From: Phyllobates terribilis
Taxonomy: Eukaryota
Length of the DNA stretch: 64,000 nucleotides
Direction of reading: 5' to 3'
Assembly: GCF_046119375.1 (NCBI RefSeq)
Contig: NW_027362762.1
Location: forward strand, 636,864,001-636,928,000
Shown one piece after another: positions 1 to 64,000 of the stretch; the stretch's first letter is position 1; each line of letters opens with the position of its first letter. The notes under the pieces are model-generated. The model searched no databases. It saw only the letters and a program-made list of their open reading frames with translations, and was not told where the DNA came from. Made by a program: the position numbers and the translations under genes.

Positions 1-716
1 AGGCCTCTAATACCTCTCCAGTTGAAATATGTGTTATGAAACTCTAATTTCCTCCCGCCTGGGCGGACTTTCGCCCTTTTTTCTGCCCAATATATATACG
101 AGTGGCCTATCACCCACACTGTTGGCTTAGCGTCACCTGTAAAAGAAACAAACCACGTTAGGATAACAAGTCCGGTCTTATGTATCTCGCCAAACACGTG
201 GACGCCATCTCCCTATCCTCTGAATTTCCGTTTCTGACAGTCCTGCTCTTGCTTCTTCCGTGGCCTCGCCTATGCGGAATGAGTGTGTCCCTTAATCTTT
301 GGGGTGGTTCCCTGCCGATGTTATGCATTTATTAAATATAGCTTGGAACAGGTATCTTGATAATGGCGTTCCATCAATGTGTGATAGGAAGAAATTACTT
401 TGTGATCTGATGGTTATATATGTTTTTACTATTGTTACCTGACTCCGTGTACCGTTTGTGGGATGTAGAAGTACCCAAGTGCCCCTGCCCGCTGGAACCG
501 TTTTCGATTTGCGTATGCGTAGACGTATTGCATTATTGGCTATGACTACGTCCTGGTGTAATAAGCCTCGACTGGTGGTAATTTTGGATTGAGGGACTAA
601 TTCGCTTATGCATAGCGCCCCGAAGAAGGCGATCGCAAATGCAGTAGACAGTAGTGTTGCTTCAAATTGTGAGTGTCAAGTTAATGGTGTTAGGGATATG
701 ATGTGAGAAATCAGTT

Positions 717-1405
717 TTAGTGACACGGGACGGGACGTCTACACTCCTGACTTGGCTGACCCCTTTTCCACCCTTTTATGGATTGTCTGATGATGAATCT
801 CTTTGTCACATCTCCCCAATTCAGTAGTTGGAAGTGAAATTCTACTCCGGTCAGACACCGCTGCGCTGACGCCCCTGATATGCCCCTCATCATTAGCTGG
901 TGGAGAAATTCTATGGTGACTTGTAATCTGGCTTGTTCACATTGGTCAACCCGTCTGCCTGCTACTAGTCGTGTCCACTCTTCCCATGCCTTACCGTATG
1001 CTTGCCACGTCGACGGGGCAACTGACGCTCTGATTAATGGCATCAACTATTCGCCACTAGATCCCAAAGGGAGGGTGGGCAACTGTTGCCCGATGGGTGG
1101 GCGTTGGGGAGGAGCTCTGTGAAAATCTGCCAATTGAATTGTGATAAAGCGTTAGCAGTAGCGTTAGACCCCTCAGCATCGTGGCTAGCGCGGACCCATA
1201 CATTGTGTTTTCGGCACAGGAATGCTAGCCGGCGAAGTAGGCCTAGCACTGGGAGAGACGATGATGCCATCTTATTAATGCAGTGCGCTAGGCTGTTGTT
1301 TTTTGTTATGAAGCGTATATTTTTGTTATCCAGGGGCGCTCCCCATATTTCTATTGCTACCACTATTGGGAAGAGTTCCAGGAGTGTCTGTTTTTTTATC
1401 AGCAC
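717..1405 (-). pseudogene. Ngaro/DIRS-like tyrosine-recombinase retroelement fragment: RNase H (1043-1405) followed by the N-terminal part of the YR (717-1046)
   Basis: ORF 1043-1405 has ELFPIVVAIEIWG, RFITKNN and ANALSQFNWQIF (decayed RNase H of YR retroelements). ORF 717-1046 has ASVAPSTWQAYGKAWEEW and IKGWKR, typical of the YR N-terminal domain, and stops before the catalytic core. Confidence 0.75.
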
Positions 1406-1464
1406 TTGTTCTGCCCAATACGGAGGCCATAAGCTTGGGCACCATTGGTTATTTAGTATCGCTG

Positions 1465-1770
1465 CATATCCGTACAGATGGGCTACTCCAATGAGTAACA
1501 GACACTGCTACAGGCCCAAAAGGTTTTACTTGGCTAGATGCAGTAAAAAATTGTTATTAAATACAAAGGTGGTGTAGCTTGGTACAGATGGGGTACTCCA
1601 CTGACTACTAGACACTGCTACTAGGCCCAAAAGGTTTTACTTGGCTAGATGCAGTAAAAAATTGTTATTAAATACAAAGGTAGTGTAGCTTGGTACAGAT
1701 GGGCTACTACAATGCGTAACAGACACTGCTACAGGCCCAAAAGTATTTACTGGGCTAGATGCAGTAAAAA
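1465..1770. repeat. ~110-bp tandem repeat, left part (interrupted by DIRS-A)
   Basis: CAGATGGG recurs at 1475, 1585 and 1696; the unit contains gctagatgcagtaaaaaattgttattaaatacaaagg. Confidence 0.95.
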
Positions 1771-1806
1771 TAGAATTAGTCCTTACCGGTAATTCGGTTT
1801 CTAGAA

Positions 1807-1906
1807 GCCTTCCACGACAGCATTGGAGGATGTTGTCCACGCCCTATCGGGGGACAGGAACACAGAGAGGTTAAAAGCCCCTCCCCACCATCAATCCCCA
1901 GTGTTT
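1807..1906. repeat. DIRS-A 3' inverted terminal repeat
   Basis: gccttccacgacagcattggagga...ccccagtgttt is the near-exact reverse complement of 6955-7053. Confidence 0.95.
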
Positions 1907-1970
1907 ACCAAGATCACCTTCAAAAATGGTTACCTGACAGTTATATGGAATCCATAGGGAGGGAAATTCG

Positions 1971-2058
1971 TGCTGTCGTGGAAGGCTTCTAGAAACCAAA
2001 TTACCGGTAAGGACTAATTCTATTTTCTCAATATGCCTTCCACGACAGCATTGGAGGA
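1971..2058. other. DIRS-A internal complementary region (ICR; circle-junction template)
   Basis: Reads tgctgtcgtggaaggcttctagaaac...ggactaattcta TTTT ctcaatatgccttccacgacagc, i.e. reverse complements of both element ends joined by four Ts. Confidence 0.93.
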
Positions 2059-2075
2059 ATACCAACGATATTTTA

Positions 2076-3125
2076 TTAGGGAGGGACAATAGCTTGTAGG
2101 ACTTTCCTACCAAAGGCTAAATCCCTAATGGACGATAAGTCTAATCTATAATGTTTAGAAAATGTGTGAAGGGAAGACCATGTAGCTGCCCTGCAAATCT
2201 GCTCCGTAGAAGCGCCCGCTCTTTCGGCCCAAGAAGTTGATGTGGATCTGGTAGAGTGAGCTTTTAAGGCGATAAGTGGATACAACTGTTGATTGACATA
2301 GGCTTCCTCGATCGCTTTTTTAATCCAGTTTGCTATAGTGGATTTAGCTACCTTCCTTCCCCTGTTATGCCCTGAGTGTTGTATGAATAGGTTTTCATCC
2401 AATCTCCAAGACTCAGTCTGTTGCAGATAATAAAGAACAACTCTGTGGACATCTAAGAGATGGAACTCTGCTTCCTTTGAATTAGAAGGCTTCTGGCAGA
2501 AGGAGGGAAGGATGACCTCCTGGGAACGATGGAAATCTGTAACGACCTTTGGGAGGAAGGAAGGGTCAAAACAAAGAGTAATTCTATCTTCAGTCACAGT
2601 CATGTAAGGTTCTCTGATGGAGAGAGCTTGCAGTTCTCCTACTCTCCGTGCAGAAGTGATGGCTACTAAAAGGCAGTCTTAGGAGAGAGAGTCTGTATTG
2701 TGCTGGAGGACAGAGGCTCGAATGGAGAGAGGGTTAGACCCCGGAGCACCACATTAAGATCCCAGGATGGGACATGGGATCGATTTTTTGGGTGAAGTCT
2801 GAGTGCCGAAGTTATGAATCTTTTGATCCATCTGTGAGAGGCCAAATCTTGGTCGAATATGGAACCTAGGGCTGAAATCTGTACCTTGAGAGTACTAGGT
2901 TTGAGACCCAACTCCAATCCATTCTGTAAAAAATCAAGGATCCGAGCAATGTTGGGGTGTGAGGTGTCAGGAATATCCGGGGCATACCATGATAGGAATC
3001 TTTTCCATATTTTGCCATATATAGCATTGGTTACTGGCTTCCTACTTTGTTGAAGAGTTTTTATAACCTTTTCCGAGAGACCTTTGGATTTTAAGATCTC
3101 GGCTTCAGTAACCAGGCTGCAAGGT
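2076..3125 (-). pseudogene. DIRS-A tyrosine recombinase (1-nt frameshift near 2668)
   Basis: PSWDLNVVL, KTAF[fs]LVAITSARRVGEL, AHSTR, ATWSS and KHYRLD give the R, HxxR, W and Y catalytic residues. Confidence 0.92.
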
Positions 3126-4960
3126 TTAGCCACTGAGGATTTGGGTAAAATAGGGGACCTTGTGAGAGAAGGTCGTTGACCGGTGGAAGTATCACGGGAC
3201 CGTCCAGGCAAAGTTCCGTGATGGCGCCGAACCAAGGTCTTTTGGGCCACAAAGGGGTCACTAGAATTGTTGCCACCCTCTCTAACCTGACCTTCTGGAT
3301 AGTTCTTGCTATCAGAGGAATTGGAGGAAACGCATACACCAGTTTGAAATGCCAGGGATGGGCCAATGCATCTAGATTCATGGCATTGTCTCTTCTGTCC
3401 AATGAAAAGAAGAGGGGAAGTTTTGCGTTTAGGCGACTGGCAAAGAGATCTACTTCGGGGAGACCCCATTTTGCTACCAGTGACTGGAATATTTGAGGAT
3501 TCAAGCTCCACTCTCCTGGCTGAATGTCTTCCCTGCTCAGAAAGTCTGCTTGAATGTTGTTTGAGCCTTTCAGGTGGATCGCCGAAATTGACAGGAGATG
3601 ATGTTCTGCCCAGGAAAATATTCGACTTGCGATCTGTTTTAAGCTGTCTACCCTCGTACCTCCCTGATTGTCCGAGAGTATCTTCATGTGAGTACCCTGG
3701 ATTAGGTTGACTGCTGCTTTGAGCGTTTTTTCTACTGCCTTCAGCTCCCTGAAGTTGGAGGATCTGGCACTGATCCTGGGACTCCATCTGCCTTGAAAAG
3801 GAGTCTGGGCCACCATGGCACCCCATCCTCATATACTGGCATCGGTAGTCACTGTGATTAGAGGGTCCTGGGTCCAAGAAATCCCCCTCCTAAGATTTTG
3901 GGTGCTTAACCACCAAGAAAGGGAAGCTTTTACCCGGCCAGGAGTCCTGGTCCGTTTGTTTAATGCTTCCCTTTGTCTGTTCCATGATTTTAGGATATGA
4001 TCCTGGAGAGACCTTGAGTGGGCCTGAGCCCATGATACTGACTGGATACAGGCCGTCATTGACCCCAATACAGACATTGCCGTTCTCAATGTTGGATTCT
4101 TCTGGTGTCTGAAATTTGAGATCTTGGTTCTGAGAGCTGTTTGATGCTCCAATGGAAGAAAGGACATTTGTCTGTTGGAGTCCAGTAAGACACCAAGGAA
4201 CTTCCTCCTCGATGAAGGAAGGAGTTCCGACTTTGCCAGGTTCACAACCCAACCTAATGAGCGGAGGGTTTTTAGGGCTATGGAGACATGAAGATTGAGA
4301 TTCCCCACTGAAGGGGCGACAATCAGCATGCCGTCCAGGTATGGAATTATGCAGACCCCTTGTTTTCGGATGAGTGCAATGACTTCCGCCATAATCTTCG
4401 TAAACACCCGAGGTGCTGAAGAGATGCCGAAGGGCAGTACGTTGTACTGGTAGTGTTCTGTTATGTTGTCCCTGAAAATCGCAAAGCGCAGGAACTTTCT
4501 GTGGGTCGGATGAATCGGCACGTGGAAGTATGCATCTTTTAGGTCTATGGTTGCCATAACATAATCCTTCCCTATTAGGGGAATAGTTGACCTTATGGAC
4601 TCCATCTTGAATCACCTGTATTTGATGTGATGGTTTAGGGATTTCAGGTTGATTATGATGCGTGGGATGCCTGACTGTTTCTTTATTACAAAAATTCTTG
4701 AGTAGTGACCCGTACCCTCCTGGCCAGGGAGGACCAGAGACACTGCTCTGGATTTTAGCAGGTTTTGTAAACCGACTGAGGGCAGTTCCCAAGCCCCCCG
4801 AGAGGGAAGGGACGTGACCCTCAGGACCCGAGGGGGGCGACTCTCGAATTCCAATAGAAGACCCCCCTTGATAGTATTGAGGATCCACTGGCAGGAAGAA
4901 ATTGCCTGACACTGGGGAAAGAAATCCGAGAGACGCCCCCCTACACGGCGCAGGTCATTG
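3091..4960 (-). pseudogene. DIRS-A pol (RT, RNase H, methyltransferase-like domain)
   Basis: VGGRL, IDLKDAYFHVPI, LPFGISSAPRVFTK, YLDG (YxDD lost, 4330-4341), TTDAS, ADFLSR, DLFAS, YAFPP. Two in-frame TGA stops at 4612 and 3829 sit where Arg (CGA) is expected. Confidence 0.92.
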
Positions 4961-6379
4961 CTTGTCCTGCTGCTGGTGTTGTTGCTGGGGAACAAGGATG
5001 TTACGACCCCTGCCGCCCTTAGGATAGCTCCAGCGCCCAGACTTTCCCTTTCCTCTATATTGTGAGGGGTGACTCTGGGAAGGTCGAAAGGGACGTTTTT
5101 TAGGTTGTTTCTGTTCAGGAAGGGTTTTCTTCCTATCCGAGGCCTTCTCCAGGATATCATCCAGTGCTGGCCCGAGTACATATTTCCCTTGAAATGGAAT
5201 GGAACAGAGTTTAATCTTAGAGGTAACATCCCCACTCCATGTTTTGAGCCACAGTGCACAGTTACTCAGCCGAGGCGTCCGCTAAGAAGCCAGTGGCTTT
5301 TTGAAGGAGAGGGATGGAGTCTAGCAGGTCTGCTCTGGAGGTGCCCTGAGACAGATGTTCCTCTAGTTGGGTCAGCCACTTGAAGAGGGATCTGGCCACA
5401 CAAGTCGATGAAATATTCGTCTTGAGAGAGGCAGAAGCGGTTTCCCATGATTTTTTAAGGACACTTTCCATTTTCCGGTCTAATGGGTCCTTCAATTGGG
5501 ATGAATCCTCAAAGGGAAGTGAGGTTTTCTTCACAACCCTTGCCACCTGGATGTCCACCTTAGGGACGTCTCAATCAAATTCCTCACCTTCCAACGGAAA
5601 TCTGTGCTTTAATTCCGAAGGGGTGGTGAGACGGTTTTCTGGGGATTCCCATTCCTGTCGGATGAGATCTCTAATGACCTCATGAACAGGAAACCCAGTC
5701 TGCTTTTTTGATCTAAGGCCCCTAAACATTTCATCTTGAACGGAACAGGGGGCCTCAACATCCTCCAGCCCCATAGTGCCTCTAACTGCGTCCAATAATT
5801 CTTGTAAGTTTGGAAGGAAAAATAGTATCTTCCGGTTTCAACTTTTTTGGCAGGCCCTAAGGATGCTACTTCATCCAATTCATCAGAGGCAGAGCTACTA
5901 ACATCAATAGAGACTACATCTGAGTCTAACTATTGGATCTTCCTCTTCTTAGGGGGAGATGGCCTGGAGGAGGAGGAGTAGACAGGCAGTGCAGCAAAAG
6001 AGGCTTGGACCTCCTGTCTAACTACTTGGACCTCCTGTTTAACAAGAGATCTAAGTTCCTCAATTAGAGAGGGATTTTCTTCCTTAATTATTCTATCTGT
6101 ACAGGGACGGCACAATTTCTTCTTATAAGATGAGGATAACTTTTTAGCGCAGATGTCACATCTATGGGGCTGGTCTTTATCCTTCTTAGAAGCGGGGGCC
6201 TTGTCCTCCTAAGAAAGGGGAAGAGAAGGGGACCCATGTAACTAAAAGGAGGGGAGATCTAGTGTCATCTAAAGGAGAGGCTAAGATAACCCCTTAGTGA
6301 CCACCCAGGTACTACTCACTGTAGCCGAGGGCGTGCTGGGCTCTGCAGATGCAGGGATACTGGATCTGTCACCTTCCAT
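4955..6379 (-). pseudogene. DIRS-A gag-like ORF1 with a predicted 111-nt intron (6209-6319)
   Basis: CCACC-ATG-G at 6379; donor GTGAGT 6319-6314; pyrimidine tract and AG at 6210-6209. Exon 2 encodes CDIC...LCRPC, then KHRFP, DPLDRK and LCSIPFQGKYVLG, with several stops and frameshifts. Confidence 0.8.
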
Positions 6380-6954
6380 GGTGGAGATAGCCTTACCTTT
6401 GGCGTCTTCAGGTGGGTTTTTATATGGAAAAACTGTGCCTCCCAGCAAGGGACCTCAGTCCCCTCCCCCTTCCGGTCACTTTGAGGACCACTTCGATTCG
6501 ATATGGGCCTTGCCGGCCCTGGGACGCGCTCAATCTCAGCGTCCCGGCATGGAGCACACAGGCCGGAAGGTGGACCTGTGGTGACGTCACTCCGGTGCGC
6601 GCGTCCAGACCGCGCCTGCCGGCTCAGGGAGCGCCCACACCGTGCATCCCAGCGTGGAACGCACATGCCGGAAGAGACAGGACCTGGACTGACGTCACTT
6701 CCGGTGCGTGCGCCCAGAACTCCGGCGGAAGGAGGAGATGCCGGGGAGCTGGAGCAGGCCCCCGGCATAAACACACCCGGCTTGCTTTACCCTCTATAGG
6801 GCGCAAGAAGCCCGGAACGGTCCCAATGGGAGCAGCATGGAGGGAGGAGGGAGCGCCCCGACCGACCACTGCCCGGCAAGTATAGCCTGATACAATGCTG
6901 CCTGCCTGCCAACAGCACTGCAGGACCTCTCCATGCCCCCAAGGGGGACAGGAA

Positions 6955-7053
6955 AACACTGGGGATTGATGGTGGGGAGGGGATTTTAACCTCTCTGTCT
7001 TCCTGTCCCCCGATAGGGCGTGGACAATATCCTCCAATGCTGTCGTGGAAGGC
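6955..7053. repeat. DIRS-A 5' inverted terminal repeat
   Basis: Reverse complement of 1807-1906. Confidence 0.95.
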
Positions 7054-7061
7054 GTATTGAG

Positions 7062-7400
7062 AAAAATTGTTATTAAATACAAAGGTGGTGTAGCTTGGTA
7101 CAGATGGGCTACTACAATGCGTAACAGACACTGCTACAGGCCCAAAAGGATTTACTGGGCTAGATGCAGTAAAAAATTGTTATTAAATACAAAGGTGGTG
7201 TAGCTTGGTACAGATGGGCTACTACAATGAGTAACAGACACTGCTACAGGCCCAAAAGTATTTACTGGGCTAGGTGCAGTAAAAAATTGGTATTAGATAC
7301 ACAGGTGGGGTAGCTTGCAACACAGGCTACTCCACTGACTAACACACACTGCTAGAGGCCCAAAAGGATTGGCTTAGCTAGATTTAGCCAAATGCTGTGA
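7062..7400. repeat. ~110-bp tandem repeat, right part
   Basis: CAGATGGG at 7101 and 7211, degenerate unit at about 7321; resumes in register with the 1465-1770 array. Confidence 0.93.
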
Positions 7401-8057
7401 AAAACACTTGCACAGCACTGGCACAGACCTGCCTGACAAAAAGTGCTAGGAACTGCTGTGACCTAGCCCTCAAAAGGGCTGCAATTCCAACTAGTCCCTA
7501 CTCCCTAAACCTATCTGTCTATTTAAGAGCAAATTCTCTTGCAATTCACACAGTTACAAAGTATAGCGCCCACAGCAGCAGTGGTGCCATCTAACACTCA
7601 GCTGCAGCAGTGAGAAAATGGTGGCGACGGGGAAAATGGCTGGGTCTTATAGGGCAAGGACATGTGACATACACAGCCAATGACACATGCCCTTGCTTGT
7701 GTGAAAAAAAAGCACTTTGCTGCGTGTGTGCGCTGCTGATAGGCTGACAGACTGCACCTCCCCACTGTAAATGCGGGAAAGAAAAAAAAAATGGAGATCG
7801 GCATTATTTCTGCAGAGATCCATCCCCTGCCCCTCCCCCCACCCACTCTACACTGAAACTGTCTATTAACATTGATTAACAGTATTACTGTGAAAAAATC
7901 CAGTTACGATTTTGGTGCACGAACAGTTATCGAACATAACCTCGAACAGCCGGATTTTTTGCAAATCGTTCGGGTTCGTCGAACAGCTCGAACACCGCCC
8001 AAAACAGCTCGAATTTGAGATTGGCGAACAGTTCGAGTCGAACACCGCTCATCTCTA
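7400..8057. mobile_element. Terminus of a hAT-type element ending in ...CGCTCATCTCTA
   Basis: Dense CGAAC/GTTCG subterminal motifs at 7920-8045 and the reverse complement of TAGAGATGAGCG at 8046-8057; family assignment from memory. Confidence 0.65.
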
Positions 8058-8149
8058 TTAGTAACCAGACAGTTTGTTGTGTTCTAGGATCTTTTGAGGG
8101 TTTGTGCAAACTGTGTGTCTTCTTACGGTAGATGTTTTTTTTAACTTCG

Positions 8150-10536
8150 TTTAACCACTTCAGGCCACAAAGTAGTCAAAAGAATAAATATACCATATGT
8201 TTCTCAATCCACCATAACATCTCCGCCTGCACCTCACTCACGGTCCAGCAGTTTTTCCGTTTCACCGTACTCCGCCCTCTCTCAGCACTGCAGCCAGCCC
8301 TCGGTTGCAGTTGTGGTCACATAAAAGATTGTTTCCTCCTACACATGACAAAGCTAAGAGGTTGAACTCCACCATCTAGAATCTGTTGGCCACGGAAGAG
8401 CTGCCTTTCCACCTGGTAGATACGGACTGTTTCCGAAAGCTGGTGGCAGGCACAGTCCCCCAGTACCAGTTGCCCAGTCATCATTACTTCTCTAAGAAAG
8501 ATGTGCCTGTGCTACACCAGCATGTCTCTGACTACATCACCCATTCCTTGACTAAATCTATGTCTGACAGGGTGCATTTCTCCACAGGCACCTAGACGAG
8601 AAAGCATGACCAAGGGCGTTAGATCTCGCTGACTGGGCACTGGGTGACTCTGGTGGCTTTGGGGGCAGGCAGGTAAGGGGCTGTTCCACAAATCTTGGAA
8701 TTACCAAGGCTTGCAGAACAAACCTCGGTATTTCACACTTCCTCCACTGCTTCTGCATCCTCCACCTCCTCTAGGGCCTCCACCTGCGTACTCAACCTCT
8801 GCCTTAATGAGACACGCGTTCCAACAGTGCAGAGCGAATCCACACCACCACCCTACTGCGCAGCCAGGGCTCACCACAATCAGGCAGTGTTTTTAAATTA
8901 ATATGCCTTGGGGATCGCAGTCATACAGCTGAAGAGTTGTGGACAGCTCTCCAGGCTGAGTTTGAGCAATGGCTGTCTCCACTGAACCTGAAGCCAGGGA
9001 AGGCTGCGTGCCATAATGGTGCGAACCTGGTGGCGGCCCTATGCTGAGGCAAGCTCACACACGTGCCTTGCATGGCTCACGTCCTCAACCTGGTGGTATA
9101 GCAATTTCTCTGCCACTATCTTGGCCTGGATGAGCTGCTGCAGAAAGCACGGAAGCTGAGTGCTCACTTCCGACGTTCGCACCCCTCAGGTCATCAACTT
9201 GCATCGATACAGAGGGCTTTGTCATGCCAGTTAACAGGTTGATATGAGATGTGCCGACACGGGGGAATTCCACTCTGCACATGTTGCAGCGACTGTGACA
9301 CAGTATGTCATGACGTATGGCATGGGCACTACGGACTTGGGGCATATGACGTTTACGGAGTGCGCACAGATTAAGGACCTCTGCACCCTTCTGCACAGTT
9401 TCGAAATGGCTACTAAGATGGTTAGCGCTGACGATGCTGTCATCCACATCACTATTCCAGTCATCTACAAGCTGGAGCAGACTTTGAATAGCCTGCGGGA
9501 AGAGGGGGTGGTCCCAGAGGAAGAGGAGGATGCAGAAGGGATAAGAATGTCTCAAATTTCCAGACTGTCGTCACACAGGCGAGGGTGCCAAGAGAGGGTG
9601 GATTACTGCGATCGAGGGGGGGCTGGTGATACCAGACAAGCTGTTCATGAAGGTGCAAGAGCCGAGGAACAATGGAGGAGGAAGAGGTGATGGGCAAGCA
9701 ACTATCAGAAGATGAAGGGGATAATCATCCCCTCTCTGTTCTTCGTGGTTGGAAGGGGGGGGAAGTAAACAAGCATCAGTGTTACCCAGCCACTAACACA
9801 ACATGGGCTTGGACCTCAAGGAAGAGCCTGATATAAGTTCCTTCTTGCTGCACTATCTGCAACATGATCCCCATATAGTTAGGATTCAAAATAGTGCTGA
9901 CTACTGGATTGCCACTCTGTTAGATCCACGTTATAAGAGTACATTTTGCCAGATGCTTCCCGCCCTGAAAAGGGACCTGCGAATGCTGGAGTATCGAAAC
10001 AAGCTTTTACACAACCTTAAGAGAGGTTTTCCCCAAGTCAGAAGTGAGGCATAAATTGAGCATCGCCGCTCTAGACTTTCAACCTCCGGCACATGAATTC
10101 ATCAATGCCAAACATTAGCAGCAGCAGTGTAAGTGGCAGAAGCAATTTTAGTGCGTCCTTCCACACATTTTTTACACCAGCTCGTGCACTAGCACAACAG
10201 AGTACAAGTCTGACACGAGGTGAACGACTGGAGAGGATGGTGCAGGAGTATCTAGAACTCCATAAAAATACCTTCAGGCAGGGTTTGGACCCTTTTACAT
10301 TTTGGTCTTCAAAAATGGATGAGTGGCCTGAGCTCGCCTGTCACACCTAGGAGGTTTTATCATGCCCATCAGCCAGCGTTCTCTCAGAACGTGTCTTCAG
10401 TGCTGCTGGTGGTGTCCTGACGGATAAGCACAGCCGGCTGTCCCCTGAAAGTGTAGATCACCTAACTTTCATCAAGATGAACAAGTCATGGATCTCCAAG
10501 GACTTTTGCACCCCAATTGCAGACTGTACAGACTAG
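8150..10536 (+). pseudogene. Decayed hAT (ZBED-like) transposase
   Basis: LPFHLVDTDCFRKL, PQYQLPSHHYFS, VHFSTGT, CMAHVLNL, IATLLDPRYK, DPFTFWSSKMDEWPELA and a PSASVLSERVFS-like dimerisation segment; many stops and frameshifts. Confidence 0.88.
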
Positions 10537-10759
10537 GCGATGTTGTAGTTTGTGTGCTGCATTGATCTCGCGTAATTGCAGTCTGTGATATCTTTAGCAT
10601 GGCTTCTGTGCTTCTGTGAAGACTCCTGTTAGGTCTCCATCTGCTGGGTTGGCTGTCGTGGAAGAGGTGTTGGTCCTAATTATACTATTTTTACTCTAGT
10701 GAAATTGATGCCACTTCGGTGGTGTCTGCCACTAATTTTTGGAAAGGTGAACAGCATAT

Positions 10760-11560
10760 GTGAGTGACCTATTCCTCTCCCCTTCATATATGCAAAATGC
10801 CACTTTCTATAGTACAATAAGCAATTCAACATTGTTACCTGACATATTGGATAAAGGCATTATTCCCTCGAAGGAAGAATTAGGTCTACTAATGGGCTCT
10901 ACCTTAAAAAATACACTTCACTTTTTAAACTTCAATAGCCCTAACAAAACCACAAAAGAAAGTGGCAACAATATATAAAAAAAAATATCTTTGCGTACAC
11001 CAGAAAAACTTACTTTTCTGTCCAAATGGGAATCTGATTTGAACAGATCTTTCTATACCTCAGAAATAAATAAGAGAGCATAAACACTCAATAGAAACCA
11101 AGAAGGGCTCACCTAGGTTAGGTTAATTAAGCATGTACTTGAGCAGCATAATGCTGATCCGAAGGCTCTACAATTTGCAGGCATCGAACAGGTTAACGAT
11201 CCAGAAAGGGGAGGAAATCATAAAAAGTACCTCTTACAAAGAGAGGCAAAATGGATTATTAAAACTAATGCTAATGGCCCTATGGGTTTAAATGACAGGT
11301 CTGATTTGCCTGTTTTTATGAAATGTTTTTCACTATATTCATTTGTATTATGATGTATACCACATGCACACCTGGTAAAAGGAAGTGGTTGTTCGTCTGT
11401 GTATGCTTGGATCCACAGAAGCAGTTGGATAGGCGCGAAACGGCTGATGTCCATTTTTACTTCCCAGCTCCCCCCGCTTTCCTAAGGATTGTCCCGCCAC
11501 ATGGAATAAAGGACATTATTTTTTAACAAATGGTGAGTGCTGTTTTTTTCCCCATACTTC
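10760..11560 (+). mobile_element. Penelope-like element fragment (RT remnant, GIY-YIG C-terminus, 3' UTR)
   Basis: 11100-11310 translates to ...LQFAGIEQV...GGNHKKYLLQREAKWIIKTNANGPMGLND, the PLE endonuclease tail. Confidence 0.75.
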
Positions 11561-11616
11561 TACTTTATATTTAAATAAAATACTCCTTGGCCCAAAACTA
11601 TCTTCAAAATGTATAC

Positions 11617-12409
11617 TGTAAGGCAGCGCTACTTATTATCCTAGGGGATACTCGCTTCGCTGCGTCAATTTAAAACACACCAGCCATATTTTTCTGTATT
11701 TCTCAACTCAGCAGTTTATTAACTCCATAAACTGCTGATCACTCAGTCCATCTTAGTGGCTCACCGACACACTGATAAAGTCCACGAGCCCAAGTGGCAG
11801 ACCGGCCCACTTGGCTCTAATTACAGCCTTCCGCAAGGTAATACTAACACAATGTCCAGGTACGTGTCCATAACACAAGAGTATTACCTTCGCCGGCTTC
11901 AGCTGTAACAGTCCTTTTCATACGCCACCACTGTGGCACTACGGCTTCCCACACGTGGTCTCCAGACGTCACTCCCTTTAAGGTTTACTGGCGTATTACA
12001 CATCTCATACCCAGGCTTCACCTTCCAGGACGCTTGTGTGGCACTCCAAGGCTTACTGGCATCCCCCACACTCTCACAGAGGGATCCAGGCTTCACCTCC
12101 ACCGGAGTCCACCAGGCCACTCCAGGCCTCACACGAGCGGTGTTCCCCCACACACACAGGGAACAGCCTCGTGCCTCTCACACGGTGCCCACACAGGAGC
12201 TCCCAACACACAGGAACACCTACACACCGGAACACACCCACACAGGAACACACAGGGTTTATATATACTGCAGCACACACACACACACACACCCACAGAT
12301 AGGACCTTAACTGTGTGCATAAGGACCTGTGTGACCAGTCAGTTAAAGGGGAAGGTACATGGTCATTCAAAACACACTGAACCATTAAAGGGATGTCTGC
12401 TGCATCACA
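11617..12409 (-). mobile_element. Probable solo LTR (about 790 bp)
   Basis: TGT...ACA ends, TATATAAA on - near 12260, AATAAA on - near 11715, CA-rich interior; no convincing TSD. Confidence 0.55.
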
Positions 12410-12539
12410 ACACAAATGTAGGAAAGTGGCTATAAAATTCTCTCAAGGTGGCAAATTATGCTCGCTAGACTACATCGTTTCAACAGAGAATTTATCTCCG
12501 ATTGATTATATGCATCTCAATGCAAGTCAATGGCGGCGA

Positions 12540-12746
12540 TTACGCTGCGTGTCCGCAAAATTAATGGACATGCTGCGGATTTTTGAGCGCAGCATAAACT
12601 CTGCGGAACAAACCGCAGCATGGGCATTGAAAGTGCGGCTTGTCATTGGGGACCATGGGGGCGGATTACCAAGCGTTTTTGAAGTGTTTATGCTGCGGAA
12701 ATTCCGCAGCATAAACGCTTGTAAAACGCATCGTGGGCACGCAGCC
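12540..12746. mobile_element. Harbinger-type MITE remnant
   Basis: Self-complementary tgcgg/ccgca motifs; ends gcacgcagcc followed by TAA. Confidence 0.5.
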
Positions 12747-12865
12747 TAAAAGAAAACCACACAATCATACAAATGCAGGAGACGATTAAATCTTTTGCTC
12801 ATTTATCTGTTAGCAAAATCATAAGACTAAATTCAAAATTCAATAGGCTGTCAAAACCTCTTAAC

Positions 12866-12941
12866 CCTGGCATTCTAACGTATGTCTCCAAAGAGACTGG
12901 AGCCTAAATCCAGCCCCTTAGATTGCTCTGCTTTGGTACTT
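12866..12941 (-). pseudogene. Degenerate tRNA-Leu(TAG) copy 1
   Basis: Minus strand CTAAGGGGCTGGATTTAGGCTCCAGTCTCTTTGGAG matches the vertebrate tRNA-Leu core CTAAGGCGCTGGATTTAGGCTCCAGTCTCTTCGGAG; ends decayed. Confidence 0.75.
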
Positions 12942-13157
12942 TTAAAAACATGCAGGTGCAAGCTTCCTTGGAGTAAGTAAAGTACATCTGACTATATTTA
13001 AGACTTGTGCATATTGGAAAATGGGCAAATTGCTAACCATCAGGACAAAATAATAATTCTAGGAACTGACTTTTCCTAAACAGGAAACCACAGACTCATT
13101 CAAACGCAGGAGAGGATTTAAGTATATACTCATTTATCTGTTAGCAAAATCATAAGA

Positions 13158-13219
13158 CCCACGCTTCTAAAGAGACTGGAGCCTAAATCAAGCGCCTTTG
13201 ACCATTAAGCCATGCTACC
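13158..13219 (-). pseudogene. 3'-truncated tRNA-Leu(TAG) copy 2
   Basis: Minus strand GGTAGCATGGCTTAATGGTCAAAGGCGCTTGATTTAGGCTCCAGTCTCTTTAGAAGCGTGGG; T-arm missing. Confidence 0.8.
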
Positions 13220-13251
13220 ATTAAAGTTACGTGCATGCAACCTTGCTACTC

Positions 13252-13333
13252 TGGCAGCAGTGGGAGTTGAACCCATACCTCCGAAAAGAATAGAGGCGAA
13301 ATACAGCTCCTCAGAGCACTCGACCATGCTATC
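13252..13333 (-). pseudogene. Full-length (82 nt) degenerate tRNA-Leu copy 3
   Basis: Minus strand GATAGCATGGTCGAGTGCTCTGAGGAGCTGTATTTCGCCTCTATTCTTTTCGGAGGTATGGGTTCAACTCCCACTGCTGCCA is colinear with tRNA-Leu; anticodon position reads TCG and the stems are mismatched. Confidence 0.8.
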
Positions 13334-13499
13334 CTTAAAGTAATGCGAATGCAAGCTTCTTTGGAGTAAGTGAAGTACCTCTGACTATAGTTACAACTTG
13401 TGCATGTTGGGAAATGCGCAAGTTGCTACCTACAAGGATGACAAAGTACTAAATCTAAGAACTGTCTTTTCCTAAATAGAAAGCCAAATGTAGAGATGA

Positions 13500-14175
13500 A
13501 GGGTGGCACACAGTGTCCAGATAAAATCTTCTTTATTTAATAAAATGTAACAACATGGATGCGGGGGGAGCGGGTCACCGTGGGGGCAACAGCTGACGAC
13601 ACTTCAATGGGTCCAGGTATGGTGTGAAATGGGGAGGGATGACTTTTATAGAAGCACACGTCCCTTCCTTTTTCCAAGTCACGACAACAAAATAATAATA
13701 CATGTCAGTATAACAAATGAACACATACAAGATTATAAAAATACTGCCATGTCAAGCTTCTCATTAAAACCTAGAGGACCTTGTGCGTTTGACCTTATTA
13801 TCCATTTAGCTTCTCTTCGTAGTAATAGTTTTTTGTGATTACCTCCTTGTGCAGGCAGGTGAACTCTCCCCAATCCAGTAAAACGTAGAACCTCCAGATT
13901 AGCATGATGTGTCTCGGATATATCAGTCTGGTAGAGCCTTTGCCTCATAGGATGGAATTAAAGTGCTCTCTGAAATGGACATACATTGATCTAATAGTTT
14001 TTCCTATATAGTATCTCCCACAAGGACAGAAAATAATATATACAACATATTGCGTTTTACAGGATATAAACTGTGATACATGGTGTGTGATATCACCCAA
14101 TTTAATAGGATTTGTATCCAGATGAAAACTGCAAAAACTGCATGAACCACATCTGTGGCTACCCACAACATTAGA
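13500..14175 (-). mobile_element. Penelope-like element 3' fragment (GIY-YIG endonuclease and 3' UTR)
   Basis: GSHRCGSCSFC, VVYIIFCPCGRYYIGKTIR, REH, LLRREAKWII, GPLGFNE; AATAAA on - near 13535. Confidence 0.9.
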
Positions 14176-14640
14176 GCTCTGTAACCAATATATAACGACA
14201 GCTTTCATATAGGATGTTAATCCAAAAAAGCAGGAAAAATTAGTTTATCAGAAAATTTAACCTTTATTGAATAAAGTCATGACACAATTAAAAAAAACTT
14301 AATAAAAAACACCAGTAGCTTCATATACAAAAGGTGGGTATCGTCAGAATATAAATGAATCACATGTACCATAAAAATGGATCACAAAACACTGAAACAA
14401 GAGTGTGGGGCTGGAGTATATATATTAGACCCAGTGGCTATAACCGACCAAAAAAATGAAGTTGCACAAAAATGTGTATTAAGAATAAGATTGGTGTTAG
14501 TAGCACACATTAGTAGTTCAGAATGAACTTAACTCACATGTGGTCAGATGAACAGTGTTTGCCATGATGTCCATTACCTGATGGAATAGGGAGGTAAACA
14601 AACCAGACGACCCGCCGCTCCGTCGCGCGTTTCGTCAGCC
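14175..14640 (-). repeat. Inverted copy (arm 1) of the Penelope pseudo-LTR at 16829-17290
   Basis: Near-identical reverse complement of 16829-17290 (e.g. tataacgacagctttcatataggatgttaatcc versus ggattaacatcctatatgaaagctgtcgttata). Confidence 0.93.
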
Positions 14641-14653
14641 TTCTTCAGGGAGC
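14617..14653 (-). ncRNA. Minimal type-I hammerhead ribozyme motif with mutated cleavage triplet (GAC for GUC)
   Basis: Minus strand GCTCC CTGAAGA AGGCTGAC GAAA C GCGC GAC GGAGC: stem I GCTCC/GGAGC, CUGANGA and GAAA cores. Confidence 0.75.
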
Positions 14654-15129
14654 GCAATGTTAGATGTGTAATGTAAGCTATATATAGGGGTTGCTGATCA
14701 CCGGAACAGCACTTGCAGCTGTTCAATCAATAGCCGCCGACCGGAAGTCAGATGGTACTCGGCGCGCATGTCAGATGACGACTTCCTATGAAGTGTGGAC
14801 TTCCATTCATGGTCCGTGACCCACAAGCGCTGGGTTGCGTAGCAACACAAACATCAGCGGTCACATTGTCAATGTCGGGAATAGCCAGGAAGTTAGTCTA
14901 TCATACATGCGCGCACCCATTTACACTGCAGGGAACATGTGGAAAGGTCAGTGCCGAACAGAGTATACCAGAATTAGTATGAATTTATAAATGTGCAAAA
15001 ATAAAACGGTTTTAAGACACAATAACATGGGTCATTTGTATTAATTAAATAAGCCATGTGTGAATATATATGAATAAATGTACTGAGAGGGCAGATTCAT
15101 CTCACCTCCCCTCCCCATTCGGGGTATAC

Positions 15130-15990
15130 CGGTTGGGCAATATCTAAGAGCCAGAAGGATGTGTTCCATGGATGAGGGATTTGAGCAACAAGCTTTGGAA
15201 CTTTATGTCCGGTTTAGAGAAAGGAGATACGGACATAGACAGATCAGACGAGGATATTGGCAAGCTAAGAAAGTTAGTAGGGATCAGCTACTCTATTCAA
15301 CAAATATCCCCAAAGCAAAACCAAGTTTCAACCAAGTGAGGCTGATAACTTCATACAATTGCCAGTGGAGAGATTTTTCTAAAATTATCCAGAAACATTG
15401 GTCTGTTTTACAAACCGACCCAGTATTGGGAAAGATTTTACCCGGAAAACCCTGTATCACCGCAAAAAGATCGAAAAATCTGAAAGACGATTTGGTCCGT
15501 AGTGAATATCAACCCGCAAGGACAAAGCCTGTCACATTTAGGGAACAAATTTAGGGCTTTTGCCCTTGTGGTCAATGTAAAGCGTGCCTCAATACCGTTC
15601 GAAGTAAAGAATTTTTTAATTCAACTAAGGATCGAAGCGAGTTCCCCACTTGTTCAACAAAGGGGGTGGCCTATGTGGCGGAATGCCCATGTCACAAAAT
15701 ATATGTGGGCATGACCACCAGGGAGTTCATGATTCACGTAAGAGAGCACGTGCGCGATATTGAAAAGGCCAAAAGTTCGGATGAAGATGAACAGCTAAAA
15801 ACACTCCCCAGACACTTCAAACGCTTCCACAATGCTGATGCAACATTTTTGAGAGTGAAGGCTATAGACAAGGTATCTTTGGGAAGTAGGGGGGGGGGAT
15901 TTATTTAAGATCTTATCTCGTGTTGAAAGCCGATGGATCTATCGATTGAATTCCATAGTACCCAATGGGCTTAATGAAAATTTTGTCTTT
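15130..15990 (+). pseudogene. Penelope-like RT C-terminus and GIY-YIG endonuclease fragment
   Basis: LITSYNCQW, LQTDPVLGKIL, KRSKNLKDDLVRS, YVAECPCHKIYVGMTTRE, REHVRDI, LPRHF, WIYRLNSIVPNGLNE. Confidence 0.9.
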
Positions 15991-16828
15991 GGCTCATTTC
16001 TGTAGTTCGCTGTGTATTTTACTTTATGTTTTTAATACCACTTTTTGTTTATTTTTATACATAGTGGGGATGTCTCATCACCCATTTTCTTGCTGTGATT
16101 GCTGCGGCCGTCTCTCGTTTGGTTATTCATCTCGTTTGAGGATCTACGTGACAGGGATTATCATGATGGAGGATCAGCATGAATGTCTCTTTCCTTCCCC
16201 CTCCCTTCTTTATATATTTGAATTCAATATTATATTTATTCATGCTAGTATATACTTGAATGTAATGTCATTTTTATTTATACGCTTCATGCTGTCTATT
16301 TATTATATAACATGCATTGATGTTTTTGACCTATATGGTCCATTGGCACTTTAAATTCAAGTATATACTAGCATAAGTGGTACATAATTAATGTCCTATT
16401 TATTTATGCTATTCATACTGTCCATTTATTTATTATATATATGCATTGATGTTTTTGACCTGCATGGTCCATTGGCACTTTTATTATGTACCACTTATTT
16501 TCACATTATATTTATCACATAATCAATATTCATTTTTTTTTATTTTATTTTTTTTATATTTTATGTAATATATGAATTTGGTTATATTTATTGTGTATTT
16601 ATTGTCACCTTCATTTTATGTATTTTATTCATATATATTTACCATTTCATGCACCCCTTTGAGCATTTCACATATTTCAATCTATTTTGTTTTTTAATTC
16701 ACCACACACATAATGAATTACATCTTTTTCCACACATTTACATATATCCTAAACACATAATCTTTTTCACATATGATCCTTCAATATATCATAAAATCCT
16801 CAGCACATTTATTCATATATATTCACAC

Positions 16829-17290
16829 AAGGCTGACGAAACGCGCGTCGGAGCGGCAGGTCGTCTGGTTTGTTTACCTCCCTATTCCATCAGGTAATGG
16901 ACATCATGGCAAACACTGTTCATGTGACCACATGTGGGATAAGTTCATTCTGAACTACTAATGTGTGCTACTAACACCAATCTTATTCTTAATGCACATT
17001 TTTGTGCAACATTTTTTTGGTCGGTTATAGCCACTGGGTCTAATATATATACTCCAACCCCACACTCTTGTTTCAGTGTTTGGTGATCCATTTTTATGGT
17101 ACATGTGATTCATTTATATTCTGACGATACCCACCTTTTGTATATGAAGCTACTGGTGTTTTTTATTAAGTTTTTTATTGTGTCATGCCTTTATTCAATA
17201 AAGGTTAAATTTTATGATCTGATATACTCATTTTTCCAGCTTTTTTGGATTAACATCCTATATGAAAGCTGTCGTTATATATTGTTAGAG
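16829..17290 (+). repeat. Penelope pseudo-LTR (arm 2) carrying the 3' half of a hammerhead motif
   Basis: AAGGCTGACGAAACGCGCGTCGGAGC at 16829-16854; inverted partner at 14175-14640. Confidence 0.9.
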
Positions 17291-17379
17291 TTTTTGTGAT
17301 CATTATTACTACATATGGGATCACTACATAAAGCTCACTTGCTTTATGTGAATAAAGGATCTTCATATTTAATCGCTTG

Positions 17380-17570
17380 CTCGAGTGCCGCCTTCTATCT
17401 ACTATCAGGATATCAAAAGAGAAAACAGGTATCCTGAAGGAGGTGCTCGAAACGACCATACAACCCCTGAATGTAATCAATCTTACGGATCATACTCTGG
17501 ACTCTGACATGTCATCACTGCTATGGAAAGGACTTAACTTCTGTATTCCTGAAAAAATTTATATAGTGGA
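17380..17570 (+). pseudogene. Penelope-like ORF N-terminal fragment
   Basis: LNVINLTDHTLDSDMSSLLWKGLNFCIP matches the VINLS...L.KGLNF.P motif. Confidence 0.7.
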
Positions 17571-18750
17571 CGTTTTTGTGTTTTCGTTTTTTGCTCCCCT
17601 TCTTCCCAGAGCCATAACTTTTTAATTTTCGGGCAATATTGCCGTGTAAGGGCTTATTTTTTGGGGGGACAAGTTGTACTTTTGAACGACATCACTGGTT
17701 TTACCATATTGTGTACTGGAAAATGCGAAAAAAATTCCAAGTGCGGTGAAATTGCAAAAAAAGTGCAATTCCTCAGTTGTTTTTTTTTTTTTTTTTTTTT
17801 CACCATGTTCACTGAATATTAAAACTGACCTGCAATTATTATTCTCCAGGTCATTATGAGTTTGTAGATCCCATGTATAGGTTCTTTTTTATTTAAGTGG
17901 TGAAAAAAAATCCAAAGTTTGCTTAAACAAAAAAAAAAAGAAATGTCGCAATTTTCCCGAGACCCATAGCACCTCCATTTTTTGGGATCTGGGGCCGGGT
18001 GAGGGCTTATTTTTTGCGCGCCGAGCTGACGTTTTTATTCATACCATTTTGGGGTAGATCCAATGTTTTGATAGCCCGTTATTGCATTTTATTGCAATGT
18101 TGCGGCAACCCAAAAAACGTAATTCTGGCGTTTAGAATTTTTTTCTCATTACGCCGTTTACCGATCGGATTAATTCTTTTGATATATTGATAGATTGGGC
18201 GATTCTGAATGCGGCGATACCAAATATGTGTATGTGTTTTTTTTTTTTATGGTTTTATTTTCAAAGGGGGGTGATTTTAAACTTTTATATATTTTTATAT
18301 TTTAAAAAACATTTTTTTCACTTTCTGCATGCTTCAATAATTTCCATGGGAGACTAGAAGCAGCACTTGTCTGATCTACTGTGCTACATACAGGCAATGA
18401 GCAGATCACCTGTGTGTAGCAGATTTGCTCACTTGCTATGACCGCCGACCGGTGGACGGTGCTCATAGCAATCTGGCAATGACAACCATAGGGGTCCCCT
18501 GCAGACCCAATGTTGTTATGCCAACCCATCGGGGACCTGCGATCATGTGTCTGGGTTGCCAATGGGCGGGGTCAATGACGCGCTTCCCGGAAGCGCAAGT
18601 TAAATGCCACTGTCAGAGATTGACATTTAACTGGTTAACAGCTGTGGGTGGAATCGCGATCCACTCACGGCTGTTGCGGGCTCATGTCAGCTGTATAGAT
18701 CAGCTGTCATGTGCCCGGAAAGGTGCGGGCCAAAATTCCTCCACAGTGTT
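17570..18750. mobile_element. Non-autonomous DNA transposon fragment (possibly TTAA/piggyBac-type)
   Basis: Shares gggacaagttgta and ccataactttt blocks with 35270-35560 and 35920-36120; no coding capacity. Confidence 0.45.
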
Positions 18751-18759
18751 GTAAAAGAC

Positions 18760-19047
18760 TTATTGCAAGTTATTGCAAAAGCTTGATTGCAGTTGTTGCT
18801 GCTAAGGGTGGCCCAACCAGTTATTAGATTTAGGGGGCAATCTCTTTTTTTCACACAGGCCCTGTAGGTTTGGATTTCTATTTCCCTTAATAATAAAGAC
18901 CTTCATTTAAAAACTGCATATTGTGATTACTTGGATTATCTTTGTCTAACATTTAAATTTTGTTTTGTGATCTGAAACATTTAAATGTGACAAACATGCA
19001 AAAGAATAAGAAATTAGGAAGGGGGCAAACACTTTTTCACACCACTG
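18760..19047. mobile_element. Tc1-like right inverted repeat (resembles Frog Prince/Txr, from memory)
   Basis: Ends gggggcaaacactttttcacaccactg followed by TA. Confidence 0.75.
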
Positions 19048-19049
19048 TA

Positions 19050-19502
19050 TATGCCACCTATAGCGTTAGGTAATGCAATCAATTTGTTTCATGATTTAGT
19101 TATTAGAGACATTGAGGCCGTGATTTATCCAGAGATACCCAGGAATCTTAAGGACAGTGAATAAATATATTGTGTTAAAAAAGTTAATGAACTGGAAGGA
19201 TACATTTATACAGAAAGCAGATGGGGGGGACATAGTCCTCATGTCTAGAGAATATTACACGCAAGAAGCGATAAGGCAATTATCAGATTGTTCCACTTAT
19301 ATTGTCCTCTGATCCGACCAGTAAATTTAAGTCCAAGTTACAGTCTCTTTTGAGAAAATATGTACATTTCGGCACTTTGTCTTGCAAAACAGCCAATAAA
19401 TTGTTCCCGGAATTCCCTCTTTGACCTCATTGGTACTGTATACCTAAGGTTCATAAATCTATGACTACCTACCCCCCTCCTGGGCTGCCCAATAATCTCA
19501 GG
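19050..19502 (+). pseudogene. Penelope-like RT, 5' half
   Basis: KADGG..VLMSREYYTQEAIRQLSD and PLLGCPIISG; continues at 22689 across an 8-bp TSD. Confidence 0.8.
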
Positions 19503-22500
19503 CAGTGTCGGACTGGAGTGTCTGGGGCCCACAGGAAGAATTGACCCTAGGTGTCCACCCTACATATATATCTTACATAGTCTCCTTTATTGTGTATATT
19601 GCCATCCCTTATTACATAGTGCCCTCTCTTGTTATGTACAGCACCGTCCCTTACATATTGGATTATTTATAGCTTCCTGTCTTTATTACATACCGTCCTT
19701 TCTTGTTAGATATATAATGCAATGACGGTTGATGGAGCATGGGAAAGCTTATTTTCTGATGGAGGAGCTGATGGACTGGTCTAATGGTCACCGGCTGCTC
19801 CATCAGCAGTCATTTTATATTTAACAAGAGACAACTATGTAGTAAAAGAGGGCACTGTGACTGACAAAAATAACTAGAATACGCTATGTAAGGGACAGCA
19901 CTGTACATAACAGAAGAGGAAGCTATATAATAAGAGACAACAACATATATAACTAGAGAGGATGGTACGTAATAAGGGAGGGTGTTATACATAATAAAAA
20001 ATGAAATGATGTAACTAAGGGTGGCGCTATACATAAGTGAGTACACTATATACTAAGGGACTGTGCTATACATAAGGCTACATTACATTCCTGTATCCGT
20101 GTGCAGTGTCGGTGTGCTGCCCGCTTTTACAGATGCCTTGAACATGCCTTATTCTGATCCTCAAAATCGGATCAGAGCAGGACATTCTCTGACCCCAACA
20201 ATCTCATTCTCAGATCTGTGATTTTCACGGATGTGTGAATGGACCCAGAAAATTCTATGAGTCCGTGTGCCGTCCGATAAAAAAATCTGGCAGCTCACGG
20301 GCATTTCACACAAATGTGAGAACGCAGCCTAAGGGATTTTACAGATAACATTATCACTACAAGTCCAAGTCACACAGTGCAGATATAGAATAATATTTAC
20401 ATCCAGAAACTTACTGCTGATGTCTCATCTGATTAGAGTCAGTTTCTGCTACTTCTTCTTCATCTGGTCAGACTTTCATGTCGACATCTCCCAGCCACCA
20501 CTCATCTTGTCACGATGATCACTGCAGCCCTTAAAAAAAACAAGGTCACATATATTGTATACATACAAGTGTCTCACCTGCACTGCGCCCCTAAATACAG
20601 ATTTCACCCCATCATTAATATACTATTAGACAATTAGCCACGCACCAATCAAAATATATCCATCATTGTCATATCTCCCCACCTCCATCATTGTCATATC
20701 TCCCCACCTCCATCAATGTCATCTCCCCACCTCCATCATTGCTCTCTCCATCCCCATCATTGCTCTCCCCCACCTCATGCACTGCTCTCCCCTACCTCCA
20801 TTATTGTTCTCCCCATCACCACCATTGCTCTCCCCTACCATCATTGCTCACCCCATCCCAATCATTGCTCTCCCCCACCTCCTCCATCATTGCTCTCCCC
20901 TACCTCCTGCATTGCTCTCCCTATCCTCATCATTGCTCTCCCCCACCTCCTCCATCATTGCTCTCCCCCACCTCCATCATTGTTCTCCCATCACCATCAT
21001 TGCTCTCCCCCACCTCATTCACTGCTCTCCCCTACCTCCATCATTGTTCTCCCCATCACCACCATTGCTCTCCCCTACCATCATTGCTCACCCCATCCCC
21101 ATCATTGCTCACCACATCCCCATCATTGCTCTCCCCCACCTGTTCCATTATTGCTCTCCCCTACCTCCTGCATTGCTCTCCCTATCCCCATCATTGCTCT
21201 TCCCCACCTTCATCATTGCTCTCCCCCACCTCCTCCATCATTGCTCTGCCCCACCACCATTGCTCTCCCCACCTCCATCATTGCTCTCCCCCACCTGCAT
21301 CATTGTTCTCCCCATCATTGCACACCCCATCATTGCTCTCCCCACCTCCATCATAGCTTTCCACCATCATTTTTCTCCCATCCCCATCATTGCTCTCCCC
21401 ACCTTCATCATTTCTCTCCCCATCCCCATCATTGCTCCCCCCATCATTTTTCTCCCCATCACCATTATTTTTCTCCCCATCATTGCTTTCCCCACTTCCA
21501 TCATTGTTCACCCCATCATTGCTCCCCCCACCTCCATCATTGGTCACCCCATCCCCGCCATTGCTCTCTCCACCTCCATTGCTCTCCCCACCTCCATCTT
21601 TGCTCTCCGCCACCTCCATCTTTGCTCTTCCCCACCTCCGTCATTGCTCTTCCTATCTTCATCATTGCTCTCCCTATCATTGCTCTTCCCACCCTCCATC
21701 ATTGCTCTTCCCCATCATTGCTCTGCCCCACCTCCATTATTGCTCTGCCCCACCTCCATTATTGCTCTGCCCCACCTCCATTATTGCTCTGCCCCACCTC
21801 CATTATTGCTCTGCCCCACCTCCATTATTGCTCTGCCCCACCTCCATTATTGCTCTCCTCCAACTCCATCATTGCTCACCCCATCCCCATCATTGCTCAC
21901 CCCATCCCCATCATTGCTCTCCCCATCCCCATCATTGCTCTCCCCCCACCTCCATCATTGCTCTCCCCCACCTCCTACATCATTGCTTTCCCCCTCCTCC
22001 TCCTTCATTGCTCACCCCATCATTGCACACCTCCACCTCTGTCATTGCTCTCCCCACCTCCATCATGGCTCTCCTCACCTCCATCATTGCTCTTCCCATC
22101 CTCATCATTGCTCTCCCCATCCCCACAATTGTCTCCCCCACCATCCCTCATTGTCCTGTTCCTCTCCCAAACCAGTGTATCAGTAAAAAAAAACAAAAAA
22201 ACAACTCGCCTCTCTGCTTTTTCCCCCGCAGCAACTTTCTCCCTTTCGCAGGCGTGCGCTGCATGATGACGTCACCAAGCCGTGTCCCTGTGTCAGGGAG
22301 AAAGCACCAGGTAGGAAGCAGAGGATGGATCCCTCAGCTCTTCTGCCATTTTCCTCCTGTCAGCAGTGGAGCTGGAGGGATCGTTCCCTGCCCGTCACAC
22401 ATGAAGAGGGCAATCTGGCCATGGGCCCCCCAGAGCCTTGGGGTCTGAGAAGCCGGCCAGATTGCCCTCATTATTAGCTGCCCTGCAAGGGCCCACCTGC

Positions 22501-22688
22501 ACCTCCGGGTCCCGTTGGAGCAGCTCCGGGAGTATCCCCACCACTGCGTCAGCCGCCGGCCACTGATATGTCGGCGGCCATGTTAACCAGCGGGCCCCCT
22601 GTGCATGCTGCTCGGGGGCCCGCCGAGGACCCGGGCCCACCGGAGAATTCTCCAGTGTCCCGGTGCCCAGTGCCTCAATCCGACCCTG
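19503..22688. mobile_element. 3.2-kb non-autonomous hAT element
   Basis: TIRs CAGTGTCGGACTG and CAATCCGACCCTG; perfect 8-bp TSD ATCTCAGG at 19495-19502 and 22689-22696. Confidence 0.9.
20660..22170. repeat. Pyrimidine-rich minisatellite (CCCCACCTCCATCATTGCTCT variants)
   Basis: Dozens of 15-30-nt variants of ccatcattgctctcccc; lies inside the hAT element. Confidence 0.95.
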
Positions 22689-23564
22689 ATCTCAGGAGTG
22701 GGAACTTTAACAGACACTTTGTCCAAATACATGGATCGTCTCTTACGACCCCTCCTGTAGGATGATGTTCCCTCCTATATAAAGGACACAGGCGCGTTCT
22801 TAAGGGTGATACAGGAATTTGCATGGCAAGAGGGCTTTTTCTGGCGTCAGTAGACAAGGAGAGTCTAAATTCTAGAATTCCCCACTGCCTCAGTACGAAG
22901 GCGGTGTGGAATATTCTATCACACACCCACAAAAAACAGAACTTTAACAATTATGTATGCGATTCTATTGATTCCATCTTCTCACACAATGCATTTAAAT
23001 TCCTTGATAAATGGTATGTGCAGTGCGCAGGAAAAGCCATGGAAACATCTGTAGCTTGTATCCTGGCAAATTTATTTCTGGCTGTTTTTGAAGAAAAATG
23101 TTTTATCTCCACATAATCCCTTCCTTAAATTTATAAAACTTTTCATACTCAATGTGGATGACATCTTTGTTGTGTGGGCAGGGAATAAAGAGCAGTTTCA
23201 GGAATTAGTTTTGTATCTAAATACAGCCAATGACATGAATATGACATTTAAATCGGTCTTCGGGGGCCTGGAATTGAGTTTCTTGGATGTCAAAATTTAA
23301 GCCCATAATGGATACTTATTAACTGAGGGGTTTTATAAAACCTACCTCTACAAATTCACTCCTTCACTAAAATAGTGCGCACCTCTTACACATAAAAACC
23401 TCTTTACCCTATAGTCAATTCCTCCGCTTGAGGAAAATGAACAATTCTGATAGTTTATTCATGGAACAAGCGGTGATTTAACAAACATATTTCTTTCAAG
23501 GAGATATCCAGATTCTGTCCTAGATGAAGCGCTAAACAGAGCTAGCAAGTTTATGCAAACCGAC
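22689..23564 (+). pseudogene. Penelope-like RT, 3' half
   Basis: ISGVGTLTD, SYIKDT, LASVDKESL, GKAMETSVACILANLFL, NVDDIFVVW, LSFLDVKI, RGYP; stops and frameshifts. Confidence 0.88.
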
Positions 23565-23902
23565 CAGTAGCGTAGCTACCGGGGGAGCAGAGAGTGCGGT
23601 CGCGCCGGGCCCAGTGCTCAGGGGGGCCCACCACGGGGCGCCCACCCGGAGGTATGCTATGCTTAACTATATCGGAGTGCACAGCATGCGGCTCTCGGCT
23701 GGCTCCCTTCTCCCTGTGCTCAGCTGTATTCAGTCTCTTAGAGGTGAATACAGCTGGGCAACACTGAAGCGAGGGGACGTAGGGGAGCTCTCATCATCTC
23801 CCCGCCCCGATGTGCAGCAGAGTGAAGAGGTCGCACACAGCTGACCTCATCACTCTGCTGTGATTACTGAGCCGCAGAGTGGCAAAGGACGAGTTCTGCT
23901 TG
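23565..23902. mobile_element. 5' part of a hAT-type MITE (CAGTAGCGTAGCTAC...) interrupted by the LTR element
   Basis: Terminal CAGT(A/G)GCGTAGCTAC motif and GC-rich gggccc subterminal; right TIR not found. Confidence 0.55.
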
Positions 23903-25039
23903 TGTGGCGCCCCGAGGGTTCGGTTGACACAGGGGTATTGGACCTCAACCAGAGGTGTGATATTCCACTCCCAGGTAAGGATGGAGTGTGGACCAGGGCT
24001 CAGTTAGCTGCATCCACACACTCACCCCATTTCCGGGGGACAGCTCGACGGTGCTCCCATATAATTTCAGGCACAACTGACCATGTCCCTGGCTGGAGTG
24101 GGGAGGGGGGAGAGAACCCAGTGATGTAGGAGCAGAGGGGACCGTTTCTGGAGCATAGAAAGGAGCTCATTGGGTGCAGGTCACCTGAGCTCAGACACAG
24201 AGAAGCAGATAAAAGGTGGGAGCCATCTTAGGAGTTCAGAGAAGCAGAGCAGAGTGAAGGAGGAGAGAGCTGACAGGGAGCTGCGGCTCAGGCTGAGCTC
24301 AGCTCCACGAGGCAGGCCTAGAGAGAAGGCCGGGGCCAGAGAGGAGAAGAGAAGAAGAAGGAAAAGGAAGGAAGGAGAAGAGACAGAGGAGTAGAAAGGC
24401 TCCAGAAACAAGAAGGCAGAAGGGACCCTTTATTGGTGCGACCCCCCCGCCAAACCTGCTAGGAATGCACCATATAGGATAGCGGGAAGCGGAGGCCAAT
24501 GCTTATCCGACACGGTCCGCGGTAGCTGGACAGAAGTTGGGTCACTGGTGGGGCACGAGAGGCCAGAGAAAGGACAGAAGGGGGTCCTGTGCCATACTCC
24601 TGAATTGCCTGGGGGTTGACCGAGCTCCTCACCTGGTGGACGCAGCATGGCTTGGGCAGTCATTGCTGACCGAAGTGACATGGATAACAACTGTGAGTAA
24701 AAACCCTGGACTGCACTATTGGACTCAGTGTGCTGCGCCTGCACCATCACCCCCAGCATCCACCTACACTGCCCTGAGGCTACACTCTTCCCGTGGGGAG
24801 TTATCCTATCCCTGTGCTGCACACCAACACCAGCCTCAGCAGTCTGCCTCGCAGCGGCGGTTATCCCTGACCGCAATCCACGGGTGGCGTAGTCGGACAT
24901 TCAAAACACTGATAAATAGACTGCCGCCATTTGGTCTGACCACCCTGAGCCACGGGACCGGGTTGCCACTACAGCCCCCATCAGCACCGTACACCAGAAG
25001 GCCCGGTTCCGGGTACCCCACGGCCCAGGGGGCGAGTCA
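23903..25039 (+). repeat. 5' LTR (TG...CA, about 1137 bp)
   Basis: Starts TGTGGCGCCCC, ends GAGTCA four nt before the PBS. Confidence 0.88.
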
Positions 25040-25043
25040 GCTT

Positions 25044-25062
25044 TGGCGTAGTCGGCAGGATT
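25044..25062 (+). promoter_or_regulatory. Primer-binding site for tRNA-Ser
   Basis: TGGCGTAGTCGGCAGGATT is complementary to the 3' end of vertebrate tRNA-Ser (...AATCCTGCCGACTACGCCA). Confidence 0.9.
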
Positions 25063-25157
25063 GTGACCAACCCGCCACCAACGGGTATTGCGTGCCTGAA
25101 AATAGACTGTTTCACTGTATTGAAAATGGCGCCCGCCCCTGCAGAACGGACGCCATA

Positions 25158-26702
25158 ATGTGCGCACCAGAAGATAACAGGAAGCCACCTCCCATCGCGG
25201 GCCAGGTCCCAGAATGGCGCCAAAGAAGGAGCCCACCCCCAACAGCCATGAGTGCGGCTGTAGAGATGTCCATCAAGGTGGGGGGGCTGCCCCTGAGAGT
25301 GATTGTCAGCAGATTGCCCCAGGACCACCCCCAACAGGGGCGGAAGGAGAAGAAAACCGAGGGGCAGGGTGTGGTTTGGATCAGTCTCGCCAGATCACAC
25401 CCGGAGATGGAGAGGAGCACCAACTCCAGCACCCTGGCAAGCGGCCTGCTGCAGGCCGAGGCGACCCCGTACAGCCTCACGGAGCTGATGGCTCAGCTCT
25501 CCGCAGAAGACCCTGAGTTCCTGCGGGCTGCGCTGGAGGAGCTGGATCGGAAGATGGTCCGGGCGCAGAGGGAAGTCATCGCCGGATGGAGGGAGGAGAT
25601 GGCCCGGCGGGTCGCGACCTGGCAGCAAGAGACGCTGCCAGCACCCGGCAGTGCACCTGCCCCCGAGGATAGAGAGAGGAGACCGGAGGCCGAGAACAGC
25701 GCTGCTGCGGAGGCAGGTAAGGAAAACACCCCTGCCCCGGGTACTGACGCCTTAGGCTTACCCCTGGATCCCGCTGCGGAGCCAGAAGTCCCGGGAGACG
25801 CTGCAGCTTCCACGCTCCCGACGCCGGTACGTAGGCCTCAAGCCGCGAGCACCGCCGCTGAACCATGCCCCACGTCGTGCCCCCTGACCCCGGGTGCGGT
25901 CGGAAGCGGCCCGCTCCAGTCCTGGTCGCAAGGCCTGGCCTTCCCGGGCGTCCCCCAACCGCGTGCGCCCCCGGTCCCGAAGCCACCACCCCTTGGGACT
26001 GACCTGTACAGCCAGCTCGCCGGACCCGATGGAGAGCCGGTCCCTGTACCAGAGGGATGGGTCCACCCTTGTCTCCGGGTGGCCCTGTCCGCAGAAGACA
26101 GAGCCCTGCTTCGTCCGCTTCTGCCTGCTCCACAGCCCGTTGATGTCCCCCAGCTCCTGATCGAAGAGGTCCAGTACGAGTGGGACCAGGCCGGGGAGGA
26201 CCTGATGGAGTTCTCGCAGGAGACGCGGGCGGCCGCAGCCCGCATGTGGGAGTTCTGTCACCGACAGGTGGCGCAGTTGGAGAAGGAGAGGTTGGTGCGG
26301 CGCCAGATGCATGAGCAGCTGCAGGCCCGGAGCGCGGAACAGAAAATGCGCGCCCGGCGAGACCCCCAAACCGCACGCAGTCCCAGAATCATAGGGACCG
26401 TGGTGAAGTTCCAGCAAGAGGAGAGGTGGGGTTTCATCAGAGACCCGACGACGGACACGGATGTGTTTGTTACCCGGAGAGACGTAGAGAGCCACCAGCC
26501 AGAAGGTCACCAGGGGCAGGATCTGTTCCCGGGAGATCGGGTGTCCTACACCAGACACAGAGGGCTGCGGGGGTGGTATGCCCTTAACATCTGGAGGGTA
26601 ACAGAGGAGCAACACTACCCTGTACCCGGCTATTCAGAGGACCCAGATGGGTCTGAGGAATGCGAGGAGGAGGAGGGTGCGCAAGGAGGACACCACTACT
26701 AA
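25158..26702 (+). CDS. 514-aa protein: helical N-region, Pro/Ala linker, predicted coiled coil, C-terminal cold-shock domain (26388-26600), acidic tail
   Basis: First in-frame ATG of the 24537-26702 open frame (track start is a TTG inside the LTR). GTVVKFQQEERWGFIRDPTTDTDVFVT...LFPGDRVSY...GLRGWYALNI aligns by eye with the CSD consensus GTVKWFN..KGFGFI...DVFVH...L..G..V.F...G.KG..A.NV. Confidence 0.75.
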   Translation: MCAPEDNRKPPPIAGQVPEWRQRRSPPPTAMSAAVEMSIKVGGLPLRVIVSRLPQDHPQQGRKEKKTEGQGVVWISLARSHPEMERSTNSSTLASGLLQAEATPYSLTELMAQLSAEDPEFLRAALEELDRKMVRAQREVIAGWREEMARRVATWQQETLPAPGSAPAPEDRERRPEAENSAAAEAGKENTPAPGTDALGLPLDPAAEPEVPGDAAASTLPTPVRRPQAASTAAEPCPTSCPLTPGAVGSGPLQSWSQGLAFPGVPQPRAPPVPKPPPLGTDLYSQLAGPDGEPVPVPEGWVHPCLRVALSAEDRALLRPLLPAPQPVDVPQLLIEEVQYEWDQAGEDLMEFSQETRAAAARMWEFCHRQVAQLEKERLVRRQMHEQLQARSAEQKMRARRDPQTARSPRIIGTVVKFQQEERWGFIRDPTTDTDVFVTRRDVESHQPEGHQGQDLFPGDRVSYTRHRGLRGWYALNIWRVTEEQHYPVPGYSEDPDGSEECEEEEGAQGGHHY

Positions 26703-26784
26703 GGAGCGGCAGCGTACAAATGTATATAGTTACCCGTCAGGGTAAAGAAACTGTTGCATAGAGTTACCCGGTATCAGGTCAGTT

Positions 26785-26895
26785 AAAACTGGCTGAGGAC
26801 TGAGAGCAGCCATTCCTCTTCCCAACCTGGCTGAGGACTGAGAGCAGCCATTCCCCTCTGTTTGATCCGGCCGAGGACTGGGAGCGGCCAACCCT
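26785..26895. repeat. Three short tandem units (ctggctgaggactgagagcagccatt) in the 3' UTR of the LTR element
   Basis: Copies near 26789, 26828 and 26868 (third diverged). Confidence 0.8.
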
Positions 26896-27424
26896 GTAAA
26901 TAGTTGCGCTTCTTAAAGCGCCCCCTATTGGTTTTATAAAAGTACTGCAACGTCTACCTCAGGACAAAAACTCGTTTGGCGTGGCCGAAGACGTGGTCCA
27001 ACTACCGGATCACCTATGCCCTGCAGCCACGCCCAGGGCCTACGTGGAGGGTTTGCGGACGAGTCCCTCATGTTTGAAAGTGTGCTAAAGTTTTGCACCT
27101 TATTGGAAGAATGCACACCTGGGCGCAAGTTGCACCGCGGCCAGTGAATCAGAATTTGCTTAAAAATGTTTTACCTGAAAAAGTTTTGCTATACTGAATT
27201 GTTTGATATGCTGCTAAAAGGAATTACATGATAGTGCAAATGTTTTATATGGTGTCTGGTAAAAGAGTTAAAGTGTTGAAAAAGAGAAAATGTTTCCCAT
27301 AAAGGGAATTGAATAATGTTGGCTATTTTCTAACGTAAAAAAAAAAAAAAAAAACTTTAATTCTGCATGTCTTGTAAATCAAATGTTTTTACTCTTTTCC
27401 AGCCCGAGGACGTGCTGTGGTTTA

Positions 27425-27435
27425 CCAGGGGGGAA
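27425..27435 (+). promoter_or_regulatory. Polypurine tract
   Basis: ccAGGGGGGAA immediately 5' of the second LTR. Confidence 0.75.
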
Positions 27436-28192
27436 TGTGGCGCCCCGAGGGTTCGGTTGCCACAGGGGTATTGCACCTCAACCAGAGGTGTGATATTCCA
27501 CTCCCAGGTAAGGATGGAGTGTGGACCAGGACTCAGTTAGCTGCATACACACACTCACCCCATTTCCGGGGGACAGCTCGACGGGGCTCCCATATAATTT
27601 CAGGCACAACTGACCATGTCCCTGGCTGGAGTGGGGAGGGGGGAGAGAATCCAGTGATGTAGGAGCAGAGGGGACCGTTTCTGGAGCATAGGAAGGAGCT
27701 CATTGGGTGCAGGTCACCTGAGCTCAGACACAGAGAAGCAGATAAAAGGTGGGAGCCATCTTAGGAGTTCAGAGAAGCAGAGCAGAGTGAAGGAGGAGAG
27801 AGCTGACAGGGAGCTACGGCTCAGGCTGAGCTCAGCTCCACGAGGCAGGCCTAGAGAGAAGGCCGGGGCCAGAGAGGAGAAGAGAAGGAGAAGGAAGGAA
27901 GGAGAAGAGACAGAGGAGTAGAAAGGCTCCAGAAACAAGAAGGCAGAAGGGACCCTAAGAGAGCAGAACGGACAGCAACCGTTGCAAACCCCCGTTATAT
28001 CGGGTAAAGGGTCAGGCTGTGGAAGGGTACCGGATTCCCAAGTTGGTGGAGGTAAATCATCCCTCAGCCAAGAACCGGAGGTCTTGATCATTTATTGGTG
28101 CGACCCCCCCCCCCCCCGCCAAACCTGCTAGGAAGGCACCATATAGGATAGCGGGAAGCGGAGGTCAACGCTTACCCGACACGGTCCGCGGT
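27436..28192 (+). repeat. 3' LTR, truncated at its 3' end
   Basis: About 8-9 substitutions and one small indel versus the 5' LTR over the first ~525 nt (manual count); has ~134 extra nt (27957-28090); stops at acggtccgcggta. Confidence 0.92.
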
Positions 28193-28194
28193 AA

Positions 28195-28880
28195 GTGGGG
28201 GTATTTATGGAGAGGAGGGGGCCGTATGGAGAAATAGGTGTTCACCATGAAGAAGTGGGAGGGTAGGAGACAATATGGGTACGGGGCAACAGGATGAACA
28301 ACTGGGAGCATCTGAGGACCATATGGAGAAGAGAGAGTGTGGTGGGATTGTATGGAGGAGTGTGGGGAACATATGGAGGTGTGGGGGGACTATATGGAAA
28401 AGTGGGGGACATTATAGAGAGGTGGGGGGACCGTATGGAGAAATAGGAGCGTGGGTGCACCGTATAGAGAAGTGGGTGTAAAATATGAAGAAGTGGGGTG
28501 ACAGTATAGAGAGATGGGAGCATAGGGGACAATATGGAGAAATGGAGGTACAGAATGGAGAACTGGAAGATGTGTGGGTCCATATGTAGAAGTGGGAGTG
28601 TGAGGGGATTGTATGGAGAAGTGCAACAGTAATTATAGAAGGGAGCGTGGGGGGGCAGTATGGAGAGCTTAGAGCATGGGGAACAATATTGAGAAGTGGG
28701 GGAACAGTATGTAGAGATGGGAGTGTGGCGGGACAGTATGGATAGGTGAAAGCTTTGGGGCCAATATGGAGAAGTGTGGGCACGGTATGTAGAGATGGGA
28801 GCTTGAGGGCACAGTATGGAGAGGGGAGAGCTTTTTAGGACAATATGGAGAAGTGGTGGCACAGTATGGAGAAGTTGGAT
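28195..28880. repeat. Purine-rich minisatellite (TATGGAGAAGTGGG variants)
   Basis: Repeated tatggaga(a/g)(g/a)tggg units of about 20-25 nt. Confidence 0.9.
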
Positions 28881-29734
28881 CCATGTACTGTCAGTGCATC
28901 TGGTAATGGATTCATGTACTGACCTTGGTTCTGATCTAGTACAAATGTACCAATCCATAACTGATCAGAGATTGTCACCCTGCTGAGGCGGTTACCTTTC
29001 TGCCACTGCCACCCTACTGTGGCCGTCACCCTGCTGCCGCCGTTACCCTGCTGCCACCATCACGCTGTTGCCGAAGTGGGAAAGGTAAGCACCTTATACA
29101 ACCAAAACTTATAGGGACTTTTATTGTATATGAGGGATGTTACTGGGAAGGCACAGTATCTTGTGGGCAGTATGCAGAGGAGGAAAAGTGTTGTTCTAGT
29201 GCTGTATTAATCTACTGGTTCTGGCTCTGCATTCATTTACCAATAGTGGTTCTGGTGCTGCATTCATGTACTGACGGTGGTTCTGTGTATATTGTAGCTG
29301 TGGGCCCACCATACTTTGTATAGGGAAGCTGTAGGGTATTATATTGAGTATAAGGGAGCGGCACTGAGCTACCGTGCTGCCCATTATATACGAAGAGGGG
29401 GGTGGGGTGAAAAAAACAGGCCCCTGCCATTCTATATGTGCCTGCATGAACTTCTGTCCACACCACATCCTTGTGAAAGACATGCGCTCTATGCAGCGCT
29501 AAAAAGAGGAGGGATCCGATATACTCCCTGTGTGAATAGGTGCATCCAAGCCGCTCACTGCGCATAGCGCTCCGTGGCCGGCGTCTCGGAAGTCAGACTG
29601 TGCATGTGCGCACCGCCTGACATCCCATTGGACGCTGGGCAGGGAGGGGGAGGCTGCAGTGTTCTTTACATGAACTGATGCAAGCCCTAAAAACAAACAG
29701 TGACATTCCAGGTTGTGAGGTAGCAAAACACCAA

Positions 29735-29773
29735 GAAAAATACCAAGGGGGTGAATACTTTCCCAAGTCACTG
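29735..29773. mobile_element. Tc1-like TIR remnant
   Basis: ggggtgaatacttttcccaagtcactg followed by TA. Confidence 0.55.
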
Positions 29774-30059
29774 TATATTGCTTGCGTTGGAATCGGAGGT
29801 GTATATACCATACGCTCACTGTGATCTCCCCAATAACCGGCCCGGTAGTGGCAGCAGCCGCGGTGCCCGTCACTCGTGTAATTGTCCTGACGATTGGAGG
29901 CGGTGGAGTTGAGTTAAGTGACACTTCTACTACATGCAAATATCAAGTATATCTAGGTCAAACACCTCCCAGATGAAAGGTCACTTTCCAAATACATTTA
30001 TGTTCTGAGCTGCTGTGTTTCCCCTCTATTTGTATGCTGAGCAACTGGCTCTGAGCTAG

Positions 30060-30240
30060 GACAAGAGGTGGCCGGGATGAGAGGTGCCGGCCGGGATGAG
30101 AGGTGCCAGAGGGATGAGAGGTGCCGGCCGGGGTGAGAGGTGCCAGAGGGATGAGAGGTGCCGGCCTGGGTGAGAGGTGCTGGCAAGATGAGAGGTGCCG
30201 GCCGGGATGAGAGGTGCCGGCCGGGGTGTGAGGTGCTGGC
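30060..30240. repeat. 14-18-bp tandem repeat (gagaggtgccggccgggat)
   Basis: About ten copies of gagaggtgc(c/t). Confidence 0.9.
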
Positions 30241-30319
30241 CTCCTGCGCTGCCACTAACTCCAATAGAAGGTACTAAGGAGCTACGAAATTAGCGCAGCA
30301 CAGTGAGCTACAATGCAGT

Positions 30320-30652
30320 GTTACGCTGTTTCCGTAACCCACTAATGATTGATGTGTAGCTCGTAGAGATACGCTGATTCCGTACCCTACTAATGATGTG
30401 TCACTTGCAGTGTTACGCCGTTTCTGTATCCCACTAATGAAGGGTAGCTCGCAAAGTTACGCTGTTTCCGTAGCCGTCTAATAATGTGTAGTTCGTAGTG
30501 TTACGCTGTTTCCGTATCCCACTAATGAAGGGTAGCTCGCTAAGTTACGCTGTTTCCGTAGCCGTCTAATAATGTGTAGTTCGTAGTGTTACGCTGTTTC
30601 CGTATCCCACTAATGAAGTGTAGCTCGCAAAGTTACGCTGTCTCCGTAAACA
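30320..30652. repeat. 44-bp tandem repeat with A/B alternation (88-bp higher-order unit)
   Basis: Constant gttacgctgtttccgta followed alternately by tcccactaatgaagggtagctcgc and gccgtctaataatgtgtagttcgt. Confidence 0.9.
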
Positions 30653-31162
30653 GCGTAATATGACGAAAAGCTATATTCGCTAACGTGAAGTCCACTGACC
30701 AATCCAAATGCTCGTCTCATTTGAGGACATGATGTTGTAACTAGCAGCAGAACGCGATTGGTGCTTCTTTTGAAGGAAGCTAATTGGCTGTAAGTGTGAG
30801 GTGGGCGGTAGTGAGCGCTGCAGGAAAGCGTGTTCCGGAGTGGCCGTGCAGCCCCGCTGCTTCCGGCGTACGTACGCTGTAGCGGAAAGCAGCACTCAGC
30901 ATTGTCCTGGTTGGCACAGAAGCCAAGGTAGGTTTGGTGACAGCGGCTGGGCGGTGTTGGCACAGTGCAGCGGTGAGGGCACACGCCTATGCTGCCGGCT
31001 GGTGACCATGCCACGTTATGTGGGCAGCTGTGTACATGGTAGTGTGTGGTCACCTGGGCATTACATAGGCTGCCAGCAGTGGTTGGCACCATTACTGCTC
31101 TCTAGCTATATACTGCTCCATTCACATGTGTGCATCTTCCTATTAGTAAAGGAGGAGATTAA

Positions 31163-31547
31163 AGCGGTTGTTCCACCTTAAAGGGATTCTCTACTGCTGG
31201 ACTCCCCTTGGCTAATCGCCAGAGAAACTAAAAGCACTGGCTAGTCCCCTCCAGCAGAGGCGCTGCTGTAGTGATGTCAGAGCCCCTATACACTGCAGGT
31301 CATGTAACCACTGCAGCCAATCATTGCTGCTCATCAGTATTCCGTCAGTGCAGTCATCGGCTGTGGTGAAATACTGAGGGATGCAGCTGACCAGTGGTTG
31401 CTGATTGGCTGCAGTGGTCACATGACTTAATGGGAATCGGCTCTGACATCACTGGAATGGCTGCGGGAGGTGAGTATCCATTGTTTTTGTTTTTTTATTA
31501 TATGGCACTGAAGTTAACCAGGGGGTGTCCAGTATTGGAGTGCCCCT
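31163..31547. mobile_element. TTAA-flanked T2/Kolobok-type MITE
   Basis: TTAA at 31159-31162 and 31548-31551 with degenerate AG(C/G)GG TIRs. Confidence 0.45.
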
Positions 31548-32054
31548 TTAATAATGTACAATCCTCAGGCTATTGGCTCCAGCAAAGACTGCTCTGGGAT
31601 TCACTTTTTAGACCCGAAGCCATGACGTTCTTCCTCTGGTCACTAGGCCTGATTGCCTGCAGTCTGGAGCAGATTTGTCTGCTGCTGGCAATCACTGAGC
31701 CCAGTGCTCAGTTGAGCATAAGATGAGATGTCATCACTTCCTCTGATGGAAACCTCTGTGCTGGTGCCATGAGGGTAAGAGCTGGTGAGTGTACTACAAC
31801 TCTTAGAATATTACCTTCTGGCACTTTAATTTTTATAAACAGTTAAGACTCCTTTTAGGGGTTTTGGCTTCATGCAAAATGTTTCACAGTTTACCTCCTG
31901 TAGCCGCTGTGTTGCATTATCTGTTGCTGGCTGCAGAATGAGTTAACTGAGAATCTGCCAGTCAGCACTTTCTATCCAACGCGTTTAAGTAGAGTTGAGC
32001 AAAGCGATTTGCAGGATCTGCGTTAAGCGGCCACATCAGTAATGTGGAGCCTAC

Positions 32055-32490
32055 TAATCAGAAGAGAAAGCTGGCATCGCTCTGGTCCCTCTGCAGCAGA
32101 GTACTGATGTGACCATGATCAGGCTGCAATCAGAAGAGAAAGCTGGCACATACCGGAAGCTGGCATCGCTCTGGTCCCGCTGCAGCAGAGTACTGATGTG
32201 GCCACTGATCAGGCTGCAATCAGAAGAGAAAGCTGGCACATACTGGAAGCTGGCATCTCTCTGGTCCCGCTGCAGCAGAGTACTGATGTGGCCACTGATC
32301 AGGCTGCAATCAGAAGAGAAAGCTGGCACATACTGGAAGCTGGCATCGCTCTGGTCCGGCTGCAGCAGAGTACCGATGTGGCCACTGATCAGGGTGCAAT
32401 CAGAAGAGAAAGCTGGCACATTCTGGAAGCTGACATCACTCTGGTCCGGCTGCAGCCGAGTACCGATGTGGCTACTGATCAGGGTGCTGT
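32055..32490. repeat. 90-bp tandem repeat (about 5 units)
   Basis: aatcagaagagaaagctggca at 32128, 32218, 32308 and 32398 plus a partial first unit; preceded by a TAGAGTTGAGC TIR-like motif at 31990. Confidence 0.93.
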
Positions 32491-32745
32491 TGTTTTGCTC
32501 CACTGTATCCATAACTCCTTTTTATCTGCTGTTTTCAGGGCTCCTCTCTGCTGACTTATGACCACAAACCACGTTGAATGTGCAGGAAAGGAAATAGCCC
32601 ATAAAAGTGAAACCTTGCCATAATTTTTAGTGAAAGCCAATTGCAAAAATGATTTTTAGCCTAAAATATATTAAAGGGGTTGTCCACTGCTAGGACAGCC
32701 CCTTCTGATTCCTCGTGTTTGGCTGGGTTAAAATAAAAACACTTA

Positions 32746-33105
32746 GGGTATGTGCTCACGATCGGTAATCACTGTGGATTGGACACAGCTCACTCGCTCT
32801 GCGTGCAAACTGCAGTGGCCAGATGTTACAGCACAGTGGATGGGATTTCAAGAAATCCCATGCCCACTATGAGTCTCTCTGCTCCTGCGGATCACCCGCT
32901 GACACTGCAATGAGGCACGTCTTTCCAGACCACAGCATGTCAATTACTCTTGCGGAGTCGCTAGTCTTCACAAGAGAAATTAGATCAGTGTAATGTATTG
33001 ATTGCGGTGAATCCGCATGGTTCAGTGAACACATGTGGATTCACCGGAGTCCAGCGCTTTGCACGCTGCATATAGTATACTGCGTTCGATTGTGTGCACA
33101 TACCC
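32746..33105. mobile_element. PIF/Harbinger-type MITE
   Basis: TIRs GGGTATGTGC and GCACATACCC; TTA TSD at 32743-32745 and 33106-33108; related copy at about 36885-37215. Confidence 0.85.
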
Positions 33106-34182
33106 TTATACTCCTCCTGTACCGACGTCGCTCCAGCCTTGTCGGCATTCAGGTTCCCGGGACTCATGTGAGGCTATGTCATGTGAGTTCTGCGCCCAAT
33201 CAGCGCCGGCTCCGCTGTCTCCTCCTTCGGATGTATTGAACATTAATAGGAGGCCAGGACTGTGTCTGCTCTCTCTTCTCTTGATGTTTGATTTCTCAGA
33301 AGGAGGGGACACTGAGAGCTTGTCTTTAAACACATCATTTACTGACCGTACCTCTAGTCAGCCCCTCGTCCTCATGGCTGGCGTGGGGGCTTATGGCCTG
33401 ATAGTATAGATGGATCTGTTCTAGCTCATGTCCTGACACGTGCTTTAGCTGAAGTGCACACTTCTAGGATAAGCAATGACTCTGCACATGCCAGTTGCTC
33501 CATTAGTGAAGCTGAGGTTCTCATGGTCTGCTCAATCTCTTCTCTGACAAGTGAGGAGGGGAATAGCAAATGAGTTCACCAGTACAGGGTACAGATGGTG
33601 GACACACTGGCAGGTAAGGTGGCACTATAACCATACAGTTATGACTATTGTTGGAAAGGATGGCCTGTGGCAGCCTCTGTCTCCCTCTAGTAGATTTTCC
33701 CTGTTCCACATGAGGACTAGGAGGTGGTTGTCTGATCACACTGGCTCTGGCTTATTTGCCCTCCCCTGCAGTTTACTGTGGAGGATGCAGTGGCCATTCT
33801 GGGCAACCTCTGACTGGAACTACTGATAATGCACAAGAACATTCTCAATATCTTCCATTTTAATACCACTCTCTATCTAGAATCTTAGAGCTTAACACAT
33901 TTACTCTCTGAAGCCTAAGTTGGTGCAGAAAACTGGAAGAAACCTTAGTGTGACTTTTTCCCCTCTCTCCCCCATGCAAGCTATCTGCAGTTTGACTTTT
34001 TTTATTTTTATTTTCAGCCAAGTTACAGGTTTAAAACATTTGCACAACTAGTAGTTGCAAATAGGGAGAAAAAGTATCACTTTGTGTGTGTAGTAGTGGT
34101 GAAGTGCAGGTCAGACCTCACTCCATATATCTATGCTGGAGAAGAGATGGTGCAGCCCACCCGGTGTGCTGGAGAGAGAATG

Positions 34183-34634
34183 AAAGGGTCTAGGTGCTCG
34201 GTGCTCCCAAACAAAATGGAAAAAAATCCCGTTGATGAATCAAAAAGATGAACAAAAACTTAATAAACCTACAATGCGTTTTGGCTGCGAACAGCCTGTC
34301 TGTTGGAGTTTTCCCCATTGCTTAGTGCCAAGACTGCTATAGACCACCTGAGCATCGGTGCTGGAGCCGCCGGGGATTTATCATCTCTATGCTTATTTGT
34401 TTTACGTTCTTAGAAAACCTCTGTAGCACGGGGCAATTTCTGGACCTTTCATATCTTGGATAAAGCTCACAAAGCAATGAGGAGGACTCCAGCAGACACC
34501 TGAGGAAGACTGTTGACAGCCAAAAAGCGTTGTGGTTTTAATAGATTTATTTATTTTTTTCATCTTTTTGATTCATCAACTCCCATTCAGCATCTGGATT
34601 ACTTTTCGTTTTGTGCTCAGCACCTGGACCCTTT
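34183..34634. mobile_element. Fold-back element, probably Penelope-derived, with a decayed hammerhead motif
   Basis: Arms 34183-34293 and 34517-34634 are imperfect reverse complements; CACCTGAGGAAGACTGTTGACAGCCAAAAAGCGTTGTG at 34497-34534. Confidence 0.6.
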
Positions 34635-35316
34635 ACCTACAATAGCAGTCACAAACAAGTGATAGAGATGTTGTAGCCCGCACAGTTTGTTGATTTGCTG
34701 CCTTCTGACCTGTGTCCTTCATGGGGAGGAGGTTGGATCAATCGGTGGGTGGCTTAGGACCCAGACCATTACCAATCTGCTTGCAATTAAGGACAAAAAA
34801 ATTATGAAAATAAATTTGTCAAAGGTTAGGTTGCTCTTTAATAGATTAGGCTTGGTTCAGAGTTTAATGGCTAGTGGCCCATCATCCATTCTCTTAGCTG
34901 TGAAGAACAACTAAGTACCTTGTGGTGTTTATTTGGAAAGGGGTGACACAATCTCTAGTTTCATTTTCTTTTTAAAGGGAACCTGTCGTCTACTTCAGGC
35001 TGCTAGAGCCGCGGGCCGCATGAATAGAAGTTTGCCTGCACTATTACTCCCCTTGATTGACTGGTCTCTCTGTGAGTGTGCATAGGTAGACATCTGTCAG
35101 CAAGGGATGGGGGCAGGGAGAAGACGCTGGGGATCTGGCTCGGAATAGTTGAGATGCGTAGTCCACAGCCGTCTATTCTTAGTATGTTTTCTTTAAAAGA
35201 ACACCGCATGTCAAAAGCAAAACCTAAGTGGCTGCGATTCAGGCAGCATCAATCAGATCATGGGCTCACTTTAACCCCCTTTGGGACAGGACTATTTTGA
35301 TAGTCTCATTTTTTCC

Positions 35317-35471
35317 NNNNNNNNNNNNNNNNNNNNNNNNNNNNNNNNNNNNNNNNNNNNNNNNNNNNNNNNNNNNNNNNNNNNNNNNNNNNNNNNNNNN
35401 NNNNNNNNNNNNNNNNNNNNNNNNNNNNNNNNNNNNNNNNNNNNNNNNNNNNNNNNNNNNNNNNNNNNNNN
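35317..35471. other. Assembly gap
   Basis: Run of N. Confidence 1.
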
Positions 35472-36135
35472 GACAGCTTGTTCTTTGTGGGACAAGTTGT
35501 AGTTGAAAATGACAGCATTTATTTTACTATGTCATCTATTGAAAAACAAAAAATAATTCCAAATGGGGGGTGAAGCCTGCCCTGATTGGCCACAGGTATC
35601 ACGTGACATAACAATATGACACTATCCCCGGGAGAGCCAGTGTAGATGCCACTTGAATGATGCTGGCACCGGAGGTGAGTATAAGTTTTCTTATTTTATT
35701 GGGGGAAAACATAAGGATTGAGAAGGGGTTGTCCAAGTGGACAGCCCCTTTAAATGCTGCTGTCATTGACTGGCAGAGGCATTTAAATACTTATAGGCAG
35801 ATGACTGCTATATATTAAAGCTATTGTCTGCTCTGTATGGAGCTGGCACAGCTCCTTAGCCTACTCCATGCACACGCACCATAATCGTGATGTACATTTG
35901 TACTAAAAACATAGTGGACTGCCCCTTTAACTTTCATGACTGGGCATTTTTTTCAATTTTTCTTCCTCTTCTTTCAAAAGCCATGACCTTTTTATTTATT
36001 TTTTTCAATATAGCCATAAAAGGGTTTGTTTTTTGAAAGACTAGTTGTAGTTTTATTGACACCATTATTTCAATTTATAATATGCTGGGAAAGAGTAAAT
36101 TGATTGTAAGTGGGATGAAATGGTGAAAACAGATG

Positions 36136-36270
36136 NNNNNNNNNNNNNNNNNNNNNNNNNNNNNNNNNNNNNNNNNNNNNNNNNNNNNNNNNNNNNNNNN
36201 NNNNNNNNNNNNNNNNNNNNNNNNNNNNNNNNNNNNNNNNNNNNNNNNNNNNNNNNNNNNNNNNNNNNNN
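36136..36270. other. Assembly gap
   Basis: Run of N. Confidence 1.
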
Positions 36271-36279
36271 AATCTTGTT

Positions 36280-38520
36280 TTAGGGTATGTGCACATGTTC
36301 AGGATTTGAAGCAGAAATTTCCTGAGCGTTTTTGCCTCTCCCTGGCAGAAAAAAACGCATGCGTTTTTGAGCATTAATGCATGCTTTTTGGAGCTAAATA
36401 AAGTTATTTGGTGGGAAATTGCTTAAGCCCTTGGATTACCATAATAACTAGGGTGAGTATATTGGTTCATTTAAGTGATTAAAGAATGTGTCTGTTGTAT
36501 TTCAAATAAAGTGTTTACACTGTGTCTGTATGGTATGTTTATTTTGTTTGGTCATGAAAAGGTGTGATTGACACCTTGACATCACCAAACAAAAAAGCTG
36601 GTGTCAGCTAGTCCCATTCACCCAATCTTCATTAGAATTTCTATTCATGTAATTTATGCAACTGATGTGAGCTCACAGCTGTTTTTTAGCCGCTACGTCC
36701 CACCCGATTAGCACTCAGCAACACTTTGGACCCAACGTATTTATGTTGCGTCCAAAACGCGGTGTTCTAATGCCGCACTTTTGTTGTCAGTACATGTGAA
36801 TCCACCGCATATAATGACACTTCAATCGGTCAAAATCTGCAGCGGAAACTGGCGTGTCCACTACAGAAATTGATACACTGCGGGTGAGTTTGGGTACGTG
36901 GCCACGATCAAGAGCCGCTGCAGGTTTGACACAGCACGTTTATACAGCTTCAAACCCGCAGTGTCCAGATGTTGCGTTATAGTGGATGGGATCTCTAGAA
37001 ATCCCATGTCTTTCAGGACCGCAGCATGTCAATTTCTCTGGCGGAGTCGCTAGTCTCCGCAACAGAAATTTGACCACTAGAATGTATTGAATGCGGTAAA
37101 TACGCATGGTTCAGTGAACACATGTGGATTTATCTGTGTTCAATAGAATGCAACGTTTTGGACGCAGCAAAAATTTGCATCCAAAGCTGTGCTACGTCTG
37201 AATTATGGGCACAGAGCCAAATAAAAAATAAAAAAAAGCCATGGGCTCCCACATCATTTTTATAACCACCAGAGGGAAAGCTGACCGTTGGGGGCTGATA
37301 TTAGTAGCCTCGGAAGGGGCCATTAGCCAACAATGTTCCCTGGCTATTAATATCAGCCCACAGGTGTTTGTTTAGCCTTTACTGGCTAGATTACAGGGGG
37401 ACCCCAGAAAAAAATTGACGTGGGGTCCCCCCATAAAATCTAACTAGCTAAGGCTAAACTAGACAGCTGTGAGCTGATATTAATAGCCATGGATACTATC
37501 CCCTTCCACTGCTATTAATATCACCCCTCAGCAGTCCCAGAAATGGCGCATCCATAAGATGCGCCAAATCTGGCGCTTGGCCTCGCTGTTCCCACTGCCC
37601 TGTAGCAGTGGTAGTGGGGGTAATGGGGTTGGGGTTCACGTCAGCCTTGTATTGGCTGACGTGAAGCCCAGGTTAGTAATTGAGGGCGTCTATAAGACTA
37701 ACCGCGTAGTAAAATGGTCGCTGCTTTTTCAATAAAAACACGGCCAGAATAAAGTATTTTAATGAAATAGAAATCACACTGTTTATAATTTTTTTTTTTT
37801 TTAATTGCACACCTCTGTGAAGCCCTCGATGTCCTGGAGAAATGTAAATTAACAAACAACCGTATCCCTCACCTGTCCCCCGTCAACGACGCAGTCCACG
37901 TAACGCCACATGTCCCACGATGATCCGGGTCAATTCTACAGCTGTGACATCAGAAATCACGGAGATGTCCCCCGCTGTAATCCTCTGCCCGCTGACACCG
38001 GGGAGAAATGAGCCGCTCCAGAGCTCTGCTCAGTTCAGGGCCCCAGCTCCTCTAAGCGGCTCACTTGTCCCCGGCTACTTGGAGCCAGTGGGCAGGGGAC
38101 ACTTAGGACAGGTGAGTAACGGATTTTATTATTTTGTTCTTATTTTTACACAAGGACACTGCAGAAGCAGACTACTACTACCCTCATCATTGTCCCTGCT
38201 GGTGCTGATTGCAGCGCCAACAGGGAACCATGATGAGGGCAGCGTTCAGCACCTGGCGCTTGGTATCAGCGCTACCTATAGAGTTGATTTCAAGGCTCTG
38301 GTACGTATCACACGGATGGCATCCATGTGGGACGTTTTGAGGACCGTGCATCCGCATAAAAAGCGGACATGTCAGCGTCTGGAGCACACGATCTGTGGAA
38401 ACGCACTGACATGTGCGCAGACCATAGATTAGAATGGGTCTGCGTGTGTCAGTGTCTCCAGTACGTGTGAAAACGGTCACCACACGTACCGGACACACTG
38501 ACGTGTGAAAGAGGCCTTAT
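36280..38520. mobile_element. Cluster of nested non-autonomous DNA elements (Harbinger/Kolobok-like MITEs)
   Basis: TTA-GGGTATGTGC start at about 36280, second copy of the 32746 MITE family, ends gtgtgaaagaggcc followed by TTA; no coding capacity. Confidence 0.55.
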
Positions 38521-39761
38521 AGTGAATAGTTCAAAACGCATCAAATGTCAATTGAAAACAGTAATATTGAAATGAGTCCATATAGTTTTATGTTGACATA
38601 CGTATGTATGTATTTGTGTTTTAATCTTCCCGCGGTACCTCACTTCTGTCATTTATTCGAAAAATATCCATAATATGCACTACTGCATTCTATGTTTTGG
38701 AATGTCTAAAATTATCTATCCCATGGGGAAGTCATCTTAAAATATTGGGATTTTTTTTTTTCTTCTCTCACCCTGCCTTGAAAAATGGAATAAAAACTCA
38801 TCAAAACTTCATATTTATCTCAGAAGGTAAAAATAAAAAATACAGCTCACTCCGCGTAAAACAAGCTATTAGTTATTCTTGCCTAAATAAGTTACTCAGT
38901 CATTTTTACCACACAATGTACTGAACAATGTTGAAATATTTTTTTTTTCAATTTCACTGTAAGCTTGTTATTTTCCTTTTTGTAATATATTACCATATAT
39001 TGTAAAGTGAATGATGTTGCTCAAAACTACAATTTGTCCTGCAAATAAAGAAGCCCTTGTACCAACAAATTCACTTATTGTAAAGAACTGAAATCATTTT
39101 TGTCCCTTTCTATCATGTAACCAATATCTTTAGTGTTTGGGTTTGTCATTCTGCCTGGACATCTCGTGTTGAAAGGGGATAAAATGCAGTAAAAGGTCCT
39201 AATTGGAAAAATTCCTGTGTGCGCTCCTTCTCTTTTGATCTTGATTTGTGTAGGGGTAGATTTCTGTGTCTGTCCTTTTTAAAGCCGTCCTTAAAATAAA
39301 GGTAATAACCACTAAAGTAGACTACAAGAATTGTCTACTTTAGAGTCCTTGTTCCCATTCTCCAGCTCTAGATTATTAGTGCCTGCTTTTTACTGTAGAG
39401 CTTTTCACATTCTTCATTTCCGTTATCGGACCTTGCTATTTAGCCCTTAAGACATTGTTCAGGCCACAAGTACACTACGACACATGCCTGGCGTGTAGTG
39501 CTTCCTTCTCTGTATGTTTGGAGAGCTGCGTGTATGGTTACCTTTAGATAAGACATTTCAGCCTGTGTGTTAGACATGTGTTTTTTTTTTTTTTTCTTCT
39601 GGTGGATAAGTTTAAACTGCTCTAAAGTATGTCATGAAAGATAAGGTAAGTTTCCACTTGTGTTTGTTTTTCCTTGAAGTTTTCCATCATGTTTTTATTA
39701 AAAATTAAAAGAAAAACAGAAGTGTACTACTTGCTCGGACCATTTAATAAGTCAACATCTT

Positions 39762-39940
39762 CAAGGAGTTTGTATGTTCTCCCTGTGTTTGTGTGGGTTT
39801 CCTCCGGGTTCTCTGGTTTCCTCCCACACTCTAAAGACATACTGATAGGGAATCTAGATTGTGAGCCCCAATGGGGACAGCGCCCATAATATCTGTAAAG
39901 CGCTGTGGAATTAGTGGCGCTATATAAGTGAGTAAAATAA
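39762..39940 (+). mobile_element. V-SINE-like SINE fragment with L2-type tail
   Basis: ggagtttgtatgttctccctgtgtttgtgtgggtttcctccgggt core; tgtaaagcgctg...ggcgctatataa tail. Confidence 0.75.
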
Positions 39941-40319
39941 ATTAAAGTTTTTTGAAAATTAGCATTTTTAAAAATGTGATTTCCAGATTGTTATACCACA
40001 TACAATAGTTAATCTCATGACTGCTTTACATCAGCACCATCGGTTTTGTTTTCTTAGGATGTTCAAAGCTTTAAAATTGTAGCAGTAATTATATATATAT
40101 TTTTTTTTTCTTAAGGAAATTAACCAAAAAAATATTTTTGTGACCTATTTAGTTTTGAAGTGACTTTGGGGGCCATACAAAAAATGGTAAAATCCCCAAA
40201 AGTGAAACCATTTTAAAAACTGCATCAGTCAACATATTGAAAACTGCTGTCAGGTAGTTTATTAACTCTTCAGGTGCTTTTCAGGAACTTATGCAAAGTG
40301 GCATGACCGGAAAGAAAAA

Positions 40320-40700
40320 TGTCCCCCGGACGCAAAGCTATCCCCGCCTATCTGCTTATTATTCCACCAAGTTCCTGCCTATGTCCATGTTTACCATATT
40401 CTCCCCGCACCTCACAGGTCCCTGTGACATGCGCTTTTTTCCTTCACCCCCTGGCGCAAGTGCGGCTCACAGGGTGCGTGCTTTACCTCCCAGGCGTGTT
40501 TGGCCTGGGAGGAAACAAAGCACGCACCCTGTGAGCCGCACTTTGCACTTGCGCCAGGAGGTGAGGGAAAAAAGCGCACGTCACAGGGACCTGTGATGTG
40601 AGCTGAGGGGGGAAATATGGTAAACATGGACATAGGCTTGGTGGAATAATAAGCAGATGGGCGGGGAGGGATAGCTTGGCGTCTAGGGGACGCCAAGCCT
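40320..40700. mobile_element. Palindromic MITE
   Basis: Left and right halves are reverse complements (tctgcttattattccaccaag / cttggtggaataataagcaga; gtccctgtgac / gtcacagggac). Confidence 0.8.
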
Positions 40701-41290
40701 GTGAAAAACCAAGAGGATAAAACTACATTATTCGGTCGTCCATGACAGCACCACGTAAGAGAGAGGATCCGCCCATCAAGGACAGGAAACCTACAGGTTA
40801 AAAAGGGCGGCCCTCTTTCCGCCTCAGTTTAGGTTTCCTGTCCATGATGGGGGACCTTGCAGGCTTACCTGCAGAAGATGGACTCCTGTCCCAGAGAGGG
40901 CCACAGCAGGTGGTTGGAGCCGGTCCGTCCCGGTCCTCTGGAGATGCCACGGCAGGGCTCATGGGGGTGCCTCCATGAGCGTTGCGACATCGCCTCACGG
41001 GAGGTAGATGTCCGCCAGGTGTGGGGCCGCTAGCGGGCTCCCCCCCCCCCCCCCGCTACCGCTTGCAGGAGATCCAGGTCGCGCCGGCGGCGCACATGAC
41101 GGGCGCGACCTTCTGACGCGACTTCCGGAAGGGGCGGGGCTCGTTTGAATTTTTTGGCGCAGCAAAGTCAGCAGCACTGTCAAATGCGGCTAGGCGAGCC
41201 TTGTGGATTAAAAACTGGCCAGGGGATTTACAGACTAAGTCCAGACTGTGTACAATCCCGTGTGAAGGGGAATACCTCTTTGGTCAGACC

Positions 41291-43378
41291 ATGGACGACT
41301 TATTGGAGAAAGCGGGGGACCCTAAGAAGGGGTTTCCATCAGTTCCTCTACCCTCCTTTAAGAGATCGTTCCGGAAGAGGAAATTTTTCCGGAAGAGATA
41401 TTTCAGGGAGCAAGACAAGTCTGATGGTAGAGGTCTACTCTTTGGTCCGTCTCCAAAAATTGAGCAGAAGCCAGGGGATACACAATCAGCCCAGGTGGGA
41501 GGGAGATTGTTATTTTTTGTCCCAGCTTGGGAACAGATTTCTCATAGTAATTGGATTTTGAGCCTGATTAAGTATGGTCTTAAATTTCAATTTAAAGCAT
41601 TGCCTCACAAAAGATTCATGGTTATTCCCTCCAGTTCTTCCCCAGAACGCCAGGCTGCCCTCGTTTCGGAAGTACAAACCCTAATAAGAAAGCACGTCCT
41701 GATTGAGGTTCCGGAAGCTGAAAAGGGTCTTGGTTTCTACTCCCCGCTCTTCTTGATTCCGAAACCAGATGGAAGTTTCAGGACAATTATAAATCTGAAA
41801 TCCCTGAATAATTTCCTTAAAATACACACCTTTAAAATGGAGTCTTTAAAATCCGTAATAAAGTTACTTTTTCCCCACTGCTATATGGTAGTGCTCGATC
41901 TCAAAGATGCGTATTACCATATCCCAATTCATAGTGATTACCAGAAATACTTGAGGCTGGCCATTGAAATAGACGGGGTGGTTGAACACTTCCAATACAC
42001 TGCACTCCCCTTCGGTTTAGCTATAGCCCCACGGGTTTTTACTAAAGTAATGGCGGAAGTTATGGCCCATATAAGAGAAAGGGACATTCTAATTATCCCT
42101 TACCTGGATGATCTCCTGATAGTGGGGAATTCGTTGGTTCAATGCGAGACCCACCTGCAGGAGACCATGTCGGTCTTGAAGAGTTTGGGGTGGTTTCTAA
42201 ATTTAGAAAAGTCTAGACTATCTCCACTCAAGGTACAACAATATCTGGGGGTCATATTAGATTCCAGGAAACAGCTATGTTGTCTTCCAGAAGAGAAAAT
42301 TGATAGAATCCGGGAGTTGGTAGAACAATGTATACGTAAACCTTCTATGTCACTCCGTAAGGCCATGTCACTATTGGGAACCTTCACCTCCACTTTTCCT
42401 GCGGTTCGTTGGTCACAATTGCATTCAAGAGCCTTTCAGTGGGATGTGTTGTACAATAACGCAGCTTTAGAGGGGCATCTAGACCGTAAGTTTACGCTAG
42501 GTCCTCGTGCCATATGGTCCCTTCGTTGTTGGTTACGACAAGACAATCTTGCTAAAGGGGTTCCCTGGGAATGTAGTCCAACTGCAGTCTTGTCCACTGA
42601 TGCAAGTGCTACAGGTTGGGGAGCTCACTTTGATGGGAAATTAGTGCAGGGAACCTGGTCAAGCAGTGAGCAACAGTTGTCATCAAATGTTAAGAAGCTT
42701 CTGGCGGTGCAGCATGCGTTCAACGAGTTCCTTATATATTTTCAGGACCAGCATGTCCGTGTACTCTTGGACAATCAAGTCACGGTAGCTTACATAAACC
42801 ACCAAGGGGGAACCCGCTCAAGAAACTTGATGAGGGTAGCGAACGCACTTCTGCTGAAAGCCGAAGATCACTGTCTCTCTCTTTCGGCTACTCATCTAAA
42901 AGGCAAGGAGAACATCACAGCGGATTTCCTCAGCCGTACTTCTGTAAAAGAAGGAGAGTGGTCCCTAAATACACAAATATTCTCCAGAATCGTAGAGATG
43001 TGGGGCCTTCCGTCTGTGGACTTATTCGCAACAAGAGCCAATCGGAAAGTGGAAAATTTTTGTTCCTTAGACCCCAGAGAAGGACCCCTGGCAGTGGACG
43101 CCTTTATGGTTCCCTGGAGGTTTCCTCTGGCATATGCCTTCCCTCCCATGATCCTGCTCCCAGCGGTGATAAAAAAGATCAGGGCAGACCGGGCCAGAGT
43201 GATACTCGTATGTCCCTTTTGGCCCAAAAGACCGTGGTTCCCTTGTCTCCGGAAGATGTCCATATCAGATCCCTGGGTTCTTCCGGAGATTCCGGACCTC
43301 CTCACTCAAGGGCCACTTTCCCATCCTCCAACCCCGAGTCTACATTTGACGGCGTGGAATTTGAGAGGGTGTTATTGA
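41291..43378 (+). CDS. DIRS-B pol: gag tail fused in frame to RT, RNase H and MT-like domain (695 aa from first ATG; frame open from about 41117)
   Basis: VGGRL, LDLKDAYYHIPI, LPFGLAIAPRVFTK, YLDD (42101-42112), STDAS, LLDN, ADFLSR, DLFA, YAFPP; no stops. RNase H Glu appears as Lys (AAG, 42695-42697). Confidence 0.88.
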   Translation: MDDLLEKAGDPKKGFPSVPLPSFKRSFRKRKFFRKRYFREQDKSDGRGLLFGPSPKIEQKPGDTQSAQVGGRLLFFVPAWEQISHSNWILSLIKYGLKFQFKALPHKRFMVIPSSSSPERQAALVSEVQTLIRKHVLIEVPEAEKGLGFYSPLFLIPKPDGSFRTIINLKSLNNFLKIHTFKMESLKSVIKLLFPHCYMVVLDLKDAYYHIPIHSDYQKYLRLAIEIDGVVEHFQYTALPFGLAIAPRVFTKVMAEVMAHIRERDILIIPYLDDLLIVGNSLVQCETHLQETMSVLKSLGWFLNLEKSRLSPLKVQQYLGVILDSRKQLCCLPEEKIDRIRELVEQCIRKPSMSLRKAMSLLGTFTSTFPAVRWSQLHSRAFQWDVLYNNAALEGHLDRKFTLGPRAIWSLRCWLRQDNLAKGVPWECSPTAVLSTDASATGWGAHFDGKLVQGTWSSSEQQLSSNVKKLLAVQHAFNEFLIYFQDQHVRVLLDNQVTVAYINHQGGTRSRNLMRVANALLLKAEDHCLSLSATHLKGKENITADFLSRTSVKEGEWSLNTQIFSRIVEMWGLPSVDLFATRANRKVENFCSLDPREGPLAVDAFMVPWRFPLAYAFPPMILLPAVIKKIRADRARVILVCPFWPKRPWFPCLRKMSISDPWVLPEIPDLLTQGPLSHPPTPSLHLTAWNLRGCY

Positions 43379-44388
43379 CCAACAAAGGATTCCCCGCAAA
43401 TGTAGTGAATACTCTCCTGGCTAGCAGAAAACCTGTTACCACCCGTATTTATGTCAGGACCTGGAGGAAGTTTCTGTCCTTTGCAGAAGTTAAGGTGGAG
43501 GAGGGGCCACCTATTGGCAAAATTCTGGAATTTCTGCAGCGAGGCTTAGAATTAGGTCTCACTACCAGTACCTTGAAAGTACAGGTGTCGGCGTTGGGAG
43601 CTTTATTTTCTTCCAATATTGCAGATAACTATTGGATAGGCCGTTTTATAAAAGCTTCCTTTAGGTGTAGACCCATTACCAAAGCAAAGATGTCTCCCTG
43701 GGATTTGAATTATGTCTTAGATGCCTTGACCAGTCCTCCTTTTGAGCCACTAGATTTAGTCTCCCCCAAAATTATTTTCCTAAAGACGGTCCTGTTAGTA
43801 GCCCTAACTTCAGCCAGGAGAGTCAGTGACCTACAGGCCCTTTCAATATGCCCTCCATTCACGCAAATTCTGGACGATAGGATTATATTAAAACCTGATC
43901 CAGTCCTTCTTCCTAAAGTGGCCACTCGATTCCATAGAACCCAGGAAATAGTTCTCCCAACTTTTTGCTTTCCGCCCAAAAATCAAAAAGAGGAGAGACT
44001 TCACACTTTAGACGTTAGGAGGTGCGTACTAAGGTACTTAGAAGTATCACGTGGCTTTAGAAAGGATAAGTCCCTATTTATTTGCTATCAGCGGGCTAGG
44101 AAGGGTTGTAAGGCCTCAAAGGCTACAATCGCTAGATGGATCAAGGAGTCCATTTCCCTCGCATACTCCTCAGGGGATAAAGAGATACCGGAGGGATTGA
44201 GGGCACATTCTACCAGAGCGCTGTCAACCTCCTGGGCGGAGAAGACAGGGCTTTCCATTGAGGAGATTTGTAAGGCTGCCACTTGGTCTTCTCCCTCTAC
44301 TTTCTATAGGCACTATAGATTGGATCTGGGTGGCTCTGCAGATCTCACTTTCGGGAGAAGGGTGCTTCAAGCTGTGGTCCCTCCCTAA
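42958..44388 (+). CDS. DIRS-B tyrosine recombinase, uninterrupted and overlapping pol (YR domain from about 43370)
   Basis: SPWDLNYVL, TSARRVSDL, AHSTR, ATWSS, RHYRLD, FGRRVLQAVVPP: all catalytic positions present. Confidence 0.9.
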   Translation: MVPKYTNILQNRRDVGPSVCGLIRNKSQSESGKFLFLRPQRRTPGSGRLYGSLEVSSGICLPSHDPAPSGDKKDQGRPGQSDTRMSLLAQKTVVPLSPEDVHIRSLGSSGDSGPPHSRATFPSSNPESTFDGVEFERVLLTNKGFPANVVNTLLASRKPVTTRIYVRTWRKFLSFAEVKVEEGPPIGKILEFLQRGLELGLTTSTLKVQVSALGALFSSNIADNYWIGRFIKASFRCRPITKAKMSPWDLNYVLDALTSPPFEPLDLVSPKIIFLKTVLLVALTSARRVSDLQALSICPPFTQILDDRIILKPDPVLLPKVATRFHRTQEIVLPTFCFPPKNQKEERLHTLDVRRCVLRYLEVSRGFRKDKSLFICYQRARKGCKASKATIARWIKESISLAYSSGDKEIPEGLRAHSTRALSTSWAEKTGLSIEEICKAATWSSPSTFYRHYRLDLGGSADLTFGRRVLQAVVPP

Positions 44389-44407
44389 TTTCCTTCGTCT
44401 CTGTAAT

Positions 44408-44493
44408 TCTCTCACGTGGTGCTGTCATGGACGACCGAATAAAGCCTTAGTTACTTACCGGTAACGGGATTTTTCGGAGCCCATGACAGCACC
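44408..44493. other. DIRS-B internal complementary region
   Basis: catggacgaccgaat AAA gccttagttacttaccggtaac is the reverse complement of the right end + TTT + left end. Confidence 0.93.
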
Positions 44494-45108
44494 CGTATAT
44501 TCCCTCCCTTCACTGGTGTTGTGCACTCCTGTAGATTTGATTTCTTTTTGTGCACCCTTGTGGGAAATTGATGAAAAGTAATGTACTTAATGTGATTGTT
44601 TTGTTATAACTAACCTTGGCGGTACTCTCATGCTCTGTTAACTAAACTGAGGCGGAAAGAGAGGGCCGCCCTTTTTAACCTGTAGGTTTCCTGTCCTTGA
44701 TGGGCGGATCCTCTCTCTCACGTGGTGCTGTCATGGGCTCCGAAAAATCCCGTTACCGGTAAGTAACTAAGGCTTTTCTCTGCATTCAGACCTCTACTAT
44801 GGGCCATACAGGTTAGTATAGATTTACTTTTCTATACCCTGTATGCCCATAGTAGAGGTCTGATATCGCCCAGGGGGTGACAGATTCCCTTTAATGCTGT
44901 AGAAATAGTTTAATCACTTGAATAAAACTGGACGATTAACTGGATGTTTCAGCTTGATTACCTGCCTCCATATTGCCCATAATGAATTCACTTACCTTTT
45001 TTTGTTTAATACAAATTTATGAATTTGATGTCACACTTTTTTTTTTTTTTTTTTTTTTTTTGTCTTCACTCCAGATTTCTTTGGATTTTGGTTTGAAGTG
45101 TGAACTCC

Positions 45109-45447
45109 ATGAGTGGGCAAAGATCATCAAGAAAAAGATGTGGAGAAATCCACTCAGAACTTCCTTCACACTGTGAGCAGGTCTCCAGAACAGCATGTGT
45201 CTTAAGTAAGCTAGTGGAATTGCCAACACCACCTCTGTCCCGACACCAGTTAAAGAGGTTGGAAGAACATCGGTATAAGAGCTGCGGGAAGTCACTTTTG
45301 GAGCCATTAATGCAAGGTTTTTGGGAATGGCTGGTCGGTCAGGTCCCTTCATGGATTGCACCAAATCTTATCACCATAATAGGACTTTTCATCAATATAT
45401 TGACAACAGTAGTGTTAGTATGTTACTGTCCAACGGCAACTGAGCAG
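45109..45447 (+). CDS. CEPT1: Choline/ethanolamine phosphotransferase 1, first coding exon (exon starts 45075)
   Basis: [12 protein letters not shown]...[19 protein letters not shown]...[14 protein letters not shown]...[14 protein letters not shown]...YCPTATEQ; poly-T tract and AG at 45073-45074, GT at 45448; 339 coding nt. Confidence 0.97.
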
Positions 45448-45897
45448 GTAAAATAGAACTTGTTTTCATCCTCCAAAATGCATGTGAAGATGTATTATTG
45501 AAAATGCGTCTAGAACTTAAATGTATTGTACGGCATATTGAAGAGGTTATTCCATCGCAGACATGTGATTTCGTATGTGGCATAAATGTGTGATAAGTAC
45601 AGAAGTCCTATTTTGGGTAGATCCTGTGATCCTTGATGCTGGGCAGCTGCTTTCACCATTGCATTCAATAAAGATTTGACCATCTGTTGAAGTTTGGGAA
45701 ACTAATGGAATGGACGGGCTTGGCAAGTAGCACCAGGCTTTCTGTATGACTTGTAGACTAATGGAGACTTTATGAAAGTGAAGTACAGGAAATGTTTCAA
45801 AGTCATTTTTAATTATCATATTTTTTGTACTATTTAGAAAAACAAAAATTTTGCGGACAGTGCCTTTTTTTTTTTTTTATACTTCAAACCCTTAAGT

Positions 45898-46224
45898 CAG
45901 GGGTGGGGAACCTTTTTTCTGCCCAGGGCCATTTGGATATTTATACCATCCATCGGGGTCCATGCTAATTGTGCACTAAATCCACCCACAAAGTACGTAC
46001 TGGCAATGGTGTCAGGACGTAATATTTCATTGGACGCGCCTCAGCATTCAGTAGCGAACACTGCGTGCGCGTACTTACAGAGCAAGAAGAAATTAATTAG
46101 CCGGTGGCCATCAAAATACAGCTGCCGTCCCAAGCACTGCAGTCCTCAGGAATCTGCCCGGGGGCCAAATAAAAAGTCATCGAGGGCCGTAAACTGCCTG
46201 CAGCCGTAAGGTTCCCCACCGCTG
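45898..46224. mobile_element. hAT-type MITE
   Basis: TIRs CAGGGGTGGGGAACC and GGTTCCCCACCGCTG; perfect 8-bp TSD CCTTAAGT. Confidence 0.92.
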
Positions 46225-48077
46225 CCTTAAGTGATTTGAACCTGTTAAATAGTTTATATAAATACTGCAACACTACCATATAGCAGTACTCTTAGGAGGA
46301 TTGAGATACCAGCTATGGAGGCTTGCAGCAGGCCCCCAGCTGCCATGATAACCTATCTGCCCAAACACGGTATTGCACTACACTATTGACAGCGGCATTT
46401 TAATGGGTAAACGGCATCAATTTGAGCTTTGCCGGCCTTTCTCAGGGTTGGTGAAGGCTCAGCAGCTAAGTCCGCTGCATACGCCAGCACCCGACATATA
46501 CTATTGCATCACATGGCAGGAAGGATTTAAAGGGATTTGTCACTGTCTAAAAGTGGTGCCTAAACGATTGCAGACATATGAAACAACAAATAGTACACTG
46601 TCACCCATAGTGACCAACCTGAATGATAATTTTTTTTATTTTTTTTTTTCTGTACAGCTTATCAAAAAAATCACTGACAGACAATATTTTTCATAGATGC
46701 ATTGGAAAACCTTTTAAGAAATCATTTTAAATAAGTGATGTTTGTCTCCAGCCCAGAATTCACCAAAAACTGATAATTTACAGTAAAATTAATCTATTTC
46801 TTCAGTCTCAAAAAATCACGGATGCCATTGATATTTTTTTTTACAGACTGGGCAAAAAAGTGCCCTACTTTTACAGACTGTCCTGGAATTTCTGGTCGGT
46901 TGGCAGCACGCTTCCCACCCTGTGTCCAAGTCTGGCAATGGATGCTGTGTATGGGCTGGTTAAACAGCGCTGACAACCGTCTTTTGACTATTGTTAGTGC
47001 TACTGGATCAACCCGGACACGAAGTATCAATCACATTAGTGCTGTTAAAGTAATTCAGGACGTACAGCTGTTGTCACAGGGGGTTAAAAAGGAAAGTGTG
47101 ATTTCAACAATCTTTGTAATATATCTTATCAGAGAAATTCACTAGTTCCCCACTAGTAAAACAATTATTCCCCACCCCCTTGCCACTCTGAAAAAAAATG
47201 GCTTAAAATCAGGCTGTAAGCCCAAGCCCATTGTGGCGCCATGTAACACAGCCTATTATATTCTATGCAGGGAGGGCAGACATGGAACCATCATGGGGAG
47301 TCTACAATTCTTTTTCTTCACCCCAGAGCTGATTCCCATCAGGACAGCTCAGTATTACTGTATAATCTCGTCCATTGTACTCTGTCTTTTATATGCTCAA
47401 ATATTAAATGAAGAGCAGGAATCCCTCTTTGTGTGCTGTGTTGTGTATGGCAGAGATCATAGCAGCCAGTCTCTTTCCACCTGCACAGAGTGGATTGCAA
47501 ATTGGTGAGCCTGCAAAGGATGGAGGGGGACTGAAAATGCAGGATACAAGTCATAGAATAGCCAGATAGTGTTATTCCTACACACGACAACTTATTCAGA
47601 AAACTTGAAAATATGGTTACCCCTTAACTCTGGTTTAGAAGATTGAGTACAGAGTGGTCCAGTTCCCATTCTTTCCCTCATAGTTGCAGTGCACACTTCA
47701 CTTAGGTGCACGGTCCCAGGAAGATGTGTTCAGTATGGGTGGTAATACGATGATTGACTGCATTAGGAGCAATAAGAGATCAGTCCACTGTAGAAATGAT
47801 GTTCTGATAATATCCCCTCCTTCTGTAAATGCATATGGTGACGCTCTGACAATGGGTGTTTTAAGCTGCCTTAAAACCACTAAGGGCCTGATTCATCATT
47901 TGCGGGATTTTTTTAAGTTGTTCTGTGTTGTTTCATTTTTTTCTGTGGCCCTTTTCTACAAAATGATTCGATTGGTTTATAAATTTTGTACAACATTAAA
48001 AATTGCTTTTTTAGTTTTGTTTTTTAAAAGGATGTTCTCAAGTTTAAGTTATTCCCTATCCTAAGCAAATGTTTTAA

Positions 48078-48657
48078 AGGGAATCTGTCCCAAACTATGT
48101 GCCTGTAGCTCTTTCAAAGACTAGTCCAGCAATATATTTAATTGGCCAGTCCGTTGCTCTATTCCTGAGAAATCCGTGGTTAAATTAATATGCAGAAGAG
48201 GCTTAAAGAGACCCTGAGGTGTGATTTTGTATTGTAAACTAGAGATATTCCTGTAATAGCGCTAATACACATTAAATTAGTACCTTTTGGTGTAGAAATC
48301 CGCTTTCTTATTGAATCAGTTTGCAGTTTTTCTGACTGTACATGGGGTCTTCTCTTTGTCTGTGATTCTCCAGCCCCTCTGCATGCCTCCGGTCTGTGAC
48401 TGACCTGCCTCCCGTTTGAAATCTCAGCACTGACCTGTCAGTCACAGACCATGTGGAGGCGCTGGAGAATGTCAGGGATGAGAAGACCCCGTGTACAGTC
48501 TGGCCTCTGTGCACCGAAATCTAATTAGGAGAAAACTTCACATTTTGATTAAAGAAAAACAATAACAAAGTGGATTTCTTCACCAAAAGTATCACTTTAA
48601 TCAGTATTACAGCACCATTACAGCCATGTCTTACAAAATTGTGCTGATAGGTTCTCT
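48078..48657. mobile_element. TTAA-flanked T2/Kolobok-type MITE
   Basis: TTAA-AGGGAATCTGTC at the left and GATAGGTTCTCT-TTAA at the right. Confidence 0.75.
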
Positions 48658-51560
48658 TTAAGGACTGTTTGTAGAGCTGAAGCCTCTGTCACTCCACCTC
48701 TATTCTTCGACCAGCACCACTTCCTCCTGCTTGACTGATTGCAGCATTGCCTAAAGTCACATAGGTTAGAGGCTCCTAGTCGAGTAGGAGGAGGCGATGC
48801 TGGTTGAATTCTCATTCATTCTAGCTGCATCATTCATGTTTGCCCTGTAGATGTGATAATTCAAAAGTATTAATTATCAAATCATTGAAAAAATTATTAG
48901 TCTTTAAAAGACAGGCTTGAAATGCACTCGAAGGACAATGACCAAGCTTGATGTGAGTAAGGTCAGGTTCAGACAACTGTTTGAAAAACTGCAAAATGCA
49001 AGCCTTTGGCTCTGTGTGCCTGTCTGCTTTGTGGATGGTTGCAGGTTCATAAAATGACTATAATATTGCATGCTGCAATCTTTTTCTACATGTATCATTA
49101 GTGTGTGTAGAAAATCGCTCATATGCCCTAGCACAATGGTATAATTGGTCCATTTATGGTTTCTCATACACACTACTCTGATGTTACCCTTAGAATGAAG
49201 GGGGCAAGTCCACCCAGCCTGACCAGCAGAGAGAAGGCCCCTTTCATTAAAAGTATGCCCAATAGACATTTCTTGGGCTTATTACACATTGTGCGCCTAT
49301 ATTTTCTGAGGTGCAGGATTTACTGAAACCATGAGCATCTCCTTTCACATCAAGCCCATCTGCTTTGTAAGAAGGCTGACTGGGATGGAGTCAAAAAACA
49401 AAAATTAGCTGCAAAATGAAAGTTTAATAAATTCGGACAGTTTTAAGCCATAGAACTGTCATGCAGGGTTTGTTGCTTCCTCTTCCCTTTTTTATTTTTT
49501 TATTCACTAATTTCAAGATTTGTTTCTTGTGAGTGACTGAATGAGAATTGTTGACTTACATGGGTTGCAAACCTGAACGGCCATAGTATGATGCTCAGCC
49601 AGGAATGCAGGTGTATTCAGTCACCACAATCTGTCAGATTCATTAATCCTGGGTAAAGTGAAAGGAGTGTTCTAATGTTTCTTCAGGAGCGCAGTGCTCC
49701 ACTGGCTCCCAGCTTCCTTTTTGTCAGGGGCGGTGCGCTGCTGAGGGCTGACAGTTCAGACCGGCTGCATGGTCACACCCATCTCCAAACTGAGCACATG
49801 TCTGTGCTGCTGGCCAAGGCAGCTTAGACCCTGCAGCATGGGAGAAGAACAGGGGGACAGAAACCTGCTGTTTCCAAACATAGAGCCTGCAAAAGGCACT
49901 CTCTCCTTGCCTAGGTTACCAGCCTTTCTGAAACTGCAGGGTGGCCGGTAACCTAGACAACAAGCGGTACACACTAGAATTAAAAATACCTCTGTTTTGA
50001 ACAGAGGATTTTTATCAATAAGTTGTTTTTTTACAACCAAATTGAACCATTTAAAAGGAAGCTATGATCAAGAACTATTTGTCACTTTTTTCATATCACA
50101 ATATTTATTAACTATTTGTGTGGAGGTTGGCCAAACGATGCTTCGGCCGATTGCTCGGCAACAGCTATCTCGGCCGACTCTCCCACACATGGGACGCTAC
50201 TGTGTTCTCTATAAGTAAGCTGCTGACTAACACGTCGGGTGGCTGCTTATCTCAGAGAGAACAATGCAATTGGCAGTCTGAATTCAGACATTTGCAATCA
50301 ATATCTCTCCCGACCACCAGTGTGCCAGTGCCCCCCCCATGCGGATTAGATTATCTTGACTGGTTCGACCGACGTTAGTCTAACTTACAGGGGACCTTTA
50401 GTTGCCTTATATTTAGGCCATTTTTTTTTTTCATGAGAAAAAATCTAAATTATATGGTAAATTTCCCCAGTGCCTTTAGCCACATCCCTTATTCTAGACA
50501 CTTTCTAAAAATGTTTAGTGAGAAGGAACAATAACCGAAAAGTGGATCTGCCAGCAGACTTAATAACACAAGCTGTAAATATTGAGCTAGATCTCTTAGA
50601 CCTGAAGATGAGCATGTTATGACTCCAGCTGTGGAAATCAAATGTCTCATGAGCCCAAATCTATTCATTCTTCACCCTCCCAGCCTGACTGACAGCTGTA
50701 GTACTGAGCAGGGTGAGACCTTTGCAGCAGGGAGGAGGAGCTGTCAATTAGCCCGTTCAGGCGGAGATTTATAGGAAATTAGGCCTTTTAGAACCATTTT
50801 GACATAGCTTTGAAAATCAAACATATGGCATGTTTGCCCAAATCTCATTTCAGTTTGATTTTAGTAAATCTCCCCTAATTCTCTGTTCTCACTGGACTTA
50901 TTGCACCTGATTTTGCTGAATATTATGTGATTTTTTTTTTTCTTTTACTTTTCATAAGTTAATTTATAAGTTTCTTTTAAACTCTCTGTTGTAAAGGGTC
51001 CTGCTTGGATTAGACTTTTCGTCCTCTGATGTATTATTATTATTTATTTATTTTTATTTTTTGCAACACATCATTTACATAAAAGTGCCCATAAAATTAA
51101 AGTGCTAAGTTTCAGAAGCCTGTTTTGTAATTGTAGTATGTGGGTTTAATTATTAGGCAGCTCGGTTTGAAATTGTCAAAAAATAGTTAACTGTTCCCAG
51201 TGGTGCCAAATTTCTAGGCCCTTAGAGCAAGAAAAGGGATAAGCCATTTGAGTATGTAGTATATACACTTCAAAAGAGAAACTGTATGGGTTCTTTCACG
51301 CCAGTGTGCATCTTAGAAAATGGTGAGGCAAACCTGCAAGAAAACATGCCCTCCTAAAGATATATTGACGGAAAAATTAAAAATATTATGGCTATTGGAT
51401 GTAGGAGAGGAAAAAATAATCACCAGCTCCTTAATGGGTTAAAGCAGCAATGCCAAACTTGGAAACTTTATTTCACACCTACCAGATTAAGAATTTTCTT
51501 GGATCTAATGAAATTGGTCATGTCTGAAAGTTAATTGTAACTCTCTAACTTCCCCACAAG

Positions 51561-51708
51561 GCCCCAACGTGGACGTACCTATGTTGTGCTGTTGGGTTGT
51601 TTATTTACCAGTCTCTGGATGCCATTGATGGGAAGCAGGCGAGAAGAACCAACAGCAGCACACCCCTTGGAGAGCTCTTTGATCATGGATGTGACTCTCT
51701 TTCTACAG
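51561..51708 (+). CDS. CEPT1: CEPT1 second coding exon (CDP-alcohol phosphotransferase motif)
   Basis: [49 protein letters not shown]; AG/GT boundaries, 148 nt, phase-compatible with both neighbours. Confidence 0.97.
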
Positions 51709-53653
51709 GTATTTTTACTTCTATTCTGCTATTGTTTATGGGAATACTGATCATTTTACATTTGCTTTCTACATTGTAATGTGGACCATGATTTACAGCA
51801 TTCTCTACACAACTCGTGAGGTTTGCCACCACCAGTCAGCTGTGCCTGGTTATACATATTGTAAAGAGCAGGACATCGCAACTCTTTACACGGCTTAGTG
51901 GTCTCACAGGTACGGCAGATCATCACCTATTCTAGATCAAGGCAGTATTGGAAGGGATTGTGTATCCCATGCCTACGGAGCCTGCCCTGCTGCCGAGTCA
52001 TAATGCAAGACATGGCTAAATATAGGTAAGGCCTCTCTCTGTAACCAAGACCTTTAGGGAATTCCAGTGACGGTAGTCACCCGCACCTGTGGCCCATTTT
52101 CTGCTATTAGGTCAGGCTGACCACTGTGGTCTCCTAACAGCCATAGAGACTTACAGGTTGAAATCCGCAGGCAACCTTTTATCAGTTTAATAACGTGTAA
52201 ATATAATGTATAATCCATACTACTTAATTGTTTCATGTAACTTAGTCAAGAACTATAAGAAATACATTATATTAGTTGGAAAACAAAATCCCTTCATGAC
52301 GTATGACTGATGGAATATTTCCATTGTTTCTTGTGAAGCATGACTGAAGTCTTTTCTGGCAGCCTGACAAGTCAGGGCTGTAAGGCACAGTCACTTCTTG
52401 GCATGTATGTTGGGAAAGCTCCCGGTGTACATATTGACCTAGCTCCCTTGCACCCTACAAAAGCCAAGTGTTTGTTTTTTACCTGCTGTGTATGAAAATG
52501 TAATCTACCACTCCTTTCCAATGGTGAGGAGCACATTATAAAAAAAAAACAAAAAAAAACCTGTACTATTATGTGTCGGTGCTTCCATTACAGGTAAATG
52601 GCAGGGAATACTTCAAAATAGCAAAAAATGAATAATAAAATTGTCTGTATTTTTCCAGATTATGTGCACTCCCACCATTTTAGAGTTTGGGGGGAGAGAG
52701 AACGAATAAACAAGCAGGCAATTAACTTGCTTTTTCTGTTTTGGTGCTATCTAATGAAGTAAAGCAATTTAATAACTTGAGAATTCCCCTTTAAGGGCTT
52801 GTCCATTGCTGGAAAACCCATTATTAAATGCCCCATTTTACATTACATTACAGTGACCACTAATGGGGTGCAGCTTTCTTACTCCTGCAAGATGGGACGG
52901 AATAGTAATTATATTATAGGGGCTCTGTCAGTACAAAATGACTGCTTAAGCCTAGTACAGGTTCTCTGTGCTCCACAGCAGGGGCCAAACGTTGAAATAC
53001 ACCTTCCTAGCTGCTTGTTTTCCCTCAATCTCCATCTGAAGGGAAGCGATAGATGGAAAACAGTTAGGAAGGTGCACTTAAATGTTTGGTTGCGCTATGA
53101 TACACCAATTGCCTGTACTTCTATTGAACAGTCATTCTGTGCTGACAGTCACCTTTTATCTCCTTCACGACCTTTTTGACATACCTATATATCATGGTCA
53201 GGTAGGGGTTCCTGTCCTTTGACATATGGGTACTTCTTGCAGCACAGGAGCTGTGCCCACTCTATTTACACTGGTAGCTCGGCTTACATGATAGCCGAGC
53301 CCCTGCTGTCCCATTCAGGAGCAGTGCCCACAGTTCCCCGGGCCATTTAGCTTCCTAAATGCTGCTATCAATAGCGATCGCAGCATTTTGGAGGCTAGGA
53401 GAGGAAGGCGGCTCCCTCTCCCTTCCGATCAGCGCCCCGAGACTTCATCGTGAGAGCCTGATTGTTGTCATACCTGCCAAAAATCGGAATAGTAAGCGAT
53501 CAAAAAAATGTTGTGCCCGAAAATGGGACCAATAAAAATGTCAAATTGTCCTGCAAATAAGCAAGCCCTCACATGACACTCATTTATAGCTCTCAAGATA
53601 AGGCTATGCAAAAACTTGTTTTTGCAAAAAAAACAAAAAAAAAGCGGCTTTTA

Positions 53654-53966
53654 GGGTATGTGTGCACATTCAGTAGAATTTCTTCACCATTTTTGCATTT
53701 CTTGGCAGGAAAAATGCAGCTGCAAAAATGATCATATTGGGAAGTTTTTGACTGAAGTCCATGGTGAAACATGGAAGGCAAAAATGTGCGGAGAATTGAC
53801 ATGCTGCTGATTATTTTCTGCACCAAATCTGCAAGGCAAAAATAAGCAACATGTGAATGACACTTCAGGTTTCTCATTCACTTTGCTGGCATTAGGATTG
53901 TCTCAAGTTTTGCTAGGAAATCTGCATGGCAAAAACGCACCAAATCTTCAATGTGTGCACATGGCC
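53654..53966. mobile_element. PIF/Harbinger-type MITE
   Basis: TTA-GGGTATGTGTGCACATT at the left and AATGTGTGCACATGGCC-TTA at the right. Confidence 0.8.
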
Positions 53967-54259
53967 TTAGTGTGTGACAGCATCCAAACATAAACTATAT
54001 ATTATATATAATCTGGTATAGCTGTAATCTCAGCGACCTGAAAAATAAAGTCCTCTAATCACTTACACCACACGACGAATGGCATACAAAATAAATGAAA
54101 CCAATTCTTCACCTGCTGTTGATTTGTTTATTCGGCTTCCCAAAGATCGCAGTATGTCTTGGCTCACATTTATTCTGCATTGAACAGTTACACTGGGATT
54201 CCAAGTATATCTCTGAAATATGAGAGGCAGATGGAGGCACTGTGGACCTACCAACCAAC

Positions 54260-55625
54260 AAGAATTCTGGCTCGCACAGATCTATTAGCTTTCCTTCAAG
54301 AACCCCCTCCTATTCTGTACTCATTACCTGTATTAATTGCACCTGTTTGAACTCGTTACCTGTATAAAAGACACCTGTCCAAACAATCAATCACGCTCCA
54401 ACCTCTCCACCATGGCCAAGAACAAAGAGCTGTCTAAGGACACCCGGGATAAAATTGTAGACCTGCACAAGGCTGGAATGGGCTACAGGATAATGGGCAA
54501 GTGGCTTGTTAAGAAGGCAGCAACTGTTGGCACAATTATTAAAAAATGGAAACACAAGATGACTGTCAATCTTCTTCAGTCTGGGTCTCCATGCAAGATC
54601 TATCCTTGTGGGGTAAGGATGATTCTGAGAAAGGTCAGGAATCAGCCCAGAACTACATGGAAAGACTTGGTCAATGACCTGAAGAGAGCTGGGACCACAA
54701 TCTCAAACATTACTGTTAGTAACACACTACGCATGGATTAAAATCCTGCTGGGTACGCAAGGTCCCCCTGTTCATACCAGCACATGTCCAGGCCCATTTG
54801 AAGTTCACCAATGACCATCTGGATGATCCAGAGGAGGCATGGGAAAAGGTCTTGTGGTCAGATGAGACCAAAATACAACTTTTTGGTATCAGCTCCACTC
54901 ATCGTGTTTGGAGGAAGAAGTAGGATGAGTACAAACCCAAGAACACATCCCAACCGTGAAGCATGGTGGGGAAATATATTTTTGGGGTGCTTTTCTGCAA
55001 TGGGAACTGCACCGTATTGAAGGGAGGATGGATGGGGCCATAGCAAGATTTTGGCCAAAAGCATCCTTCCCTCAGTCAGAGCATTGAACATGGGTCATGG
55101 TTGGTTCTTTCAGCATGACAATGACCCGAAACACACAGACAGGGCAACGAAGGAGTGGCTCCGTAAGAAGCATTTATTAAGAAGCATTTCAAGCTCCTGC
55201 AGTGGCCTATCCAGTCTCCAGACCTGAACCCAATAGTAAATCTTTGGAGGGAGCTGAAACTCAATGTTGCCCAGCAACAGCTCCAAAACCTGAACGATCT
55301 GGAGAAGATCTGTATGGAGGAGAGGGTCAAATCCCTGCTGCAGTGTGTGCAAACTTGGTCAAGAACTGCAGGAAACATCTGACCTCTGTAATTGGTAATA
55401 TTTTGTACAGAAGCCTTTTAAGTTCTGTTTTTCTACTGTATGAAATACTTATTTCATGCAACAAAATGCAATTTAATTATGTAAAAATCATACAATGTGA
55501 TTTTTCTATTTTTAGATTCTCACAGTTGAAGTGTAGCTACGATAATAATCACAGACCTCTCCATTCTTTGTAGGTGGGAAAGCATGCAAAATAGGCAGTT
55601 TATCAAATACTTATTCTCCCCACTG
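54260..55625 (+). mobile_element. Tc1-like transposon, 5' TIR missing, transposase decayed (ATG 54412)
   Basis: [48 protein letters not shown] (Glu replaced by Val); frameshifts; right TIR ...aaatacttattctccccactg followed by TA. Confidence 0.92.
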
Positions 55626-55801
55626 TAGGTACTTCTGACAATTTTACTCCAGTCCTGGCCACATGTGACAGCTTTTTGTACATTGGGCAAAGCATTTCCG
55701 GGGTGTGACTGAGCTCAGACAACGTTTATCATCATCATAATTTATGCCACAAAAGTGATGGAAATTATGACAGAATTTTACTCCAGTCCATGACTTAAGT
55801 A

Positions 55802-57368
55802 CACTGCTCAAAAAAATAAAGGGAACACTTAAACAGAATATAACGCCAAGTAAATCAAACTTCTGTGAAATCAAACTGTCCACTTAGGAAGCAACACTGA
55901 TTGACAATCAATTTCACATGCTGTTGTGCAAATGGAATAGACAATACATGGAAATTATTGGCAATTATCAAGACACCCTCAATAAAGGAGTGGTTCTGCA
56001 GGTGGGAACCACAGACCATATCTCAGTACCAATGCTTTCTGGCTGATGTTTTGGTCACTTTTGAATGTTGATTGTGCTTTCACACATGAGACGGACTCTA
56101 CAACCCACAGAAGTTGCTCAGGTAGTGCAGCTCATCCAGGATGGCACATCAGCGCGAGCTGTGGCAAGAAGGTGTGCTTTGTCTGTCAGTGTAGTGTCCA
56201 GAGGCTGGAGATGCTACCAGGAGACAGGCCAGTACACCAGGAGATGGGAAGGGGGGGCCATAGGAGGGCAACAAACCAGCAGCAGGACCGCTACCTCCTA
56301 CTTGTGCAAGGAGGAACAGGAGGCGCACTGCCAGAGCCCTGCAAAATGACCCCCTGCAGGCCAGAAATGTGCATGTTTCTGCACAAACGGTTAGAAACAG
56401 ACTTCATGAGGGTGGTATGAGGGCCCGACGTCCACAGATGGGGGTTGTGCTCACAGCCCAACACCGTGCAGGACACTTGGCATTTGCCACAGAACACCAG
56501 GATTGGCAAAGTTGCCACTGGCGCCCTTTGCTCTTCACAGATGAAAGCAGGTTCACACTGAGCACATGTGACAGACTTGACAGTCTGGAGACGCCGTGGA
56601 GAGCGATCTGCTGCCTGCAACATCCTTCAGCATGACCGGTTTGGCAGTGGGTCAGTAATGGTGTGGTGTGGCATTTCTTTGGAGGGCCGCACAGCCCTCC
56701 ATGTGCTCGCCAGAGGTAGCCTGACTGCCATTAGGTACCGAGATGAGATCCTCAGACCCCTTGTGAGATCATATGCTGGTGCTGTTGGCCCTGGGTTCCT
56801 CCTAATGCGGGACAATGCCAGACCTCATGTGGCTGGAGTGTGTCAGCAGTTCCTGCAAGATGAAGGCATTGAAGCTATGGACTGGCCGCCCGTTCCCCAG
56901 ACCTGAATCCGATTTGAGCACATCTGGGACATCATGTCTCGCTCCATCCACCAACGTCACCTTGCACCACAGACTGTCCAGGAGTTGGTGGATGCTTTAG
57001 TCCAGGTCTGGGAGGAGATCCCACAGGAGACCATCCGCAACCTCATCAGGAGCATGCCCATGCACTGTAGGGAGGTCACACAGGCACGTGGAGGCCACAC
57101 ACAATACTGAGCCTCATTTTGACTTGTTTTAAGGACATTACATCAAAGTTGGATCAGCCTGTAATGTGTTTTTCCACTTTAATTTTGGGGGTGACTCCAA
57201 ATCCAGGCCTCCATTGGTTAATAAATTTGATTTCCATTGATGATTTTTGTGTGGTTTTGTTGTCAGCACATTCACCTTTGAATACTTTGTTCTGTACATT
57301 GAGAATATTTCATTCATTCAGATCTAGGATGTGTTGTTTGAGTGTTCCCTTTATTTTTTTGAGCAGTG
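55802..57368 (+). mobile_element. Full-length Tc1-like transposon with frameshifted transposase (about 56086-57110)
   Basis: TA-CACTGCTCAAAAAAATAAAGGGAACAC at the left and GTGTTCCCTTTATTTTTTTGAGCAGTG-TA at the right; FTDESRF, DNARPH and SPDLNP motifs. Confidence 0.95.
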
Positions 57369-58624
57369 TATATATCTTATACTGGGGCATGGCAGCTGAA
57401 AGATGTGCCAAATTCATTGAGGCACATGCCTCTTAGTAGAATACATCTTTATCCATCACAGACTACATAAAGACTCTCATATAAAATGCTAGTCTTTTTG
57501 AATCCATACCCAAGACTTTTATGTAGAATAGGAGTACAATCAGATGCCAATTGTCCTATGAGTTGGCTTAATGAAGTGCACTTTATGCACATGCTTTGCA
57601 GTTTCCTACTGTAGGTAATTATTGAGGGAGACGTTGGCCTTTAAGTAGAATTTATCTTCCAGCAGATCCCAATCTTTGTATGTTGGTTCTTAGTAACCAT
57701 AGTAGAGGAAGATCTGTTCTTCATTGGTATATTGCACATCAGGCCAAAAAATTAAGTTAATACAAGAGCATGCACAGAAAGTGGAATGCCATGTGTAAGT
57801 TAGACGGGTTAAACAACTGGAGGAGAATAAGAGGTAGTATTCCAGATACTTTTACTCATTGTATGGGCCCCCTATCACTGGCATGTTGCTCAGATGCATG
57901 AACACATTTGCGTTGATAATCTGGTTAGCTTCCCATAAGTGAATACAAGTTCAATATACAAATCTGACAAACTTTTCACCATGTTTTTTGAAGTAACACC
58001 TCTAAGTCCATATTGTTACTAAATAAATATTATCCCCATACTATTACTCAACAAAGTTCCCCTTTGTGTCTCTTCATACAGTAGTAATGCTTGTTGTCTG
58101 CTTTGTGCCAGGGCTTTGTCGTCGGGAAGCCAAACCTTCGACTCCTCAATTTCCCTGACTCCAGGCTCCCAGGGTGGATTTGATTTAAATCTAACTGATT
58201 TAAATCACGATTTAAATCACTAGTCAGTAAGGCTTGATTTAAATCAGTGATTTAAATCAAAGTTTCTACCTAAACTAGTTCTTGCTACTTTACTTTAACA
58301 TGCAAGTAGATGAAGATTTTTAGAATCACTTTTTATATTACTTTTTTCTCCCCAGTTTAATGGGTTAATCATTCATATTTGGACACCACTGTTCTGTTGT
58401 ACTTAGGATGGAGAAAAATAATCCTGACCTTAATAACAATTTAAATAGATTTATTCAACTGAAACAATAACAACATTACAGCATAAGTTATTTGCTTAAA
58501 CAAACATCCATGTTTGTTAACTAATTTGGCTAAACAAAATATATATATTTTAAGAAACTTAGACTGTCAGCCCAGCCGACACATGAAAAACTTAAATACT
58601 ACTGTCCCTGCTGTCCTCTGTAGC

Positions 58625-60258
58625 TCACTCGTCGTCATCTTCATCATCATCTTCTTCTTTGTTCCTATTCATAATCTGGAAAAGAAAAACAAGCTTTCCT
58701 GCTTTATTGGGTCCCAACCGATTTCTCAATTTAGAATGAATGAGTCCAAAGGAAGAGAATATTCTTTCAACGCCTGCAGAAGAAGCTACTGCTGTTAAAA
58801 GTGAAATCATTACTTGAACAGTCTCTAAATCCAAGCGCTTAAGTGACTTCCACCAGTTTACTGGTGTGACCTTCCTTAAAATATCTTCAGCAAACATATA
58901 TTTCTTGAATGGTTCCCCCTTAGCTCTGAAGTTTATTATAGTTGGCATTAAAGATGGATGATTGCTGGATACCCATGTCATAGCTAACTCCTCTTCCTCA
59001 GCACTTAGGTTTTGACCCTGATATTGGATATTGACAATATTTGCCAAAAAATGAGCTGGAGTCAGTGCTTGTCCCATTCGTTTGTTTACTGCTTGTAATT
59101 TAATTCTGTCCATGTGTAGTTCTGTTTTTAAGTGTTCACTCAGTTCCTTCCAAATTTCAACAGCATCCGCAATAAAACAGCTATTTTTCTGTATTTTGTT
59201 TAAAGCTTGAGAGATGGGTTTCAGGAAGCTCAGCATATGTTCAACATTTCTCTTAAGCCCAATGTTGAGGATTTTGGCCGTGACAGTGCCATCTATTTTA
59301 TCTCGATTTTCTTCACAAAGTGTCATCAGAATAGGCCAGTTTTTGATATACTGCTCAAAACAGTCCACCACAGAGTTCCATCTAACATCTTGTGGGAGGG
59401 TTAGCTTGGTTCCACCCATCCTTTTCAGAGCTGCTGCAGCAAAATGATTATTACGGAAGTATTTAGCAATTTCAACAACATTAGCCTTTATTTCTGGAAC
59501 ACTTAAGTCTTTGGCTAAGAGTTGCAGCAAATGAGCACTGCAACCATATGTTATTAGCCGCTTTGTATTCCCTCCCTGCTCTTCTAAATTTCTTCTCATC
59601 TTGGATACGTTTGCAGCATTGTCAGTGACCAAACTGCGTACTAGACATTTGAATTTTTGTTCACATGTTGTTATAGCTTTTACTGCCACTTCTTGTAAGT
59701 ATTCTGCTGTGTGTGCATTTCCTGACGTATCAGTTGTTTGTGCAAGGAAGACTTTACCTTCTTCTGTTGTTATACAAGCACATACAATAGGATCATTGTG
59801 GACATTACTCCACCCATAAATACTTAGGTTAACAATTTTACCCTCCAGAGCTGTTGCACATTGCTCCATTTCTCTGTCATACACTTGATCCAGCAGTTTC
59901 CCTGCAACATCAGCTCTGCTGGGTGGACTGTATCCTGGTCTCAGTGACTGAACCATATTAGTGAAATGTGGGTTCTCAGTCAGACGGAAAGAAGAGTTCG
60001 TTGCGTAAATAAACTGGGCAATTTTTTCATCAATCAACTCTTTTTCTAATCTGCTAGTTCTTATCACAAACCTATCTATGGTGGTTCCAGGAGGTAAAGG
60101 TTTTTTCTTCCTTTTGGGTGATGGTGATATGTGGCTGTGGGTGTCTGATGATGATACTGCTGCTAATGAAGCACTATCCTGGATGGATAACTCTGAAACT
60201 GTAGAACAGGATGATGGTGATCTTGGAGGTGGATAGTTTCCAGAATCCATGAATTCCC
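58625..60258 (-). CDS. hAT transposase exon 2 (catalytic and dimerisation domains)
   Basis: AG acceptor at 60260-60259; LSIYGWSN (first Asp replaced by Tyr), VTDNAAN, CSAH, DVRWNS, SSAGVERIFS; no stops. Confidence 0.92.
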
Positions 60259-60468
60259 CTAAACAAAAAAAGTCAATGCTGTTATTTTATTGTTTATACA
60301 ATTTCTGCTTATTGTACACAACTCATCACTGCCCCTGCCCCAAAAGGAATATTTGTTTTTCTTCATAACTGTACCAAATGACAGTAACATGCAGTAATAA
60401 TAAGAAATATAATTTTTCTCACACAAGACAGTTCAGTCTTTAGAAATAGGATTCAATAAAATGTTTAC

Positions 60469-60670
60469 CAACAGATCCGGCCTGTTCAGAAGTGTTTCTT
60501 TGGTCATCTTCATCACCGCACTTCTCATGATGTTGCCTCATTCGCGCCACCAGGCCTTGCATCTCTTTGTTGCATCGTTTGCATTTTGCACGCATGCCTG
60601 CCTTACCGATAGGCGAAGGAGCTTCATTAAAATATTCCCAAACTGGGTCTCTTTTACGGCCTGCTGCCAT
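60469..60670 (-). CDS. hAT transposase exon 1 (BED zinc finger)
   Basis: MAAGRKRDPVWEYF...AKCKRCNK...MRQHHEKC; GTAAAC donor at 60468; phase-1 splice joins exon 2 in frame (611 aa total). Confidence 0.88.
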
Positions 60671-61333
60671 TATAAGGAAATAATGTAATAAACCTCAGAT
60701 CGTACACACAAACAGATCCAGACTTGTCTGTCTGTGGCTATGCTGCAGTATTGTGCTCAAAGTTTCACTTTCATTTTCTTGTCTGCTTGCCCTTCCTCCT
60801 CCTCACACTTAGATTCACATTCTTCTTGTGTTGTGCAGATCTATTCCACTCCAAACAATCAGAAACATATTGTCTAACTTCTTGGACTTGGCACTGAAGG
60901 GGTTGATTCTGTATTCATAGGTTTGTAGAACAATAGGATTAAGGTCTTTTTCTCAACTCTGTTCATGTTGTAACATTTTTGCTGTGAAGAAGAGGCTGGG
61001 ACCTCTGCGGAGTCCAATTCAGTTTTGAGAACTGCGTAAGTAAAGCGAGCGTCTGTGATAATATAGGAGAGAAACTGCCCACTAATCCTACAGAAACCTC
61101 TGGAAGAGCATGGCATTGTGAATGTTACACATATACAGCCTTTATTCTACTGAGTTAAACAACTCAGCTTTATCTCATGATGGAAGAACCTTTGGATGGT
61201 AAAATATTTTCCTCAAAAAGCAGTTTATTGAAAAAAATCCGATTTAAATCAAAAAAATCCGATTTTATTTTTTTTTGATTTTTTTTAAAAAAAACATTGA
61301 TTTTTATCCACCCTGCAGGCTCCACAGCCCGGC

Positions 61334-61497
61334 CTCACTACTGAGCATGTACATAAAGTGCAGCACAGATTCATCTCACTACTGAGCATGTACATAAAGT
61401 GCAGCACAGATTCATCTCACTACTGAGCATGTACATAAAGTGCAGCACAGATTCATCTCACTACTGAGCATGTACATAAAGTGCAGCACAGATTCAT
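61334..61497. repeat. 41-bp tandem repeat, four copies
   Basis: ctcactactgagcatgtacataaagtgcagcacagattcat at 61334, 61375, 61416 and 61457. Confidence 0.95.
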
Positions 61498-63672
61498 CTC
61501 AACTAAAAGCTCAGATCCTTAGATCAGGAATAGAACAGACATTTATACAGATATACAGTATAACAGATATAGGACATTTCATAACTTTCCCAAATAATTC
61601 TGAAGATATTTACAGCACATACTGCATTGAACTACTGTACCCAATTTAGTATATATTTTAGGAGTCTGTCCACTTTATACCCACTCCGACTCCACCAAAA
61701 TCGACTCAGACTCCGATTCCACAGCCCTGCTTTGTGCCAAATGTAGTATTATTGCCCCCACAGTGGCTCCCATACGGTAGTATTGACCAAGTACTGTGAC
61801 CTCATACAAGTGTAACGTTCCTCATAGTCGTAGTATTCCTTTATGTGGCCCCCATATATGAACAAGATGCCTATGTGGCCCCCATACATTAAAGGGAACC
61901 TATCCTCAAACTATGGGCAGCATGAATCAGAGCCTGATTACACTATTGAAGACAAATTCTGTTTTTCTCAGAGAAACTATACTTTAAAGGTTTGGCTGGG
62001 GACGATAGCCGGTCATGAGACTAGCCTGTCTAGCTTCTCTCAGCGCCTCTCTAAGTCTTTCCCTTATCACTTAGTCTCCTCTGTCTATGGTGCCCTGCAG
62101 TATTTTAAATGATATCTTCTCTGAAACGCTGCAGCATTTCAGAGAAAAATATAATTGAGTGTAATTGTGCCGCCACACGCTACTTCATGATGCCCGTGGT
62201 TTGGGCACCATGACTCAGATGACAAGTTTCTCCCTTTTTGGACCCTTAACTTTTAATACTGCTTGCCCACCCTCTGTTGCCCCCCGTGTAGAAATCGTGC
62301 CCCTATAGTGCTCCTCGGACTTTTTTTTTTTTTGTTTCAAATTAAACAACCAAATCTCTCCCCACTTCCACACTGAGCGGCTCTGTCCTCTTCCTTTTAC
62401 TTCTGGCTGACTCTCTGCCCCACACTTGCCTGCAGCTACAGAACGCAGCGGCATCGTGTCACAGATCCTACCTGGAAAGTGATGCCGCTTTGCTTTGCAG
62501 CTGCTTACATGTGGAGTGGCTCTCTGCTCCGCGATTAGTTTTCAACTAGAAGTGCATCTGTCGAGCCCCCCCACCCCCCCATTCACGGGCCCATTCTCGA
62601 TCTTTACACCCCTGCTTATACTTGCATATATTACTTAATTTCTTTTTCATCTACGATAGGGAGTAAGGTACGTTTTGCACTCAGCACATTTGACATTGCA
62701 TTGAATCTATTGCATAGGGAGGAAGGTACATTTTGCACTCAGCTCATTTGGCATTGCATTGAATCTATTGCTGTATTTACACTGGTTGACCACCTCCATT
62801 TATACAACCTGCAATAGCCAGTTTAGGCTATCCAGCTGCCTGTTTTAGGCCACTCAACGTCACTTACATAGTCGCAGAATGGTAGATAATATGATCGTTG
62901 TGTGCGCATAGAATACTATTGTTTTCTGCAGCAGATACCCTGTCTAAATTAAAGTTAGAATGATGTGTTTCGAGAACGATGACTTTTAAAGACATTTCAC
63001 CTGACTAGTGTTTTGTTCGTCAGGTGAATGGCAGCCTGTTTACAGTGCCTGATTATTGGTAAATAAGCTTTCTCCTGATTATTAGTCAGATTAAATGCAC
63101 TCTAAGGGTCGCTTTGTGTGTGTGTTGGTCTTCACCTCTTGTGGCACATATAAATTATCTATATCTTTAGATGTTGAGAGGTGATTGGTTACTTTCTGTA
63201 TCACTACTACTTTTATGGTTTACTATTGTTTCATGTATGGAGATTTATTCTTTGTTTCTCTGAGTAACTGTCCTTTTTATATTTTTTTAGTAATAGTACA
63301 CATGAAGATAAGAGCGTTTTAGTATATCTTATCTGGTTCTTTCTCCTCGACTGATCATTCACCCTCAATCCACAAATGAAATCTGTATTCAGTGAAGACT
63401 GATTTACATTAAGGGATGAGATGATAGTTGATGGTCATAAAGTTTTATTAATGGGGAGGGGGGGCAGAGGGACGAGCTAGAGGCAAACGCAGACATTCTC
63501 CTGCACGTTGACTTCAAATCACTGTTACTCTGGAAAAATAAAACAAAATCAGTAGCTCATTTTGTGTACCATTTTGTTACCACATTAAATTCCAGATTTT
63601 GACTGGTCCTATAACACTATGAATAGCTGTATGTTTGCATGTGTTAATACATGTGTTTATTCTTTTTAACAG

Positions 63673-63814
63673 TATTCGTGGTTTTGGGAACATGTATTGC
63701 AGTACAGCTTGGTACACACCCAGACTGGATGTTCTTCTGCTGCTTTGCAGGCATGTTCATGTTCTACTGTGCTCATTGGCAAACATATGTTTCTGGAATG
63801 CTGCGGTTTGGCAT
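63673..63814 (+). CDS. CEPT1: CEPT1 third coding exon
   Basis: (V)[46 protein letters not shown]; AG at 63671-63672, GTAAGT at 63815; 142 nt. Confidence 0.97.
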
Positions 63815-64000
63815 GTAAGTTACTTAATATCATGTACAATAATGTAGGCTTGTATTGTAATTTATTACAGCTTATTCATGGACTAATTGTTTGGAAATAT
63901 TCATGATTACAGTATCGTAGAGGTTACACACCTAAGTAATCATCTAACCACAAGATAGATCATAAATGTGTGAACGTAATTCCAAAGTCATCTGTGTGAA

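Follow-up and report, generated by a model that had tools for sequence, protein, structure and literature searches.

We found that the sole gene of a family of LTR retrotransposons in a poison-frog genome encodes a host-type RNA-binding domain, the cold-shock domain (CSD), and is constrained like the gag of the Gypsy element that is likely its helper. Non-autonomous LTR elements are expected to lose coding sequence or to retain Gag only. We consider it probable that the family is a satellite whose captured and re-tuned CSD protein wins packaging or evades silencing, and that it has followed two lineages of the helper, is as numerous as the helper or more so, and makes up more than 1% of the 10.6-Gb genome. 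As its sole gene is as constrained as the helper gag, LTR replication would therefore contain an undescribed step that can be improved by a parasite's parasite.

The window copy and its family

In the window, the 64-kb stretch of DNA that was analysed, the sequence reads as one element in the order LTR, PBS (tRNA-Ser), 514-codon ORF, PPT and LTR. The PBS, the PPT and the uninterrupted ORF given in the preliminary description are all present, within the following features:

23903..25039, + strand: 5′ LTR of 1137 nt with TG...CA ends (TGTG...GTCA); the PBS and the complete LTR pairs of other copies define its 3′ limit
24737..25110, + strand: cis region common to the family and the Gypsy partner, covering the 3′ part of the LTR, the PBS and the start of the leader (blastn)
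24885..24896, + strand: second PBS-like motif of 12 nt, within the LTR
25044..25062, + strand: PBS for tRNA-Ser, 19 nt
25158..26702, + strand: single uninterrupted ORF (P0001) of 514 aa, with a start motif kept across lineages
25512..25634, + strand: predicted helix 1, aa 119-159, a possible coiled coil (models); dN/dS 0.24-0.39 over aa 96-160
26214..26360, + strand: predicted helix 2, aa 353-401, charged and running into the CSD (models); dN/dS 0.10-0.33 over aa 331-405
26385..26597, + strand: cold-shock domain, aa 410-480, a five-stranded OB barrel (Pfam, models, Foldseek); dN/dS 0.08-0.12
26786..26897, + strand: 34-nt repeat, three times, downstream of the ORF in the 3′ UTR; the young subfamily has a match to it as well
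27427..27435, + strand: polypurine tract (PPT) AGGGGGGAA, identical in the Gypsy partner
27436..28193, + strand: truncated 3′ LTR with 97.9% identity to its 5′ counterpart

The two LTRs match as closely as had been claimed over the bases that align (603 of 616), but the 3′ LTR is incomplete: it ends at 28193 without its last ~515 nt, followed by a GA-rich repeat, and it holds a 135-nt stretch (27956-28090) absent from the 5′ LTR. Because of this incomplete 3′ LTR, the window copy has no visible target-site duplication. The leader (24737-25240) folds no better than shuffled sequences (z 0.54). A tRNA query pattern, composed of the complement of the PBS and a tRNA T-arm stretch, gave 26 matches in the genome, and an ARAGORN scan of four of these loci found a tRNA-Ser(AGA) gene at one and no gene at three.

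The family was predicted to be multi-copy, and the genome contains 24,162 exact 3′ junctions (0 matches for a reversed-pattern control), which at ~4.8 kb per copy amounts to ~116 Mb or 1.1% of the genome (hand calculation, solo LTRs left out). Elements are mostly 4.1-5.2 kb long, with an ORF of 510-630 aa, and their paired LTRs with TG...CA ends, PBS and PPT are those of a non-autonomous LTR retrotransposon. Among 40 copies chosen blind to the protein, the ORF family is present in all 40, intact in 29 and broken or deleted in 11. Insertion of family copies is recent: unselected copies have LTR pairs that are 98.6-100% identical and 4-bp target duplications, the latter exact in 18 of the 18 copies with both ends found, among 20 unselected. 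In older copies the duplication is exact in 12 of 25, as scored with a crude end finder.

The cold-shock protein and selection on its ORF

The CSD that had been read at the end of the ORF is recovered by Pfam (PF00313 at aa 413-480; score 32.2 bits, cut-off 27) as the sole family match of P0001, and the reported lack of RT, integrase and protease motifs agrees with the finding of no Gag or Pol domain in P0001 by Pfam. Across 36 family ORFs the CSD is the sole Pfam match in every one, and neither RT nor integrase, looked for in the same way, was found. In two AlphaFold models the protein folds into an OB barrel and a pair of long helices; of the coiled coil proposed ahead of the CSD, the helix is predicted, while the coiled coil itself is only possible, on the strength of that predicted helix. 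Among the matches listed by Foldseek there are cold-shock domains only, headed by bacterial Csps. Because Foldseek lists CSDs and the family exists in tens of thousands of copies, the CSD assignment is not due to chance. A search of the ESM Atlas with the family protein returned leads that were all below 0.9.

As the ORF occupies the gag position downstream of the PBS, and as the single ORFs of Xenopus 1a11 and zebrafish Bik-1 are Gag-like according to passages of PMC4585706 and PMC12067270, the protein might be a highly derived Gag whose zinc knuckle was replaced by the CSD. This is very improbable and largely refuted, with no capsid fold in the two AlphaFold models, no PNMA or Retrotrans_gag match for the family protein, and a middle region that is proline-rich (22%) and disordered by prediction. 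Furthermore, hhalign of P0001 against the partner Gag gave a probability of 0.1%. P0001-like sequence sought in eight extended partner loci was not found (best E 0.73).

Like YBX1 and YBX2, the family protein has a CSD in which the loop joining strands 3 and 4 is longer; unlike them, it has no Y-box tail of alternating charge but a long N-terminal part that is helical and rich in proline. At the canonical RNP1/RNP2 positions (YBX1 numbering, 27 unselected copies), F74, F85 and K118 are retained and Y72 is changed to W, and the positions of D83 and the loop-45 lysine are retained as well. W65 is replaced by K and H87 by T in 27 of 27 copies; in YBX1 both are canonical RNA-stacking residues (residue identities from PMC7498358). 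With the equivalents of W65 and H87 gone, the domain may bind RNA weakly or in an altered manner. We consider it likely that the protein binds the element's own RNA and favours it.

A first dN/dS set was biased, its copies having been chosen by CSD score, and the analysis was therefore redone on 27 unselected copies picked by the non-coding junction alone (L130 and L143, two of the 29 intact ORFs, were missed by the start-motif filter and left out). The ORF is under strong purifying selection. The ratio among copies, proposed earlier as a check, is far below 1 (CSD 0.08, helix 2 0.10, overall 0.27; codon-model omega 0.07), with 0.12 for the partner gag and 1.8-2.4 for the four non-mirror frames over the CSD. 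All ORF regions are below 1, with no domain-level sign of positive selection. Family proteins are 50-99% identical and form a ladder-like tree along which selection persists.

These tests refute the reading of the ORF as a neutral host retrocopy caught by chance between LTRs, which we give a negligible probability: the purifying selection is frame-specific, identity to the YBX CSD is ~27%, and a back-translated six-residue CSD motif has 24,781 matches in the genome against 202 for its control, even if CSD retrocopies (CSDE1-like, L109-L110) are known in this genome.

The Gypsy partner and the mode of spread

The prediction of an autonomous Gypsy element that shares the family's LTR end and PBS was borne out. 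Of 39 loci with the window's LTR-end and PBS junction, 31 continue into gag and pol; a fortieth junction locus (L080) was excluded. The Pfam content of the partner (PNMA/CCHC, protease, RVT_1, RNase H, integrase) runs from gag to PR-RT-RNase H-integrase, which is Ty3/Gypsy by gene order, with no clade given; a Gmr1-type partner was ruled out, as the integrase lies after RT. The PPT, the LTR end, the PBS and the 4-bp size of the target duplication are common to the family and the partner. Region 24737..25110 is 71-95% identical to gag-pol loci, and the remainder of the window element has no match to them (blastn). Furthermore, the LTR end of the younger CSD lineages is matched by a further lineage of the partner, at 7 of 10 loci. 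The partner Gag has retained a CCHC knuckle, which makes a nucleocapsid substitute the weakest of the three functions suggested in the preliminary description.

Four of the 40 unselected copies are chimeras with the partner (L116, L125, L126, L147). In L116 the 5′ LTR is of the partner type (95% to L159) and the 3′ LTR of the family type, and the 4-bp duplication is exact; L126 and L147 contain the partner leader as far as the gag start. L125 and L147 are 98.7% identical and have a further frameshift in common. For one chimeric lineage whose ORF is out of frame, 249 copies of the exact junction were counted. The shared ends and the chimeras make it likely that the Gypsy element is the helper that moves the CSD family.

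We hypothesize, with slightly better than even confidence, that the family is a Gypsy satellite, having no Gag or Pol of its own, which is copied in partner particles and whose CSD protein favours its own RNA. Under this hypothesis, the LTR would be transcribed in the germline and the CSD, on its long charged helix, would load mostly onto the RNA encoding it; the bound RNA may then be stabilised or chaperoned in the manner of Y-box proteins. The satellite RNA would enter partner Gag particles via the shared leader and PBS, and partner RT and integrase would copy and then insert it. PMC6040738 reports that YB-1 aids HIV RNA metabolism and virion output. The advantage given by the protein would be only partial, because ORF-broken lineages can amplify for a while, and the protein is not strictly required in cis, given the 249-copy lineage and the L125/L147 frameshift. 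A cis preference is supported by the lasting selection along the tree and by CSD-deleted copies scattered among different intact parents: the best matches of five such copies are four different intact copies (two are nearest L144), and breakpoints differ among the four that were aligned.

The broken copies also bear on a protein shared in trans, which would protect the RNA of both family and partner against germline silencing, or store this RNA in oocyte particles, with selection acting via co-expressed related copies. Y-box proteins mask maternal mRNA, the ORF-broken lineage did reach its copy number, and broken or deleted copies dated by their LTR pair are as young as intact ones; passages of PMC6278860 report high Gypsy RNA levels in poison-frog ova. 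Cheaters should, however, erode a freely shared protein, yet the ORF has a dN/dS as low as that of the partner gag and most unselected copies are still intact, and we hold this reading to be unlikely. Less likely still is a protein directed at the helper, as in phage satellites, whose helices contact partner Gag or whose CSD binds partner RNA, diverting particles to the satellite. It would fit the ladder-like turnover, the family LTR ends that follow two partner lineages, and junction numbers that exceed the 8,152 of one partner lineage and about match or exceed both combined; the partner is nevertheless still abundant, and no domain-level sign of positive selection is seen.

Origin and comparison with known systems

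LARD and TRIM elements are non-autonomous LTR retrotransposons with a non-coding interior. The CSD family resembles them in its LTRs, PBS, PPT, lack of pol and cis signals in common with an autonomous family, and differs in its selected ORF. LINE-1 ORF1p is a cis-preferring RNA chaperone composed of a coiled coil and an RRM; the combination with an RNA-binding domain makes it a functional analogue, with no homology claimed, but the domain is an RRM rather than a CSD and the element is autonomous and non-LTR.

Zebrafish Bhikhari (Bik-1/-2) and chicken ENS-1/ERNI are, according to PMC12067270, LTR elements of vertebrates that are likewise young and carry a single long ORF with an N-terminal coiled coil. 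They also lack pol and require a partner, but they are retrovirus-related elements whose ORF is a Gag with a capsid fold, whereas the CSD family has a CSD, no capsid and a Gypsy partner; Bik-1/-2 have a few hundred insertions, against more than 24,000 copies here. Xenopus 1a11, xretpos and lambda-olt 2-1 are likewise frog LTR elements without pol, with a single ORF in 1a11 and xretpos (passages of PMC4585706). The 1a11 protein is set apart by its description as Gag-like, and "cold shock" is absent from that paper. The claim of novelty has to be qualified, as CSD capture is in print for birds: passages of PMC12287698 describe 46 RT-bearing ERVs with a CSD within the LTR element and suggest convergent, adaptive capture. 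There the CSD is a passenger with strong Pfam-type scores (1e-24 to 1e-26 in two rows), and these passages report neither a CSD-only family nor a selection test, which sets the present family apart.

The family is a contributor to giant poison-frog genomes and a tractable test of how selection keeps a protein in a replication-dependent element; screens requiring Pol ORFs would overlook such elements.

Three dendrobatoid genera have annotated genes for related proteins, and several RefSeq "uncharacterized" CSD-bearing frog genes are likely copies of this family. These annotations, together with the developmental host dependence on zebrafish Bhikhari Gag (PMC12067270) and the ventralising activity of xretpos (PMC4585706), both in passages of those papers, would fit a frog development that now needs the protein and thereby keeps the frame intact. 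We consider this improbable, as the protein is the product of thousands of loci and host selection would be hard put to keep each replicating lineage at a dN/dS of 0.08.

Profile searches gave no named relative outside dendrobatoids, two of them being weak searches that scored 8000 candidates only. A diverse family profile ranked YBX1/2 top (51 bits against 41 for CspA), and an own-genome profile placed CspA slightly above YBX1/2 (25.1 against 23.2). The CSD probably derives from a Y-box gene of the host, taken up before the dendrobatoid genera diverged, although these two profiles and Foldseek do not agree on YBX1/2 as its closest match. CSDE1 is an unlikely donor (22.5 bits). As a separate observation, CSDE1-like retrocopies are present in the genome.

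Architecture and abundance of the element

The preliminary description presented this element as a cold-shock-domain (CSD) gene framed by two closely matching LTRs, with a tRNA-Ser primer binding site (PBS) and a polypurine tract. In the window we found the following layout:

23903-25039, 5′ LTR, 1137 nt
25044-25062, PBS, 19 nt
25158-26702, single uninterrupted open reading frame (ORF), 514 codons
27427-27435, purine tract
27436-28193, second (3′) LTR

The PBS is complementary to the 3′ end of tRNA-Ser, and a tRNA-Ser(AGA) gene lies at one of four scanned loci that match the complementary pattern. Of 616 bases aligned between the two LTRs, 603 are identical, but the 3′ LTR is incomplete: it stops at 28193, its last part being absent, and a GA-rich repeat (28193-28960) takes its place. 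A second PBS-like 12-mer, found in many copies, lies at 24885-24896, within the LTR and some 155 nt from its end, and a CT-rich 21-nt minisatellite lies upstream of the element (20600-22200).

In the 10.57-Gb genome, the 150 candidates scored of 37,132 in a protein search all match at 75-100%, and the 150 scored of 33,380 in a Pfam search all exceed the cut-off, eight of the latter lying at two host CSDE1-like loci. The exact 3′ junction of the family occurs 24,162 times (control, 0), confirming a multi-copy family. An LTR pair is present in 35 of 40 copies chosen from the 150 protein-search matches, a set favouring long frames. To remove this bias, a second set was drawn from the 3′ junctions, namely the first 40 listed on contig C1, which favours young copies and is blind to the protein. 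All 40 of these unselected copies match the ORF and 35 keep the CSD; the frame is intact in 29 and broken in 6, and the CSD is lost by deletion in 5.

The unselected LTR pairs are 98.6-100% identical (median 99.7%, 18 of 20 full-length fetches), LTRs being identical in some copies, and exact 4-bp target duplications flank all 18 unselected copies with both ends found. At 2.5e-9 per site per year, the rate applied in bioRxiv 10.1101/2023.11.06.565769, hand calculation dates the LTRs of unselected copies to about 0.7 Myr and those of the window copy to about 4 Myr. Tandem arrays with a common LTR occur at four loci (L016, L039, L041, L107). The RefSeq model P0002 joins the ORF with a DDE_Tnp_4 transposase, which is probably a misannotation caused by elements nested in one another.

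The cold-shock domain and selection on the ORF

The proposed C-terminal CSD is borne out by PF00313, the sole Pfam family matched in the window ORF (amino acids 413-480, above cut-off). Although the confidence of two AlphaFold models, built on alignments of 31 and 36 sequences, is low overall (mean pLDDT 52 and 49), they contain a confident helix 2 (353-401) and a five-stranded barrel, and Foldseek returned cold-shock domains only among the matches listed. That the ORF is a derived Gag is very unlikely, as neither model contains a capsid-like bundle and profile comparison with the partner Gag was negative.

Among 27 unselected ORFs, whose proteins are 50-99% identical, overall dN/dS is 0.27, well below 1. 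It is lowest in the CSD (0.08), followed by the segments holding helix 2 (0.10) and helix 1 (119-159; 0.24), the proline-rich part (0.45) and the N terminus (0.58); these figures are descriptive because pairwise values are not independent. The 28 intact ORFs of the biased set gave 0.39 overall and 0.12 for the CSD, a codon model gave 0.07 for the CSD, and helper gag gave 0.12 (18 intact gags). Over the CSD, four other frames gave 1.8-2.4; the value for the antisense mirror frame was 0.23, in line with expectation. Shared CSD variants comprise 75 synonymous and 15 non-synonymous changes, and the tree of unselected copies is ladder-like. The first 95 codons (25158-25442 and copies) show little synonymous divergence (0.21-0.23 versus 0.64-0.84 in the CSD), which suggests an overlapping RNA signal or recombination.

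A diverse CSD profile ranks YBX1/YBX2 top (49-51 bits), ahead of bacterial Csps (at most 41), LIN28 (24) and CSDE1 (22.5), and its alignment to the Y-box loop needs one gap only, whereas an own-genome profile places CspA 2 bits above; a Y-box origin is thus likely rather than established. We compared the domain by eye with the YBX1 RNA contacts listed in PMC7498358. F74, F85 and K118 are retained, Y72 is replaced by W, and W65 and H87 are replaced by K and T in all 27 unselected copies, among which R440, R441, R466, H467 and Y474 are invariant. Judged from sequence, the binding face appears to have been re-tuned. Named homologues come from Phyllobates, Ranitomeya and Anomaloglossus only, in two profile searches that scored only 8000 candidates, a distribution that makes a poison frog the likely host. 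A distant CSD relative (P0039/P0064) retains W at the W65 position and may be a sign of a wider or older range.

Probable Gypsy helper lineages and chimeras

The junction of the window LTR end and PBS occurs 7,824 times, and 31 of 39 fetched loci run into gag and pol, 3 straight into the CSD ORF; the autonomous Gypsy partner sought thus exists. Its gag has PNMA and CCHC matches, and its pol runs protease, RT, RNase H, integrase. Similarity to the window element is confined to 24737-25110 (71-95%), plus the purine tract and target-duplication size. Younger CSD lineages carry a one-base variant of the LTR end (29,831 occurrences). Ten of the first 20 variant junctions adjoin family 3′ junctions; of the other ten, when fetched, seven proved to belong to a second gag-pol lineage, whose gag shares 66-74% identity with that of the first, and three were CSD elements. 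Each helper lineage therefore has matching satellites. With 8,152 3′ junctions for the first lineage and about 18,000 for both (extrapolated), the satellite is about as common as its helpers, or more so. One satellite copy is nested in a helper element (L084).

Chimeras with the helper make up 4 of the 40 unselected copies. In L116 the 5′ LTR is of helper type and the 3′ LTR of family type, and the target duplication is exact; in L125, L126 and L147 the leader is that of the helper up to the gag start (L125 is assigned through its 98.7% identity with L147). Template switching between the two RNAs within shared particles would explain them, gene conversion being the alternative.

The trans-mobilisation first proposed is supported: it is very probable that the family depends on Gypsy and that its CSD gene is under selection. 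We found no description of its architecture in the full-text literature searched. The nearest precedents found are Gag-only vertebrate elements (PMC12067270, PMC4585706) and 46 bird ERVs that have captured CSDs (PMC12287698). The satellite is real, and we provisionally regard it as a novel form of non-autonomous LTR retrotransposon, provisionally because subscription journals, Repbase and Dfam lay outside the search.

Possible role of the CSD protein

Since selection is strong and Gag and Pol are borrowed, the benefit must return to the encoding copy. The simplest option would be a protein that chaperones RNA or helps to package it, preferentially in cis, and we lean slightly towards such a cis-preferring RNA factor. 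CSD deletions are recurrent (breakpoints differ, and the nearest relatives are four different intact copies), which fits with dead ends. A chimeric lineage with 249 exact junctions, in which the start comes from gag and lies in a different frame from the remainder, counts against strict cis action; two of its members have another frameshift in common. A shield acting in trans appears rather unlikely, a factor directed at the helper more doubtful than that, and dependence of the host on the protein more doubtful again.

Other repeats were noticed by eye. Two DIRS-like elements, at 2076-5265 (minus strand) and 41117-44388 (plus strand), have overlapping RT and recombinase-like frames in translation, and a 553-aa open frame at 58625-60286 (minus strand) resembles a hAT-type transposase. 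On contig C1, L109 and L110 hold an intronless, interrupted retrocopy that we take to be CSDE1-like, and L111 and L112 on contig C2 hold two exons of its likely parent gene.
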